From an uncultured Clostridia bacterium (GTDB lineage Bacteria; Acidobacteriota; Aminicenantia; UBA2199), in assembly GCA_964422395.1 (NCBI GenBank), contig CAYRAO010000001.1, forward strand, positions 73,530-137,529: a stretch of DNA of 64,000 nucleotides. The letters run 5' to 3'. The notes under the pieces are model-generated. The model was not told the DNA's origin. It did no database searches and worked only from the letters and a program-made list of their open reading frames with translations. A program made the translations under genes and the position numbers. Shown here one piece after another: positions 1 through 64,000 of this stretch (position 1 is its first letter; every line of letters begins with the position of its first letter).

Positions 1-631
1 CCGGTAACATAGTCAATACAATACCTGACACCTGCCTGTTCCAATTTCGGAACCAGTCTGCGGAACTCTTTGTAGTTAAAATCCTCAAGTCCGATAATTC
101 CATAATAAAAAGATTTTTTGATTCTCGAGGGATTAAGCTTATCATGCAATCCCGCTCCACAAGCAATAATGCCCACCGGTTCCACCTTGATAACTTGCGA
201 GAACACCGATGCTGCTCTTGAGCCACCGGAAAATCCTGTAACATAGACTCTTTTTGTATTAATTGAAAACTTTTGTTGAATATCAACCCATACTGCTTTC
301 ATGGATTTAATAATATTGTGCCATGGTCCGTTTTGTGAATTATTTGAACACACAACAACATATCCGAATTTTTCAGCAGAATTTCTAAAAAGCTTTACAG
401 GTATCAATCCCCTTGCAGCCGGATCGAATGCAATTATGACAGGCCATTCTTTTTTTGAAGAGTAATTCGAAGGGATGTAAACCGCATAACTTTCTTCGGA
501 ATAGTTTAAACATTTAACCGATTCGGTTATTTTTCCCGATATTAAATCCGATGCTTTAACATTAAAAAAAAGAAATACCAAAAACAGCAAACATACAATT
601 CCAATTCTTTTTACTATAAAATAGTTCATAA
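1..631 (-). CDS. Secreted alpha/beta-hydrolase (esterase/lipase-like), partial; the C-terminus runs off the window start
   Basis: Reverse-complement translation from the ATG at 629-631 gives MNYFIVKRIGIVCLLFLVF... (signal peptide) and a GFSGGS nucleophile-elbow motif (G-x-S-x-G). It is not in the ORF track because it is truncated by the window edge. Confidence 0.5.
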
Positions 632-714
632 CATAGCTTATACCTTACAATTTTTAAATCTGCAATAACTTATTGTCAATTTTTCGTTATTTATCAGAAT
701 AGTAATAAAAATAG

Positions 715-2433
715 TTAAATTGTTACCTCTCTTGACACACCGATTACATTTCCGGCATTATCGTAAGCAACAACCCTGAATACATAATCAACATCTTTCT
801 CAAGTCCTGCACTTGTAAATGAATATCCGTTATTTATTAATTTATCATAACCGACACGCATGACCTCTTTATATTCAAACGATCCGTATTTTTTTTGAAT
901 AACAAATTCCGATATCTCAATTTTTTTCTGTTTTTTGACGGTAAAGACAAAATCACCATAATCCGATACTACAATCCACACCTTTTCTTCTTTTCTGCTT
1001 CCGGTAAGCTTAATAACTACCGGAACATCAACAATCGCACTAAAAGTTGCAACTTCACTTCCTATATTGATATTTTTTATCAAAACCCCCGAATCGTTAC
1101 ATTTGTAATCACGACTCCCCGGTTCTGTTGACGGTCCGAAGCTATTGCCGTTTAAATAAAAATCTCCCTTGTCTGCAGGAAATTTTTTCTCAATCTGCTC
1201 CAAACCGTCAGCCTCCATCAATCTTATATATTTATGAGAGGTATAAGAATTATCATACTTAAATCTCCGCATCGACTTGTCAAGAGTAGAATCTATATGC
1301 CAAATAACCAATCCGTTTCCAGGTAAATTTAAATCGTTTCCTGTTTTTTGCCTGTTCTCAATCATAAAAAACTCTCCGAATATAGTATTTACGGATATAT
1401 CAGGCATCATCATTAAAGATTCTCCCTGTTTTACAGATGGGAAAAACGAGTAATCCAAAGATCCGGTAGATTGTACTTCCGGACGAGTCCAGTCAAGCAT
1501 AAATTTATGGAAACAATTATGATCACACTTGGCAGCAGCCATCATGTCCATTCCCCCGACACCTCCGTCAGGACCTACACCCGCCTTATAATCATAAAGA
1601 TCGGGAAGTCCGAGAGCATGACCTGATTCGTGAATAACCGTTGACGGGGAAAACTCACCATATGGATAATTGTATGACTCCCATTGCCAAGAATATGTAT
1701 AAAGTGACTTTCCGTCAAGTTTAAAACTTTCATTACTAAATTGTGTCTGATATGCCCACCAAAATGAAGCCCACTCACCACGTTCTCCACTCCATATAAC
1801 TGCAAAATAATCAATATCTCCATCATTATCATTATCGTACTGTGAAAAATCATGCCCATTGTTGTCATAAAACATTAAAGCTTCCTTAATTAGCGATTCA
1901 CGCCCCGAAATCGATTTGGGAACTTTCGACCTCAACGTTTTACTTTTGTACCATCCCAAAATATTTCCTGAAATCTTCAATTTGCCGAATGATGATCTAA
2001 TGTAAAATTCTCTTAAACTTTCAAGGGGAAACTCACTTGCTTTCCCTTTCCCGAACATCTTATCTTGAATAAGATTTGTAGAATTGATGTTGTCAGCATC
2101 GGGAAACGACAATAACAGTACCAAAATTTTTACATTTCCTGTCGTCGGCATTCCCCTCCAATCCGGAGGTGGCAATTGAATTTGAGCAAATGAATTATTT
2201 GCAATACCGCCTACCTTCCTTTTTAATCTTTCCAGAAGCGAAGGAGAGATAAGGTGATTACCATATGATTTGGCTCTCTCAATACGCTGTTTTAATGTCC
2301 CTTCACTACGATATTTCTCAATCTGCTCTTTTGTCGGAGGATCAAGTGAAAATAATAAAAAACCATTATTTGAAAACCCCAACAAAAAACATAATAATAA
2401 AAAAACAATTGATATTTTTCTCATTGAAATCAT
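715..2433 (-). CDS. Secreted zinc metalloprotease, M6 (immune inhibitor A)-like family, with a C-terminal Ig/FN3-like beta domain
   Basis: HESGHALGLPDLYD motif (HExxHxxGxxD). Signal peptide MISMRKISIVFLLLCFLLGF. The start was moved to the internal ATG at 2433, which has an AAGAGG RBS; the track ORF extends to 2505. Confidence 0.6.
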   Translation of the reverse strand: MISMRKISIVFLLLCFLLGFSNNGFLLFSLDPPTKEQIEKYRSEGTLKQRIERAKSYGNHLISPSLLERLKRKVGGIANNSFAQIQLPPPDWRGMPTTGNVKILVLLLSFPDADNINSTNLIQDKMFGKGKASEFPLESLREFYIRSSFGKLKISGNILGWYKSKTLRSKVPKSISGRESLIKEALMFYDNNGHDFSQYDNDNDGDIDYFAVIWSGERGEWASFWWAYQTQFSNESFKLDGKSLYTYSWQWESYNYPYGEFSPSTVIHESGHALGLPDLYDYKAGVGPDGGVGGMDMMAAAKCDHNCFHKFMLDWTRPEVQSTGSLDYSFFPSVKQGESLMMMPDISVNTIFGEFFMIENRQKTGNDLNLPGNGLVIWHIDSTLDKSMRRFKYDNSYTSHKYIRLMEADGLEQIEKKFPADKGDFYLNGNSFGPSTEPGSRDYKCNDSGVLIKNINIGSEVATFSAIVDVPVVIKLTGSRKEEKVWIVVSDYGDFVFTVKKQKKIEISEFVIQKKYGSFEYKEVMRVGYDKLINNGYSFTSAGLEKDVDYVFRVVAYDNAGNVIGVSREVTI

Positions 2434-2687
2434 TTGTAACCTCTTATGATTTGTATCATAAACGATATACGATTTATTTTCAATTTTTTGGATAAAAAAA
2501 TTCAAATAATTTTATATTAAAATTCAATACTTTTTATTCATAAAATAACACCGATACTTTTGAGCAAATTATAATAAGTTTCCCTCCGAAGATACTTATA
2601 TCTCCCGCTAAGGAGATTTTCAAATCATTTTTTTCTTTTCTTTAACAAATGTCTTTTAATATAGGTACTTCACATAAATTTTTATTC

Positions 2688-2704
2688 TTGGAATAAAATT
2701 TGCT
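2688..2704 (+). promoter_or_regulatory. Candidate sigma-54 (-24/-12) promoter: TTGGAATAAAATTTGCT
   Basis: GG (2690-2691) and GC (2702-2703) are separated by exactly 10 nt, as in the TGGCAC-N5-TTGC consensus. It sits about 12 nt upstream of the 2715 ORF start and immediately upstream of a sigma-54 EBP gene; rpoN is present in the window. Confidence 0.25.
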
Positions 2705-2714
2705 TTAATATCAC

Positions 2715-3152
2715 ATGATAAAAATCATGTCTTTGATCTTTATATTTTTTTTCTATGTGTTCATTCTTAACTCCGAAATTAATGAAAACCCGAATTTAAT
2801 TAATGAAAAAATAGGGTACTTTACAATAAAAAAAATACCGACCCCTCCTTTTCTTAACACATCCCTATGTGTTTACTGGGAATTTAATTTGAAAAATGTA
2901 GAAAAAGTTGAAATTTTCATTAAGACATTAAATGGCGACAAAAAAATCTTCGAAAAGACTAATAATGGTTTGGGATTTTTCAAATACAATTCATGGAAAG
3001 ATCATGGGATATCCCACTGTCCGTTCAAATCCAAATCAAATTTAAGAGATGCTGCAATCTATTACTACAAAATTAAAATTAAAAATATCAAAATATTATT
3101 AAAAAAAATTTTTGTGATAAAAAAAAATCCCGTAAGCGGAAATACACGGTGA
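2715..3152 (+). CDS. Small secreted hypothetical protein (N-terminal hydrophobic signal, lysine-rich C-terminus)
   Basis: ORF of 145 aa with N-terminal SLIFIFFFYVFILNS. No recognisable domain. Possible alternative start at 2727. Confidence 0.4.
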   Translation: MIKIMSLIFIFFFYVFILNSEINENPNLINEKIGYFTIKKIPTPPFLNTSLCVYWEFNLKNVEKVEIFIKTLNGDKKIFEKTNNGLGFFKYNSWKDHGISHCPFKSKSNLRDAAIYYYKIKIKNIKILLKKIFVIKKNPVSGNTR

Positions 3153-3232
3153 TTATGATTAATTATATCCAGCCAAATTCTTGGTTATTTTATTAAATTG
3201 AAAATATATATTAAAAGCACTATACTCATATT

Positions 3233-4636
3233 ATGTTGGAAATAATTAAATCCAGATTGTGGGAACTGCTTAAAGAAAAAGATGTATCTCTTGTAATGGT
3301 TTTTGATGAATCCGGAAAGATACATTGGAATAAAGGTCGCAAAATAACAGGGAAATCGGTCAGTAAAGGAGAAGGATTTGCTTCAAGTTACATTAAAGAT
3401 AGCATAAATACCAATTCGGTAATTTTTCAATCCAATATTTTTGATACGAGTGAAGATGATCTCTCTTTATCTGCAAAGAGACTTCTCCTTAAAAGTGTGA
3501 TCATTTCCCCTGTTGGAAACGGATTCTATCTCTACATTGACAGCGGTGTAAAAAAATCATTTACCGAAAATGAGATGTTTGAGATCAAAGTATTGGGAAA
3601 CCTATTAGGTGAACTCATAACGGAGATAAAGAAAAAAGAGACGGGTTCAGGTGGAATTTCAGGAAAGAGTGAACCGATTAAGGAAATAAGAGAAAAAGTT
3701 CTTCAATATTCTCTTGATGATAATCCCGTACTGTTGTCGGGAGAAACCGGAGTCGGAAAAAGCAGAACAGCAGAACTTATCCATTTATACTCAGGCAGGA
3801 AAGGGAAACTGATTACAGCTCATATGCCCACATTTCAAGAGAGTCTTTTTGAGAGTGAACTGTTCGGTCATGTTAAAGGTTCATTCACCGGAGCTGTTTC
3901 CGATAAAAAAGGATTGATCGAAGAAGCTTCGGAGGGTACTCTCTTTTTAGATGAGATTTCCGAAATTCCACTATCCTTCCAGACAAAATTATTGAGATTT
4001 ATTGAAACAAAAAAATATTTGAAAGTGGGTGAAACTTCCGAACGGTCGGCAGATGTAAGGATAGTCTCTGCTTCCAATAAAGAATTGAAGAAGGAAGTAA
4101 AAGTCGGGAACTTCAGGGAAGACCTCTATTACAGATTGGCTGTTTTGGAGATTGAAATTCCCCCGTTGAGAAATAGGGTTGAAGATATTGATCTGTTGGT
4201 AGAAGAATATAAATATCTGCTAAAAGGGAAAAAAACAGGAAAGGGATTTATGGATTCTATGAGAAAACATAGTTGGCGTGGAAATATCAGAGAGATGAGA
4301 ACCGTCCTTACCAGAGCAGGGATAAGTGCTCCCGACCCGATTACTTCAGATGATCTTAATAAAATATTTAACGGTTTTAATCCGGTTATCAATGGCAACG
4401 ATGACTCTTTATTTCAAGATCTGATCACTCAAATGGAAAACGGTTTAAGCTTTTGGAAAGTGGTCAAGGAACCGTTCTTAAACAGAGACATTAATAGAAA
4501 TCAGGTAAAAAAACTTATAAAAATATCTTTAATGAATTGTGGAGGAAAATACAAAAATCTCCTTGAAGGCTTCAATATAAAGAGCGATGAATATAAAAAA
4601 TTCATGAAATTTATCAATAAAAATAAACTTCAGTAA
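3233..4636 (+). CDS. Sigma-54-dependent transcriptional activator (bacterial enhancer-binding protein) with a non-receiver N-terminal sensory domain
   Basis: AAA+ sigma-54 interaction domain with Walker A GETGVGKS, ESELFGH, a GSFTGA variant of the GAFTGA loop, Walker B GTLFLDEI, and an R-finger region RNRVEDI. A C-terminal Fis-type HTH-like segment is present. There is no REC domain. Confidence 0.85.
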   Translation: MLEIIKSRLWELLKEKDVSLVMVFDESGKIHWNKGRKITGKSVSKGEGFASSYIKDSINTNSVIFQSNIFDTSEDDLSLSAKRLLLKSVIISPVGNGFYLYIDSGVKKSFTENEMFEIKVLGNLLGELITEIKKKETGSGGISGKSEPIKEIREKVLQYSLDDNPVLLSGETGVGKSRTAELIHLYSGRKGKLITAHMPTFQESLFESELFGHVKGSFTGAVSDKKGLIEEASEGTLFLDEISEIPLSFQTKLLRFIETKKYLKVGETSERSADVRIVSASNKELKKEVKVGNFREDLYYRLAVLEIEIPPLRNRVEDIDLLVEEYKYLLKGKKTGKGFMDSMRKHSWRGNIREMRTVLTRAGISAPDPITSDDLNKIFNGFNPVINGNDDSLFQDLITQMENGLSFWKVVKEPFLNRDINRNQVKKLIKISLMNCGGKYKNLLEGFNIKSDEYKKFMKFINKNKLQ

Positions 4637-4645
4637 CAAAATAGT

Positions 4646-5104
4646 TCATCGATTTTCCTCTGTAAATTCATCAATACCTTTAACGTCTCTCATAATGTAA
4701 ACCATGTAATCTCCGAGATATTCAAATTTATTTTTCAAGTATAGATTTATTGCTTTTCTATTTTCTTTATGCACTTCAAGTTTAATTTGAACGTTTTTAT
4801 TCTTTGCATAAAGTAATGATTTTCTTAGGAGAGGTACCGAAAGTTTTTGTCCTTGATATTTCGGAGCAATTCCGAAATGGTGGAGATGCAATCGCCTTCC
4901 GTCAAATGTCATCCACGAAGAACCTATCAGTTCCATGGATGGTAGAATCTCCATAACGATTAATTTCCCTCCCAGTGCTATTGATAATTCTATCGTTCTC
5001 AGATCATCTCCTCTATGTCTCCCGCCAAGTCCGGTCAAATCCCATAAATCTTTCAACTTTTTATAATCTGACACTTTAAAATCTCTTAACAAATAATTCT
5101 TTTC
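4646..5104 (-). CDS. GNAT family N-acetyltransferase
   Basis: About 150 aa with acetyl-CoA-binding-like motifs (HLHHFGIAPKYQGQKLSVPLL). The start was chosen at the ATG with an AAGGTGG RBS; the track start at 5128 is GTG. Confidence 0.65.
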   Translation of the reverse strand, partial: EKNYLLRDFKVSDYKKLKDLWDLTGLGGRHRGDDLRTIELSIALGGKLIVMEILPSMELIGSSWMTFDGRRLHLHHFGIAPKYQGQKLSVPLLRKSLLYAKNKNVQIKLEVHKENRKAINLYLKNKFEYLGDYMVYIMRDVKGIDEFTEENR

Positions 5105-5209
5105 CATTTTGCTTTTCCACCTTGGCACTTAGTAATAATACTTTCACTTAGATAATATTTAATTACAAACCTATTTTCAACTAAAGAAAATAGTGATTTT
5201 TATTTTACA

Positions 5210-5860
5210 GTGTTTTATAATCAATTCATGAAAAAATCATATATTTTAACTTTATCTTTGTTATCTTTTTTCTTTTTTTCTTGTGAGAAAGCAATAGTCA
5301 CTAAATATGCAACAGATTTCATATCCACCGATAATAATCCGGTACAAATAGAATTGTATGATGAAAAAACGATTACAATTTCAAATGATTCAGGAGAGTT
5401 TTCATTAACACCGCTTGCCGAATATACTATTTCGGCAAGAGTGATGTCAACCGAACACTATTCCAGAAAATGGACATCGTCATTATCTCCGGTTGATCTT
5501 GCTCTGGCATGGGGAGAACTTGCAACAGTAAAGATGGACGATTATATCTCTTACAAACAAAGAAACAGATGGTACTTCTACAAATATAAACCCGATTGTC
5601 CGGTAGATAATAATTATATAATTTCTCATTCATCCAACAATCATATAATTCCATCCTCTCACAATCTCTCTGTTGCGTTAAAAAATATAAAAAAGCATGA
5701 CACTGTTAAGATAACCGGTTTACTCGTTAAAGTTTCAGGAATGGCTGACGGACAAAAGGTTTCGTGGGGAACCAGCACAACAAGAAATGATACGGGAGAC
5801 AGGTCATGTGAATTGATTTATGCAAAGGAGATAAGGATAAACGATAAAGTGTACAATTAA
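5210..5860 (+). CDS. Hypothetical lipoprotein
   Basis: Signal peptide plus lipobox (FFFFSC). No recognisable domain. Possible start at 5228 (MKKSYIL). Confidence 0.5.
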   Translation: MFYNQFMKKSYILTLSLLSFFFFSCEKAIVTKYATDFISTDNNPVQIELYDEKTITISNDSGEFSLTPLAEYTISARVMSTEHYSRKWTSSLSPVDLALAWGELATVKMDDYISYKQRNRWYFYKYKPDCPVDNNYIISHSSNNHIIPSSHNLSVALKNIKKHDTVKITGLLVKVSGMADGQKVSWGTSTTRNDTGDRSCELIYAKEIRINDKVYN

Positions 5861-5874
5861 CAAGGAGGAATTGA

Positions 5875-6951
5875 ATGAAACCATTTAGAAAAACAATCGG
5901 ATTTTTAATAATAGCGTTAATCGGCATACCTGTTCTTTTTGCAACAATTATAGCAGTCGGAATAACAAATTCCGTTGTATCTCCGGAAGTAATGTCAGAT
6001 CTTCCCGAAGAGATTATTTCCGAACTTCCTTCTTCAATTGACGAAATCTACGAAACACTTAAAAACGAGAATGATATTAAAGATGAGAAAACCAAAACTA
6101 TTGTTGAAGCGATGAAAAGTGTAAATATTCGACCGAGTAGAATTTTAGATGATTCCGGAATATTAAAATGGCTGCAAGGAGAACTATCCGTCTCACTTAA
6201 ACAATTCGGAGAAGTATTAAGAGGAGAGCGAAAACCCGATCCGATACGTTTAAACATGGCTCCTCTAAAAAAAGCGTTGCTACACAATTCCATAACTTCC
6301 TATTTACGATCAGTTATAACCAATTTACCCGAATGTAGAGATTTGGAAACCGAAGAATGGAAGAAAATTGCTTTTACAAATGACATATCAGAGGGATTTG
6401 ACCTTGATGGATTTCCATCATGCAGACCTACGGGTCTTGAAATTACCGACGACTTGATTAAAGTATTTCAGTTAAGAGCAGTGGAAAAAATTCCTGAGGA
6501 TACAGAGATTTTTGATGATTATGTCGATTTTCCACAAGGATGGAACTTTACAAGAATCATCAGTGCCGCTATGTATGCTTTTTTCATTTTACCGGCATTA
6601 TTGATCTTTCTCGGATCTTTAATTGCATCAACATCAAAAGAGAGCTTTTTTCGATGGTCTGGGGTAGCAACAATGATAGGAGGAATTACCGCTTACGGAC
6701 TGGGTTCTTTAATGGAAAATATAATTCCCATTTCAAAATTCGCTACAAAATATGATTTCTCAAATGCAGTATCATCACGTTTCGAAGAACTAATAATTTT
6801 GAAAACAGGGGAAATTACCGAAATGTTTATGGATTCTCTCTTTGCTCCGACTACAAAACTTGCCGGAACCGTTATAATTATCGGATTGATAATTTTTGCA
6901 ATTTCTTTTCTCGTTAATGACGGAAAAGATTCAACTTATTTAAAAAATTAG
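5875..6951 (+). CDS. Hypothetical membrane protein (N-terminal TM, soluble acidic middle region, C-terminal TM bundle)
   Basis: AAGGAGG RBS 7 nt upstream. The 14-nt gap to the upstream lipoprotein gene suggests an operon. Confidence 0.5.
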   Translation: MKPFRKTIGFLIIALIGIPVLFATIIAVGITNSVVSPEVMSDLPEEIISELPSSIDEIYETLKNENDIKDEKTKTIVEAMKSVNIRPSRILDDSGILKWLQGELSVSLKQFGEVLRGERKPDPIRLNMAPLKKALLHNSITSYLRSVITNLPECRDLETEEWKKIAFTNDISEGFDLDGFPSCRPTGLEITDDLIKVFQLRAVEKIPEDTEIFDDYVDFPQGWNFTRIISAAMYAFFILPALLIFLGSLIASTSKESFFRWSGVATMIGGITAYGLGSLMENIIPISKFATKYDFSNAVSSRFEELIILKTGEITEMFMDSLFAPTTKLAGTVIIIGLIIFAISFLVNDGKDSTYLKN

Positions 6952-7052
6952 GGATAAAGTTTTGCACGTTTTAAACGAATTAATTGCAGTGGCGGAGAAT
7001 TTAAATACAAAAAGATATCATTTGCTACATTAGGTTCAAACAATATAACAAC

Positions 7053-7280
7053 TTAATAATCATCCGGCATTTCAAATACACACTCCTGAGTAGTGCATGT
7101 CTTAAGCTTTGAACATATGGAATCCAATACTGTTTGAGCCTTATCAGGATTTTCATATTTACCGATCAACAATCCGAACGGATATTGTTGATTAAGAACT
7201 CTTAAGCTTTTTCCTCTTATTGTAATGTTATCAACAAGTAAAACTTTTTTCTTATTCTGAGTTTTTATCCAGAGTTTCAC
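7053..7280 (-). CDS. Small hypothetical protein (75 aa), co-oriented with the upstream P-loop protein
   Basis: ORF only, with an 8-nt gap to the preceding gene. No recognisable motif. Confidence 0.3.
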   Translation of the reverse strand: MKLWIKTQNKKKVLLVDNITIRGKSLRVLNQQYPFGLLIGKYENPDKAQTVLDSICSKLKTCTTQECVFEMPDDY

Positions 7281-7288
7281 AGTTCCCC

Positions 7289-8485
7289 CTATTTATTTTT
7301 TAAAAATTTACCTAAAAATTTGAAAGGAGAGGATAATATTCTATTTAAAATCCCCTTTTCATCATAAACCTGATTCCTCGATTCGATAAGCAATTTTCTT
7401 ATTAGATCCATATCCACATGTAAATGGATAAGATCAACTATATCTTTTATTTTTTTTGATTCACCGGGTTCCACTTTAAATATTTTATGATTGATCCTTT
7501 TAACCATTTTTTGAATCGGAGCATTACTCCTGAAAAGCGGGAGACCGGATTTATTACAAGCTCCAATTATCCACTCATCAATTTCACCTTTTCCACATAG
7601 TATTAAAGCACTGGGACCACCGGAAAAAGCACCGGAAAGTTTCCTTGCTAAAACAGCTTCAATAATTTCACGTCTGCTTAAACTTGATAGAAGAGCACTA
7701 TTGGGATCATCGTATACCATCTTTAACACTTCATCCGTATTTCCGAATGCCGAGTTAAATCCTGTTATACTTTTCATGTCCATATCATCATTTAAGCATA
7801 TTTTCTCAGCTCCAATTTCTCTGCTGAGTACTCCAAGAGAAGGAGAGGATAGAGTATCAAGGTACGGGATATACCCAAGGACAGGAATACCTTCGGATTT
7901 AAACCATTCACCCAATACGGTTCTCACTTTCCCTTCCTTTTCGGGGAGTATTTTGTTTATAATTACTCCGAGCAATCTGACTCTTTTATTTCTGAAAGGT
8001 TGAATACATAAATTGAATCTATCTATAGTTGACCCTATTCCTCCGTTTATTATGAGTATTAAAGGTATTCCAAACATAGCTGCCACATCCGCATTCGACA
8101 TATTAAAAACCGATCCGACACCCGGATGTCCCGTCCCTTCAACAACAACTATCTTAAATTTTGAATTAAGATAGTTAAAAGACTTTCTAATTCTCTTTCT
8201 TATATCCGCCGGTTCACCGGTCATTATAAATTTCTCTGCAACTCCGGACGAAGTTGAAAAAGGTGCGGCATATTTTATAGGTATTCCTAATTCCATTGCA
8301 TTATCAAGCAAATAGGAGTCTTGTCCGACAGAACTGCCGTCAATCATAGTTGATTTCTGACCTAACGGTTTTATAAAAGATACATCCTTTGGAAAAATTT
8401 CCTTAAAATACGAGACAAGCCCTAAAGAGATGGTGGTTTTTCCCGCATCTTTTCCCCCTCCCGCTATGTATATTCCATATCCCAT
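7289..8485 (-). CDS. BioD-like P-loop NTPase with a C-terminal DRTGG-like domain (phosphotransacetylase N-terminal-domain family)
   Basis: P-loop GGKDAGKTT near the N-terminus. EGTGHPGVGS motif typical of the dethiobiotin synthetase / CobQ / Pta-N fold. The architecture matches the Pta N-terminal region without the catalytic PTA_PTB domain. Confidence 0.45.
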   Translation of the reverse strand: MGYGIYIAGGGKDAGKTTISLGLVSYFKEIFPKDVSFIKPLGQKSTMIDGSSVGQDSYLLDNAMELGIPIKYAAPFSTSSGVAEKFIMTGEPADIRKRIRKSFNYLNSKFKIVVVEGTGHPGVGSVFNMSNADVAAMFGIPLILIINGGIGSTIDRFNLCIQPFRNKRVRLLGVIINKILPEKEGKVRTVLGEWFKSEGIPVLGYIPYLDTLSSPSLGVLSREIGAEKICLNDDMDMKSITGFNSAFGNTDEVLKMVYDDPNSALLSSLSRREIIEAVLARKLSGAFSGGPSALILCGKGEIDEWIIGACNKSGLPLFRSNAPIQKMVKRINHKIFKVEPGESKKIKDIVDLIHLHVDMDLIRKLLIESRNQVYDEKGILNRILSSPFKFLGKFLKNK

Positions 8486-8530
8486 ATTATCCGCCTTTCA
8501 CCGATTGATTATTTACCATTATCATCTATT

Positions 8531-9838
8531 TTAGCAGAGGGACAGATTCTTATGAACCATTGACAATATTCCCTGTACAGGAAGACCGTATGAACATGAA
8601 CTTTCACAGTAACCTTCACATTCCGTACACAATCCCGCATCCTTTCCATTCAGTTCCAAATACTTTTTCATAGCATACTTTTCTCTGTTATGAGCATCAT
8701 AATAGTGGTTATATCTCATAATATCATTAATTTTTAATCCTGACGGACAGGACGATTCACAATCATTACATCCATGTCTGCAATACAATCTCCCCGGTCC
8801 CTCTTTGTACCGTAACAGAGTTTTACTTTCCGTCAATGTAAGTTTTGTTCCCGAAATACCGATAAACTCATCTGCAAGATCAAAATTCTGCATCGTACAC
8901 ACAACCGAACTTACCCCTTTGTTTCCAAGTACATACCTCACGGCTCCGTTTCTAATCTTTCTCGGATTATTTAAATTATATTTCTTAATAAATTTTTCCG
9001 CTTCATCGGCTTTTTTCTTAAATCTTCCAATACCTTTTCTATAGAGTGGATGAACTTTTTTCCCTTCTTTTTCAAGTTTTTTAATCCTATCTCTGATCAC
9101 ATAATACTTCCCCACCGGATTTACTTTCATAAGTGTAACTCCGATATTTTCCTTAACACAATTTTTTATAACCTCTGCACCCAAATCTTCCTGAATAAAA
9201 TTATAAGCCATAAGAAAAATATCAAAACGTCCGTCTTTCACCGCTTCATTTAATATTGCAGCCATCGGAATTTTGGGAGCTACAAACCAGTTTGAACCGT
9301 GATTTGATACTCCGACATATTTAAGTTTCCCCTCTTTTTTCATCTGATCCATTGCAGAATGGAATCCAGGAGTTTTCAACATCTCAATATTTTCAGCACT
9401 ATGGATCATCATGCAATCAATATAATTTGTGCCCAATTCTTTTAAACATTTGTTGAATCTTTTAATGAAACCGGCTTCACTTCTATCCTTTTTAATCTCA
9501 AGTTTTGAAGTGATAAATATTTTCTTTCTATCAAAGCTTTTTATTGCCTCCCCTATAACCGGTTGATTTTTATAACTTTCAGCTGTATCAATATAATTCA
9601 CTCCTGCATTAATTGCTTTTCTTACAACCTGGGCATTATGAGAAATACCCAAACTGATATCGGATATTTTAAATCCGGTTCTCCCGAGAACTCTGAAATT
9701 TTTAATTTCCGGTTCAATACCATTTTGGTCTTTATCCTCTTTCTCTTTTGAAAATAAATTTCTATCTACAATAGTACCGCCAATTATACCTAACGTGGAA
9801 TTTCTAATAAAATTTCTTCTGCCGATCATCTTTTTCAT
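8531..9838 (-). CDS. Aldo/keto reductase fused to a C-terminal 4Fe-4S cluster-binding domain, Tat-secreted
   Basis: Twin-arginine signal MKKMIGRRNFIRNSTLGIIGG. AKR-like core. Two Cys clusters (CRHGCNDCESSCP ... CTECEGYCESSC). The start was set at the ATG with a GGAG RBS. Confidence 0.7.
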   Translation of the reverse strand: MKKMIGRRNFIRNSTLGIIGGTIVDRNLFSKEKEDKDQNGIEPEIKNFRVLGRTGFKISDISLGISHNAQVVRKAINAGVNYIDTAESYKNQPVIGEAIKSFDRKKIFITSKLEIKKDRSEAGFIKRFNKCLKELGTNYIDCMMIHSAENIEMLKTPGFHSAMDQMKKEGKLKYVGVSNHGSNWFVAPKIPMAAILNEAVKDGRFDIFLMAYNFIQEDLGAEVIKNCVKENIGVTLMKVNPVGKYYVIRDRIKKLEKEGKKVHPLYRKGIGRFKKKADEAEKFIKKYNLNNPRKIRNGAVRYVLGNKGVSSVVCTMQNFDLADEFIGISGTKLTLTESKTLLRYKEGPGRLYCRHGCNDCESSCPSGLKINDIMRYNHYYDAHNREKYAMKKYLELNGKDAGLCTECEGYCESSCSYGLPVQGILSMVHKNLSLC

Positions 9839-9927
9839 TTTTTTCTCCATTATCAACAAAACCACAAACATGTAAATAATGTAAGAATCAACATAAATTG
9901 TCAAACTTAATCTTCTTTAAAAGCCGT

Positions 9928-11325
9928 TTAAATTACTTTATTTTTCCATTGACCTTTCTTAAAAACTATAATTCCAATAACGGAAATCATGGCATCAGCC
10001 AATACAATAGCAAGATAAACTCCCGTTGCATTAAAATTAAGTTTTATTGCAAGGATATATGCTACAGGAATTTCAACCAACCAAAAGCAAAAAAAATTAA
10101 TTATGGTCGGAGTTTTTGTGTCCCCCGATCCGTTTAAGGATTGAATCATAACCATTCCTATCGCGTAAAAAGGAAGAGCGAAACTCAGAAATCGTAGTGC
10201 ATCGGTTCCTGCGGCAACAACCGAATGTTCGGAAACAAAGATTAAAATGAACTTTTCCGCAAACATAAAAAACATTAGAGCAATGAAAGTGAGGAAAAAA
10301 AAATTTATTTTTGAAGTAACAATAACCGACTTCTCGGCTCTTTTCGGTTTTTTTGCACCCAGATTTTGTCCTACCATAGTCGCTGCGGCATTACTCAGTC
10401 CCCATGATGGCAGGAGTGTGAAAATAATAACTCTTATTGCTATAGTATAACCGGCAAGAACCGAACTACCGAATGTTGACATTATTCTGACCAATCCTAT
10501 CCATGAGGATGTGGATATAAGGAACTGCCCTACTCCTCCGACAGAGACCCTCGCTAATTTAACAATGATTGATATTCGTATCCTAAAATCATTTAGAGCA
10601 ATACCGATTCTATGTTTTCTATTTAAGAGAAAGTAAAATTGTAATATTACCCCAGTGCCTCTGCCGATTACAGTTGCAAATGCCGCACCCGCAATACCAA
10701 GTTCGGGGAATGGACCCAATCCGAAGATCAGACATGGATCAAGAATAATATTTATAAGGTTTGAAATCCATAAAACTCTCATTGAGAGCGATGCATCCCC
10801 CGCTCCTCTGAAAATGGCATTAATTATAAACAGGAACATTATAACAATATTTCCTCCTATAATTATCAAAGGATATTTATAACCGGTATTGATCATGGAT
10901 TCGGAAGAACCCATTATTTTCAGCAGATCGGGAGCAAAATATATTCCGGCAATTGCAATCGGAATCGAAAGAATCAAACCTAAGATAATGGATTGAGCTG
11001 CAGTAACGGAAGCTTCTTCCATTTTTTTTTCCCCCACTCTTCTTGATACCAAAGCCGTAGTTCCCATTCCCAAGCCGACCGCAATAGCATAAAGTAAAGT
11101 CATAACCGATTCGGTAATACCAACTGTTGCAACTGCCTCCGAACCGAGTTTTGAGACAAAAAAAATATCGACAACGGCAAATACGGATTCCATAGCCATT
11201 TCAAGTACCATGGGAACTGCAAGAAGAAATATTGCTCTTCTGAGGTTACCGCTGGTGAAATCTTGCTCGGTTCCTCTTATGGACTCAACGGTATCCGATA
11301 TAATTCTTCTGATCTTTTCTCTCAT
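9928..11325 (-). CDS. MATE family multidrug/efflux transporter
   Basis: 465 aa and about 12 TM segments. The N-terminal region (RRAIFLLAVPMVLEMAMESVFAVVDIFFVSKLGSEAVA) is typical of NorM/MATE. Confidence 0.8.
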   Translation of the reverse strand: MREKIRRIISDTVESIRGTEQDFTSGNLRRAIFLLAVPMVLEMAMESVFAVVDIFFVSKLGSEAVATVGITESVMTLLYAIAVGLGMGTTALVSRRVGEKKMEEASVTAAQSIILGLILSIPIAIAGIYFAPDLLKIMGSSESMINTGYKYPLIIIGGNIVIMFLFIINAIFRGAGDASLSMRVLWISNLINIILDPCLIFGLGPFPELGIAGAAFATVIGRGTGVILQFYFLLNRKHRIGIALNDFRIRISIIVKLARVSVGGVGQFLISTSSWIGLVRIMSTFGSSVLAGYTIAIRVIIFTLLPSWGLSNAAATMVGQNLGAKKPKRAEKSVIVTSKINFFFLTFIALMFFMFAEKFILIFVSEHSVVAAGTDALRFLSFALPFYAIGMVMIQSLNGSGDTKTPTIINFFCFWLVEIPVAYILAIKLNFNATGVYLAIVLADAMISVIGIIVFKKGQWKNKVI

Positions 11326-11440
11326 TTGGGAAGTATTGTATTTGTTAATTATATTTGAGTCAAATAAAATATTTATAGAAAAAAATATTGATTTATTAAA
11401 AAAACTAATTTAGCATATTATTTAGTAAGGAAGGTGACAA

Positions 11441-13705
11441 ATGGTAAAAAGAAGCTTTAAAATCATTATTTCAATTTTCTTAGTTTTAATTGTTGTCAAC
11501 ACACAATGTTTATTCAATATGGAGAATAAACAAAATGACAAATTGACCCTTAAGAAGATTTTTAAAACCAAAGAGTACGATCAGAAATACTTCGGAGCAT
11601 CAAAATGGGATAAAAACAATCACTCCTTTACAATGTTAAAATCTTCAAAGAAAAATAAAAAGATAAAAGAACTTTTCAGATATGAACCCGATAATAAAAA
11701 ATTTCGAAAATTAATTTCCGCTTCTAATCTTATTCTTCGCAATAACAAGAAGAAACATTTAATTATAGAAGGATACGACATTTCACCCGACGGTAAGCTT
11801 GTTTTAATCTTTACAAGTTCAAAATATGTCTGGAGAGCAAAAACACGCGGTAATTATTGGATATTCAATTTGAAATCCGGAAAGAAATCAAGAATTGGAA
11901 AAGAAAGACCCGATTCCTCTATGATGTTTGCTAAGTTCTCTCCTGACAGTACAAGAGTTGCATACGTTAGTGAAAAAAACATTTATGTTGAGGATTTGAT
12001 ATCCCACAAAACTATCCCTTTGACAAAAAGCGGGTCGAATTCAATAATAAACGGTACTTTCGACTGGGTTTACGAGGAAGAATTTCACATGAGAGACGGA
12101 TTCAGATGGAGTCCCGACGGATCTCATATTGCATTTTGGCAATTTGATATTTCCGGTGTAAAAGATTTTTACCTTATTGATAATATTTCCGATACATATT
12201 CAAAGGTAATTCCCATTCAATATCCCAAAGCAGGAGAAACGAATTCCTCTTGTCGCATCGGAACCGTGAAATCGACGGGAGGAGAGATAAAATGGGTTGA
12301 GTTCAATGGAGATCCGAGAATGCACTATTTGGCAAGAATGGAATGGGCGGAATCCGACAATGAATTAATTATCCAGAGACTTAACCGACTCCAAAATAAA
12401 AATGAAGTTTCAATTCACAACATAGAAACAAACAAATCAAGAGTAATAATTACCGAAACGGATAGTGCTTGGTTAGAGGTTGTAGACAAATTTTCATGGA
12501 TTGATAAAGGAAAGTATTTAATATGGACAAGTGAAAAAGACGGGTGGCGTCACTTATACAAAGTGTCAAGGGACGGCAAAAACAGTGAACTGATAACTCA
12601 TGGAAAATTTGATGTAATATCCCTGATTAGTCTCGATAAAAAAAAGGGGATAATATATTTTACCGCTTCACCTGAAAATCCCACTCGGAAATATCTTTAT
12701 TCGGTTACGACAGATAAAGAACACTCAATTACGAAAATCACACCGGCAAATATGCGGGGAACTCACAATTACAACATATCAAAAGACTCGAAAACCGCAA
12801 TCCATTATTATTCTACAATTAACTCTCCTATATTAATTGATTTAATCAAACTCCCCGACCATGAACGCGAACTGCTCCTTGAAGAAAATAAAGATCTCAG
12901 AAAAAAAATAAAATCGTTCAAATTTGCAGATGTAGAATTCTTTAGAGTAAAAATAGAGAACAACTGTGAACTTGACTGTTGGATGATAAAACCTCCCGAC
13001 TTTAAAAAAGATAAAAAATATCCTGTAATATTCTATGTGTACGGGGAGCCTTGGGGACAAACGGTAAGAGACTCATGGATGGGAAGTAACCACATGTGGT
13101 ATAGATTACTTGCTTCCAAAGGATACGTGATAGTAAGCATTGACAATAGAGGCACTCCCTCACCGAGAGGCAGGAAATTTAGAAAAGTAGTATATAGGAA
13201 ACTCGGAATTATAACTACGAAAGATCAGGCAGAAGCTGCTAAGAAAATATTAAAAACTTTTCCGTTTATTGACAAGGAGAAAGTCGGAGTATGGGGATGG
13301 AGCGGAGGTGGTTCAATGACTCTGAATCTGATGTTTCAATATCCCGATATCTACAAAACAGGAGTTTCCGTTGCACCGGTTTCGGACATGAGATATTATG
13401 ATTCTATATACCAAGAACGGTATATGGGACTCCCTTCGGATAATAAAGCAGGTTACAGAGACGGTTCTCCGATAACACACGTCAAAAATTTGAAGGGTAA
13501 ATTACTTTTAATTCACGGTACCGGAGATGATAATGTCCACTACCAAAACAGTGAAGCCGTCGTTGATAAACTTATAGAATACAATAAACAATTCTCAATG
13601 ATGTCATACCCGAACAGAAGGCACGGCATAAGAAAAGGGAAAAGTACAAGACTTCACCTTTTTACACTCATAACCGAATTTTTCTTAAAAAATCTCCACC
13701 CCTAA
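11441..13705 (+). CDS. S9 family serine peptidase, dipeptidyl-peptidase IV-like (DPPIV N-terminal propeller plus prolyl oligopeptidase catalytic domain)
   Basis: Signal peptide. GWSGGG nucleophile motif (GWSYGG-like). Catalytic Asp and His regions (GTGDDNVHYQNS). AAGGAAGG RBS. Confidence 0.8.
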   Translation: MVKRSFKIIISIFLVLIVVNTQCLFNMENKQNDKLTLKKIFKTKEYDQKYFGASKWDKNNHSFTMLKSSKKNKKIKELFRYEPDNKKFRKLISASNLILRNNKKKHLIIEGYDISPDGKLVLIFTSSKYVWRAKTRGNYWIFNLKSGKKSRIGKERPDSSMMFAKFSPDSTRVAYVSEKNIYVEDLISHKTIPLTKSGSNSIINGTFDWVYEEEFHMRDGFRWSPDGSHIAFWQFDISGVKDFYLIDNISDTYSKVIPIQYPKAGETNSSCRIGTVKSTGGEIKWVEFNGDPRMHYLARMEWAESDNELIIQRLNRLQNKNEVSIHNIETNKSRVIITETDSAWLEVVDKFSWIDKGKYLIWTSEKDGWRHLYKVSRDGKNSELITHGKFDVISLISLDKKKGIIYFTASPENPTRKYLYSVTTDKEHSITKITPANMRGTHNYNISKDSKTAIHYYSTINSPILIDLIKLPDHERELLLEENKDLRKKIKSFKFADVEFFRVKIENNCELDCWMIKPPDFKKDKKYPVIFYVYGEPWGQTVRDSWMGSNHMWYRLLASKGYVIVSIDNRGTPSPRGRKFRKVVYRKLGIITTKDQAEAAKKILKTFPFIDKEKVGVWGWSGGGSMTLNLMFQYPDIYKTGVSVAPVSDMRYYDSIYQERYMGLPSDNKAGYRDGSPITHVKNLKGKLLLIHGTGDDNVHYQNSEAVVDKLIEYNKQFSMMSYPNRRHGIRKGKSTRLHLFTLITEFFLKNLHP

Positions 13706-13713
13706 GCATACCT

Positions 13714-14826
13714 TTATTTAGGTAGATTTAATTTATATTTCCTAAGTGATGTTTCTCCCTCTTCGTCCTCCACAAACATAATTGCATAATCTTTGTAAAA
13801 TGCAATCGAAGAAATGATCCTTGATCCGGTTTCAATTTTCAGACTACCGCGATAAAGATATCTCCCTTCGGGAGAAAATATATCAATTTCACTACCTTTA
13901 TCTTTCCGTATATCCGACACAAAGACATATATTAATCCGTTATTTCCTATTATTACTCTGTAAAAGAACGTTGCAACATCCGGCATACTCTTTACCATTT
14001 GATCAATCATCTCTTTTGGCATTTTCCCGCCGTTTAATTTAATATTTTCAAACCTCTTCCTTTTGGCATCTTCGGGTATAAGTTTTCTCTCCCTATTTTT
14101 GATCAAAAATGATAATTCCACCTTCCCTTGCAAGTTCATTTTCTCAAATTTATATTTATCACTTTTTCCAAATAGAATACTTTTATCCTGCAAAGTCAAG
14201 ACAACACCGGCTGAGGTTGCAGGATCCTTTATCATTACAGCCATCCCCCCTTTTTTCGATAAAAGTGCTTCCTCGGGAGAAATTTCTATCAAATCAATGT
14301 CTTTTTTCGTTTTCATATCATAGATACTGATTTTTTCCTGATTCCTCCCTTTGTCATCTTTTACACTCCGTACCCGAACAAACCTATCTTTATCTATAAA
14401 ACATCTCGGATAGAGAAAACCTTTTCCAATATTCACTTGCTTTTTAAACTTCCCATTTCTATCAAAATATACTAATTTTGAATTTATAGGAGAGACGATA
14501 ATATTATCATCAACAATAAAAAATTCATAAGCTTGAATGAATTCTCCGGGACCTTCACCCTTTTTACCTATGGTAGTAATAAATTTTCCATCTTTATTAA
14601 ATTTGAATATTCTTCCAAGTTTATGTTCCATCATGTAGACATTCCCTTCTTTATCCGTTCTAATCCTTGAACAGTTTACAAGTAATTCCTTACCTGCACT
14701 ATCGACCCTCCAGACCTCTTGCGGATTAAAATTCCAAATACCTTTCTCCGGCTTATCCGTATTCACAATATCCTTTGCAACAATTGACATTGAAATCATA
14801 AACAGTACTAAAAAAAATTTCTTCAT
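13714..14826 (-). CDS. Secreted hypothetical protein, beta-propeller-like; paralog of 39167..40243
   Basis: Signal peptide. FGKKGEGPGEF motif shared with the paralog. The start was set at MKKFF with a GGAGG RBS. Confidence 0.5.
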   Translation of the reverse strand: MKKFFLVLFMISMSIVAKDIVNTDKPEKGIWNFNPQEVWRVDSAGKELLVNCSRIRTDKEGNVYMMEHKLGRIFKFNKDGKFITTIGKKGEGPGEFIQAYEFFIVDDNIIVSPINSKLVYFDRNGKFKKQVNIGKGFLYPRCFIDKDRFVRVRSVKDDKGRNQEKISIYDMKTKKDIDLIEISPEEALLSKKGGMAVMIKDPATSAGVVLTLQDKSILFGKSDKYKFEKMNLQGKVELSFLIKNRERKLIPEDAKRKRFENIKLNGGKMPKEMIDQMVKSMPDVATFFYRVIIGNNGLIYVFVSDIRKDKGSEIDIFSPEGRYLYRGSLKIETGSRIISSIAFYKDYAIMFVEDEEGETSLRKYKLNLPK

Positions 14827-14916
14827 TGTTTCCTCCATTAACTATAAACCTTTGACTATGGTTTTATCGGATTAGTTTCATGGTAATTAATTTTTCCGTA
14901 TTTTAAAGAATTTTCA

Positions 14917-16179
14917 TTGATTCTTTTCCATTCGATTATTATACTCAAGAGTATGATAAAGAAAAAAGTATTACCGGGTATAGATGTTTTTTTAAATGGA
15001 GAACACTCATATCTCGGAGGGAGAAAGATTGCTCTTCTATCCAACTACTCAGCTACTAATTATGATCTAATTTCATCTATTGATCTACTGACCAATAGAC
15101 CGGAATTTAAAATATCGGTTTTAATTGCAGCCGAACACGGTCTTTGGGGGCATTATCAGGCAGGAGAAAATGTCCCTGTCCAAATCGACAGAAGAACAGG
15201 ACTCAAAATCCACAGTCTATACAATCAGGAGGATCACTCTTTCCAAATGGTATCCGAAGGCATTGATGAACGGATGAGAAAGTTTGATATTAGCGATTCG
15301 GGCAAAAAAATCAACGAATCGGTATTAGAAGATATTGACATTATCATATTTGATTTACAGGATGTAGGAACCAGGATATATACCTATATCTCCACAATGG
15401 GATATCTGATGGGTTCAATTTCAGGAAAAGATAAACGTCTTATAATCCTTGACCGCCCTAATCCGATTACAGGGATTCATATAGAAGGTCCGATTCTAAA
15501 ATATCCCGAATTTTCTTCATTTGTAGGTTTCTATTCCATTCCGATTCGTCACGGAATGACAATCGGAGAGCTTTCTCTGATGTTCAACAAAGAACTATTT
15601 CAAAATAAAGTAAATTTATCAATTGTAAAGAATGAAAACTGGAAGAGAGAATATTGGTTTGACCAAACCGGTCTTAACTGGGTAAACCCATCTCCTAACA
15701 TTCCAACGCTCAACACTGCAATTGTCTATCCCGGAATGGTTTTTCTCGAAGGAACAAATATTTCAGAGGGGAGAGGTACAACAACTCCGTTTGAAATTTT
15801 CGGTGCTCCTTGGATAGACGGAAAAGCTATTACCGATAAATTGAATGGAGAAAACTTAACGGGTGTGATTTTCAGAGAAACTTTATTTATCCCCTCTTTT
15901 TCAAAATATTCGGGAGAAAAGTGCTCGGGATCAAAGTTGTTTATTACCGACAGAGAAAGCTTTTGTCCATTTAAGACGTCCCTTCACATTATTTCGGTGA
16001 TAAAAGAACTTCACCCGAAAAATATTATATTTCACAAAGAATATTTTGATATGATAGCAGGTAATTCGGAAATTCTCACCATGATCACTTCCGGTGTGAA
16101 AGTTAATGATATTATAGAATCGTATATAACCGAACTATCTGAATTTAATTCCAATTGTAACCAATATTTCATGTACTAA
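14917..16179 (+). CDS. DUF1343/NamZ-family protein (putative exo-beta-N-acetylmuramidase)
   Basis: N-terminal GIDVFL...LGGRKIALLSNYSA and the AAEHGLWGHYQAGENV segment resemble the YbbC/NamZ family signature. Alternative start at 14953. Confidence 0.6.
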   Translation: MILFHSIIILKSMIKKKVLPGIDVFLNGEHSYLGGRKIALLSNYSATNYDLISSIDLLTNRPEFKISVLIAAEHGLWGHYQAGENVPVQIDRRTGLKIHSLYNQEDHSFQMVSEGIDERMRKFDISDSGKKINESVLEDIDIIIFDLQDVGTRIYTYISTMGYLMGSISGKDKRLIILDRPNPITGIHIEGPILKYPEFSSFVGFYSIPIRHGMTIGELSLMFNKELFQNKVNLSIVKNENWKREYWFDQTGLNWVNPSPNIPTLNTAIVYPGMVFLEGTNISEGRGTTTPFEIFGAPWIDGKAITDKLNGENLTGVIFRETLFIPSFSKYSGEKCSGSKLFITDRESFCPFKTSLHIISVIKELHPKNIIFHKEYFDMIAGNSEILTMITSGVKVNDIIESYITELSEFNSNCNQYFMY

Positions 16180-16234
16180 AAAAACTGATTTTTTTCAAAC
16201 TGTTGAAATAAAAACTTCGTTAATTTAAAATTTA

Positions 16235-17647
16235 ATGGGAGTTAAAATGAAAAAAATTATATCAACACTATTTATCGGAATAATTATCGGTGCGGTTGTT
16301 TTATTCTTCATCAATAAAAAATGGCCGTTAAACGGAAGTAATGATCTAAAGAATGAGATCATATCTGATCAAACAAGTACAAATTCAAACAATTTCGAAT
16401 CGGTAACATCCAAACTTGATTCGGGAGGAGATCTTTTCTTTTATTTGAATACCAAGAAAATCATTTCGGCAATTAGGAAATCCTTCGATGTATTGAACGA
16501 ATCTCTTATTCATCCTTCAGAAAAAAAAGGGGAGAAAAGAAGAGAAGTTAATAAATTGTTTTCCTTCGTAAATTCTCTTTTAAATGACAGTGGATTAATG
16601 GATATTGCAGGAATCGGAATCAGTGCAAAAGAATTTGAAGAAAGCTTGACAAGAACAAAATTCGTGATCGAACACAAGCAGGGGAAAGGAGATAAGCTTA
16701 TTTGGAACTTTTGCATCAGGGAATCAGATAATCTTGATTCGATAGACCTGCTCCCTAAAGAAACGGCATTTGCTTCATTTTCCGATTTTAATTATTTTCA
16801 TTTATGGAATTGGATTAAAAGACAAGCGGAAAAATCAGAAGACGAGAAAATCAGACTTGGTATCGGTTCGGTTGAAAAAGACTTGAGAAATGCAGGGGTT
16901 GATCTTCCTACTTTATTGAAATCCATTAACGGTGATGTAGGAATCATTATTACTATTGACAAAGGAAACATGAAAAAAATTTCCGGTAAAAATAATAATA
17001 TTGAGTTCCCCGATCCCGCTTTTGCCTTAATAATAAAAACCGGCAATGAATCTATTTTCAAATTAATAGCTTCTAAGATCCCGAATTCCGAAATCAATGA
17101 AACCAAAGAGAGAAAAAGTATATCAATAAAAGCACCTAAAATGCCATTCACATTTTCACCTATGATAATTCAGAGCAAGAATCTGCTTATTCTCGCTTCT
17201 ACACCTGATATTGCAGAAAAGATTCTAAACAATAATATCGACGCGGGAATTTTAAGAACAGATGAATTTATCAAACTTTCAAGAGGAATCTCTTTATCCG
17301 GAAACGGATTTACATTCATGAGTTCCTCTATTATGAAAGAAATAATGAAAATTCAGAAGAACTTTAATACCTCTAAATATAATTCAAATAAAAAAGGTAT
17401 GGAGATTTTAGAAAAACTCGGATTAAATTTTAATAATCTTTCAATGTTTAGAGTTTTTGAAAAAACTAAAACCGGATATACAATCACATCAAATTCAACC
17501 ATAAGATCCGAATTAATGTTGATGATGCCCGTAATAGCACTTGGAGGAATTGTATCGGCAATTGTAATTCCTCAAGTAATCAGGGAAAAACAAAGAAAGA
17601 TCAACCGAGAAGAACAATCACGGAACCGATTATTCCGAGGGTTGTAG
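16235..17647 (+). CDS. Hypothetical membrane-anchored protein (TM at both termini)
   Basis: GGGAG RBS. N-terminal TM IISTLFIGIIIGAVVLFF and C-terminal TM MPVIALGGIVSAIVIP. No catalytic motif recognised. Confidence 0.45.
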   Translation: MGVKMKKIISTLFIGIIIGAVVLFFINKKWPLNGSNDLKNEIISDQTSTNSNNFESVTSKLDSGGDLFFYLNTKKIISAIRKSFDVLNESLIHPSEKKGEKRREVNKLFSFVNSLLNDSGLMDIAGIGISAKEFEESLTRTKFVIEHKQGKGDKLIWNFCIRESDNLDSIDLLPKETAFASFSDFNYFHLWNWIKRQAEKSEDEKIRLGIGSVEKDLRNAGVDLPTLLKSINGDVGIIITIDKGNMKKISGKNNNIEFPDPAFALIIKTGNESIFKLIASKIPNSEINETKERKSISIKAPKMPFTFSPMIIQSKNLLILASTPDIAEKILNNNIDAGILRTDEFIKLSRGISLSGNGFTFMSSSIMKEIMKIQKNFNTSKYNSNKKGMEILEKLGLNFNNLSMFRVFEKTKTGYTITSNSTIRSELMLMMPVIALGGIVSAIVIPQVIREKQRKINREEQSRNRLFRGL

Positions 17648-18545
17648 CAACCGCTTTTCGTAATGTGAATTTTTCCTTAAGAAAAATAGTTGCAAATACT
17701 ATTATGAAGATGGTATTGGTCTGATTTAGAATTGCCGCCGAATTCATATCCGTAAGTTTGAATGCACTTATCCACATTATCATGGCAATAAAACTTCCTA
17801 ATATGGTAGCAGGAAGAGCGTATTTATAATTTGCTTTTTTTATTAGTGAAGCAAGTATCTCTTTTTTATCTTTATTCAAATAAAGCAAGATGGATAGTGC
17901 GATAGTACCGGAGATAAGTCTTACTTCGGTAACCCAAAGTATGGGAGCTTTGTCAATAACAGGTTTCATCACTACTACACTGATACCCATGGCAATCATA
18001 GCCCCTGTTCCATATAAAAATCCGAAAAAGATATCTTTTCGACTCCGCTCTTTCTCTTTCAATCTGAATGTAGCAACTAAAATTGCGGAAATCACGAGAA
18101 TACCTCCCGAAAATTCTTTAAAAGTGATTTCATTCACCAAAAATATATAAGAAAGGAAAATAATTATAGGGCTGTACAGACAATCCACAATTGCCGTAAG
18201 ACCAGCACCGAGCATATTTAAAGACTTGAAGAACAGCGTATCCGATATCGCAACTCCGAGAATACCGCTTAGTACAAGAACTAACAAATCTTCGATCGTA
18301 ACATTAGACGGGATTAGTTCTGTTCCGACAATCAACAATACAGGAATTAACAGAAGCATTGAAATAAAGCTTTTATAAAAATTTAATCCGATCGGCTTCA
18401 GACCTTCACCCGACTTCTTGAAAAGGATTACCGCAAGTGCCCACAACAAAGCACATAGAAACGCAAAAATCTTTCCCATAATATCAGCTGAAACCGTCCC
18501 TTCAATTAACACCATGCGACTTAGTATAACATAGTTCAATTGCAA
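17601..18545 (-). CDS. EamA/DMT superfamily transporter
   Basis: About 10 TM segments and two EamA-like halves. The start may be the internal MGKIF at 18479. The 3' end overlaps the convergent gene by 47 nt. Confidence 0.7.
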   Translation of the reverse strand: MQLNYVILSRMVLIEGTVSADIMGKIFAFLCALLWALAVILFKKSGEGLKPIGLNFYKSFISMLLLIPVLLIVGTELIPSNVTIEDLLVLVLSGILGVAISDTLFFKSLNMLGAGLTAIVDCLYSPIIIFLSYIFLVNEITFKEFSGGILVISAILVATFRLKEKERSRKDIFFGFLYGTGAMIAMGISVVVMKPVIDKAPILWVTEVRLISGTIALSILLYLNKDKKEILASLIKKANYKYALPATILGSFIAMIMWISAFKLTDMNSAAILNQTNTIFIIVFATIFLKEKFTLRKAVATTLGIIGSVIVLLG

Positions 18546-18608
18546 GTCTTAAAAAAACAGGAATTGATTTTTTAAATGCAAAATAATAAAATTCAGATGG
18601 GAGTATAA

Positions 18609-21410
18609 GTGAAAATATCGATACCGATTTCTATATTGTTACTTTGTTCATTCTTAAGTCCTCAGTTCTTCGATACAAATCAATATCCTCCCGGAATTGA
18701 TTGGAGATACATTGACTCTGAATTTTTCAGGATCGTTTTTCCTGCTGAAAATACGGAAGCAGGATTGAGAGTAGCAAATACGCTCGACTATATTTATCCG
18801 AAAATATCCGCCAGAAAAATCGGCAATGGAAAAATAACACTGCTTCTTCCCAATTGCGGGATTTTCTCAAACGGTTATATAAAGTTAGCCCCGCAAAAAG
18901 GAGAATTTTTTTCCACTCCTCCCCAATCAGGATTTATAGGTAACACCGAATGGTATAGTGCTCTTTCCATTCATGAAGGTAAACACATTGATCAATTCAA
19001 CAGAACGAATTCGGGATTTACCAAACTCGGAGGTATCATATTCGGTGATCTCGGGAGATTATTCCTTTCGTTCTTCTCAATTCCCGCATGGTTTTGGGAA
19101 GGCGAAGCGGTTCACGCGGAAACCGTTTTTTCCTCCGGTGGAAGAGGAAGACTCCCGTCTTTTTCCATTGGAATGAGATCGATCCTCCTATCAGGGAAAA
19201 AATATAAGTACGAAAAATCTTACCTCTCTTCCTATAAAGATTATATTCCGAACATTTACCGTCTCGGATATTTTTTGATAACCTATTTAAAGAATAATCT
19301 TTCAAGCAACGGAATGGAAAATATATTAAAACACTCTTCCGCATACTCTTTTTATCCGTTAATATTTTCCTCCGCACTAAAAAAAGAGAGCGGTTTGTCG
19401 GTTCATACACTATATAAAAAAACCATGGATGAACTGAAAAAAAGATGGGAAAATATTGACAAGGGGATTAAGTTAACAAACTTTAAGGAATTCAATCTAA
19501 AACCAAAGAACGGATGGACACTATTTACTTCTCCGATAGAGTTAACAAACGGCAGTATTATTTCCCAAAAATACGGATTATCAGTACCGTTAAGTCTTGT
19601 AATCACCTCTCCGGAAGGAAAAGAGAAAAAGATAACTCAATTCTCAACCATCAGTCACATTAATAATATGCTGTCCGTAAGAAATAATTGTGTAGTATGG
19701 AGTGAACCTGTTAAAGATATTAGATGGGGAAAGAGAAGCTATGCCGAAATAGTTAAGCTTAATATCATTTCGGGGGAGAAAAAGAGGATAACCAAAAAAA
19801 CCAGATATTTCTCTCCTGCACTATCTCACGACGGTAAATTAATTGCAACCGTACATTTTTCAAAAGAGAGAAAATCATCTCTTGTAATCCTGCGATCTTC
19901 GGATGGGAAAAAAATAAAAGAATATGACTCTCCCGACAATTCATTTCTAATAACCCCGTCATGGGATGATAGAAGTGAAAATATAGTAATTATCCGTGTT
20001 AAAAACGGTGAAAGATCAATTACATTATTTAATTTGAAAAAAGGGAACTTTACCGATATTTTAACCTTATCTAAAAATATGTACTCAACCCCTATCTTTT
20101 TTAACGATTATATTTTATACGGTTCACCGTACTCCGGAATAGACAATATATACGCCGTTAATATATCATCAGGGGAACAATATAGAATTACTTCCAGCAG
20201 ATTCGGAGCATTCTTCCCTTCAATCTCAATTGATAGGAAAAAGATCATATATTCGGATTACAACGTTAATGGAACGGATATTGTTTCTGCACCGATTAAT
20301 ATTAGTTCATGGGAACCGCTTAGTGAAGTTGTTGTAAACAGAACGGAATTTTTTAAGAAAAGCAACTATGTTGAGCGGAAGGATTTAACAATTCCGAAAA
20401 ATATCCCCCAAAAGAAGTATAAAATAAAGAAATATAATCATTTTAAAGATATTATTAACTTTCACAGCAGAGTAATCATTCCCGATAGGATCGAACCGGC
20501 TTTTGAGATGTATTCAAATAATCTGATGAATACAATATTTATAACCGGAGGATACCTTTTTAATACAAACGAAAAAAGGGGTAAATTCTACGCCAATATG
20601 ATTTATTCTGGATTGTTTCCGGTAATAAAAATCGGGTTTAGCAGAGGGGGGAGAAATTCCGGCAATCCTCATAATCTTAAATGGGATGAAACAAAAGGAT
20701 TCTTATCCGTTCTTCTACCATTTAACTTTTCAAAAGGGGTATACAATAGGAAAATGAGTCTTGAATCAGAGATATCGACCACAAAGATTTCAGGTAATGA
20801 AAATAAGAACGGTATCAAAATAAAAAACGGTTCAATTGATTCCCTGAAATACAGATTTTCATTCTCAAGCTACAAACATTATGCAAAAAGGGATATAACA
20901 CCTAATAAAGGGATATTTTTATTCGCTGAGTTTGCTCATACACCATGGAATACATTATATAGAGGACAAAAATTATTCATCAAAGGCTCTATGTACTTTC
21001 CGGGAATTTTTAGGCACAACAGCTTGAGATTGAGCATTTCTTATGAAAAACAGGTCCCTAAAAACTTTATTTTTTCAAGTAATATAAACTTTTCCAGAGG
21101 ATATAATTTTAAGTACAGCAACAATCTCATGTTTGCAAATATTGATTATTCATTTCCAATCCTCTATCCGGATCTTGCTATCGGAGATCTGCTGTATTTG
21201 AAAAGGATAAGAGGAACAATTTTTCTTGATCTCGGAAAAGGATACAACAACAACAGTACAATTTATTACAATTCAACCGGAGTGGAGATAAAGGGAGATA
21301 TAAATCTATTTTCGCTACCTTTAAATTTAGAAGCGGGAATTCGTATATCACACAGATTTCAAGATAACTCTTTTATATTTGAACCGATTTTTCTCGGAAT
21401 AAATTTCTGA
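18609..21410 (+). CDS. Large outer-membrane protein with an N-terminal HExxH-containing region, a TolB/PD40-like beta-propeller, and a C-terminal beta-barrel ending in Phe
   Basis: GTG start with a GGGAG RBS. Signal peptide. HEGKH motif. PD40-like repeats (SPALSHDGKLIATV, ITPSWDDRSENIVII). Alternating hydrophobic C-terminus ...FIFEPIFLGINF. Confidence 0.5.
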   Translation: MKISIPISILLLCSFLSPQFFDTNQYPPGIDWRYIDSEFFRIVFPAENTEAGLRVANTLDYIYPKISARKIGNGKITLLLPNCGIFSNGYIKLAPQKGEFFSTPPQSGFIGNTEWYSALSIHEGKHIDQFNRTNSGFTKLGGIIFGDLGRLFLSFFSIPAWFWEGEAVHAETVFSSGGRGRLPSFSIGMRSILLSGKKYKYEKSYLSSYKDYIPNIYRLGYFLITYLKNNLSSNGMENILKHSSAYSFYPLIFSSALKKESGLSVHTLYKKTMDELKKRWENIDKGIKLTNFKEFNLKPKNGWTLFTSPIELTNGSIISQKYGLSVPLSLVITSPEGKEKKITQFSTISHINNMLSVRNNCVVWSEPVKDIRWGKRSYAEIVKLNIISGEKKRITKKTRYFSPALSHDGKLIATVHFSKERKSSLVILRSSDGKKIKEYDSPDNSFLITPSWDDRSENIVIIRVKNGERSITLFNLKKGNFTDILTLSKNMYSTPIFFNDYILYGSPYSGIDNIYAVNISSGEQYRITSSRFGAFFPSISIDRKKIIYSDYNVNGTDIVSAPINISSWEPLSEVVVNRTEFFKKSNYVERKDLTIPKNIPQKKYKIKKYNHFKDIINFHSRVIIPDRIEPAFEMYSNNLMNTIFITGGYLFNTNEKRGKFYANMIYSGLFPVIKIGFSRGGRNSGNPHNLKWDETKGFLSVLLPFNFSKGVYNRKMSLESEISTTKISGNENKNGIKIKNGSIDSLKYRFSFSSYKHYAKRDITPNKGIFLFAEFAHTPWNTLYRGQKLFIKGSMYFPGIFRHNSLRLSISYEKQVPKNFIFSSNINFSRGYNFKYSNNLMFANIDYSFPILYPDLAIGDLLYLKRIRGTIFLDLGKGYNNNSTIYYNSTGVEIKGDINLFSLPLNLEAGIRISHRFQDNSFIFEPIFLGINF

Positions 21411-21423
21411 TCTGAAAAATTTA

Positions 21424-22821
21424 TTATCGGATTTTCTTGATAACCTGTCCGTCCTTTGTATCTTTAATTTCAAAACCCTTTTCTCTGATTATGTCTCTAT
21501 ATTTATCGGATAATCCATAATCTTTCTCCGCTCTCGCCGTTTTTCTTTTTTCAACAAGGGCTAAAATGTCCTCGGGAATCATAACTTCCTCTTCTTCGAG
21601 AAGATTCAGACCCAATACTTGATCAAAATATTTTGTAATCTCAAGTTTTTCAATAGATCCTATATTCTTATCCTTTATCATATCATTCAGCAATGCAAGC
21701 ACCTGAGGGATATTTAAATCATCATTAATACTCTTTTTAAAAGACTTAAGATAAAATTCTGTTCGATTCCCTTCATTATAACTTGTTCTACTTTTCTTTA
21801 TCTCAGCAATTCGACTCTTCAAGTTTTTATATCCCCGACTTGCACCTTCCATAGCCTCCCAACTGAACATAAGTTGTTTCCTATAATGGGCTCCAAGACA
21901 TAAGAATCTGAATGATAGAGGGTTATATCCTTTATCAATTAAAAATCGGAGTGTTAAAAAATCACCCGAACTCTTAGACATTTTCCCCTTATCCATGACA
22001 AGGAATTCTCCATGTAGCCAATATCCGACCCATGGTTTTTTCCCGAATGCAGCTTCCGCCTGAGCTATTTCATTCGTATGATGGACAGGAATATGGTCAA
22101 TCCCGCCGGTATGAATATCAAATTGTTCTCCAAGATATTTTGAACTCATTGCACTACACTCAATGTGCCACCCCGGATATCCGACACCCCACGGGCTATT
22201 CCACTTCATATCCTGATCTCCAAATTTTGACTTTGTAAACCATAAAACAAAATCGGTATCATTCTTCTTATTAACGTCTATTTCGGTTCTTACTCCATGT
22301 TGTAGTTCATCCAGTCGTAACCGAGCCAGTTTACCGTAATCCTCTATTTTCGCAGTATCAAGATAGAGATTGCCTCCTGAAAAATAAGCAAACCCGTTCT
22401 TTTCTATCTTCTTCTCCATGTTTATCATTTCATCAATATGATCTGTAGCTCTACAAATAATCTCCGGTTTTTGAATATTAAGCAATGATATATCACTAAA
22501 AAATGATTTTTCATAATATTTTGCAATATCCCATACACTTTTATTTTCTCTCTTTGCTCCAGCCAACATCTTATCTTCACCCTCATCCGCATCGCTGGTT
22601 AAATGACCCACATCGGTAATATTCATTACATGTTTGAGTTTGAAATTGTTTAACAAAATCACGCGTCTTAAGAGATCGTTAAAAACATATGTCCTAAGAT
22701 TACCGATATGAGCATAATTATAAACGGTGGGTCCGCAGGAATACATTCCAACTTCCCCGGATTCTATCGGGACAAACTCCTCTTTACTACGTGTCAGCGT
22801 ATTATAAAATCTCAATTTCAT
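21424..22821 (-). CDS. cysS: Cysteine--tRNA ligase
   Basis: HIGH motif (AHIGN) and KMSKS motif. Typical length of 465 aa. Confidence 0.95.
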
Positions 22822-22954
22822 TTAGTTAGCCTTAACAAAACTATTTTGGGAATGATTATAAAGGAATATGTCACTCATTTCAATTAACAATTATATTATG
22901 TAAAAAGTGAGATATCTTTGGTTGATCTTCTATATATTGAATGATGCAATTTTC

Positions 22955-22988
22955 ACGAAAACGAATATTTTTAACGAAAACGTATTGT
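22955..22988 (+). promoter_or_regulatory. Tandem direct repeat ACGAAAACG(A/T)AT upstream of the lipoprotein array; possible regulator binding site
   Basis: cACGAAAACGAATATTTTtaACGAAAACGTATTGT lies about 45 nt upstream of the 23031 start. Confidence 0.2.
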
Positions 22989-23030
22989 AAACAAAATTGC
23001 AATCTGATATAAAATATAAAAGGAGGAAGT

Positions 23031-23378
23031 ATGAGAAAAAAATTAACGATTTTATTGGTAGTGACATTATTTATTACAATGATGTTTAGCACGGGATGCA
23101 AAAAAAAGTTTGATATTCAGGGTATTTGGACAGTAAGTTATACATGGTCAAATTCAGGAACCGGAACCACTACAATCACATTCACAGGCAGCAAAACTTC
23201 CGGCACATTCAGTTCTCAGAAATACACGGGAACATACACTGTTAACGACAAGAGTGTTACTTGGAGATATACATCAGGTACAACATACACAGGTACATCA
23301 ACAGATGATAACAACATGAGTGGTACAATGATAGGCCATAAAGGTGGTACCGGCACTTGGACTGCTGTAAGAAAATAG
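23031..23378 (+). CDS. Small Thr/Gly-rich lipoprotein, tandem paralog 1 of 3
   Basis: Lipobox MMFSTGC. GGAGG RBS. Conserved blocks YTVNDKSVTW, NMSGTM and GGTGTWTAVRK are shared with copy 2. Confidence 0.6.
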   Translation: MRKKLTILLVVTLFITMMFSTGCKKKFDIQGIWTVSYTWSNSGTGTTTITFTGSKTSGTFSSQKYTGTYTVNDKSVTWRYTSGTTYTGTSTDDNNMSGTMIGHKGGTGTWTAVRK

Positions 23379-23412
23379 CAGATTAATTAAGTTAGTTAAA
23401 AAAGGAGGAAAG

Positions 23413-23766
23413 ATGAGAAAGAAATTAACGATTTTATTGGTAGTGACATTATTTATTACAATGATGTTTAGCACGGGATGTAAAAAGAAATTTGATATTC
23501 AGGGTACCTGGAATTTAAGTTTTATCTGGTCAAATGGTACCCATGGAATCTTAGCACTCACGTTCACCGGAGGTAAAGAATCCGGATCATTTTCACATAA
23601 AAACATAACATTGGGAACATATACTGTTAACGACAAGAGTGTTACCTGGAAGTATTCATTGGTAAACACTGTGTATACAGGGGCATCAACCGGAGATAAT
23701 AACATGAGTGGTACAATGGTATCATTTAACGGCGGAACAGGCACTTGGACTGCTGTAAGAAAATAA
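23413..23766 (+). CDS. Small Thr/Gly-rich lipoprotein, tandem paralog 2 of 3
   Basis: The first about 90 nt (including the RBS) and several internal blocks are nucleotide-identical to copy 1; the middle is divergent. Confidence 0.6.
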   Translation: MRKKLTILLVVTLFITMMFSTGCKKKFDIQGTWNLSFIWSNGTHGILALTFTGGKESGSFSHKNITLGTYTVNDKSVTWKYSLVNTVYTGASTGDNNMSGTMVSFNGGTGTWTAVRK

Positions 23767-23795
23767 CATTTTAGTTAAATATATCCATAAAAAAG

Positions 23796-23824
23796 GGGGG
23801 ATAGAGATATCCTCCTTTTTTTTA
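23796..23824. terminator. Rho-independent terminator (bidirectional-looking: A-run, GC stem, T-run)
   Basis: AAAAAA-GGGGGGATA-gaga-TATCCTCC-TTTTTTTT, immediately after lipoprotein copy 2. Confidence 0.55.
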
Positions 23825-24000
23825 ATATTAACTCTTAATTTTTTAAAACTTCTTTTCATAAGAAATGCAATTTAATAAATTTATTTTTGTAATGGTTTAG
23901 CTTAATACCTGATCTAATCGGAAATAAAAAAAATTTTTTTCCAAAAAATTATTGAAAAATACTTCTAATTTTGATAGAAAGTGTTTAAGGGGGAACCAAA

Positions 24001-24366
24001 ATGAAGAAGAGATTTATAGTTTTATCGGTAGTAGTACTATTTGCTACAATGATGTTTAGTCCTGGATGTAAGAAAAAAGAGGAGGGTGTCACAGCCAAGT
24101 TTGACATAACCGGAACTTGGACTCTCGTTTTTAAATGGACTAATCAAGCTGCAAAAACCGGTACAATAGTTTTCACAGGAAGTGCAACTGCAGGTTCGTT
24201 TGTATTCAACAACTATAAAAAAGGTACTTATACCGTAAACGGGAAAAACGTTTCATGGCAATATACAGTTGGAGCAAAATATACCGGAACATCTACCGGA
24301 GATAAAGCCATGAGCGGAATAATGAAAAATGGCGGTTTGAGCGGCACTTGGACTGCTACAAGATAG
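24001..24366 (+). CDS. Small lipoprotein, divergent paralog 3 of 3
   Basis: Lipobox MMFSPGC. It shares the GTWT..., YTVNGKNVSW, MSGIM and GTWTATR pattern with copies 1 and 2. Confidence 0.55.
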   Translation: MKKRFIVLSVVVLFATMMFSPGCKKKEEGVTAKFDITGTWTLVFKWTNQAAKTGTIVFTGSATAGSFVFNNYKKGTYTVNGKNVSWQYTVGAKYTGTSTGDKAMSGIMKNGGLSGTWTATR

Positions 24367-24388
24367 TTGAAGAATAAAAAAAACATAA

Positions 24389-24413
24389 CACTGGAGGGCT
24401 ACTCCCTCCGGTG
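24389..24413. terminator. Stable GC-rich hairpin between convergent genes (likely terminator, mainly for minus-strand folP)
   Basis: CACTGGAGGG-ctact-CCCTCCGGTG: a 10-bp stem with one G·U wobble. It is preceded by an A8 run, which gives a U-tract on the minus strand. Confidence 0.45.
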
Positions 24414-24493
24414 TACATGCTACATTAATTAGATTTTCACTTACACTTATGTGTAAAAATGAAATAAGTTTTAGTGATTACTTTTCGAAAAAG

Positions 24494-25324
24494 CTATAAT
24501 AAATTTTTTAAAACTTTTAGTGATTTGACACAATTTTCCACATTGTGAACTCTAAGTATTGAGGCACCGTTAATTACAGATATCAGGTTCGCAGTAATTG
24601 TTTCGCTTTCCCTTTTATACGGATGTTTTTCACCGCTTATTTCACCAAGAAATGATTTTCTGGATATCCCCATCATGATCGGAAGATTAAAATTCTTAAA
24701 ACTTTTCAAATCTCGAATAATATTAATATTATCTATTAATCTTTTTCCGAAACCGATTCCAGGATCAATGATTATTTTTTTTCTATCGATCCCTTTTGAT
24801 ACGGCAAAAGCTATCCTATCTGTAAAATAATTTTTTATCTCTAAAACCACATCGGAATAGAACGGGTCTTTCTGCATATCAGAAGGAGAACCCTTAATAT
24901 GCATAAGAATTACCGGAACATTTAGTGCGGCAATAATTTTCGCCATATTATCCGAAAAAGATAATGCTGAGATATCATTGATGATATCGGCACCGGCTTC
25001 ATTTACCGCCAATTCAGCCACACGATCTTTATAAGTGTCAATTGACACAAGGATATTAAATTCCTTCTTAATCTTTTCTATCACCGGAAGAACTCTGTCA
25101 ATTTCGGAATTAACATCAACTTTAGTAGCTCCCGGTCGCGTACTTTCCCCCCCGACATCAATAATTGAAGCTCCTGAATTAATCATCTTTTCCGCTTGAA
25201 AAATTGCCGAATCAAATTTGACAAATTTTCCACCGTCAGAGAATGAATCGGGAGTCATATTAAGAATGCCCATTACTATAGGTTCTTCAAACTCCTTTGT
25301 ATTTTTACGAAGGTATAACTTCAT
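24494..25324 (-). CDS. folP: Dihydropteroate synthase
   Basis: Pterin-binding domain motifs (NMTPDSFSDGG, GGESTRPGA). Confidence 0.9.
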   Translation of the reverse strand: MKLYLRKNTKEFEEPIVMGILNMTPDSFSDGGKFVKFDSAIFQAEKMINSGASIIDVGGESTRPGATKVDVNSEIDRVLPVIEKIKKEFNILVSIDTYKDRVAELAVNEAGADIINDISALSFSDNMAKIIAALNVPVILMHIKGSPSDMQKDPFYSDVVLEIKNYFTDRIAFAVSKGIDRKKIIIDPGIGFGKRLIDNINIIRDLKSFKNFNLPIMMGISRKSFLGEISGEKHPYKRESETITANLISVINGASILRVHNVENCVKSLKVLKNLL

Positions 25325-26076
25325 TTGATACTAATTTTTTTTACGCTACTTACATTAATCCAACCTGCTGTTTCGGAAGAGGCAGTAACTTGAATCCAAT
25401 CTCTATTTGTATCGATAATGTGAACCGTTACTCCGGGACTAATTTCAAATAGGACCGTATTATTCATACCCGGACCGCTTCTTAACTTTGCCTCACTATT
25501 AACTATTACAGCATAATTCTCATCGTAAAAACCATTAACACGATGGACATGATAAAAGAACAATATGAAGAGAAAACAGAATGATAGCAATATACCGTAG
25601 ATATTTATTTTATTCCGACCCACCCTTACTAATTTAAATATAAAAAAACAAAATATTAATAATACGATCAATAATAAAATTGATAGAAAATTTATAGTAA
25701 ATACTGACTCTATCCTTTTTAATAAAACCGATAAAAAACCTGGATCAGACAATCTGATGTTATTGTTTAACATCCCTTCAACAATTTGTAGATTCTGTTT
25801 AATTGAGTCATCAAAAGGTTTTAGTTTTTTAGCTTTAAGATAATAAATTTTTGATTGTACAAAATCACCTAATTTAAAATATGTATTCCCTAAGTTGTAG
25901 TATACCTTCCAATTACTAATATTCTTTGAAATTTTAAGATATTGTTCCAAAGCTTTATTATATTCACTCTTTTCATAATGAGAATTACCTTTTTCAAACT
26001 CCGAGATAGGATCAAATGCACTTAAAAAAAACATGGAAATAGACGTTAAAACAATCGCAAAATATAACTTTTTCAT
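25321..26076 (-). CDS. BatE-like protein (TPR repeats, TM, C-terminal bacterial SH3 domain)
   Basis: TPR region, a hydrophobic segment, and an SH3b-like C-terminus. It is the last gene of the Bat-type cluster. Confidence 0.5.
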   Translation of the reverse strand: MKKLYFAIVLTSISMFFLSAFDPISEFEKGNSHYEKSEYNKALEQYLKISKNISNWKVYYNLGNTYFKLGDFVQSKIYYLKAKKLKPFDDSIKQNLQIVEGMLNNNIRLSDPGFLSVLLKRIESVFTINFLSILLLIVLLIFCFFIFKLVRVGRNKINIYGILLSFCFLFILFFYHVHRVNGFYDENYAVIVNSEAKLRSGPGMNNTVLFEISPGVTVHIIDTNRDWIQVTASSETAGWINVSSVKKISIK

Positions 26077-27818
26077 TTTAATTTCGAATCTATCCTTTTT
26101 ATTATTCTTTTCAACTCGGAGATCTCCCTTTCCAATTGTAATGGAGTTTTAATAGTTGATCCTGAAAATCTTGATTGCTCAGACTCCTGTCTAATCCTTA
26201 AAAACTCTTTAGTATCAACTTTACTTACTCCTGATGAATAAAAAATATTCTCAATCTTAACAACATTTATTTCAGATCTGCTAATTCCTGTTTTTCTTTC
26301 TATATACTCTTCAATAATTTGAAATATTTCAGCAAACCCTTTTACATTATCCAAACGATTTAGTAAATTCTGAACAACTCGCTTTCTTATTATTTTTTCA
26401 TTCCCGAGTATAAACCGCTTTACAAAATATTCATAAATCAGAAACGCTACAATGCCAATAATAATCAGAAACAGGAACACCCTGAAAATCACAGTCTGAT
26501 AAATAAATATTTTTTGATCATAAATTGTTCCGGTCTTTATAAAATTAATATCAGAACCCTTTTTTAATATAGTTCCAATTCTATTGTTTACATTGGAGTC
26601 GGATATCTCCTTAACTCCCGATACAAATACTTCTATTTTCTTACTCTCTGTAGTTTTTGTTTTTGATTCAACCGGATCAAAATATTCAAATTTAAGTGCA
26701 GGTAAAGTAACTGTTCCCTTTTCATTAAATGAAACCGGAACTTCCGCCGATACATATCCTTTTATTCCGTTATCCGTATAATAGATCTTTCTTGATATTT
26801 TTGAAGGAAAAATCTTAAATCGATCACTGCTTTCAAATTCAGGAATCTTTAAGGTTTTTATATTTCCTGAACCTCTCACTTTTATATTGACCGATAAAAG
26901 TTCGTTAATATCAATCGAGTTATTTTCAACATCCACTGTAATTTTAAAACGTCCGATAGGAAGATTCCCGTTTGAATTATCCAAAACATCAATTATTATA
27001 GGATTTGTAACTCTTGTAATTTTTTCCGGTGTTGAGAAGAAAGAAAAAGAACCGTCCCGCATAAATAATTCAAATTTGAGAGAAGGGATTTTCAGTTTCC
27101 CCGATTTTGTAGGAAACAATGCAGCTTTTCTAATCTCGAATACAACATATTTCTTGCCATCAATAATTTCTTGCCTGCCATCTATTGATTTTTTTACCGG
27201 ATACCATTCCTGCCAGAATCCGGGAAAAGACTGACCGGAAACAAGATTAACCGATTCAATTCTGTTTGTTGAATATAGCAAAACTTTATAAATTAATTGC
27301 TCTCCTTGTCGAACTCTCCTTTTATTTATCCGTGCTACAGTTTTTATGTTAATTTCACGAGGAGCAGACCGAAACGGTTCATAAGACGGGAAATCCGAAT
27401 CAAAAATAGATCTCCTTTTTCTCTTTGGAGCAACTTTCTTTACACTTCCCTTAACTGCAACTATTTTAATTGATTCCGTTTTATAAACATGATTATTGTG
27501 AACATATTTGAGAGGTGGAATTATGAGAATACCTTCCTTTAGCGGTGCAAGATAGTAAACGAAATTAACATAAGTTGAAGAAACACCGTTAATAAATTTA
27601 AACTCTGAACTTCTTGAAGTTTGAACTATTCTGAAATCCGCAATTGATTCAACATCAGGATGTGATGGATTCTGAATCCCTTTAAAAGTTACCGTATATA
27701 TCAAATAATCATTTAAACCTATTGTCTCGGCATCAACAGAAGCACTAAACTCAATTTCATCTCCAATTAGAGGGAAAACGAAAACAAATATTAGTAAAAA
27801 TCTAAATAGCTTGATCAA
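26073..27818 (-). CDS. BatD-like protein
   Basis: 581 aa with an N-terminal signal and a C-terminal TM. It sits between the BatC-like and BatE-like genes, and its overall architecture matches BatD. Confidence 0.5.
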   Translation of the reverse strand: MIKLFRFLLIFVFVFPLIGDEIEFSASVDAETIGLNDYLIYTVTFKGIQNPSHPDVESIADFRIVQTSRSSEFKFINGVSSTYVNFVYYLAPLKEGILIIPPLKYVHNNHVYKTESIKIVAVKGSVKKVAPKRKRRSIFDSDFPSYEPFRSAPREINIKTVARINKRRVRQGEQLIYKVLLYSTNRIESVNLVSGQSFPGFWQEWYPVKKSIDGRQEIIDGKKYVVFEIRKAALFPTKSGKLKIPSLKFELFMRDGSFSFFSTPEKITRVTNPIIIDVLDNSNGNLPIGRFKITVDVENNSIDINELLSVNIKVRGSGNIKTLKIPEFESSDRFKIFPSKISRKIYYTDNGIKGYVSAEVPVSFNEKGTVTLPALKFEYFDPVESKTKTTESKKIEVFVSGVKEISDSNVNNRIGTILKKGSDINFIKTGTIYDQKIFIYQTVIFRVFLFLIIIGIVAFLIYEYFVKRFILGNEKIIRKRVVQNLLNRLDNVKGFAEIFQIIEEYIERKTGISRSEINVVKIENIFYSSGVSKVDTKEFLRIRQESEQSRFSGSTIKTPLQLEREISELKRIIKRIDSKLK

Positions 27819-27822
27819 TAGT

Positions 27823-28413
27823 CTACCAATCCTTTGTTTTTCTTGAATTTGAGGCTTTCCTCTTCACTTTCTTCATCTGATCCTTGTCCTTTTGACTCAG
27901 ATAATTCATAATATTCTTGTATTTTTTATTTTTATCCTGCCTCTTTTTATCTTTTTTCTTCTCTTTATCATCTTTTTTTTTATTCTTATTCTTTATCTTT
28001 TTAAGAGTGAGTTCAAAATTTTTTTTAGTGTTAACATCATCAGGGTCTGACATTAAACTCTTTTTATAATTTTTCAAAGCCTCCTTATATTTATTCAACC
28101 TAAAGAAAGTATTACCCAAGTTGTAAAAAAACTTAGAATTATCAATCCCTGCTTTTTCGGGATTAATCTTTGAAAACTCTTCAAGTGCTTCCTGATATTT
28201 GTTCAGATTATAAAGGGCTGAAGCGGTATTGTTTTTCAACTCCGAAGATTCGGGATTTAATCCCTTCGCCGATAAAAATTTTTTTAATGCTTTGTTAAAA
28301 AGCTTTTCTTCGTACGCTTTTATTCCATCACTATTTTTTCTTGCAACAGGCTCAAACCAATGCCAGTTTACAAACAAAATCGCCAATAAAATTATAATCG
28401 GTTTCTTTTCCAT
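27823..28413 (-). CDS. BatC-like TPR protein with a highly basic Lys/Asp-rich tail
   Basis: Signal or TM segment, TPR repeats, and a KKKDDKEKKKDKKRQDKNKK tail. Confidence 0.5.
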   Translation of the reverse strand: MEKKPIIILLAILFVNWHWFEPVARKNSDGIKAYEEKLFNKALKKFLSAKGLNPESSELKNNTASALYNLNKYQEALEEFSKINPEKAGIDNSKFFYNLGNTFFRLNKYKEALKNYKKSLMSDPDDVNTKKNFELTLKKIKNKNKKKDDKEKKKDKKRQDKNKKYKNIMNYLSQKDKDQMKKVKRKASNSRKTKDW

Positions 28414-29408
28414 TTCATCTTTTTTTCAATTAAAGCTATCTCAAAAATCAATACGATTATACCAAGTGCCAGAGGATAGTGGAACCTTTCAATCTTAATT
28501 GATCTCACTTTCTTATTAAGAACAGATCTCTCAAATGATTTCAAGTTACTTAACAATATGTCTATTTCCGATATATTGGTAAATTGGAAATAGTTCCCTC
28601 CTGTTTCTTTGGCAATAAATCTCAAAACCGTTTCGTTAAGTTTTGTCTTTACTATATTCCCAGAATTATCTTTTTTCCAACCCAATAATTTTCCACTTCC
28701 ATTTTTCAAAGGAATCGGGGCTCCGGACGAGATTCCGATTCCCACTGGAAAAACAATCAGTTTTTCAGATTTCATTTTCTTTAATATCTCTTTCCACCTT
28801 TCTTCCTGATCTTCTCCATCCGTTATAAGAAAAACAATCTTATTACCGTTAGAAGAAATTCGTCCGATTTTTAAAGCAAGGCTTAAAGCTTCATAAAAAT
28901 CAGTCCCCTGCTCTTCAGGAGGGCTGATTGATGCGGCATCCGTTAAAAGCCTCATCGAATCATAGTCAATTGTAAGAGGACATTGGACATGTGCAGTACC
29001 TGCAAAAGTAATAAGACTTACACTATCTGTTTTTATCTCTTCCATGATGTTTGAAATCAGTTCCTTTGCAACTATAAAACGATTGGGTTTAACATCCTCT
29101 GCATTCATTGAGAACGAAGTATCAAGAACAAAAATTATTTCAATCCCTTTAATATTCAAACTTTCAAACCTTTCACCCCATCTTGGACCTGCAAGAGCCG
29201 TTATAAAAAGTATTACGGAAATTATCAACAAAAAAGCTTTAATAAATGGAATTTCTCTACCACTCCTAAATCCCAGATCAACAAATGCCTCTTCGGATAT
29301 GAAATTTTTTAAAGTTTCTTTTTTTTTAAAATAATTTTTAACTATAATTAAAATTAAAGGAACTAAAATAATCATCAAATAAAAAGCATCCGGATTTGAA
29401 AAACTCAT
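28392..29408 (-). CDS. BatA-like von Willebrand factor A domain membrane protein
   Basis: Two N-terminal TMs followed by a VWA domain (IIFVLDTSFSM MIDAS-like). Confidence 0.7.
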   Translation of the reverse strand: MSFSNPDAFYLMIILVPLILIIVKNYFKKKETLKNFISEEAFVDLGFRSGREIPFIKAFLLIISVILFITALAGPRWGERFESLNIKGIEIIFVLDTSFSMNAEDVKPNRFIVAKELISNIMEEIKTDSVSLITFAGTAHVQCPLTIDYDSMRLLTDAASISPPEEQGTDFYEALSLALKIGRISSNGNKIVFLITDGEDQEERWKEILKKMKSEKLIVFPVGIGISSGAPIPLKNGSGKLLGWKKDNSGNIVKTKLNETVLRFIAKETGGNYFQFTNISEIDILLSNLKSFERSVLNKKVRSIKIERFHYPLALGIIVLIFEIALIEKKMKWKRNRL

Positions 29409-29813
29409 TATTTCTCCATTTCAATTTTCCGTTAAAAACTCAAATTGAGATTATATCAAAAAACTTTTCTTTCTCATAACATTAGAAACAATGGAAATCG
29501 GTGTCACCACTTGGTTTCGGGATTTACTTCGATATATTGCATTTCTACGATATTCAAAAATGTGCATTTCAAATAAATGCTGATTAATAGAGGATGTAGA
29601 GGAATTATTGCATAACTTTTCCACAAATTTTTATTAAAATCTAAAAAAACCATTCAAACAAGAATTTCACATTCTTACATTGTTAACGGATATTTGAACC
29701 AAATTAATAAGGCAAATGGAATATAGTTGATCTGTTTTATTTGATTTTTATTGCTTAAACATATACAATTCTTTTAAATAAGGAGAGTTTGATATTACAA
29801 GGGAAAGGATAAT

Positions 29814-30377
29814 ATGAATTTTGTAAAAGGTGTTGCAATAAAAACTTTTACTCGTATAATTGAACAAGAACATAAAGAAGAAGGATTAAAGCTGTGGATG
29901 GATACACTTGCTGTTGATTCTCGTAAAATATTTTCCGAATCCATCTCAAACAAGCAATGGTACCCCTTAGAAGAAGCAATTATCGCTCCTACGGCAACTT
30001 ATTGCATGCTTTTTCACAACTTCGATTTTCACGGAGCTTGGATTATGGGAAGGCATAGTGCTGAATACGGATTAAAAGGTATTTATAAATTTTTTATCAG
30101 AATGGGATCGGCGGAATTTTTGGTAAAAAAGGCAGGTGAAATATTACCGTCTTATTATAAACAGGGAGATATTGCGATTGTAGAGTTAAAAAGAACCATG
30201 ACCGTGATGGAGATAACTAATTTCCCGAATATTAACAAAATAATTGAATTCAGGATATGCGGATGGATGGAGAGAGCTTTGGAGATCTGCGGAGTTTCAA
30301 ATGTGAAAGTGGAATTGATTAACAGTATTGAAAAAACCATGTCAATTACAAGAATTCAAGCAAATTGGACACCTTGA
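29814..30377 (+). CDS. Hypothetical protein (187 aa)
   Basis: ORF with an AAGGAGAG-like RBS. No confident domain assignment. Confidence 0.4.
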   Translation: MNFVKGVAIKTFTRIIEQEHKEEGLKLWMDTLAVDSRKIFSESISNKQWYPLEEAIIAPTATYCMLFHNFDFHGAWIMGRHSAEYGLKGIYKFFIRMGSAEFLVKKAGEILPSYYKQGDIAIVELKRTMTVMEITNFPNINKIIEFRICGWMERALEICGVSNVKVELINSIEKTMSITRIQANWTP

Positions 30378-30409
30378 AACTGAATTGAATCATCTCGAAT
30401 GAATTTTTT

Positions 30410-30438
30410 TTGACAACACCCTAATTTGATGATAAAAT
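30410..30438 (+). promoter_or_regulatory. Sigma-70-type promoter for the rpmE-prfA-prmC operon
   Basis: TTGACA-N17-TAAAAT, followed by a GGAGGA RBS and the rpmE ATG at 30462. Confidence 0.4.
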
Positions 30439-30461
30439 TCCAAAACACTTCGGAGGAAATG

Positions 30462-30668
30462 ATGAAAAAAAAAATTCACCCTAAATATGAGGAATGCCAA
30501 GTCACTTGTGCATGTGGAAATTCCTTTAAAACAAGGGCTACTCAAGCTACAGTTGATATAGAAATTTGTTCTTCGTGCCATCCCTATTATACAGGTCAGC
30601 AAAAATATGTTGATACTGAAGGTAGAATAGAAAAGTTCAAAAAGAAATATGGATATAAAGAACAGTGA
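30462..30668 (+). CDS. rpmE: 50S ribosomal protein L31 (zinc-ribbon type)
   Basis: MKKKIHPKYEE...CxxC...CSSCHPYYTG. The start was set at the ATG with a GGAGGA RBS. Confidence 0.9.
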   Translation: MKKKIHPKYEECQVTCACGNSFKTRATQATVDIEICSSCHPYYTGQQKYVDTEGRIEKFKKKYGYKEQ

Positions 30669-31755
30669 TAAATTCTTTTCCTATTTAGAAGACCTTCATA
30701 ATAAATATACTGAGTTAAGCCGGCATTTGTCGGATCCAAAGATATCAGAAAATAGGAAAAGATTTGCTTCTCTTTCTAAGGAACTTTCCAATCTCACACC
30801 TCTTGAAGAAAAGTATCAAAAATTTTCCCAATTAAAAAAACAACTTGATGAGTCAATAGAAATTTTAGACGATTCGGATGATCCTGAGATGAATGCTCTC
30901 GCTGAAGAAGATATTGAAAATCTCCGTGAAGAACTCACTATCCTTGAAAATGATATTAAAATCCTGATGGTTTCGGATATCAAAGAGGACAGCAGAAATG
31001 TTTTTCTTGAAATACGTGCGGGAGCCGGAGGAAACGAAGCTTCTCTGTTTGCATCTGATCTTTTAAGAATGTATTCAAGGATTTCGGAGCGTAAAGGATG
31101 GACCCACGAAATAATTTCTACAAATTATTCTGGAATTGGCGGTATTAAAGAGATAACTATGTACATAAGAGGAAAGAATGTTAACAAGTTTTTGAAATTT
31201 GAGAGTGGTGTGCATAGAGTTCAAAGAGTTCCCCAAACAGAATCAAGCGGAAGAATTCATACATCAACCGTGACAGTTGCAGTACTACCTGAAGTTGAAG
31301 ACGTTGAGATAGATATTAATCCGAAAGATATAAGAATTGATACCTATAGAGCTTCCGGAGCGGGAGGGCAACACGTTAACAAAACCGAATCGGCAATAAG
31401 AATCACACATTTTCCGACAGGAATAGTTGTTTCATGTCAAGATGAATCGTCACAGCACAAAAATAAAGATAAAGCCATGAAAGTCTTAAAATCCAGACTT
31501 TATGAATCTGAGATTGAAAAACAACAAAATGCGATTGCAAGTGATAGAAAATCTCAAATAGGAAAAGGGGACAGGTCTGAAAAGATAAGAACATACAATT
31601 TTCCTCAAAGTAGAGTTACAGATCACAGAATCAGTGGAAGAAATTTCGGTATCGAATCTACAATGGATGGCAATCTCGAAAGCCTAATCAAGGATTTGGA
31701 AGAAATCCACTCAAAGCAGTTACTCGAAGATAGATTTAAAGAAATAATTAATTAG
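30649..31755 (+). CDS. prfA: Peptide chain release factor 1
   Basis: GGQ motif (GGQHVNKTESAIRITH). PxT-type tripeptide region (PQT). It is followed by prmC. Confidence 0.9.
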   Translation: MDIKNSDKFFSYLEDLHNKYTELSRHLSDPKISENRKRFASLSKELSNLTPLEEKYQKFSQLKKQLDESIEILDDSDDPEMNALAEEDIENLREELTILENDIKILMVSDIKEDSRNVFLEIRAGAGGNEASLFASDLLRMYSRISERKGWTHEIISTNYSGIGGIKEITMYIRGKNVNKFLKFESGVHRVQRVPQTESSGRIHTSTVTVAVLPEVEDVEIDINPKDIRIDTYRASGAGGQHVNKTESAIRITHFPTGIVVSCQDESSQHKNKDKAMKVLKSRLYESEIEKQQNAIASDRKSQIGKGDRSEKIRTYNFPQSRVTDHRISGRNFGIESTMDGNLESLIKDLEEIHSKQLLEDRFKEIIN

Positions 31756-32573
31756 TGAAAATTCGTGAAATATACGATAATGCGTTAAAAAACTTCAATA
31801 TATACCAGCCAGATCTTTTGATCCTGTTATGTAATGCTTTCGGAATTTCAAAAGAGTATTTCTGGACTTATGGGAGATCAAAAGAAGCAGGGAAAGATGA
31901 ATCGGATTTATTCATTAATTACACCAAAAGATTAGTAAACAATGAGCCGATTCCTTATATAATCGGAAAAAAAGAATTTTATTCGGAATCTTTTTTTGTA
32001 AACAAAGACGTTCTAATCCCAAGACCGGAGACCGAATTGCTCGTTGATAAGTTGCTGGAAATTTCCGATAATTCAACCAATATACTTGATATAGGTACCG
32101 GAAGCGGGATTATTTCCATATTAGTTGCAAAAAAAAAAGGCTCCAATGTAATTTCAGTGGATTTGAATAAAAATGCTATTAAGGTTTTAAAAAAAAATAT
32201 TAAATACCATAAAGTCAAACATTTGGTTACACCCTTAAGATCCGACTTATTCCCCAAGGATAAAATGTTATTTGATATTATTGTCTCAAACCCCCCGTAC
32301 ATTTCAGAAAAAGATATGGTAAGTTTGGAATCTACAATTCTTGATTATGAACCGGAAATAGCTCTCCTCGGGGGAAAGTCCGGTTATGAAATAATAGAAA
32401 AGATAATAAAATTGTCTCCGACATATTTGAAAAAAAACGGAGTAATCATTCTTGAATTTGGATATGATCAAAAAGAAACAGTTAATAAAATGTTACAGAA
32501 GCACGGATATAAGAATATAAAATTTTTTAATGACCTCAACAAAATTCCAAGAATAGTAAAAGCAAATTTATAG
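31755..32573 (+). CDS. prmC: Release-factor glutamine N5-methyltransferase
   Basis: NPPY motif (VSNPPYI). SAM-binding DIGTGSG. GTG start overlapping the prfA stop (TAGTG). Confidence 0.85.
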   Translation: MKIREIYDNALKNFNIYQPDLLILLCNAFGISKEYFWTYGRSKEAGKDESDLFINYTKRLVNNEPIPYIIGKKEFYSESFFVNKDVLIPRPETELLVDKLLEISDNSTNILDIGTGSGIISILVAKKKGSNVISVDLNKNAIKVLKKNIKYHKVKHLVTPLRSDLFPKDKMLFDIIVSNPPYISEKDMVSLESTILDYEPEIALLGGKSGYEIIEKIIKLSPTYLKKNGVIILEFGYDQKETVNKMLQKHGYKNIKFFNDLNKIPRIVKANL

Positions 32574-32643
32574 AATTCATTAACAATTTCATGTAACATA
32601 AATATTCTTATTGTTTCCAGATATATGCAACCTATACATTGAT

Positions 32644-32674
32644 TTGACTTTTTATTTTCCATAAGCTATATAAT
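32644..32674 (+). promoter_or_regulatory. Sigma-70-like promoter upstream of the AGCS transporter gene
   Basis: TTGACT-N17-TATATA(AT), about 30 nt upstream of the 32706 start, which has an AAGGAAGG RBS. Confidence 0.3.
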
Positions 32675-32705
32675 CTCTTTATTAATCTCATAAGGAAGGC
32701 AACAA

Positions 32706-34100
32706 ATGGATTCATTTTTAAACTGGTTGGATAGTATTTTTGTAGCATACAATGAGTATATCGGGGGATATCTTCTTATTGCACTATTGATCCCTATAGG
32801 AGTATTCTTTACCGTTAAATTTAAATTCCTTCACATAACAAAACTTTGGCACTCATTTAAGGTAATAGCGGGGAAATATGATAAAAAGGGTGATGAGGGG
32901 GATATTAATCACTTCAAAGCCCTTACAACAGCACTCTCTGCAACGGTGGGGACAGGGAACATTGTCGGTGTCTCTTTAGCTATTTATGTTGGAGGTCCCG
33001 GGGCGGTTTTCTGGATGTGGATAACAGGATTTCTCGGAATGATGCTTAAATTCGTCGAAAGTACACTCTCATTGAAATACCGCAAAGTAAATGATGACGG
33101 ATCTGTTTCCGGAGGACCCATGTACTATATGGAACACGGTCTAAGAGACAAACTCGGTTCATACTCAAAACTGCTTGCAATTGTATTTGCCGGAGCCACA
33201 CTTTTATGTTCAATGGGAACCGGAAATATGGCACAATCGAACTCAATATCCGATATCCTTAACAACAACTACAATATACCTACATACATTTCAGGAATTA
33301 TTATTACGGCATTTGTTCTTCTCGTTATAATCGGAGGGATAAAAAGAATTGCCGAAGTAACATCAAAACTGGTCCCGTTTATGGCGGTTCTCTACTTTTT
33401 AAGTGCTTTAATAGTACTAATTGTTTTCTACAAAGAGATTCCCCAAGCATTTAAACTTATTTTCACTGATGCTTTTACCGGTACTGCCGCAAAAGGTGGA
33501 TTTATCGGAGCCGTTTTTATAATAACAATCAGGCAAGGTGTTGCCAGAGGATTATTTTCAAATGAAGGTGGTCAAGGTTCGGCTGCAATTGCTCATGCCG
33601 CCGCTAAAACAAAGTATCCTGTAAGAGAAGGATTGGTCGCTTCCGTAGGACCGTTAGTCGATACAATTGTTATATGTACGCTAACTGCACTTGTTATAAT
33701 AGTTTCTGGAGCCTGGACAAGCGGAGTAAAAGGGGTTGGAATGACTGTTATAGGATTTTCCAACGGATTTGACATTATCGGTATCGGACATCTTGCAAAA
33801 CACGTTGTCGCTTCCGGCTTACTACTATTTGCATTTTCAACAATAATTTCGTGGTCATATTACGGATCAAGGGCTTCCGAATATCTGTTCGGTCCAAAGT
33901 CCATTAAACCATATAGATTTGTGTATGGTTTTTTTGTTTTCCTCGGGTCTGTTTGGGGACTTGATCTCGTTTGGCATTTTGTCGATATGGTAATAACTTT
34001 TATGACAATACCGAATTTAATAGCAATCTTACTGCTGACTCCGGTCGTAAAAAAAGAGGTTACAAATTATTTTACTTATATGAAATCGGTTTCCGATTAA
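32706..34100 (+). CDS. Alanine/glycine:cation symporter (AGCS family)
   Basis: N-terminal pattern ...LTTALSATVGTGNIVGVSLAI... is typical of AGCS. About 11 TM segments. Confidence 0.85.
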   Translation: MDSFLNWLDSIFVAYNEYIGGYLLIALLIPIGVFFTVKFKFLHITKLWHSFKVIAGKYDKKGDEGDINHFKALTTALSATVGTGNIVGVSLAIYVGGPGAVFWMWITGFLGMMLKFVESTLSLKYRKVNDDGSVSGGPMYYMEHGLRDKLGSYSKLLAIVFAGATLLCSMGTGNMAQSNSISDILNNNYNIPTYISGIIITAFVLLVIIGGIKRIAEVTSKLVPFMAVLYFLSALIVLIVFYKEIPQAFKLIFTDAFTGTAAKGGFIGAVFIITIRQGVARGLFSNEGGQGSAAIAHAAAKTKYPVREGLVASVGPLVDTIVICTLTALVIIVSGAWTSGVKGVGMTVIGFSNGFDIIGIGHLAKHVVASGLLLFAFSTIISWSYYGSRASEYLFGPKSIKPYRFVYGFFVFLGSVWGLDLVWHFVDMVITFMTIPNLIAILLLTPVVKKEVTNYFTYMKSVSD

Positions 34101-34102
34101 CT

Positions 34103-35206
34103 TTACATCGAAAGAATTTTTTTCAATTTTTCAACAAAATAATTATTGTCTTCCTCAAAACCTACAGTTACACGCATTGCATCAGGTACTCCGAATCCGC
34201 CTAAAGATCTGACTATTAAGCCCTCCTTTAACAGTTTCTCATTAAGAATATTCACATCTCTTTTAGGAAAGAACATCAGGAAATTTGTTTCGGAAGGAAC
34301 CACATCTATTCCAAGTTCTTGAAGTTGTAGAAGTAGAAACTCCCTGTTTTTAATATTCAGATCATAAGACCTGTCTTTGAATTCATCCGAACGGAGAGAT
34401 TCAAGAGCTGCATTTTGAGATATCCGAGTAACATTGAAAGGAGCCTTTACTCTACCTAACATTGAAATAGTCTCGGGATGACCGAATGCATATCCGATCC
34501 TTAACCCCGCAAGACCGTAAATTTTTGAGAACGTTCTCAATATAATTACATTCTTTTTCTTATTAACATACTCAATACCTGTCATATAATTTTTTTTATC
34601 GGAAACATATTCTTCATAGGCATTATCAAGAACTATAAAAATATTATCCGGTACACTTTCGATAAATTCGGCTATTTCACTTTTGGGAAGTAGTGTCCCT
34701 GTCGGATTATTAGGGTTGGTTAAAAAAATAACTTTGGTGGAATCATCTATCTTATCCTTAATATTATTCAAACTAAATCTGAAATTTTCATCCATCTTAG
34801 CTTCACAAAATGATGAATACCCATGTTTTTCAATTGTAGCAATCTTATACATAGGAAAAGTTTTTTCAGAAGTCAAAACTTTTTCTCCCGATTTAAGAAA
34901 AGCTAAAGTAATCATCCTTATTATCTCTACAGATCCGGCTCCGATAAGAATATTTTCAAAGTTAAGATCATTTTTATCTGCAATTGCCCTTCTAAGATAA
35001 AAGCTATCGGAATCCGGGTATGTAGAGATATTCCCCAACTCTCCCGAAATAGCACTTTTTACATTATCCGGAATTTGGAACGGATTCTCATTTGATGCAA
35101 GTTTAATTACTTTTTTCAAATTGTACTTTCTTTGTATTTCTTCAATAGGTTTCCCCGCCTTATACGGCATTAATTCAAGCAAATTATGATTGACAAGATT
35201 TTTCAT
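34103..35206 (-). CDS. hisC: Histidinol-phosphate aminotransferase
   Basis: LASNENP motif. PLP-Lys region FSKIYGLAGLRIGY. The start was set at the ATG with a GGAG RBS. Confidence 0.8.
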   Translation of the reverse strand: MKNLVNHNLLELMPYKAGKPIEEIQRKYNLKKVIKLASNENPFQIPDNVKSAISGELGNISTYPDSDSFYLRRAIADKNDLNFENILIGAGSVEIIRMITLAFLKSGEKVLTSEKTFPMYKIATIEKHGYSSFCEAKMDENFRFSLNNIKDKIDDSTKVIFLTNPNNPTGTLLPKSEIAEFIESVPDNIFIVLDNAYEEYVSDKKNYMTGIEYVNKKKNVIILRTFSKIYGLAGLRIGYAFGHPETISMLGRVKAPFNVTRISQNAALESLRSDEFKDRSYDLNIKNREFLLLQLQELGIDVVPSETNFLMFFPKRDVNILNEKLLKEGLIVRSLGGFGVPDAMRVTVGFEEDNNYFVEKLKKILSM

Positions 35207-35232
35207 TAAATCTCCTTTAAACAATTAATCAA

Positions 35233-35823
35233 CTATTTATTCTCAAATAAAGATGGCTGCTCTTTATCTTCAAAAAGTTCCGTTAACTCTTCGAGTGAAG
35301 GTAGTTCGGAAAGATCATTCAATCCGAAATATAGTAAAAATTCTTTTGTTGTTGAATAGAGAGCCGGAAGTCCCGGAACTCTCTTTCTTCCCGAAATTCT
35401 AATTAATTTTTTTTGCAAAAGACTTTTAACGGGACCCGTCGAATTAACATTCCTCAGATCGGATATCTCCGCAAGAGTAACAGGTTCCCGATAAGCTACA
35501 ATTGAAAGTGTCTCAAGAGAAGGGATCGTCAATTTCGAAGATCTTTTAATTGTAAAAAAATCATTCAACAATTCATGAAATTTTGACTTTGTTGATAAAT
35601 ACAATCCTCCCCCGCTTCTGTTAAGAGTTAATCCCCTTTCATCCTTTTTGTACCCTTCTTCCATACTATTAATTATCTCATCAAATTCGGATATGGAATT
35701 ACAATTAAGGAAACCGATCAATCTTTCAGGTTCAACAGGCTCTCCCGATACAAATAAAACAGATTCTATAAAAGCTATTTTTTTCTCTATTGTATCAAGC
35801 TTAAAACCGGATTCATCACTCAA
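35233..35823 (-). CDS. scpB: Segregation and condensation protein B
   Basis: IESVLFVSGEPV signature. Located adjacent to scpA. Confidence 0.85.
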   Translation of the reverse strand: MSDESGFKLDTIEKKIAFIESVLFVSGEPVEPERLIGFLNCNSISEFDEIINSMEEGYKKDERGLTLNRSGGGLYLSTKSKFHELLNDFFTIKRSSKLTIPSLETLSIVAYREPVTLAEISDLRNVNSTGPVKSLLQKKLIRISGRKRVPGLPALYSTTKEFLLYFGLNDLSELPSLEELTELFEDKEQPSLFENK

Positions 35824-36566
35824 TTAGTAAGCTCCTCTTTATCATACTTCCATATTGAGATTGTATCAAATATGGCTTTTTGAATTGCTATTATCTTTTT
35901 TCTCTTAACCATTTCAAGTATTGTGAAGAAACTTACAAGGATCTCTTCAAGCGAATCAAGAGATTCAGCATATTTATTAAAATTTATAAATCCGTCGGAA
36001 TTCAGTTTTGAAAGTATCCTTTCTCTCATTTTATCAATGGAATAATTTTTCTTATCAAGGTAAAGTACATCTTTTCCATCTTCCCTACTGACAACATTTA
36101 AAAAAATTTCAGCAAGCTGAAATGAAGAAACTTCTTTTAGATCAAACTCCCGATTTTCAAAATTTTCCGTTATATCTTCCCGCTTCCATAGCATTATTTC
36201 CTTTTTTTCCATCTCCCGTAACAATTTTGAAATCTTCTGTATCTTGTCATACTCAATCAAAGTATTTATAAGCTTATCTTCAGGAGATTCTTCACCCTCT
36301 TTATCAATTCTCGGAAGAAGCGATCTCGATTTAATATAAATTAGTGTTGAAGCGGTCATTAGGAAATCACCCTCTCTGACAGGATTTATCCCAATCCCTT
36401 CATTAAGATATTTAAGATATTCGGATGTAATTTCGGCAATCCGAACATCCATGATATTCATCTTGTTCTTCCTTATAAGATGCAACAAAAGATCAAGGGG
36501 ACCATTATAAAATTCCGACTGAATACTGTAAACATCGGAACCGGGATTAAAATGCATTTCCCCCAT
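35820..36566 (-). CDS. scpA: Segregation and condensation protein A
   Basis: LLLHLIRKNKMNIMDVRIAEIT kleisin N-terminal signature. Confidence 0.85.
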   Translation of the reverse strand: MGEMHFNPGSDVYSIQSEFYNGPLDLLLHLIRKNKMNIMDVRIAEITSEYLKYLNEGIGINPVREGDFLMTASTLIYIKSRSLLPRIDKEGEESPEDKLINTLIEYDKIQKISKLLREMEKKEIMLWKREDITENFENREFDLKEVSSFQLAEIFLNVVSREDGKDVLYLDKKNYSIDKMRERILSKLNSDGFINFNKYAESLDSLEEILVSFFTILEMVKRKKIIAIQKAIFDTISIWKYDKEELTN

Positions 36567-36567
36567 A

Positions 36568-37557
36568 TTATACCTTCATAAGTTCCTTAACTTTTCCGAT
36601 AGTTTCCGCAGCAACTATCCGGGCTTTCTTTGATCCCGTATCAAGTATTTCATTTATATCACTATCCCTATATTTCCCCCTTCGATCTCTAATGGGATCT
36701 AAGAATATATTAAGATTTTTTATAAGAATATTTTTACAATCAAGACATCCTATTGAAGCATTTGCACAATCATTTACTATGCTATCCTTTTCGTCTTCGG
36801 ATGAAAAAGATTTGTGAAGAGAGAAAACGGGACAATCTTCAGCAACCCCCGGATCCGTCCTCCTTTGCCTTCTCGTATCCGTCTTCATCGGTTTTATTTT
36901 CTCCTCTACCGATTCGGCGGAATCCGAGAGAAATATTGAATTATTATAACTTTTGCTCATCTTCCTTCCGTCAATTCCGAGGAGTTTTGGAACGGGGGTG
37001 AGAAATTCTTTAGGTTCAAAAAAAAAATCACCGTAAAGATTATTGAATCGCCGAACAATCTCCCGTGCAAGTTCAATATGAAAGACCTGATCTTCACCTA
37101 CCGGAACAATATTCCCTCGTACACTTATAATATCCATTGTTTGTAGCAGAGGATATCCGAGAAATCCTATGTTATTTATATCTTTATCCTTTAACTGCAT
37201 TTGTTGCTCTTTAAATGTCGGAACTCTTTCAAGCCATCCTAACGGTACAATCATGGAAAAAAGAAGATACATCTCGGCAATTTCTTTAACGGACGATTGT
37301 ACAAAGATCACACTCTTTTCCGGATCTATACCGACACTTAGCCAGTCAATTAATGTATATTTAATGTATGATTTAATATTTTCCGGATTTTGATAGTCGG
37401 TAGTCAACGCATGCCAATCAACTATGGAAAAATAACTTTTATATTTTTTCTGCAACTTAATCCAATTTTTGAGTGCCCCCTCCCAATGTCCGAGATGAAG
37501 CATTCCGGTAGGTCTCATACCGCTCATTACAACACTATCTTCCATTATTCTATCCAT
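36568..37557 (-). CDS. trpS: Tryptophan--tRNA ligase
   Basis: SGMRPTGMLHLGH (HIGH-class) and KMSKS motifs. Confidence 0.95.
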   Translation of the reverse strand: MDRIMEDSVVMSGMRPTGMLHLGHWEGALKNWIKLQKKYKSYFSIVDWHALTTDYQNPENIKSYIKYTLIDWLSVGIDPEKSVIFVQSSVKEIAEMYLLFSMIVPLGWLERVPTFKEQQMQLKDKDINNIGFLGYPLLQTMDIISVRGNIVPVGEDQVFHIELAREIVRRFNNLYGDFFFEPKEFLTPVPKLLGIDGRKMSKSYNNSIFLSDSAESVEEKIKPMKTDTRRQRRTDPGVAEDCPVFSLHKSFSSEDEKDSIVNDCANASIGCLDCKNILIKNLNIFLDPIRDRRGKYRDSDINEILDTGSKKARIVAAETIGKVKELMKV

Positions 37558-38200
37558 AAAATAAAATCCTCATTACAAAATTAATAATAGGACTTGCCAA
37601 ATAATCAAAAACTTTAAGATATATTACAGCCATAAGAATTATAAATCCGTAAGGCTCTATTTTTTTATAAGCATTCAAAGCTTCCCCTTCAAGTATTCCT
37701 TCAAGTATTTTACTCCCGTCCAAAGGAGGGATAGGGAGAAGATTAAATATTGCAAGAAAAATGTTTATTAGAATCAGATTCAAAAGAAGAATTGTAACAG
37801 CTTCTGCAATTCTTCCCGAAACGTAAATCGATCCTATAAATCCTGTATTTTTCAGAAGCAGAAAAAATACAATTCCTAAAATTGCCATAATAATATTTGA
37901 AACAGGTCCTGCGGCGGCAATAAAGATTCCGTCCTTTCTCGGATTTTTAAGATTTAAAGGATTTATCATAACCGGCTTTGCCCAACCGAAAACAGGTGCA
38001 CCGATTAATGCCAATATAATAGGAAATATTACTGTACCGATCGGATCAATATGTGCTATAGGGTTAAGAGTTATTCTACCTTGCAACCTTCCGGTCGGAT
38101 CTCCGAATCTTTCCGCCATCCAAGCATGAGCCGATTCATGAACCGATAGTGCCAGTAAAATAACCATAAATTGAATAGCTATGGTAAATACATTATTCAT
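37550..38200 (-). CDS. Site-2 protease family (M50) zinc metalloprotease
   Basis: HESAHAW motif (HExxH in a TM helix). A multi-TM protein of about 216 aa. Confidence 0.75.
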   Translation of the reverse strand: MNNVFTIAIQFMVILLALSVHESAHAWMAERFGDPTGRLQGRITLNPIAHIDPIGTVIFPIILALIGAPVFGWAKPVMINPLNLKNPRKDGIFIAAAGPVSNIIMAILGIVFFLLLKNTGFIGSIYVSGRIAEAVTILLLNLILINIFLAIFNLLPIPPLDGSKILEGILEGEALNAYKKIEPYGFIILMAVIYLKVFDYLASPIINFVMRILFYG

Positions 38201-38300
38201 TTATAAAAATTATCATAAATAACCCGATCAGTCAAATTAACATTAATAGATATCCGTGTTTGATTATTACCGCTTTTTTCGGAAATATTTGAACAAAATA

Positions 38301-39086
38301 TCAATCTTTATCCCAATATTTTAGTTTTAATGACTTCCCATCATAATATCCGTAAGAAAAGTGTATTATCCAATCACCGGTATTAAGGTAAGTACATCCG
38401 TCTTTCACTTTTTCCATAGGAATATGAAGATGCCCGAGAACTACATAGTCATAACCTTCTTTAAATTTATTTTTTGCAAAATCAAAATATTCATTAGCCC
38501 AAGCATTTTTATCTATTTTTACATATTTTCTGCTTGATCCCGAAGCTAACTTTGCTATCTTCATCCCCAAGTCTGGATGGATAAATGTTTTGAAAAAAAA
38601 TTTTGAAAATCGGTTCCTAATCATCCTCTTTGCAAATCTATATCCTATGTCTTTTTTTGCCAATCCGTCTCCGTGACCCACAAAAAAAATTTTACCATCA
38701 ACCGAGATATCACAATTTTCATCAAAACAATCCATGCCGATCTCTTTTTGCAGATAGTATCCGAATTCAAAATCGTGATTCCCTGTAATAAATATGACCC
38801 TTTTCCCCGAATTTATTATTGAACGGAGTTTGAAAATTACCTCTCCCCAATACTTGGGAATAACATGAGACCACTCGTACCAAAAGTCAAATAAATCACC
38901 TCCGATAACAAGGACATCTCCATTATCCATCACATGATCAAGAAAAGCGGACAGTTTTTTTCTCTTTTCTATCTCATAATCATCCTCGTTAAAAGAAAGG
39001 TGTACATCCGATATAAAGAAAATTCTATTATCGGTTTTATTTAATTTCATAAGATGCAGTATACAAAAATATACGAGCATTGACAA
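38301..39086 (-). CDS. Metallophosphoesterase, UDP-2,3-diacylglucosamine hydrolase (LpxH)-like
   Basis: Calcineurin-like motifs (FFISDVHL, GGDLFDFW, GNHD, GHLH). Possible start at 39050. Confidence 0.6.
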   Translation of the reverse strand: MSMLVYFCILHLMKLNKTDNRIFFISDVHLSFNEDDYEIEKRKKLSAFLDHVMDNGDVLVIGGDLFDFWYEWSHVIPKYWGEVIFKLRSIINSGKRVIFITGNHDFEFGYYLQKEIGMDCFDENCDISVDGKIFFVGHGDGLAKKDIGYRFAKRMIRNRFSKFFFKTFIHPDLGMKIAKLASGSSRKYVKIDKNAWANEYFDFAKNKFKEGYDYVVLGHLHIPMEKVKDGCTYLNTGDWIIHFSYGYYDGKSLKLKYWDKD

Positions 39087-39166
39087 TGATATGATTTATT
39101 TCACTATCTTAAACAAAAATATTTTTCTCTCGTATCATGTAATGTAATACTAATATTGGAGGAATT

Positions 39167-40243
39167 ATGAAAAGGATTATTATGGTATTTATTCTTATAT
39201 CGGTTTCATTGTCAGTGATGCTCAAAAGTGAAGTAGTCGCAACTTTTCCGGATCTTATGAAGGCTTCGGGTCTTATTATTGACAAAGATTATTTGTACAT
39301 TTCGGAAGATATAACAATCTTCATTTATTCAATGAAAGATTTCAAATTAATCAAAAAATTCGGTAAAAAGGGGGAAGGCCCCGAGGAATTCAATAGGTTT
39401 GCATTAATAACACCATTAAAAGATAAGCTTTTAATAAATAGTATGAATAAAATTTCATACTACACAAAAAACGGAGAATACCTTAAGGAGATAAAGGTTA
39501 AAAGCGGTATTTCTTTCCTTTATCAACCGCTTGGGAATAATTATGTAGGAAGAAGTATCGGATCAAAAGACGGTACCCGATATGTTTCCGTCAACCTGTA
39601 CGACAAAGATCTCAACAAGATTAAAACATTGCTACATCAGGAGGACGATAACCAGTTTGCAAAAGGTAGCATTAAAATACTCAACAGTACTTTAAGTTAT
39701 ATGACATACAATGATAAACTCTATTTGGTAAACGGTAGTAATTTTGAGATAAAAGTTTTTGATAAAAATGCAAAACAAATTTTTGTTATTAAAAAAGATT
39801 TCAAAAGGCGAAAATTCACAAGTGAGGACAAAGAAGATATTTATGATGTAATTAAAACCAATCCTCAGTCAAAGCAATATTTTGAAATTGTAAAAAAAAT
39901 GGCTGTTTTTCCAAAAGAGTGGCCGGCTATATCGGGAGTTTTTGAGAGAGATAACATTATCTATGTTTCCACTTACAGGTCAAAAGATAAAACAAAATAT
40001 GAATTCCTCTTCTTTGACAAGAACGGAAAATTCATTCACAGTCTATATATTCCTTTAAAATTCCAAACAGCCCTCAAACCATATCCTCTCTCAATTTCAA
40101 ACGGAAAACTTTATCAATTGATCGAAAATGAAGATGAAGAAACATGGGAACTTCATATGAATTTCATCCATAATTCAAAGTTGACAAAATTCAGTAATTT
40201 TTCCGAAAATCTTAAAACTTCTTCCAAGCTAAAACATAAATGA
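39167..40243 (+). CDS. Secreted hypothetical protein, beta-propeller-like; paralog of 13714..14826
   Basis: GGAGG RBS. Signal peptide. FGKKGEGPEEF motif shared with the paralog. Confidence 0.5.
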   Translation: MKRIIMVFILISVSLSVMLKSEVVATFPDLMKASGLIIDKDYLYISEDITIFIYSMKDFKLIKKFGKKGEGPEEFNRFALITPLKDKLLINSMNKISYYTKNGEYLKEIKVKSGISFLYQPLGNNYVGRSIGSKDGTRYVSVNLYDKDLNKIKTLLHQEDDNQFAKGSIKILNSTLSYMTYNDKLYLVNGSNFEIKVFDKNAKQIFVIKKDFKRRKFTSEDKEDIYDVIKTNPQSKQYFEIVKKMAVFPKEWPAISGVFERDNIIYVSTYRSKDKTKYEFLFFDKNGKFIHSLYIPLKFQTALKPYPLSISNGKLYQLIENEDEETWELHMNFIHNSKLTKFSNFSENLKTSSKLKHK

Positions 40244-41146
40244 TAATCCCCATTGGATATGGTGAGTAAGGAAATCCACCGATACACGAGTTCCGGTTAT
40301 TTTGTCAAAGTGCATCCCTTTTAAATATGAATATGTGAGTTTGTATTCAAGATAAAATCCGAGTTTTCTCCATGGCTTGTAACGGATACCGGTACCGAAT
40401 CCAAATCCCCAGTTAGCAAGAGCCGACTGGTAAGAGTAAGATCTCCTTTTATTTCCTCCGGATTCTACGGTATCAATTTCAAGATGTGGAATTGCAGGAC
40501 CGAAAGAGGCATTTACATACGGCTGAAATCTACCTTCCGGAACCTTTAGGGAAGGGGAAAACAACCATCTGTAAACAATATGAAAAGCCGCATGATTCAC
40601 TCCATGAGAGATATTAAACATGCTGAGATAATCACCTATCCTAACCGTTTTATCAATATTTTTCCCCTTAAATACCCCCTTTAAGTGAACATTCTGATCA
40701 TAATCCATTAAAAAAACCTTGAGGTGGATAAATTCAACGCCTATACCGAAATTTGGGTAATTTTTGAAGAAGTGGATTAAACGGTAACTATAATATGGCT
40801 CGGTAAATGCTTTTACTGCATCTGAAATTTTTAAATTAAAAAGAGGTTTGATAAATGCATTCGGAATTATTGAATTATCTTCAAAGAAAGATTGATCTTC
40901 AAGATAAGTATCTTTCAAAACATAATCATTACCTTCATATTTCATATAGATATCAGCTTTTGTAGGAAACGATTTTCCCCTTGAATATTCAAAATAATTG
41001 AGAGTGATACCATTATTCTTCTTTGCAGTAGCACATCCGATAAGTAAAACAATCGCAACAACAATAATAAAAAGTCTAAATTTCATTTGATAACCCCTTA
41101 ATTGATTTTTAATTCTATTGTTTTTATTAACGAAATGCAAATTCAA
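40229..41146 (-). CDS. Outer-membrane beta-barrel lipoprotein (hypothetical)
   Basis: Lipobox LLIGCAT. Alternating beta-strand pattern. C-terminal ...GLSFMF. Confidence 0.45.
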   Translation of the reverse strand: MNLHFVNKNNRIKNQLRGYQMKFRLFIIVVAIVLLIGCATAKKNNGITLNYFEYSRGKSFPTKADIYMKYEGNDYVLKDTYLEDQSFFEDNSIIPNAFIKPLFNLKISDAVKAFTEPYYSYRLIHFFKNYPNFGIGVEFIHLKVFLMDYDQNVHLKGVFKGKNIDKTVRIGDYLSMFNISHGVNHAAFHIVYRWLFSPSLKVPEGRFQPYVNASFGPAIPHLEIDTVESGGNKRRSYSYQSALANWGFGFGTGIRYKPWRKLGFYLEYKLTYSYLKGMHFDKITGTRVSVDFLTHHIQWGLSFMF

Positions 41147-41163
41147 ATTATCTGTACTTCTCT

Positions 41164-41691
41164 TCAGTTATTTTTGGATTTTTTCTTATACACGGACAAT
41201 AATTTACTGAAAAACTTCAGATATCCTTGCGATTTAAAATCGGGATATGTCCATTCAAGGAAATGGAAATCTTTCCCTTTTATAACATACTCCATATGTG
41301 CATAAATACCATTGCTTAGAGGTATCCTTTGATAATAATTCTTTGTAGTTGCAATTATCACATTTGCATCTGAAATATACCCCGGATCCAAATTAACTAA
41401 TCTATTACCGGATTCGGAGAACTCCTTTTCCATTTCATTTGTCACTATTTTTATTTCAGGTAGTCCATCAGGCGGTATCAATTCGTCAAAAGATATGAAT
41501 ATTCTCTTTAAAGGTTTTCCCATTTCTGCAAAATAGTAGTCGGTAAAATCAAAATCCATAATATCGGATACAATGTCGATTCCGGAGAATCTATCCCTTA
41601 ATTTTAAAATTACCGATTCAATATTAATCCTATCGTTAAGTATGATGCCGGAAAATAAATTTACTTTTTTGAAACAGGTTTTCTTTGCCAT
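41164..41691 (-). CDS. DUF4416-like hypothetical protein
   Basis: The motifs NLDPGY, EWTYPD and YYFAEMG recall the DUF4416 family. This comes from memory and is not verified. Confidence 0.4.
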   Translation of the reverse strand: MAKKTCFKKVNLFSGIILNDRINIESVILKLRDRFSGIDIVSDIMDFDFTDYYFAEMGKPLKRIFISFDELIPPDGLPEIKIVTNEMEKEFSESGNRLVNLDPGYISDANVIIATTKNYYQRIPLSNGIYAHMEYVIKGKDFHFLEWTYPDFKSQGYLKFFSKLLSVYKKKSKNN

Positions 41692-43967
41692 ACTCTATTA
41701 TTTTCCATCAAAAAAAGTTTATTATTTACAAAAACGGCAACGTTGTTACCGTTTGGGGAAAAACCATGAACACTCCCCTCAAAGGACGGAGATTTATAAA
41801 CAAAAGAATTATCTTCCCCCATTTCAAATATTTCCCCCCCGTTTGTGGAAAATTCTATACTAAAAGGATTATTTTTCTTTATCACGGATTTGAGATCCCT
41901 CCTTGCCGGTATTTCCTCAATCCAGAAAGGATCAACACTAATAACTTTGAGAAGAGTTTCCGTTAAAAAATTTCTCCTATTTCTTTCGGTAAATATGTAA
42001 TATCTTTTATCAAACGAGTCAAAACATCCGCTGAAGTAATTTTCAAGAAGAATACTGTATAACTTTGATTTATAATCAAACATAATTAATTCTTTCCTAT
42101 CGTCTTTCGTATTAAAAACAATAATATTTTTTTTCGAATCAAAATCGGCAATTTCCAGTTCGGTAAATCTATTCTTTCCAAGAAACATCTTACTTTCAAT
42201 CAAGTCGATCTTTCCAGTCTCATTATCAAATACCACACCTTGAAAAGGATTCTTAAGATCAGATAAATAAATCAAAAAACTTCCAATATCTTTTGAAAAT
42301 ACAATCTTTACCAATTCCGAAGAAAATGAATCAAGATTTTCTCCCTTAACAATAAGCTCACGAATCTCTTTGGTAATTTTGGCTGCATTATATACCATAA
42401 GGAACTTTTTTAAAGGAATTGATTCAATCTCTTCAATTTCATCGGAATCGTCAAGAAATGTAAATCTTCCATTAGAAAAAACATATTTATAAATTCCGAA
42501 ATTAGATAATCCCGTGTATACAGGGCGTTTTTCTCCAAATCTATTCACTATCGAAAAAGGGGATTCAAAAGAGGTCTTTCTGATGTTCTTATCAATAAAA
42601 TAAGCTATTGTGCCCGAGGTATTAAATACCACTTCAAATGACGAAATTCTTTGATTAACCGTATAAATACTCTTAAACTGAAAATATCCTTTTGGATTTC
42701 TTATCATGGCATAAAGACTCTTCTTCCTCGAAGAAGGATCCTCGGTTTCCAATATTATCCTGTCCCTCTTTTTGGAGAAATAAACTCCGTCAACAACACC
42801 ATCATAGCCATAACTTGTGAGAATCTTTTTTTTTGCAAAATCCAAAAGGTACATTTTTTCCGATCTGCCACTAGATAACACTCCGACAACAAACAACGTT
42901 TTATCATCAATCCAAAAAATTTTTCTTACATCAACAAATCCAAGATAATCCAATTTCGGATAATTGAATCCCGATTTAAAAATTTTTTTGAGTGATTCTA
43001 CATTATCACCACTTATTATTGCACGATAAATCCAATTCTGAATATTACTTTTTTCAGTTTTATTCTTGAAATAGAAAAGTCCCAGCAATCTGTTAACATC
43101 CGAATCCCATTTGTTAATTGAATATAAGTTGTACAAGAAATTCTTTGCCCTGCTACTTCCAAGTCTTAAAAGCGTTTTTCCGTAAGATTTAATATAATCA
43201 GGATTCACATCCTTATACCTAAGTTCCTTAAGAACTACTTTTGCATTTTTGGGTTCTCCCTTTTCCAATAAATAGTTTGCATAAAGCAACTGAACATCAT
43301 TTCTTGCTCCGTTAAGCTTTCTGGAAGCACGAATATATTTCCCCATCCGTTCAATTCTGTTCAGATTAAATAAAGCTCTCGACATAAGAAAGTTAAGAAA
43401 AAAAACGTCAGAATTATTTACCAGGTCATTGCTTATAAGTAAAACGGTTTTTTCCGGACGTCCTTCTCTTATGTATAACTCTCCAAGCAACATTCTATAT
43501 TCAACCAAATTTTTTATACTTAACGCATTAAGTAAATGCTTTTTCGCAAGAGGAAAATTTCTCTCTTTTAAATATTCCATTCCGAGGCATGCATAAGATG
43601 CTGAAAAACTTTTGTTCAGTTTCAATGATTTCAGAAGATTCTCTTTGGATGTGGATGCTCTAACACCCGATAAAGATAAAGATATACCGACTATAGCATG
43701 CAACGACCTGAAATTCATATTTAAATACCTTTTAAATTCATCCTTTGCACCTTTGTTATCATTTCCGGTTAGTAACTCGAATCCCCGTCTGACAATAGGA
43801 TTGGAATTGTTCTTAAAAAAATCCTTAAAATAAATCCTTGCCTGCTTATAATCTTTCAACAGAAGGTAGGCAACCCCTTTTTCAAAATTTGATGAAGATG
43901 AATAAATATTGTACGAAAACGATAACACCAAGATAAAAACAAACAAAGCTACAATTAATCTTTTCAT
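41661..43967 (-). CDS. Secreted TPR-repeat protein with a large C-terminal non-TPR (beta-rich) region
   Basis: Signal peptide. TPR-like helical repeats in the first about 330 aa. It overlaps the downstream gene by 31 nt. Confidence 0.5.
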   Translation of the reverse strand: MKRLIVALFVFILVLSFSYNIYSSSSNFEKGVAYLLLKDYKQARIYFKDFFKNNSNPIVRRGFELLTGNDNKGAKDEFKRYLNMNFRSLHAIVGISLSLSGVRASTSKENLLKSLKLNKSFSASYACLGMEYLKERNFPLAKKHLLNALSIKNLVEYRMLLGELYIREGRPEKTVLLISNDLVNNSDVFFLNFLMSRALFNLNRIERMGKYIRASRKLNGARNDVQLLYANYLLEKGEPKNAKVVLKELRYKDVNPDYIKSYGKTLLRLGSSRAKNFLYNLYSINKWDSDVNRLLGLFYFKNKTEKSNIQNWIYRAIISGDNVESLKKIFKSGFNYPKLDYLGFVDVRKIFWIDDKTLFVVGVLSSGRSEKMYLLDFAKKKILTSYGYDGVVDGVYFSKKRDRIILETEDPSSRKKSLYAMIRNPKGYFQFKSIYTVNQRISSFEVVFNTSGTIAYFIDKNIRKTSFESPFSIVNRFGEKRPVYTGLSNFGIYKYVFSNGRFTFLDDSDEIEEIESIPLKKFLMVYNAAKITKEIRELIVKGENLDSFSSELVKIVFSKDIGSFLIYLSDLKNPFQGVVFDNETGKIDLIESKMFLGKNRFTELEIADFDSKKNIIVFNTKDDRKELIMFDYKSKLYSILLENYFSGCFDSFDKRYYIFTERNRRNFLTETLLKVISVDPFWIEEIPARRDLKSVIKKNNPFSIEFSTNGGEIFEMGEDNSFVYKSPSFEGSVHGFSPNGNNVAVFVNNKLFLMENNRVWQRKPVSKK

Positions 43968-44010
43968 GTCTTTTCCCCAAAACTTTTTTCTAATCCCATT
44001 TTATACTTTT

Positions 44011-44985
44011 TTAATAAATAATTACAAGACTTAATAAGTATAATGTCAAAATTATAATTGCATTCAAAGGTATCAAAAAAAAAGTTTTTACAGATTTACC
44101 CCTTTTTTGCATAAAAAACAATAATAGATTCATTACTGATGCAATGATTCCTATAAAAACAATTTTTTTATCCGAAATATCCGAAATTATATCTCCCTTA
44201 AAATAAAAGATATCGATAACAAAAATTATTGCAACATTAAACATGTTACTTCCGGCAATATTTCCCAATAACATTTCAAAAGCACCTATTCTCGCTGAAG
44301 CCAAAGATACAATCAATTCTGGAAATGATGTAACAAAAGCTAAAAATATAACCCCGACAAAAGAATCACTCCACCCCATTTTCATAGCCAATTCTTTTCC
44401 AACAACCGGCAAAAAAAATCCTACGGCAATTATAACAATTGAAGATATGGAAAAATTGAAAACCGCTTTTGACAAACTTTTGTTTTCATACCTTGTATCA
44501 CCATTGTTATCGGATTTACGATTTTTAAAAATTTTGTTAAGGAAAACAATATATACAGTAAAAATAATAATTGAAGAAATTCCGACATTAAAAACTCTAA
44601 CCCTTAAGCTTATTATCAATGCAAATGAAAACAGAAACATTAAGAAAAAACTAAAGAGCATCGGATAACAATCGGATTTTGAGTTTTTTACAAATAACTT
44701 GTTTTTCTTAAATAATATTTGGATAATTGCTATTATCGTTAAATTAAACACACAACTGCCGACAATCTGTCCGAGAGAGATTTCCGGAGATTTAACAATG
44801 GAAGCAGCCGATATCCCCGTAAATAACTCGGGAAAAGAGGTTACCATGGAGATAAAAACAACACCCATAAAAGCTCGACTCCACCCTTTTTTTTCTGCAA
44901 TAATATCCGAACTTTTCGCTACACTGGACCCAAATATATAAACGAGGATAAGTAAAAAAAAGAACTCTCCCCATACCAGAAACAT
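44011..44985 (-). CDS. Ca2+/cation antiporter (CaCA family, YrbG-like)
   Basis: Two alpha-repeats: GVVFISMVTSFPELFTGISA and GVIFLAFVTSFPELIVSLASA. Confidence 0.7.
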   Translation of the reverse strand: MFLVWGEFFFLLILVYIFGSSVAKSSDIIAEKKGWSRAFMGVVFISMVTSFPELFTGISAASIVKSPEISLGQIVGSCVFNLTIIAIIQILFKKNKLFVKNSKSDCYPMLFSFFLMFLFSFALIISLRVRVFNVGISSIIIFTVYIVFLNKIFKNRKSDNNGDTRYENKSLSKAVFNFSISSIVIIAVGFFLPVVGKELAMKMGWSDSFVGVIFLAFVTSFPELIVSLASARIGAFEMLLGNIAGSNMFNVAIIFVIDIFYFKGDIISDISDKKIVFIGIIASVMNLLLFFMQKRGKSVKTFFLIPLNAIIILTLYLLSLVIIY

Positions 44986-44988
44986 CTA

Positions 44989-45852
44989 CTATATACCCCA
45001 CTTTAATTTTTCGTTTAATAGACTGAAATAATTAATTTCATCGGAAATAATCATTTTTAGTTTTCTTAAACCGGTTTTTACGGTAACAACATCATTAACA
45101 TTAACCGGAATAACTTTTTGACCGTCTAAAGTTATAACAACATTATCCGATTCGGACACAAGAGTTATCCTTATTTCCGAAGAGTCAGGTACTACAAACG
45201 GTCTGAAAGTTAAAGAGTGGGGACATATCGGTGTTATAACAACACCGTTTACTTCAGGAGCAAGTATAGGACCTCCGGCAGATAGAGAATAGGCAGTTGA
45301 TCCGGTTGGAGTAGATATAATCAATCCGTCAGCTCTAATTTGTGTAACTTCAATTCCATCAATTTCGAGCTTCAATTTAATTATTCTTGCGATATCACCT
45401 TTGCTTATTACCACATCATTTAGAGATAATGATTTGTCACCTTTATATTGCACCTTTAAAAGCTTTCTGTCTGAAATTTTGAATTCACCTTTGGCAAGTT
45501 TTACAACCGCAGAAGAGATATTATCCTTTTTCAACTCTGTTAAGAAACCAAGTGTTCCAAGGTTAAAACCCGCTATCGGAATCTGAGCTTCTACAGCAGA
45601 TTCCGCAACGGACAAGAATGTCCCGTCACCTCCGATAAGAACTACAAGATCACAAAGACTGCTGACTTCAGACCTTTTCACACCCTCCTGTTTCCCTAAC
45701 ATATCAGCTGCTATCTCCTCCAGAATACAGACAGCCCCAATCTTTTCCAAAGCGGTTACCGATTCCCGAAGATAACGAAGAACATCACTGTGAGGTTTTG
45801 TAACGATACCTATCTTTTTATACTTTAATTCCATTTTTGATGATTTTATCAT
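44989..45852 (-). CDS. nadK: NAD+ kinase
   Basis: GGDGT motif (VVLIGGDGTFL). NAD kinase C-terminal beta domain. Confidence 0.9.
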   Translation of the reverse strand: MIKSSKMELKYKKIGIVTKPHSDVLRYLRESVTALEKIGAVCILEEIAADMLGKQEGVKRSEVSSLCDLVVLIGGDGTFLSVAESAVEAQIPIAGFNLGTLGFLTELKKDNISSAVVKLAKGEFKISDRKLLKVQYKGDKSLSLNDVVISKGDIARIIKLKLEIDGIEVTQIRADGLIISTPTGSTAYSLSAGGPILAPEVNGVVITPICPHSLTFRPFVVPDSSEIRITLVSESDNVVITLDGQKVIPVNVNDVVTVKTGLRKLKMIISDEINYFSLLNEKLKWGI

Positions 45853-46588
45853 CTATTGAACCATTTTGCCCATATTTTAGGTAAAAAAAATATTCTCGGT
45901 TTCCTTTTCTTCCGAGAATCCCCGATGAAGTAAAATTAATAAGAGAAAATCCGATATCTTCGGCTTTATGTTTTACTTGAAGAAGAGTCCTTATCCTCGT
46001 TTCCCTGCTTTTTATTACTCCCCCTTTTTCCGAATCTTTTTTCTCAACTTCAAATTGAGGTTTAATAAGGGAAACAATATCAATTTTTCCGAAATCTTTC
46101 AAAACTTCAAGAATTTTTATTACGGAAATAAAAGAGACATCTATCACAACAATATCCGGAATAAAAGTAATATCTTCAAGTTTGAGATATCTGGCATTCT
46201 TTTTTAGTAGTAAAACACGTGAATCTTGTCTCAATTTATAATCAACCTGCATTATATTCACATCTATTCCGAGAATTAAATTCGACCCGTTTTGCAATAA
46301 ATAATCTGTAAACCCTCCATTTGAGATCCCGATATCAATTGCACTTTTTCCATAAATTGAAATATCAAAATCCTCAATCGCTTTTTTCAGTTTATATGCC
46401 CCTCGCGATACAAATTCATCCGTTTTTAAAATAAGTATCTCATCTCCGCTACACACTAAATGATCCCTTTTATAAACCACATGTCCGTTCACACGGATCT
46501 CTCCCGCCATGATAAAAGGGATCGTATCTTTAGTAGAATCGAAGTCACCTCTTCTTACCAACTCAACATCAAGCCTTACTTTTTTCAT
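45818..46588 (-). CDS. tlyA: TlyA family rRNA (cytidine-2'-O)-methyltransferase
   Basis: S4-like N-terminus plus an FtsJ-like methyltransferase domain. About 256 aa. Confidence 0.8.
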   Translation of the reverse strand: MKKVRLDVELVRRGDFDSTKDTIPFIMAGEIRVNGHVVYKRDHLVCSGDEILILKTDEFVSRGAYKLKKAIEDFDISIYGKSAIDIGISNGGFTDYLLQNGSNLILGIDVNIMQVDYKLRQDSRVLLLKKNARYLKLEDITFIPDIVVIDVSFISVIKILEVLKDFGKIDIVSLIKPQFEVEKKDSEKGGVIKSRETRIRTLLQVKHKAEDIGFSLINFTSSGILGRKGNREYFFYLKYGQNGSIDDKIIKNGIKV

Positions 46589-46593
46589 TTATT

Positions 46594-47187
46594 CTATAAA
46601 TTCTCCGGTATACCGAATCTTTTATTTAAATAGTTTATCTTAAACTTTTTCTCTATCTTCTCATTCTTCATTGCTTCGGGTAAATTACTCATAAATATTT
46701 CCGTTTTTATATTTAGTTCTTCATCATTTGAAAATTCTTTAATAATAATTTCATATACCTCATCCAATAATTCTGTTTTTTGATCTCCTTCCAAACTTCT
46801 TAATCGGATAAACTCTTTCTCAACTAACTTTAAATCCAATGGAAATTCAGTAAAAAACCTCTCTGCTCTTTCATCCTTGGATTTATTATTCTCAGTATTA
46901 TCTCTATTAATACTCAATTCCATTCTTTCAGACATGTTTTTTCTTACTTCATACGAAAAATTTAGAAAACTATCTATGATTTTCCCCTTTTTTTGACGTC
47001 TCTTTTTAACTACATCTATTGAAGCCTTGACAATATCCAAAGGAATTTTCTTATCCCACCAGTTATATAAAACATCAAAATCCTTTGAAGTAATAAAAAA
47101 ATTTATCCCGTGTTTTCTAAGTAAATAATCTATTACGGTGAAAATATAATCATGATCATCCGGAAATTTTATCTTTTGTTCAGACAT
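46594..47187 (-). CDS. Hypothetical protein (197 aa, acidic/lysine-rich)
   Basis: ORF between coaX and tlyA. No motif recognised. Confidence 0.4.
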   Translation of the reverse strand: MSEQKIKFPDDHDYIFTVIDYLLRKHGINFFITSKDFDVLYNWWDKKIPLDIVKASIDVVKKRRQKKGKIIDSFLNFSYEVRKNMSERMELSINRDNTENNKSKDERAERFFTEFPLDLKLVEKEFIRLRSLEGDQKTELLDEVYEIIIKEFSNDEELNIKTEIFMSNLPEAMKNEKIEKKFKINYLNKRFGIPENL

Positions 47188-47188
47188 T

Positions 47189-47941
47189 TCATGCCGTTAC
47201 ACTACTTTTAAAAGTATTTTTTAATCCGATGTAGATAAGATCCGGTTCATACAAATCAATTTCAGGAATTTTCTTTTCAAAATATCTTGACAGACCGCCG
47301 GTTGCAATAACACCTGCATCAGAACCTATAACTTTTTTATATTCCTTGATCATAAAAGAGAGTCCACCGATATAACTGTAATAGATTCCGGCTTTAATGC
47401 TGTTTTCGGTATTTGTTCCTACTATCGATTCGGGAATTCCAAAATTTATCATATCTAATTTTGCAGTATTCTGAGCAAGACTTTTTATTGACAATCCGAT
47501 TCCCGGGAATATTGATCCCCCAATACATTCAGAATTTTTATTTACCAGATCAAATGTTGTTGCCGTACCGGAATCAATAACCATAAAAGGAGGAGAAAAA
47601 AAAGATAATGCCCCGACATAACCCGCTATCCTATCTGCACCCATCTCTTTCGGATCGTCTATTAAAAGTTTTATACCGGTATCGGTTGAATAATCAATGA
47701 ATACAGGATCAACATTAAAAAAATCCACAACTGATTTTTTTAAAGACCTATCTACATGCGGAACAACGGAAGATACCGAAACCGAGTCAATCATGTTTCT
47801 ACAATCTTCTTTAACAAGACTTTTTAAAAACTTTATATTTATCTCCTGTGGAGTAAGAAGTTTATTACGTGAAATTATTTTCCCATCGGAAAAAACAGCC
47901 ACACCTGTAGTCGTATTTCCCACATCTATCGTAAGAAGCAT
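47189..47941 (-). CDS. coaX: Type III pantothenate kinase
   Basis: IDVGNTTT N-terminal motif. ASKHA fold. Length 250 aa. Confidence 0.9.
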   Translation of the reverse strand: MLLTIDVGNTTTGVAVFSDGKIISRNKLLTPQEINIKFLKSLVKEDCRNMIDSVSVSSVVPHVDRSLKKSVVDFFNVDPVFIDYSTDTGIKLLIDDPKEMGADRIAGYVGALSFFSPPFMVIDSGTATTFDLVNKNSECIGGSIFPGIGLSIKSLAQNTAKLDMINFGIPESIVGTNTENSIKAGIYYSYIGGLSFMIKEYKKVIGSDAGVIATGGLSRYFEKKIPEIDLYEPDLIYIGLKNTFKSSVTA

Positions 47942-47942
47942 C

Positions 47943-49160
47943 TTATTCCCCCTTTTTCCCTATTGATAACGCATTGTCAAGAAGTTGACCGAAAGCACTC
48001 TCTGAAGAAGCTTTCTCTTCCATATCAGACTCTTTTTTGATTTTCGCAAGCTGTTCCGAAAGATCAATCCCCGGAGTTATTTTCGTTAGACCGATTTTTT
48101 TATCCGATCTATCTATTTTTTCTATCCAAACATCCACATTATCTCCCACATTAAAAACCTCTTTTGAATGACGATGAAATTTATCATCTCCGAGTTTGGA
48201 AACATGCAGCAAACCGCTAACTCCCGGAATTATATCAATAAAAGCTCCGTAAGGTTTAAGTGTAGCAACAGTGCCATTTACTTTATCTCCTTCGGAAAAC
48301 TTTTTTAAAAATTTTTCCCAAGGATCTTCAAGAAGACTCTTTCTCGAAAGAGAAATTTTTTGATTTTCATAGTCGATATCCTTTATTGTAACCTCTATTT
48401 CATCACCTTCCGCTAACACTTGAGTTGCATCATCAAGCTTTTCATTCGAAATTTCCGATATATGAAGTAACCCTTCAATACCTCCGATATCCAGAAAAGC
48501 ACCGTAGTTTTTAACAGTGCTTACCACCCCTTTTCTTACATCCCCCTTGTTTAAAGATTTGATCAGTTTTAACTTATTTGAATTCTTCTCCTCTTCAATA
48601 ATCTCCCTTCTTCCAAGTACAAGCTTATCCTCTTCAGGATTGAACTCAATTATTTTGAATGATAATATCTTGTCAACAAGAAAATCAGGATCTTCACTGT
48701 AACCGGACTCAATCTGAGAAAAGGGACAGAATCCTTTTTCCCCTTCTACCAAAACTTCGTATCCACCTTTATTAACTCCGGTAATCTTTCCTCTAACGGA
48801 ATCTCCACTCTGAATTTTCGATTCAATTTCAGTATTTTTCCCAACCATATCCGTAGGAAAAGAACTTCTGGATGTTGTACATCTGTAAAACCCTTTTCTC
48901 TTGTTTAAAACATACACTTCAACTTTGTCACCGGCAATCAAACTGTCGGGATCGAGAAATTCTTCACAAGGAATATCTCCTTCAAAAGTTCCTCCGAGAT
49001 CCAAATAGAAGATATCATCCTCGCGGGAAATAATAGTTGCATTTATATTTTCACCTTCTTTTATCTCTACTACCCCTTTATCGAATTCCTTCAATAAACT
49101 TTCAAATTCATCGTTCCTCTCTTTATTTCCTAAATTTTTATTGTTATCAGATTCAACCAT
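47943..49160 (-). CDS. S1 RNA-binding domain protein (multiple S1 repeats; ribosomal protein S1-like)
   Basis: Three or four S1-like repeats (GDSVRGKITGVNKGGYEV, GDVRKGVVSTVKNYGAFLDI, GDKVNGTVATLKPYGAFIDI). Confidence 0.7.
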   Translation of the reverse strand: MVESDNNKNLGNKERNDEFESLLKEFDKGVVEIKEGENINATIISREDDIFYLDLGGTFEGDIPCEEFLDPDSLIAGDKVEVYVLNKRKGFYRCTTSRSSFPTDMVGKNTEIESKIQSGDSVRGKITGVNKGGYEVLVEGEKGFCPFSQIESGYSEDPDFLVDKILSFKIIEFNPEEDKLVLGRREIIEEEKNSNKLKLIKSLNKGDVRKGVVSTVKNYGAFLDIGGIEGLLHISEISNEKLDDATQVLAEGDEIEVTIKDIDYENQKISLSRKSLLEDPWEKFLKKFSEGDKVNGTVATLKPYGAFIDIIPGVSGLLHVSKLGDDKFHRHSKEVFNVGDNVDVWIEKIDRSDKKIGLTKITPGIDLSEQLAKIKKESDMEEKASSESAFGQLLDNALSIGKKGE

Positions 49161-49296
49161 TTCTTCTCCTAAAAGGTATTTAGTTTAATATTCAAATCAA
49201 CCACTGTCAAGATTTTCAGGAATACTTTCGATATTTTATTATGAAAAATTCGGAACAATTCGATAACTGAAAACGTAAATATATTTGAGGTGAGAA

Positions 49297-49566
49297 ATGG
49301 CAGAGAAAAAAAAGAAAGATAATTCAAAAAAAGAAGAATTCATTCTAAACGGTAGCGAGATAATTGATAAAATAAAAGAATTAATTCACCAAGGTAATAT
49401 AAGAAGGATCATAATTAAAAATGAAGAAAAAAGAACTCTTGTGGAAATACCGCTCACACTTGGAGTTGTCGGAGTTGCGATTGCTCCGGTTCTTGCAGCA
49501 GTGGGAGCTATAGCGGCACTTGTAACCAGAATGACAATTGTAGTTGAAAAAATTGATGATAAATAA
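49297..49566 (+). CDS. DUF4342 family small protein
   Basis: GNIRRIIIKNEEKRTLVEIPLTLGVVGVAIAPVLAAVGAIAALVT matches the remembered DUF4342 pattern. GAGGTGA RBS. Confidence 0.55.
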   Translation: MAEKKKKDNSKKEEFILNGSEIIDKIKELIHQGNIRRIIIKNEEKRTLVEIPLTLGVVGVAIAPVLAAVGAIAALVTRMTIVVEKIDDK

Positions 49567-49675
49567 GTGAAAAATTTTCTAACATGGAATCCATTTTCAA
49601 AAAAACTTTTTATTAAATAATTTTTTTTATCGGTATTTGTTGACAGATTTGGATTCTTAATATTAAATAGTTCTC

Positions 49676-50695
49676 ATGAGTGTATACGAAGAAATTATTG
49701 AACGTGAAGAAAGATTACACGATAAAGCTACAAAGAGTAAAAACTCAAAAAGAAAAATAAGCGAAGATTCTTCTCCGGTTAGAACGGAATTTCAAAGAGA
49801 CAGAGATAGGATACTACACTCAAAATCTTTCAGAAGGCTTAAACACAAAACGCAGGTTTTTATTTCACCTGAAGGAGACCATTTCCGTACTCGACTGACC
49901 CACACACTCGAAGTCAGCCAGATAAGCAGAACCATATCAAAAGCTTTAAACTTAAATGAAGAACTTTCGGAAGCAATAGCCCTCGGACATGATTTGGGTC
50001 ACACACCCTTCGGTCACATGGGAGAGAAAATACTATCCGAACTTTCCGAAAACGGATTCAAGCACTATGAACAAAGTTTAAGAGTAGTTGAGAAACTCGA
50101 ATATAGCGGTAAAGGACTCAACCTTACCGACAAAGTGAGAGAAGGGATAGTAAAACATTCAAAAGGGCTTGGAGATATCATATCGGAGGCAAATTCTCAA
50201 ATGCCGTCAACTTTGGAAGGGCAGGTTGTTAGGATTTCAGATATTATTGCTTATGTCAATCATGATCTTGATGATTCTATTCGTGCGGGAATAATTTCGG
50301 ATAATTCAATTCCAAATTCAATAAAGAGAAAATTGGGGAGAGATTTTGCAGGAAGAATTGATACTATCGTTAATGATGTCATACACAAAACACGAGAAAC
50401 AAATCTCAATTTCATTACAATGTCCGATGAAATATATAAAGAGTTAATCCTATTAAGAGAATTCCTTTACGATAAAGTTTATTTAAGAAAGGAATCGGAA
50501 GGAGAACGGAACAAAATAGGATTCATCTTGAGATCCCTCTTTAACCATATTGGTAAAAATCCTGCAAAATTTATAAATAAATTTCCTGAGAATGACAGTA
50601 CTAACAGAAGAATTATAGATTTCATTGCAGGTATGACCGATAATTTTGCATTAAATCTTTTCAAATCATTCATTCTACCGAAGAATATCTATTAA
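49676..50695 (+). CDS. dGTP triphosphohydrolase-like HD-domain phosphohydrolase
   Basis: RDRDRILHSKSFRRL...RTRLTHTLEVSQI...HDLGHTPFGH: the HD motif of the dGTPase family. Confidence 0.8.
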   Translation: MSVYEEIIEREERLHDKATKSKNSKRKISEDSSPVRTEFQRDRDRILHSKSFRRLKHKTQVFISPEGDHFRTRLTHTLEVSQISRTISKALNLNEELSEAIALGHDLGHTPFGHMGEKILSELSENGFKHYEQSLRVVEKLEYSGKGLNLTDKVREGIVKHSKGLGDIISEANSQMPSTLEGQVVRISDIIAYVNHDLDDSIRAGIISDNSIPNSIKRKLGRDFAGRIDTIVNDVIHKTRETNLNFITMSDEIYKELILLREFLYDKVYLRKESEGERNKIGFILRSLFNHIGKNPAKFINKFPENDSTNRRIIDFIAGMTDNFALNLFKSFILPKNIY

Positions 50696-50792
50696 CTTTC
50701 ATTTGATCTTACAAAAGATAAATAACTTAATGCAACTATTATAAAACCGTTATAAAAAAAATATGATATAATCTTTTTTCTAAGGAGTTTTT

Positions 50793-52745
50793 ATGACTAC
50801 TGAGACTACTATAAATGAGAATAAGGGGAAATTTTTTCTTACAACTCCGATATATTACGTGAATGATGTCCCCCATATCGGGCATGCTTACACTACCATA
50901 ATGGCTGATGTGATAAAAAGATACAAATCAATGCAGGGATACGATGTGTTTTTCTTAACCGGCACTGATGAACACGGGCAGAAAATTGAAAAAAACGCTC
51001 AGGCAAAAGGTATAACACCCAAGGAGCTTGCCGATAGTGTCGTTGTCAGATTCAAAGAACTATGGGAAAGATTAAATGTAAAATATGATAAATTTATCAG
51101 AACTACCGATGATTATCACATTGATGGAGTAAAGAAAATATTTAAAAAAGTTCAGGATAAAGGAGACATATACTTCGGCGACTACAAGGGACATTACTGT
51201 GTATCTTGTGAGAGTTTCGTCTCCGAAACAGCCGAAGACACACCTTCCGGAAATAAAATTTGTCCGGACTGTGAAAAGGAGACGGGGAAAGTAGTGGAAA
51301 AATGTTACTTCTTTAAACTCTCCGCTTACCAAAACAAACTTTTGAAGTTCTATGATGATAATCCCGATTTTATTCAGCCACGATCAAGGATGAATGAAGT
51401 AAAATCTTTTGTAAATTCAGGATTAAAGGACTTGAGCATAACCAGATCAACCGTGACATGGGGTATTCCGATTCCTGATGACGAGGAACAAACCGTTTAC
51501 GTTTGGTTTGATGCCCTTACAAATTATATAACCGGAATCAATTATCTTGAAGAAGATGCAACTTTTAAAAAAATGTGGCCTGCAGATCTGCACATTATGG
51601 CAAAAGATATTCTAAAGTTCCATGCGGTTTACTGGCTTGCTTTCCTAATGTCTGCAGAACTTCCTTTACCTAAGAAAGAACTTATTCACGGTTGGTGGTT
51701 GAAAGATAAGAAAAAGATGTCCAAATCAATAGGAAATGTACTTGATCCCAATGTACTCTTCGACCATTTCAATTCGGACGCAATTAGATATTTTTTGATG
51801 AGAGAGGCTCCAATTGGTGCCGATGGAAATTTTTCTCATCAAGCATTCATCAATAGAGTAAATACCGATCTTTCAAATGACTGGGGAAACCTGATCTCGA
51901 GAACCGGAGGAATGATAGAGAAATATCTTTGCAATGAGTTTACTTTAAAATATACTTCAGGAGACAAAGAAAAAGAAATTGAGAATAGATATAACGAACT
52001 TGAAAAAACAGTGATCGCTTTTTTTGACGAATACAAGTTCAACAGAGGTATTGAGGAAATTTTTAAATTTATAGGATATTTGAACAGATACATTGTCGAA
52101 AAACAACCATGGTCTTTGGCAAAAGATGAATCAAAGAAGGTGGAATTGGAGATTGTACTTCATACTCTCGTTAAAGGTATACTGAGTGTGAACTCTCTCC
52201 TTTATCCCGTCATACCCGAAACATCCGAAACCGTATCAAAAATTTTCAACAACAGATCAATCGGTTTCGGTTGGAAGAAAACCGAAGGCAGATTCACAAT
52301 AGACAAAGTTTCTCAGCTTTTCCCGAGAGTTGATATTAAAACTTTTCTTGAATCGGGAGAATCAAGTTCAGCAAAAAAAGAGAATGACGGTAAAACGGAG
52401 GAAAAGGATATGAATGAGGGTTTGATCGGATTTGAAGAATTTAAAAAAGTTGAAATGGTTATTGCACTTGTAAAAGAAGCTGAAAAGATAGAAAATACAG
52501 ATAAATTGCTAAAGCTAAAAGTAGATACGGTTGAAGATGAAAGAACAATTGTGGCGGGGATTGCTAACTATTATTCACCAAAGGATCTTATCGGTAGAAA
52601 AATAATTATTGTAAAGAATCTTAAACCTGCAAAACTTAGAGGAGTTCTTTCACAAGGTATGATCCTCGCAGCATCGGACAAGGACGGAAGACCCTATGTT
52701 CCGATAATACCGGAAGAAACTCCTGTCGGAGCTATATTAAAATAA
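50793..52745 (+). CDS. metG: Methionine--tRNA ligase with a C-terminal tRNA-binding (EMAP/Trbp111-like) domain
   Basis: HIGH (PHIGHAYT) and KMSKS motifs. A zinc knuckle cysteine region. AAGGAG RBS. Confidence 0.95.
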   Translation: MTTETTINENKGKFFLTTPIYYVNDVPHIGHAYTTIMADVIKRYKSMQGYDVFFLTGTDEHGQKIEKNAQAKGITPKELADSVVVRFKELWERLNVKYDKFIRTTDDYHIDGVKKIFKKVQDKGDIYFGDYKGHYCVSCESFVSETAEDTPSGNKICPDCEKETGKVVEKCYFFKLSAYQNKLLKFYDDNPDFIQPRSRMNEVKSFVNSGLKDLSITRSTVTWGIPIPDDEEQTVYVWFDALTNYITGINYLEEDATFKKMWPADLHIMAKDILKFHAVYWLAFLMSAELPLPKKELIHGWWLKDKKKMSKSIGNVLDPNVLFDHFNSDAIRYFLMREAPIGADGNFSHQAFINRVNTDLSNDWGNLISRTGGMIEKYLCNEFTLKYTSGDKEKEIENRYNELEKTVIAFFDEYKFNRGIEEIFKFIGYLNRYIVEKQPWSLAKDESKKVELEIVLHTLVKGILSVNSLLYPVIPETSETVSKIFNNRSIGFGWKKTEGRFTIDKVSQLFPRVDIKTFLESGESSSAKKENDGKTEEKDMNEGLIGFEEFKKVEMVIALVKEAEKIENTDKLLKLKVDTVEDERTIVAGIANYYSPKDLIGRKIIIVKNLKPAKLRGVLSQGMILAASDKDGRPYVPIIPEETPVGAILK

Positions 52746-52761
52746 ATTTCAGGAGAAAAAA

Positions 52762-53040
52762 ATGATAGAAGTAAATGAATACTATGAAGGGAAAATCAAA
52801 AGTCTTGGAAATTCCGTTAAAGGTGAGAAATTTACAGTCGGGGTAATGGAATCTGGAGAATACACTTTCGGAACAAATACCGTGGAGATCATGGAAATTA
52901 TTTTCGGAGAAATGGATGCTATCCTTCCGGACGGAGTAAAAAAAACATATAAAAAAGGAGATTCTTTTCAAGTTGAGAAAAATGTTGATTTTACAGTAAT
53001 TATAAAAGAACCGGTGTCATATCTTTGTCTCTATAAATAA
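52762..53040 (+). CDS. ppnP: Pyrimidine/purine nucleoside phosphorylase PpnP (DUF1255 cupin)
   Basis: A 92-aa small cupin; VNEYYEGKIKS...GEYTFGT pattern. Confidence 0.7.
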   Translation: MIEVNEYYEGKIKSLGNSVKGEKFTVGVMESGEYTFGTNTVEIMEIIFGEMDAILPDGVKKTYKKGDSFQVEKNVDFTVIIKEPVSYLCLYK

Positions 53041-53049
53041 ATTTCTAAT

Positions 53050-53814
53050 TCAAATAAAAGGTTTTATAATTGATGCTATAGCAATTAAAAATAGTAGTGT
53101 CTCCATATATTTCTCAAGTATTTTTTTAGAAAAATTATCACCGAATTTTAGTCCGCACCATGTCCCGAAAACAACAAAAGGTGATAAAACCAGTGAATAT
53201 AACAATGGTGAACAGAGCGTATATCCGAACAATACCATCATGGTTGCTATCTGAAAAGGGGCAAAAAAAAGAGAAAAATAGATCACAGCGGAACGCATTT
53301 TTCTATTATCCCACTTCTGTGCTAAAACCCACAGTACGGCAGGTGGTCCTCCGACATTTGCAAATCCATTTAAAATACCGGAAATAAATCCGGCAATAAA
53401 TGTCCACACGCTTTTAACCTTGTCCGCGGATTTTAGTACATTTGACCATCTTAGCATAAGCATTAACAGTATAAGAAACCCTATCAACTGTTTCACAAAA
53501 GATTGTTGAAACCCCGATACTTTAAACATAAAGTATAAACCTATAGGAAGTCCGATCAAACCGGAAATAATCAGTGGGGAGAGTTCTTTATGATCTATTA
53601 TTTTCTTGAAGTATCTGATACCGATTATTTTTTGAATTGAAGAACCGAGTATTATTATGATGACGGCTTCCTGTAGTTTAAATTTAAAAAAAAGTAGAAT
53701 CGGTAATGAAAACAATCCGAACCCGAATCCTGCTGAACTCTGAATAAATCCCCCGAGGAAAAGGACAATAGAAACTTTAAAAAGGAGGAAAAGACTCAAT
53801 TCACTTGCTCTCAC
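53050..53814 (-). CDS. TauE/SafE family sulfite/anion exporter (DUF81)
   Basis: About 8 TM segments. Gly-rich GGFIQSSAGFGFGLFSLPILL. Confidence 0.6.
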   Translation of the reverse strand: MRASELSLFLLFKVSIVLFLGGFIQSSAGFGFGLFSLPILLFFKFKLQEAVIIIILGSSIQKIIGIRYFKKIIDHKELSPLIISGLIGLPIGLYFMFKVSGFQQSFVKQLIGFLILLMLMLRWSNVLKSADKVKSVWTFIAGFISGILNGFANVGGPPAVLWVLAQKWDNRKMRSAVIYFSLFFAPFQIATMMVLFGYTLCSPLLYSLVLSPFVVFGTWCGLKFGDNFSKKILEKYMETLLFLIAIASIIKPFI

Positions 53815-54547
53815 CAGAAAGGAAAACTTCTTTTATAAAAGTATCAAATCCGTATTCTTCAAGAAATCTTTTCAAATTTTCAGCTTCTTCCCTTGTATCA
53901 ATTCCGTCGGACAGTACTTTGTAGTAACCGTCTTCAAATACAACACTGAATTTCACATTACCGGAACTATCATTGAGACGGGAAACAAGAGACTCTGCAT
54001 TTTCACTTTTTCCAAAAGCTCCTGCTTGAAGATAAAACCGTGATTTGTGAGAGTATTCAAGTTTTCTTACAACTATCTTTTTTTTCGACCCGTTGTTATT
54101 AATAAGATCTACAATTCTTAAAACGACCGGTGCCGTACCGATCTCATCCATACCCAATGAAATAGCTGCTTTGTATGAAAGATCAATTATTCTATCTTTA
54201 ACAAACGGACCTCTATCGTTTATCCTTACAAGTACCCTTTTTCTGTTTTTTAAGTTTTCCACCTCAACTATCGTGTTAAACGGAAGTTCCTGATGTGCCG
54301 CAGTTAGTTTATACATGTCATATATCTCACCGTTAGAAGTTCTTCTCCCGTTAAATTTTCCTCCGTACCATGAAGCTATACCGACCTGATAAAAGCTTTC
54401 ATCAGATTTATTTGAACTGTTTTTACGAAAATTCCTCGTGTCATAATCCGCACCAACGGAATCGGAAGGGAGGGATAACACTTTAGGTGCTTGAGAACAA
54501 TTTACAACCATAACAACAACGAAAATAATTGTAATTATCTTTATCAT
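53801..54547 (-). CDS. rlpA: Septal ring lytic transglycosylase RlpA family protein with a C-terminal SPOR domain
   Basis: DPBB motif GIASWYGGKFNGRRTSNGE...VRINDRGPF. SPOR-like C-terminus. Confidence 0.85.
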   Translation of the reverse strand: MIKIITIIFVVVMVVNCSQAPKVLSLPSDSVGADYDTRNFRKNSSNKSDESFYQVGIASWYGGKFNGRRTSNGEIYDMYKLTAAHQELPFNTIVEVENLKNRKRVLVRINDRGPFVKDRIIDLSYKAAISLGMDEIGTAPVVLRIVDLINNNGSKKKIVVRKLEYSHKSRFYLQAGAFGKSENAESLVSRLNDSSGNVKFSVVFEDGYYKVLSDGIDTREEAENLKRFLEEYGFDTFIKEVFLSGESK

Positions 54548-54680
54548 TTAAAAATTATATCAGATACAAGTTTTATTACCAAAAACATCTTTTCAACAAT
54601 TGTAGTATTTTTTACGTATCTGTTGACATAGCAACTTTTATGTGATAGTTTTAGCAATAATGGATAAGAAGGTGACATAA

Positions 54681-54959
54681 TTGCCAATTTATGAGTATAA
54701 ATGCAAAGAGTGCGATAAAATATTTGATGTCTTGCAAAAAATAAATTCCGATCCTGTGGAAAAGTGCATACATTGTGGCGGAAAGGTTGAGAAACTCATC
54801 TCCGCTTCTTCTTTTCAGTTTAAAGGAAGTGGTTGGTATGTAACCGACTACAAAAAAAGCAAATCGGACGGAAAGAAAAAAGAGGAATCATTTCCGATGA
54901 CAAACAAGAGTAACAAAATTAAAACGGAACAAGGTAATGAAAAAAAAAATATTGCATAA
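54681..54959 (+). CDS. FmdB-family zinc-ribbon protein
   Basis: MPIYEYKCKECDKIFDV...CIHCGG: CxxC...CxxC. TTG start. Confidence 0.7.
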   Translation: MPIYEYKCKECDKIFDVLQKINSDPVEKCIHCGGKVEKLISASSFQFKGSGWYVTDYKKSKSDGKKKEESFPMTNKSNKIKTEQGNEKKNIA

Positions 54960-55010
54960 AATAAGCCTTTCCATCTCTCCCCCCTTAATATAAATACATA
55001 TCTCCCACCA

Positions 55011-55054
55011 AAACAGATCAGGCCCCCCGCTAAACGGGGGGCCCCTGCCTGTTT
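55011..55054. other. GC-rich structured element: a 9-bp perfect GC stem (GGCCCCCCG/CGGGGGGCC, loop CTAAA) extended by an outer AAACAG/CTGTTT stem
   Basis: Seen directly in the sequence. It lies in a 187-nt spacer and is flanked upstream by C-rich tracts. There is no clean U-tract on either side. Confidence 0.4.
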
Positions 55055-55146
55055 GGCTGTGCAACTTACCTTGTGAATTGACAGATTACATTTAAAATGA
55101 GAAAATCTTTTCTTATGAAACGGAGAAAAGTACACCAATAAACATA

Positions 55147-55335
55147 ATGAATCCGATAGACGAAAAACTTCTTGATATCCTTGTTTGTCCGGTATGTAAA
55201 TCTTCAGTAAAAATCCATAAAACAAATAAGGATAGCATTGGACTTAAATGCACAAGATGTAAAAGGATATATCCGATACAAGACGGTATTCCGGTAATGA
55301 TTGAATCCGAGGCTATTATAGAGGATAAAATTTAA
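55147..55335 (+). CDS. Trm112 family protein
   Basis: LDILVCPVCK...LKCTRCKRIYPIQDGIPVM: a typical Trm112/YcaR zinc-finger-like signature. Confidence 0.8.
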   Translation: MNPIDEKLLDILVCPVCKSSVKIHKTNKDSIGLKCTRCKRIYPIQDGIPVMIESEAIIEDKI

Positions 55336-55346
55336 GAGAACAGTAA

Positions 55347-56525
55347 ATGATATTCAATACGATATTAGATAAAAAAGAGACATTTACGATAAAATTTTCC
55401 TTTATTTTAATTCTTTTTTTTTTATTTTCAATTAATTTTTCCATTGCTTTGTGTTACATTTCTTTTTTAATCCTCATTATCACCGCTTCATTTCAATATT
55501 TTAAAAATAAAAGCAAATTAAAGTTACCTCCATACTTCAAATTCCTTATATTATTTTCTTTGCTAACTCTTATATCAACGATCTTCTCAATTGATAAAAT
55601 GGCAAGTATAAAAGATAACAAAGAACTATTCATATATTTACTGATACCGATTTTCATACTAATTATAAAGAAGACATCAATGTTACTGATATCAATTTAT
55701 ACCGTTTTTATTTCTGCAATATTATCCTCAATAATAGGTATAGCAATATCACTTCATGAAGGAGTATCACTTTCTCACCGGTTAAAAGGGTTTAGTTCAC
55801 ATTGGATGACATATTCTGGACTCCTCATGATGACATTTGTTTTCTTTACAGTATTCAATACTTACGAAAAAAATATTAAGAAAAGAACACTCGTCTTTCT
55901 GTTTCTTATTCCGATTATGATATCAATTCTTCTATCCCTTACCCGATCTGCCTGGATAGGAACATTTGTCTCATTAGGTATTTTTGGAGTTTATTTTTTT
56001 AGAAACCGCATAAAGGTTCTAATTTTCCCTACAATAATTTTAATTTTAATATTCATCTTTTTGCCCGGCTCGGTTAAAGCAAGATTTTTTTCAATATTCG
56101 ATTTAAACAATGTTACAACCAAGGATAGACTTTACATGGCTTATACAACGATGGAGATCATTAAAGAATACCCATTAACAGGAGTAGGTCCCGATAATGT
56201 TAAAAAAGTTTATCCCGATTATAGACATAAAGATGCAAAAAAGAACAACCCCCACCTTCATAATAATTTTTTTCAAATTATAGCCGAAAGAGGTATATTT
56301 ACCATGCTCTCATTTACAGCTTTTCTAATTTGTATTCCGATCGGTCTTGTCAGAAAAATTCGAGGCGGGACTACCCTTGAGAAAAGAATTTCATCTTCGG
56401 TATTTTTTGCAGTCATTGCATTTGTAACAGCCGGAATGTTTGAATACAACTTCGGTGATGCAGAGATAAAATTTCTTTTCCTGTTTTTTATCTCCCTTCC
56501 CTATATAAATATGTTTGAACCCTAA
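55347..56525 (+). CDS. O-antigen ligase (Wzy_C)-family polytopic membrane protein
   Basis: About 10 to 12 TM segments with a large loop containing the LTRSAWIG region typical of Wzy_C. Confidence 0.5.
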   Translation: MIFNTILDKKETFTIKFSFILILFFLFSINFSIALCYISFLILIITASFQYFKNKSKLKLPPYFKFLILFSLLTLISTIFSIDKMASIKDNKELFIYLLIPIFILIIKKTSMLLISIYTVFISAILSSIIGIAISLHEGVSLSHRLKGFSSHWMTYSGLLMMTFVFFTVFNTYEKNIKKRTLVFLFLIPIMISILLSLTRSAWIGTFVSLGIFGVYFFRNRIKVLIFPTIILILIFIFLPGSVKARFFSIFDLNNVTTKDRLYMAYTTMEIIKEYPLTGVGPDNVKKVYPDYRHKDAKKNNPHLHNNFFQIIAERGIFTMLSFTAFLICIPIGLVRKIRGGTTLEKRISSSVFFAVIAFVTAGMFEYNFGDAEIKFLFLFFISLPYINMFEP

Positions 56526-56678
56526 AAAGATAGAAGGTTAATTCAAATTAGATACATGCACAATTATTGAATTGATTAAAAAAACTCGGCAATTCGGTTA
56601 TAAAGTAATATAAGTTTAAATATAACAATTGATGTTTTTTTGATTGCATTTTTTTTTTTTCTTTTCTATCATTAGAAA

Positions 56679-59600
56679 ATGAGATATATTCTTTCTCTGA
56701 AAAACAGACGTTTTGTACATGCAATTATCATACTATTTCTATGTTTTACTTTTTCATCTCTTGCCGTATTCCCTCTTAGTCCGAACAAAAAAGTACACTC
56801 TTATCTTCTGTCAAAATGGGACGTTAGCGACGGTCTACCCAATAATTCTGTAAAATCCATTATTCAAACCAAGGATCACTATCTATGGCTTGGAACCGAA
56901 AGAGGTTTGGTCAGATTCGACGGAATAAAATTTACTATATTCAGTCCGATGGTAAGAAATAACAAAACCGTGACTCTCTTGGAAGATAGCAAGAATAATC
57001 TTTACTTCGGAACAAGGGGAGGGGGGCTCGGTAAGATAAGTGGCGGTAAGATCGAACACTTTTATAAAGAAGACGGGGCAAATGAAAACTGTATCCTTTC
57101 ACTTTTCGAGGATTCGAAGAAAAATATCTGGATAAGTACTTTTTTCGGACTTTCAAAGATTAATTCAAAAGGTTCCATATCTAATTTTGATATTTCCGAT
57201 AATTTTAAAGATAAGACTTTCACAGCAATTGCAGAGACTACTGATGGGAGAATATGGTTAGGCAGTGATCATAACGGCATATATTCAATCTCAGGAGATA
57301 TTATTAACCACTATTCCATAAAAAGATTCCCATCTAATATCTCAATAAAAACTTTTCTCGTTGATCATAAAGGGAAACTATGGGTCGGTACAAAAGGACG
57401 TGGAATTGCTTATTTGCGTGATAATAAGTTTATTCCATATGAAAAAAATTCTCTCTTGTCCGGAAAAGTTGTGTTCTCATTGTTTGAAGATAGTGATGAG
57501 AATATCTGGATAGGTACAACAAAAGGGCTAAACAGAATGTCCGACGGCAACATAAACAGATGGAACAGCAGTTCCGTTATGTCAAAGATAATTGTTGAAT
57601 CAATAACCGAAGATCATGAAAAGAGTCTATGGATAGGTACAAATAACTCTGGACTATTTAGACTACAGGATGGAAAATTCGATTCATTGTCTACAATCGA
57701 CGGTCTTAGTGATAACAGAGTGACATGTGTTTTTGAAGACAGTAGAGGAGGAATTTGGATAGGAACTAATGGTAACGGTCTAAATCATATTAGTTCTCTT
57801 AAAAACGGAACAGTAAAGATCTTAAGTTCAAAAGACGGTATATTAAGTGATTTCATATCCTCTTCATGTGAAGATTCCGAAGGTGATATATGGATTGGAA
57901 CGGATAAAGGTATAACGATTATTGACAAACTAACATTATCGGTAAAAAAAAACATTTTCGATAAGAAAACACTCCCGAATAATGAGATCAATGTCCTTTA
58001 TCGAGGAATAAAAGGAGATGTCTGGGCAGGAACCATAGGCGGCGGATTAGTTCACTTTTCGGAAGACAAAACAACCGTCTACTCAACAAAAGACGGTCTC
58101 TCGAATGATTTTATCCATGCAATTTACCAAGATAAGGATGAAGTTATATGGATAGGTACCCATGGTGGTGGAGTAGATCGTTTATTAAACGGAAGTTTCA
58201 CTAATTATAATTCAAACTCCGGACTGATAAACAACTTTGTATTTACCATTACCGGTGATGAAGAAGGAAATATATGGCTTGGAACGGGTGGAGGATTAAG
58301 CCTAATAAAAAAAAACAGAATGACCCCTTTAAATGATGATTCACTCCTATTTTCGAATACGATCCACAAAATTTTCTTTGATAACAACAACTTATGGCTC
58401 ACATCTAATATCGGACTTTTTAAAATTGAAAAAGCGGATTTGGAAAAATACTTTAAAAAGATTTACAATAAAATACCTTTTAGGTTATTTGATTCGAAGG
58501 ATGGGTTAAACAGTGATGAATGTATAGGAGGAATTCAACCTGCAGGATACAAATCACTTTCAGGAAAACTTTTGATCCCGACAACCAGAGGTATTGCCAT
58601 CTTTGATCCTAAAATCAATTCCGGAAACAATTTACCACCGAAAGTTTATATCGAAAAAGTTGAAACAAACCATCCATATCTTCTAAAAAAAGGATTGGCA
58701 ATTTTCCCTTCAAATACAAAGAAAGTAAAATTCCATTTTACCGCTCTAAGCTTATTAGTACCTGAGAGAATTAAATTTAAAGTAAAATTAAGTGGATTTG
58801 ATAAGGACTGGGTAGAGATAAAAGATTCACGAAACAGATCTATTTCGTATACAAACCTTTCCGCCGGAAAATATAGTTTTAGTGTGGCTGCGACAAACAG
58901 TGACGGAGTTTGGACTGACAATAGAGCTGTTTTTAACTTTATGATCAAATCACATTTTTATTCCTCCCCTATTTTTCAAGCAATATTAGGGATACTCGCA
59001 ATAGCTCTATTTATCTATTTCTATTCGGTGAGAATAAAGCAGGTTAGAAAATATGAATCCGAATTACAAAATATTGTTGACGAACGGACAAAAGAATTGA
59101 GATTATCCAATATAAGATTAACAGAAGCAAATGAACAGAAAAGTGAACTTCTAAGCATGGCTGCACATGATCTGAAAAATCCTTTGCAAGCCATTATAGG
59201 CTTCTCGGAATTAATAAGTCTAATGAAGGAATGTCCGGACAACGTTAAAAAAAATTCTCACCTGATACTGGAAGCTTCAAGGGGAATGTTGGAAACTATT
59301 AACAACACCCTTAACACAACGGTCATTAAGGAAGGAAAAGTAACAACTTCAAATAAGGAAATTATCGATTTAACGGAATTATCTCGACTTATTGTAGATA
59401 TCTATTCGGAATTTGCAAAAAAGAAGAATCAGATAGTTATAACACGCTTCTGGAGTAATTGTTATATTAAAGGAGAGAAAGAAAGGATCAAAATAGTTGT
59501 TGAAAACCTTCTAAGTAATGCAATTAAATACTCTCCGTTAAATAAAAACATTATCTTATCCGTCGAGAAATCGGGAAAAAATATAATTATCTCCGTTAAA

Positions 59601-59837
59601 GATGAAGGTAGCGGATTCTCAGATGAAGACAAGAAAAAGATATTTGAAAAATTTAGGAGATTGAGTTCCAAGCCTACCGGTGGGGAATCATCAACCGGTA
59701 TCGGTCTTTCGATTGTAAAAAAGATAGTTGAAATGCATAACGGAAAAATATGGCTTGAAAGCAAAGCCGGTGAAGGTTCCATATTCTTTGTATCATTTCC
59801 GGCAGTTGATCCTGTTGACACCTGGAAAGTGAAGTGA
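56679..59837 (+). CDS. Sensor histidine kinase with a periplasmic two-component-regulator propeller (Reg_prop) and Y_Y_Y domain; no receiver domain
   Basis: Repeated propeller blades (WIGT/WLGT motifs). Y_Y_Y region. A TM segment. HisKA AAHDLKNPL. HATPase_c G-boxes (DEGSGF, GIGLSIV). Confidence 0.8.
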   Translation: MRYILSLKNRRFVHAIIILFLCFTFSSLAVFPLSPNKKVHSYLLSKWDVSDGLPNNSVKSIIQTKDHYLWLGTERGLVRFDGIKFTIFSPMVRNNKTVTLLEDSKNNLYFGTRGGGLGKISGGKIEHFYKEDGANENCILSLFEDSKKNIWISTFFGLSKINSKGSISNFDISDNFKDKTFTAIAETTDGRIWLGSDHNGIYSISGDIINHYSIKRFPSNISIKTFLVDHKGKLWVGTKGRGIAYLRDNKFIPYEKNSLLSGKVVFSLFEDSDENIWIGTTKGLNRMSDGNINRWNSSSVMSKIIVESITEDHEKSLWIGTNNSGLFRLQDGKFDSLSTIDGLSDNRVTCVFEDSRGGIWIGTNGNGLNHISSLKNGTVKILSSKDGILSDFISSSCEDSEGDIWIGTDKGITIIDKLTLSVKKNIFDKKTLPNNEINVLYRGIKGDVWAGTIGGGLVHFSEDKTTVYSTKDGLSNDFIHAIYQDKDEVIWIGTHGGGVDRLLNGSFTNYNSNSGLINNFVFTITGDEEGNIWLGTGGGLSLIKKNRMTPLNDDSLLFSNTIHKIFFDNNNLWLTSNIGLFKIEKADLEKYFKKIYNKIPFRLFDSKDGLNSDECIGGIQPAGYKSLSGKLLIPTTRGIAIFDPKINSGNNLPPKVYIEKVETNHPYLLKKGLAIFPSNTKKVKFHFTALSLLVPERIKFKVKLSGFDKDWVEIKDSRNRSISYTNLSAGKYSFSVAATNSDGVWTDNRAVFNFMIKSHFYSSPIFQAILGILAIALFIYFYSVRIKQVRKYESELQNIVDERTKELRLSNIRLTEANEQKSELLSMAAHDLKNPLQAIIGFSELISLMKECPDNVKKNSHLILEASRGMLETINNTLNTTVIKEGKVTTSNKEIIDLTELSRLIVDIYSEFAKKKNQIVITRFWSNCYIKGEKERIKIVVENLLSNAIKYSPLNKNIILSVEKSGKNIIISVKDEGSGFSDEDKKKIFEKFRRLSSKPTGGESSTGIGLSIVKKIVEMHNGKIWLESKAGEGSIFFVSFPAVDPVDTWKVK

Positions 59838-59872
59838 TAGAATACATTTTGCTTTAAACAGGAAACATAATA

Positions 59873-60589
59873 ATGAAAACTCTCGAAGGGAAGGGAATGA
59901 GTATGTCTTTTAAGAAACGGAGAGTTGTAGATAACATTTCCATACTTGTAAAGTCCGGTGAAGTGATAGGTCTTCTCGGACCTAACGGTGCTGGAAAAAC
60001 TACTACATTTCACATGATTCTCGGAATTCATAGACCTGAGTCGGGCAAAATACTCTTAAACAATAAAGATATAACCAAATATCCGATATTCATGAGATCT
60101 CGCTTAGGAATCGGATTTCTCCCTCAAGAACCCTCCGTGTTCAGAGGAATGTCGGTTATTGACAATATTTATGCTGTCCTTGAACATAAAAAAAAAATAG
60201 ATTTATTAAAAATCAACGATATACTAAATGAAATGGGATTGTCCGAATTGAAAAATAGAAAAGCCTCTTTCTTATCGGGAGGAGAAAGAAGGAGATTGGA
60301 AATTGCTAGATCTCTTGTCCTTAATCCCGATTTCCTTCTTCTCGATGAACCTTTTGCAGGGATAGATCCAATCCAGATAAATGAGATAAGGAATCTTATA
60401 ATCTCTTTCAAGGAAAGAGGTTTGGGTATAATAATTACGGATCATAATGTGAGAGAAATATTGAAAATTACCGACAGATCATACATAATAAACAAAGGAG
60501 AACTAATTTTTCAAGGTAATTCAAAAGAACTAATTTCGAATAAGAGAGTTAAAGATGAATATCTCGGAAAAGAATTCAGGTGGCATTAA
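59873..60589 (+). CDS. lptB: LPS export ABC transporter ATP-binding protein
   Basis: Walker A GPNGAGKTT. Signature LSGGERRRLEIARSL. Located immediately upstream of rpoN. Confidence 0.9.
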   Translation: MKTLEGKGMSMSFKKRRVVDNISILVKSGEVIGLLGPNGAGKTTTFHMILGIHRPESGKILLNNKDITKYPIFMRSRLGIGFLPQEPSVFRGMSVIDNIYAVLEHKKKIDLLKINDILNEMGLSELKNRKASFLSGGERRRLEIARSLVLNPDFLLLDEPFAGIDPIQINEIRNLIISFKERGLGIIITDHNVREILKITDRSYIINKGELIFQGNSKELISNKRVKDEYLGKEFRWH

Positions 60590-61983
60590 TGGCAATTAAA
60601 CTTGTTATGAAACCTCAACAAAAACTGCTTATGAATCCTGTAATTCATACCTTTATCGGATTTCTCCCGTTAAGCAGAACTGAATTCACGAAAAAAATAC
60701 AAAATGAGATAGATTCAAACCCGATGTTAGAACTGGATTCCCCCACTTCCGAGAAATCGGAACCTGAAGCACCGAATATTATAGAAAAAAAAATTGAGAG
60801 AGCCGATCAGTCACTTTTCAATACATATATTGAAGACGGTTTTCTAAGGAATAGGGATAAACTCAGTAAAAACAGCGTTATTGAATTATTCGGTTCATCC
60901 AAACCTACACTCTCAGACCACTTAATTCAACAAGCAAGTGTACAATTCTCCGAAAACGAATTGGATTTGGCAAAATATATTATTTACAACCTTAATGACG
61001 ACGGTTATCTTAATTTTGATGTTGAAACAGTAGCAAAATCACTTAATTCAACCCCTGAAAAGTTGGAGGAAATCAGGAATATTATTAAAACCTTTGACCC
61101 GCGAGGAGTTGCCTCCAAATCTCTTTCGGAATGTCTTCTGAGTCAAATTGAGGTTACATTTGAAAACAAAATACTAATTCAGTTAGTTTCGGATCACCTC
61201 GAAGCTCTTTCCAAATCAAAATATTCCGAAGTTTTAACAAAATTAAAAATTAACCGTGAAGAACTTAACGTACTTATGAAAAGATTAAGAAGACTTAATC
61301 CTAAACCCGGTCGTGATTTTTCACAGACTGAAATTGATTATGCAGATGTAGATCTTATCTTAATCAAAGATCCGGAAAAAAAAGAATTTCAGGTGAAATA
61401 TGTTAATGAAGGCATTCCTGATATTGTACTATCTCAGTATTATGATAATATGGCTGGAAAAGCTAAAGACAAAAATACCAAGGACTATTTGAAGGAGAAG
61501 TTAAAAAGTGCAAATTTATTTATTGAAGGGACTGCATTAAGAAGATCAATGATAGAAAAAATTGCGGATTATCTTGTCAAAGCACAAGAAGATTTTTTAA
61601 GATTCGGTGAAAAATGGAAAAAACCGCTAACAATGAGAAAAGTTGCCGATGATCTCGGTTTTAATGAATCTACTATTTCCAGAACAGTCAATAATAAATT
61701 CATTGCTACGGAAAATGGAATTCTTAGTTTAAAAAAATTTTTTTCTTACGGAATAAAAGGTGATTTCGGTTTCATACATTCCGTTGATACGGTAAAAGAT
61801 AAATTGAAAAAAATTATTGAAGATGAACCGAAACAAAAACCTCTATCGGATCAAATTCTTGCAGAAAAACTTAAAGAACTTGGAATTAGAATTTCCAGAA
61901 GAACCGTTCGGAATTACAGAGATGAGTTAAATATACCTAATTCATCGGAAAGAAAAGAAGAATATAAACTAAAAGGAAACTAA
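60580..61983 (+). CDS. rpoN: RNA polymerase sigma-54 factor
   Basis: C-terminal RpoN box (SRRTVRNYR). Core-binding and HTH regions. The start may be 60589 (TAATG overlap). Confidence 0.9.
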   Translation: MALMAIKLVMKPQQKLLMNPVIHTFIGFLPLSRTEFTKKIQNEIDSNPMLELDSPTSEKSEPEAPNIIEKKIERADQSLFNTYIEDGFLRNRDKLSKNSVIELFGSSKPTLSDHLIQQASVQFSENELDLAKYIIYNLNDDGYLNFDVETVAKSLNSTPEKLEEIRNIIKTFDPRGVASKSLSECLLSQIEVTFENKILIQLVSDHLEALSKSKYSEVLTKLKINREELNVLMKRLRRLNPKPGRDFSQTEIDYADVDLILIKDPEKKEFQVKYVNEGIPDIVLSQYYDNMAGKAKDKNTKDYLKEKLKSANLFIEGTALRRSMIEKIADYLVKAQEDFLRFGEKWKKPLTMRKVADDLGFNESTISRTVNNKFIATENGILSLKKFFSYGIKGDFGFIHSVDTVKDKLKKIIEDEPKQKPLSDQILAEKLKELGIRISRRTVRNYRDELNIPNSSERKEEYKLKGN

Positions 61984-61993
61984 AGGAGAAAGA

Positions 61994-62548
61994 ATGAGCA
62001 TTAAGTTTACATCTAAGAACGTAAAGTTCCCGGGTGCTTTAAAAGGATTTACAGAAAAATCTTTAAAAAATATTGAAAAATTCAGTGGAGCAATAATTGA
62101 TTCGGAAATACTTGTTAGTGAAGAAAAAACCGGATTCAGAATTGAAATTGATTTAAAAACAAAGATGCATCACTATCATGTCGAATCCTCCGAACCTCTA
62201 ATAAAACAAGCTCTAAGAAATGCCCTTAATTCAATAAAGATACAAGCAAAAAAGGATAAAGAAAAACTTAAAGGGGATAAAAGGAGAAGAAAAGGTAATT
62301 TCCTTCAAAATTTTTTCGGAAATGATAATTCGATTCCGGAAATAAAAGATGATCATAGAAAGGAGAGGATACGGGTATCAAAGAATTATTCTCAAAAACC
62401 TCTCTCTGTAGAGGAAGCTCTGTTCTTTCTTAGGGAAAGTGGTGAAAATGCGTATATGTTCCTAAATGTCGAAACCGAAAATATTGCTACGGTATTCTTT
62501 GATAAAAATAACGAAATATCATTGATTGATGCAAAAATAGAAAAGTGA
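61994..62548 (+). CDS. hpf: Ribosome hibernation promoting factor (long form)
   Basis: N-terminal MSIKFTSKNVKFPGALKGFTEKSL... plus a C-terminal dimerisation domain. AAAGGAG RBS. Confidence 0.85.
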   Translation: MSIKFTSKNVKFPGALKGFTEKSLKNIEKFSGAIIDSEILVSEEKTGFRIEIDLKTKMHHYHVESSEPLIKQALRNALNSIKIQAKKDKEKLKGDKRRRKGNFLQNFFGNDNSIPEIKDDHRKERIRVSKNYSQKPLSVEEALFFLRESGENAYMFLNVETENIATVFFDKNNEISLIDAKIEK

Positions 62549-63012
62549 AACTCTCAAATATTATAGACAAAGAACTCCTTCTCATGGAATTGAGATCTAA
62601 AAAAACATCCGATGTATTACAAGAAATGACATTGTTCTTAAAAAAAATGAATAAGATATCGGATGATAAAGTGATTCTCACAAAGCTTTTGGATAGAGAA
62701 AAACTTGCTTCAACATCAATTGGGAAAAACACAGCGATTCCCCATGCAAAAATAAAGAATCTTTCAAATCCAATAGTTTTGATTGCAATCAGTAAAAACG
62801 GTTTCCTTTACAACCCAAACGATACTGAACCCGTACATTTGATAATTCTTGTTTTATCTCCAACAGCATCTCCCGCCATTCATCTTCAAATACTTGCTGC
62901 TGCCGCATCAATCATAAAAAAACAAGGAGATATTATTGGAGAACTATTGAAAGCTGAGAATAGTTCGGAACTTGCAAATGTAATAAAAACTTTTGAAGAG
63001 ATAAATGATTAG
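62545..63012 (+). CDS. ptsN: PTS EIIA(Ntr)-type nitrogen regulatory protein
   Basis: GKNTAIPHAKI phosphorylation-site motif. GTG start overlapping the hpf stop. Confidence 0.85.
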   Translation: MKLSNIIDKELLLMELRSKKTSDVLQEMTLFLKKMNKISDDKVILTKLLDREKLASTSIGKNTAIPHAKIKNLSNPIVLIAISKNGFLYNPNDTEPVHLIILVLSPTASPAIHLQILAAAASIIKKQGDIIGELLKAENSSELANVIKTFEEIND

Positions 63013-63922
63013 AACAAAAAAGGGAGTTGCCGTAAGCACATTGCTTGATGTCCCCGATATTAGTATAAAGAAAACATATAATGAGAAATGGCTAAATAAA
63101 AAAATAGCACATCCCGATACTCAAAAACCCGGACTTGCTCTTGCCGGTTATACGGAATTTATAAATCGTGGCAGCCTTCAGGTTTTCGGTAAGACCGAAA
63201 TCGGATATCTCAATAAACTATCGGATTCGGAATGCGAAAAAAGACTCAATGAATTTTTAACAGTTAAATCTCCGGCAATTATTATTTCGGAAGAACAAGA
63301 ATTAAGACGGAGGATAATTGAGATATTTAACAAAAACAGAATATCCATTCTTGTTTCAGACTTAAAGTCTTCACTTCTTATATCTCGTACATCCTCATTT
63401 TTGTTTAAGCATTTCTCAAAAAAAATAAGAATAAACGGTGTCCTTATGGATATAATGGGACAAGGAGTTCTTATTCGCGGAAAATCAGGTATAGGAAAAA
63501 GTGAAACAGCCCTTGAATTGATAAAAAAAGGGCACCAACTCATCTCGGATGATCTTATAGAATTCTACCTTGACTCAAACGATGAACCTGTAGGAAAGTA
63601 TATAGATTCAATAAAAAAGTGGATCGAGGTGAGAGGATTGGGTATTATAAATGTTGTTGACATGTTTGGTTTCGGTGCAATATTGGATGAAAAAAAATTG
63701 GATATAGTTATTGATATGGAGAATTGGGATCCGAAGAAAAAATATGATAGATTGGGAGAAGAAAATTTGTACTTCACTATTCTCGGGAAAGACATACCGC
63801 TTTTCAGACTTCCGGTTGCAGTGGGAAGAAATCTTTCTACTTTGGTTGAAATTACCGTAAAATATTTTATTTCCAGAAAAAGTGGAAGTGAGTCATTTTT
63901 AGAACATTTAAGTGGAAAATAA
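63005..63922 (+). CDS. hprK: HPr kinase/phosphorylase
   Basis: P-loop GVLIRGKSGIGKSETALEL. Length 305 aa. Confidence 0.9.
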   Translation: MIRTKKGVAVSTLLDVPDISIKKTYNEKWLNKKIAHPDTQKPGLALAGYTEFINRGSLQVFGKTEIGYLNKLSDSECEKRLNEFLTVKSPAIIISEEQELRRRIIEIFNKNRISILVSDLKSSLLISRTSSFLFKHFSKKIRINGVLMDIMGQGVLIRGKSGIGKSETALELIKKGHQLISDDLIEFYLDSNDEPVGKYIDSIKKWIEVRGLGIINVVDMFGFGAILDEKKLDIVIDMENWDPKKKYDRLGEENLYFTILGKDIPLFRLPVAVGRNLSTLVEITVKYFISRKSGSESFLEHLSGK

Positions 63923-63924
63923 CA

Positions 63925-64000
63925 ATGATTATTAAAGGTTTGATTATCACTCACGGGGAACTTGGACAATCACTCATCAATGTAGCCGAGAGTATTATGG
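63925..64000 (+). CDS. PTS EIIA (mannose family)-like protein, N-terminal fragment (runs off the window end)
   Basis: MIIKGLIITHGELGQSLINVAESIM resembles the EIIA-Man N-terminus (His phosphorylation site in THGE). Confidence 0.4.
   Translation, partial: MIIKGLIITHGELGQSLINVAESIM

Follow-up and report, generated by a model that had tools for sequence, protein, structure and literature searches.

Conserved ends and reshuffled cores in a tandem array of small lipoprotein genes between cysS and folP of an Aminicenantes bacterium

Introduction

In the window, by which we mean the whole stretch of 64,000 nucleotides analysed here, three small lipoprotein genes stand side by side, and two of them share blocks of identical nucleotides. 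Does this pattern reflect segmental gene conversion or diversifying selection, as a preliminary description of the sequence proposed, or do the blocks simply follow the codons of conserved residues? And what kind of protein do these genes encode? A literature search on Aminicenantes lipoproteins found nothing relevant. Our preferred answer, to which we assign a probability of about 0.6, is that the genes form a small strain-variable array from an undescribed family of lipid-anchored mini-barrels, with a variable distal end that would serve in binding and with cores that were reshuffled by recombination.

Results and discussion

Organisation of the locus

The preliminary description reported three adjacent lipoprotein genes of 115 to 121 aa, and exactly these three ORFs were recovered, all on the + strand (Table 1). 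The array is flanked by cysS and folP, and each copy comes with an RBS and a start codon of its own. The spacer between the first two copies lacks a terminator, and W1 and W2 therefore form a bicistronic unit. This spacer is the ortholog of the one between copies A1 and A2 of the sister genome L001, with a short (~10-nt) indel between the two. Similarly, a terminator of the type found after W2 (-17.8 kcal/mol, z -2.65) is kept after A2 and A3 of the sister genome. Promoter, spacer and terminator modules are common to both arrays. At the hairpin between W3 and folP, an A8 tract on the 5' side of the + strand reads as a U-tract for folP, which is encoded on the - strand.

Table 1. Features of the lipoprotein gene array and their positions in the window.
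Feature	Position	Strand	Description
Promoter/RBS module	22926-23030	+	~110 nt, nearly identical upstream of W1, L001 A1 and L001 A3
Direct repeat TTTTCACGAAAACGAAT / TTTTAACGAAAACGTAT	22950-22985		Inside the promoter module of copy 1; repeat family D7
-35/-10-like site	22988-23015		Upstream of copy 1
W1 (copy 1)	23031-23378	+	115 aa; lipoprotein leader (Cys23), then modelled ~90-aa eight-stranded barrel; mosaic
W1-W2 spacer	23379-23412	+	34 nt; own RBS AAAGGAGGAA; without terminator
W2 (copy 2)	23413-23766	+	117 aa
Intrinsic terminator 3' of W2	23789-23822	+	15-bp stem including A/U flanks; U8 tail
W3 (copy 3)	24001-24366	+	121 aa; monocistronic; lipobox FSPGC; 7-residue linker (EEGVTA) after the lipobox
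GC-rich hairpin	24384-24419	.	Between convergent W3 and folP; -19.8 kcal/mol, z -4.75

An RNA element was rejected as the reason for the conservation of the 5' block, because the block had no Rfam match at gathering score and folded about as well as its shuffles (z -0.2 and -0.5). No conserved neighbour gene hints at a pathway, and family members at other loci are solitary between housekeeping genes.

Bacterial lipoproteins carry a positive n-region, a hydrophobic h-region and a lipobox of the form [LVI..][ASTVI..][GAS]-C within the first ~35 residues. The leader of copies 1 and 2 is MRKKLTILLVVTLFITMMFSTGC and that of copy 3 is MKKRFIVLSVVVLFATMMFSPGC. The W1/W2 signal peptide, composed of MRKK, LTILLVVTLFITMMF and STG-C23, fits the bacterial lipoprotein (signal peptidase II) pattern. 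The lipobox was read directly from the sequence, and a relaxed regular expression was applied to the relatives; Cys23 was invariant in 60 of the 60 lipoprotein-type members. The lipobox of W3 is atypical, with a Pro at position -2 that falls outside the usual set, and its ortholog A4 has FSSGC. Judging from these signals, the window proteins are probably lipidated, and their barrel would lie outside the cytoplasm. Thr, Gly and Ser together make up 39-52% of the mature proteins, a richness that had been noted before.

Identity blocks in the three copies

W1 and W2 are 75.9% identical at the nucleotide level and 73% identical at the amino acid level. Copy 3 is the more distant one, in agreement with the preliminary description, with 63-65% nucleotide identity to both W1 and W2. 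Exact runs shared by W1 and W2 measure 59, 16, 23, 18 and 26 nt. The 59-nt run, which spans nt 10-68 of the coding sequence (from 23040 in W1 and 23422 in W2), is the longest perfect one, and is considerably shorter than the RBS plus about 95 nt for which identity had been claimed. Synonymous mismatches at nt 9, 69, 75 and 78 of the coding sequence interrupt the identity of the 5' ends, and two more mismatches lie just before the ATG. Each of the three internal blocks that had been quoted occurs without mismatch in both copies 1 and 2, at a single site per copy. The 23-nt block begins at 23238 in W1 and 23623 in W2, the 18-nt block at 23313 and 23701, and the 26-nt block at 23352 and 23740. 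The identity blocks map to the leader, strands 4-5 (beta4-L4-beta5), L6 to strand 7, and strand 8.

In copy 1, a mosaic gene, copy-2-like patches are set into an ortholog-like core: nt 1-60 and ~205-235 resemble W2, and nt ~95-205 resemble the sister-genome copy A3. For the core of W2, the sister genome offers no close ortholog (at most 76% nucleotide identity to any copy there), and a W2 variant with Met6 instead of Thr6 is present in another metagenome. The ortholog of W3 is A4 (93% nucleotide and 86% amino acid identity).

Copy number and strain variation

Both copy number and cassettes vary across related genomes, as became apparent when these were searched along the lines of the preliminary description. 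The cysS-folP site carries 1-4 copies (one array has 3 or more) on at least 10 Aminicenantes contigs. Many genomes carry a single copy at this site, and the sister genome carries four, A1-A4. The pS of the cassettes is 0.41-0.64, far above the dS of 0.10 in the left flank between the window and the sister genome, and the left flank is 96.6% identical between genomes with replaced cassettes. These differences are at odds with a housekeeping lipoprotein without inter-strain variation, which the preliminary description had named as the case against its proposal. Within the population of the window itself, three independent assemblies showed no cassette variation.

The source is a metagenome assembly, and the tandem array and its mosaic might therefore be an artefact in which strain variants were collapsed or chimerised. 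Indeed, the Logan assembly SRR8439236 breaks in copy 2, directly past the 59-nt repeat. However, the arrangement of the three genes, with one synonymous difference, was also recovered on a 223.6-kb contig and a 50.8-kb ENA contig, and partly on a 31.5-kb Logan contig. Moreover, sister genomes have arrays of a similar kind, in which promoters, spacers and terminators are intact. An assembly artefact thus seems very improbable.

Evidence for segmental gene conversion

We compared copy 1 with copy 2 by a Sawyer-type permutation test, in which the polymorphic sites were shuffled. With seven paralogs as reference, P was 0.0008 for the longest identical run and 0.0001 for the top two runs; with a closer reference of six sequences these values were 0.039 and 0.0037, respectively. 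Synonymous divergence points in the same direction. Between W1 and W2 it was 4/16 in the 5' block versus 29/53 in the core, which is marginal on its own (P 0.048), and between A2 and A3 of the sister genome it was 1/15 versus 28/54 (P 0.002). The pooled contrast between block and core gave P = 9e-5. In the comparison of W1 with W3, the 3' block showed 0/6 synonymous differences versus 37/53 in the core (P 0.0017).

An alternative explanation might be that gene conversion played no part, and that the blocks consist of codons of constrained residues, given an AT-rich genome with strong codon bias, while divergence is otherwise uniform. In line with this explanation, the blocks coincide with the leader and scaffold elements listed above, AT-biased codon usage raises chance identity at synonymous sites, and the block codons ACT GTT and AAC ATG AGT GGT ACA ATG also occur in A2 or A3. 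Furthermore, the leaders of two other gene pairs (C1-C2 in L006 and D1-D2 in L016) are identical as proteins despite a pS of 0.51-0.52, so that selection at the protein level alone suffices to hold a leader constant. Yet, constrained codons do not account for the low synonymous divergence of the blocks relative to the cores. Nor do they account for the derived states Thr6 (ACG) and N-D-K(AAG)-S, which W1 and W2 have in common and which are absent from A3, the closest relative of W1. The synonymous codon of Gly108 is also genome-specific, with GGC in W1-W3 and GGT in A1-A4, and the 5' ends and the 3' block group by genome while the cores form lineages that cross genomes. Hence, we consider the explanation by codon constraint unlikely.

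Our sequence comparisons support segmental gene conversion layered over purifying selection on the scaffold. Of the pattern put forward in the preliminary description, the conversion part is strengthened by the permutation test, the pS values and the shared derived states; the positions of the blocks, by comparison, are fixed by purifying selection on the conserved scaffold, with gene conversion added on top. The direction of the conversion events we infer from the sequences.

W1 and W2 might also descend from a recent duplication within the genome, after which positive selection changed the mature part very quickly and left the identical ends as remnants. This does occur in the family: the L006 pair combines a core pS of only 0.18 with a pN/pS of ~1 over the whole core and 1.43 in the distal loops, which indicates recent duplication with rapid loop change. 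In contrast, the pS of the W1-W2 core is 0.54, five times the left-flank dS between the two genomes. In addition, the core of W1 matches A3 at 160/195 positions versus 126/195 for W2, although the 5' ends of W1 and W2 carry window-specific states. The W1/W2 split is thus older than the split of the genomes. Core lineages common to several genomes, as they appear in these alignments, refute recent duplication for W1/W2, and we regard it as quite improbable for this pair.

Fold and protein family

The preliminary description suggested a beta-sandwich or a lipocalin-like fold. The AlphaFold (AF2) model (pLDDT 95.5) is a lipocalin-like beta-barrel of minimal size, with eight strands in an up-and-down meander, comparable to the barrels of avidin, calycins and Cap15 and to barrels designed de novo. 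DSSP finds no helix in the model, which thus lacks both the N-terminal 3-10 helix and the C-terminal helix. The barrel of ~90 residues is predicted to start 3-10 residues past the acylated Cys. In line with the calycins, the modelled antiparallel barrel has eight strands, a G-x-W motif in the first strand and a terminal Arg. All 21 close members have G38, W40 and R121, and G38 and W40 occur in all 60 lipoprotein-type members. Since the barrel is so small, its core may be filled, leaving no pocket.

Scans of the three window proteins against Pfam, NCBIfam and PADLOC gave only noise; as the HMM search proposed beforehand made clear, they match no Pfam family, even at E<=1. The Pfam MliC model had no match at E<=0.01 among 60 relatives, and Lipocalin_4 was matched by only 2 of these 60, at an E of about 0.007. 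When PDB sequences were searched with the family profile, only de novo barrels emerged (E 0.016), and a search with a TM-anchored relative gave only noise. A profile search retrieved 595 clusters (50% identity clusters) at E<=1e-3, almost all of them metagenomic. A domain family of ~600 clusters that is absent from Pfam now has a confident predicted fold, which makes its curation possible. The second small ORF of L002 (8555-8914) does not belong to the family.

Larger proteins carry the domain in fusion with M6 and C25 peptidases and with FG-GAP, Big_2 and Big_7 domains, and all of these contexts are extracytoplasmic. Relatives of ~200 aa consist of two hydrophobic segments and a C-terminal barrel. 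Their barrel would be cytoplasmic, which clashes with a purely extracytoplasmic role of the domain.

Distribution of variation in the barrel

Variation is concentrated at one end of the barrel. Mean entropy was 2.41, 2.89, 1.75 and 2.90 in the anchor-distal loops L1, L3, L5 and L7, versus 1.51, 0.90 and 0.72 in the anchor-proximal loops L2, L4 and L6 (Mann-Whitney P 0.0005), and 0.44 in the leader. Most indels lie in L1, L3 and L7, and only a few rare ones occur in other places. The anchor-proximal end, with the N- and C-termini and loops 2, 4 and 6, forms a conserved scaffold together with the strand cores. In the distal loops pN/pS was 0.3-2.1, compared to 0.13-0.41 elsewhere; loop values above 1 are based on small counts and are not significantly above 1, so that relaxed constraint is an equally good explanation. 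From this polarity, with one end constant and the distal one variable, the binding site of any ligand or partner can be predicted.

Could these proteins nevertheless be housekeeping envelope lipoproteins, or small-barrel inhibitors like MliC/PliC or Inh/LupI, in which the loops vary by neutral drift? The cysS-folP locus is kept across the clade, often with one copy per genome, and the fusions to M6 or C25 peptidases in some larger proteins would suit an inhibitor. However, neither MliC nor other inhibitor families were matched in Pfam. The range in copy number and the replacement of cassettes next to a nearly identical flank are untypical for a housekeeping gene, and the variation is polarised to one barrel end rather than spread over the surface. 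We therefore find a housekeeping or inhibitor role doubtful. Instead, the results suggest that the genes encode a small set of binding proteins and have no housekeeping role.

Comparison with known systems

In lipocalins the loop end forms the ligand entrance, and in anticalins this end has been randomised. Calycins, among them lipocalins, anticalins, avidin/streptavidin and Lipocalin_4-like lipoproteins, have the eight-strand meander, the G-x-W start and the terminal Arg in common with the window proteins, whose variable loops 1, 3, 5 and 7 lie at one end like the ligand entrance of lipocalins. In contrast to calycins, the window proteins are much smaller (about 90 residues), lack helices and have no Pfam lipocalin or avidin match. 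They thus fall outside the lipocalin family proper, and the Pfam Avidin model and the biotin-contact residues likewise gave no indication of avidin/streptavidin.

Cap15 (PDB 7n34), a CBASS effector with transmembrane helices and a minimal beta-barrel, is built like the ~200-aa relatives with their two hydrophobic segments and C-terminal barrel. Yet, sequence identity is 16%, there is no PADLOC match, and CBASS genes such as a CD-NTase are lacking nearby, where cysS, folP and housekeeping genes are the neighbours. As lipobox-type proteins, the window proteins would have their barrel outside the cytoplasm, unlike Cap15.

The conserved 5' ends and divergent mature parts recall the Vsp/Vlp proteins of Mycoplasma and Borrelia, where clustered paralogs combine a highly conserved 5' region and prolipoprotein signal peptide with mature parts that diverge. 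The window array is similar in its constant leader, divergent mature parts and clustering. It differs in that each copy has an RBS and start codon and no switching machinery was found, and in that a host-immune rationale is absent. The preliminary description had likened the array to antigenic or phase-variable families. In an environmental Aminicenantes lineage, immune-driven antigenic variation is implausible. Phase variation was also rejected: the locus has no inverted repeats flanking a promoter, no invertible promoter and no silent cassettes, and its longest coding tract, an A8 that occurs in copy 1 only, is invariant in three assemblies. The inverted repeats that were detected near the array are weak and AT-rich. 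Mutagenesis by a DGR was dismissed as well, as the differences between copies span all four bases and include indels, and 22700-24600 holds no template-like repeat.

A closer parallel is offered by the lpl cluster of Staphylococcus aureus. There, tandem lipoprotein genes have conserved blocks within the ORF that act as recombination sites, parts of the ORFs have incongruent histories, spacers travel with the adjoining gene ends, and copy number and arrangement vary between strains (Tsuru and Kobayashi, 2008; PMC2568036). The window array follows the same mode, with conserved blocks inside the genes, incongruent histories of segments, spacers that move with the neighbouring gene ends, and differences in copy number and arrangement. 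However, the protein family and fold are unrelated, without a DUF576/Lpl match in Pfam. The conserved blocks comprise both gene ends and a short central block in the window, versus one central region in lpl, and the host is an environmental uncultured lineage rather than a host-associated pathogen. The array is an example outside pathogens of a tandem lipoprotein array with concerted gene ends and old, reshuffled cores. Fold class and evolutionary mode are both already known, and current understanding is not overturned; the mini-barrel family itself is undescribed, but of a known kind.

A putative repertoire of anchored binding proteins

Binding by distal loops is an arrangement known from lipocalins, anticalins and avidins. 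By analogy, and on the basis of the fold model, the distal end of the window proteins is a putative binding surface, where each paralog may have its own target. Most likely, these proteins would act as anchored binding modules with paralog-specific specificity.

The array has probably evolved by two processes. Whole promoter-gene-terminator units are duplicated or lost through unequal crossing-over, and short-tract gene conversion acts besides this duplication and loss of units. Three conserved blocks would serve both processes as homology tracts: one at the 5' end (RBS and leader), one in the centre (TYTVNxK) and one at the 3' end (GTWTA). Crossing-over and conversion via these conserved blocks would keep leaders and 3' ends concerted within a genome, while old cores persist across genomes and are reshuffled.

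A more far-reaching possibility, which we put forward tentatively, is that the array is a natural counterpart of anticalins: a minimal barrel with a recombination-diversified repertoire of anchored binders, used by free-living, uncultured bacteria. The conserved gene ends would then be built-in homology handles for swapping loop cassettes among paralogs and strains. The leader, unusually the most conserved part, might owe its constancy to a dedicated sorting step that reads it, and together with the conserved C-K-K-K-F-D-I-T-G junction it may form a sorting signal. The scaffold in such a system would be a near-ideal beta-barrel.

The de novo barrels PDB 6czj, 6d0t and 8ah9 have the G-T-W start and glycine-rich strand positions in common with the family. 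They are synthetic, however, and the likeness stems from an idealised minimal barrel rather than from common descent. A scaffold so near to designed barrels may interest protein engineers as a small, loop-tolerant natural framework for binders.

Arrangement of the array

The three small genes (W1, W2 and W3) are best read as an array, variable between strains, that encodes lipid-anchored, mini-calycin-like barrels. The pattern noted in the preliminary description is real: three ORFs are present at 23031–24366, and the three internal identity blocks occur exactly as quoted, once each in W1 and W2. The 5′ identity of these two genes does include a long shared run, but its extent was overstated, as perfect identity extends over no more than 59 nt (CDS nt 10–68) and the first 78 nt contain four synonymous mismatches. 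Whole-gene DNA identity is 75.9% between W1 and W2, and 63–65% between W3 and either of them. In a Sawyer-type permutation, which shuffles polymorphic sites, identical runs of W1 and W2 exceeded their expected length (P 0.0008 for the longest, 0.0001 for the two longest; P 0.039 and 0.0037, respectively, with a closer reference set).

Coordinates of the array genes, their neighbours and associated signals in the window
Feature	Position	Strand	Remarks
933-aa gene	18609–21410		secreted-looking product
cysS	21424–22821	-	left neighbour of array
Direct repeat	22950–22985		directly 5′ of W1 promoter-like site
W1	23031–23378	+	ORF, 115 aa
W2	23413–23766	+	ORF, 117 aa
Terminator hairpin	23789–23822		3′ of W2; U8 tail, -17.8 kcal/mol
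W3	24001–24366	+	ORF, 121 aa
folP	24494–25324	-	right neighbour of array; convergent with W3

The W1–W2 spacer of 34 nt has its own RBS, AAAGGAGGAA, and no terminator was found in it. W3 is solitary, with a 234-nt spacer on its 5′ side and a GC-rich hairpin on its 3′ side that it has in common with folP. The N-termini of W1 and W2 open with MRKKLTILLVVTLFITMMFSTG-C23, a lipobox that is canonical in sequence, while W3 has MMFSPG-C23, in which Pro at position -2 is atypical. We infer lipidation of the array products. The direct repeat TTTTCACGAAAACGAAT / TTTTAACGAAAACGTAT could be a candidate operator; in the sister genome L001, which carries four family copies (A1–A4), only the second unit (TTTTAACGAAAACGTAT) is found upstream of A1 and A3.

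Protein family and fold

The HMM searches and structure prediction proposed in the preliminary description were both carried out. No Pfam, NCBIfam or PADLOC model matched the W1–W3 proteins, and a word-indexed search returned only six relatives. A family profile built from eight mature domains and searched against 1.84 billion representative proteins reached 595 clusters at E≤1e-3 (120 at E≤1e-10), and Pfam Lipocalin_4 was matched by only 2 of 60 relatives (E 0.007). In the sources consulted, members are named only ‘hypothetical protein’. The family is undescribed, yet within known structural and evolutionary kinds. The invariant residues, namely G38-x-W40, the terminal R121 and several glycines in the strands, suggest a structural and not a catalytic role.

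AlphaFold2 folded the mature W3 domain as a barrel of eight strands in succession (pLDDT 95.5, pTM 0.83). In structure it most resembles avidin and barrels of the lipocalin type, together with the barrel of the CBASS effector Cap15; Foldseek was consistent with these matches and, at weaker scores, added the barrels of NHBA and TbpB, which are neisserial surface lipoproteins. The computationally designed barrels 6czg, 6czj, 6d0t and 8ah9 rank nearest in the PDB, whether by structure or by sequence profile, and designed barrels were the sole PDB sequences that the family profile reached (E 0.016). Designed and natural barrels share idealised features: both start with G-T-W and have glycines at regular spacing.

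The family has three architectures. Lipoproteins of 120–135 aa begin the barrel a few residues past the Cys, proteins of ~200 aa have two hydrophobic segments ahead of it, and a few large extracytoplasmic proteins combine it with M6 or C25 peptidase, FG-GAP, Big_2 or Big_7 domains. In P0064, P0148, P0074 and P0023 the barrel serves as an accessory module: it follows an M6 metallopeptidase domain, forms the very C terminus of a C25 (gingipain-type) peptidase, precedes FG-GAP repeats, or follows beta-propeller and Big_7 domains. The ~200-aa sister subfamily (L004 210–2742, JGI 3300078603; P0004–P0011; many others) runs from an N-terminal hydrophobic segment through an acidic linker, a second hydrophobic segment and Lys residues to the barrel. 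This is the layout of Cap15, its best natural structural match, and would place the barrel in the cytoplasm. PADLOC gave no match. The three tandem copies on contig L004 have nearly identical first ~60 residues and divergent barrels, resembling the window array in their constant front and variable barrel.

Copy number and exchange at the cysS–folP site

The close clade consists of Candidatus Aminicenantes MAGs, with one labelled Acidobacteriota and one contig labelled Clostridia. The order cysS–[array]–folP was found in at least 10 contigs, with one to four copies among related contigs: one in several, mostly of the long-loop-1 type, two in L016, three in the window, at least three in L015 (where the array runs off the contig end) and four in L001. 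The anticipated copy-number and cassette variation is present. Family members at other loci are solitary and flanked by unrelated housekeeping genes. In the single-copy genome L002, the slot past the barrel gene (8555–8914) is taken by an unrelated ORF of 119 aa; its product begins with a hydrophobic segment, has a charged, helical-looking remainder and is not a family member. The 933-aa protein is cysS-adjacent in all related Aminicenantes contigs; Pfam gave it no confident domain, and an ortholog had a faint Tricorn_N match.

L001 is the genome nearest to the window. Across the compared span (16590–27924), the left flank (cysS and the 933-aa gene) is 96.6% identical (dS 0.10) and the right flank (folP and a TPR-SH3 gene) 77–79% identical (dS about 1.0), with the step at the W3 stop codon (24366). 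This abrupt switch indicates that the array is the edge of a large inter-lineage recombination or transfer tract. W3 pairs with A4 (93% nt); W1 is most similar to A3 (86% nt) and corresponds in position to A1; no L001 copy exceeds 76% nt to W2. Promoter, spacer and terminator modules are distributed combinatorially between the two genomes. A promoter and RBS module of ~110 nt lies upstream of W1, A1 and A3, the A1–A2 spacer matches the W1–W2 spacer, the W2 terminator matches those 3′ of A2 and A3, and the DNA past the W2 terminator matches that past the A3 terminator. Probably, promoter–gene–terminator units change by unequal crossing-over. Among described systems, the S. aureus lpl cluster (PMC2568036) evolves in the most similar way.

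The array is unlikely to be an artefact of assembly: it was recovered in an ENA assembly, with one synonymous difference (23616), and partly in a Logan assembly, where the contig ends directly past the 59-nt repeat.

Gene conversion and scaffold constraint

The preliminary description linked the conserved ends and variable cores to segmental gene conversion or diversifying selection, and named blocks that merely track conserved residues as the contrary case. Our results indicate that gene conversion and scaffold constraint both operate. In support of constraint, the identity blocks fall on conserved structural elements, and paralog leaders (the signal peptides with lipobox) in L006 and L016 are the same in protein despite a pS of about 0.5. 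Yet the ends have lower synonymous divergence than the core. Synonymous differences in the first 30 codons were 4/16 versus 29/53 in the core for W1–W2 (P 0.048) and 1/15 versus 28/54 for A2–A3 (P 0.002); pooling these with another pair (E1–E2) gave P = 9e-5. At the 3′ end, the last eight codons of W1 and W3 showed 0/6 differences versus 37/53 in the core (P 0.0017).

Genome-specific codons and mosaicism likewise support conversion. At Gly108, W1–W3 use GGC and A1–A4 use GGT, and Thr6 (ACG) is restricted to W1 and W2, every other genome having ATG. W1 agrees with A3 at about 50 informative sites within nt 95–205, and with W2 against A3 at nt 17–57 and nt ~205–235; in the latter, N-D-K(AAG)-S is common to W1 and W2, in place of the G-K(AAA)-N-like codons of every other copy. 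Over the first 75 nt, same-genome paralogs differ at 1–8 positions and unrelated-genome copies at 5–21; the cores show no clustering by genome. Short-tract conversion probably acts at the conserved blocks. The shared ends cannot stem from a recent duplication, since the W1–W2 core pS of 0.54 is five times the left-flank dS.

P0162, from a 59.6-kb JGI contig of another metagenome, equals the W2 protein except for Met6 instead of Thr6 (codon 6, 23428–23430); the derived Thr6 also occurs in W1.

An RNA element behind the conserved 5′ block was rejected, as an Rfam scan gave no family at gathering score and the folding of the block was not unusual. DGR-type mutagenesis was rejected because the substitution pattern is unlike that of DGRs. 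The suggestion of phase variation fell away, as no switching device was found, and the immune type of antigenic variation is without support.

Location of the variation

For 21 distinct Aminicenantes sequences, the entropy of each alignment column was projected on the structure model. Mean entropy was 2.41, 1.51, 2.89, 0.90, 1.75, 0.72 and 2.90 for loops 1 to 7, respectively, 0.28 for the N-terminal FDITG stretch and 0.44 for the signal peptide, with higher entropy in odd than in even loops (one-sided Mann–Whitney P 0.0005). Most indels, among them a 17-residue insertion in one third of the sequences, lie in loops 1, 3 and 7; a few rare ones occur at other positions. A meander barrel has its odd-numbered loops at one end and its termini at the other, so that by topology the variable end is distal to the lipid anchor. 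In the arrangement that we infer for the location and binding of the W1–W3 products, these anchor-distal loops would form a diversified binding surface.

In line with this polarity, pN/pS was 0.3–2.1 in distal-loop codons (small counts, not significantly >1) versus 0.13–0.41 in other codons. Leaders had a pN/pS of 0–0.14, with the exception of W3–A4. The W3 leader (24001–24069) differs from the A4 leader (L001 8001–8069) by 10 non-synonymous and 2 synonymous changes (pN/pS about 1.3); leaders other than these two are the most conserved protein part across the family.
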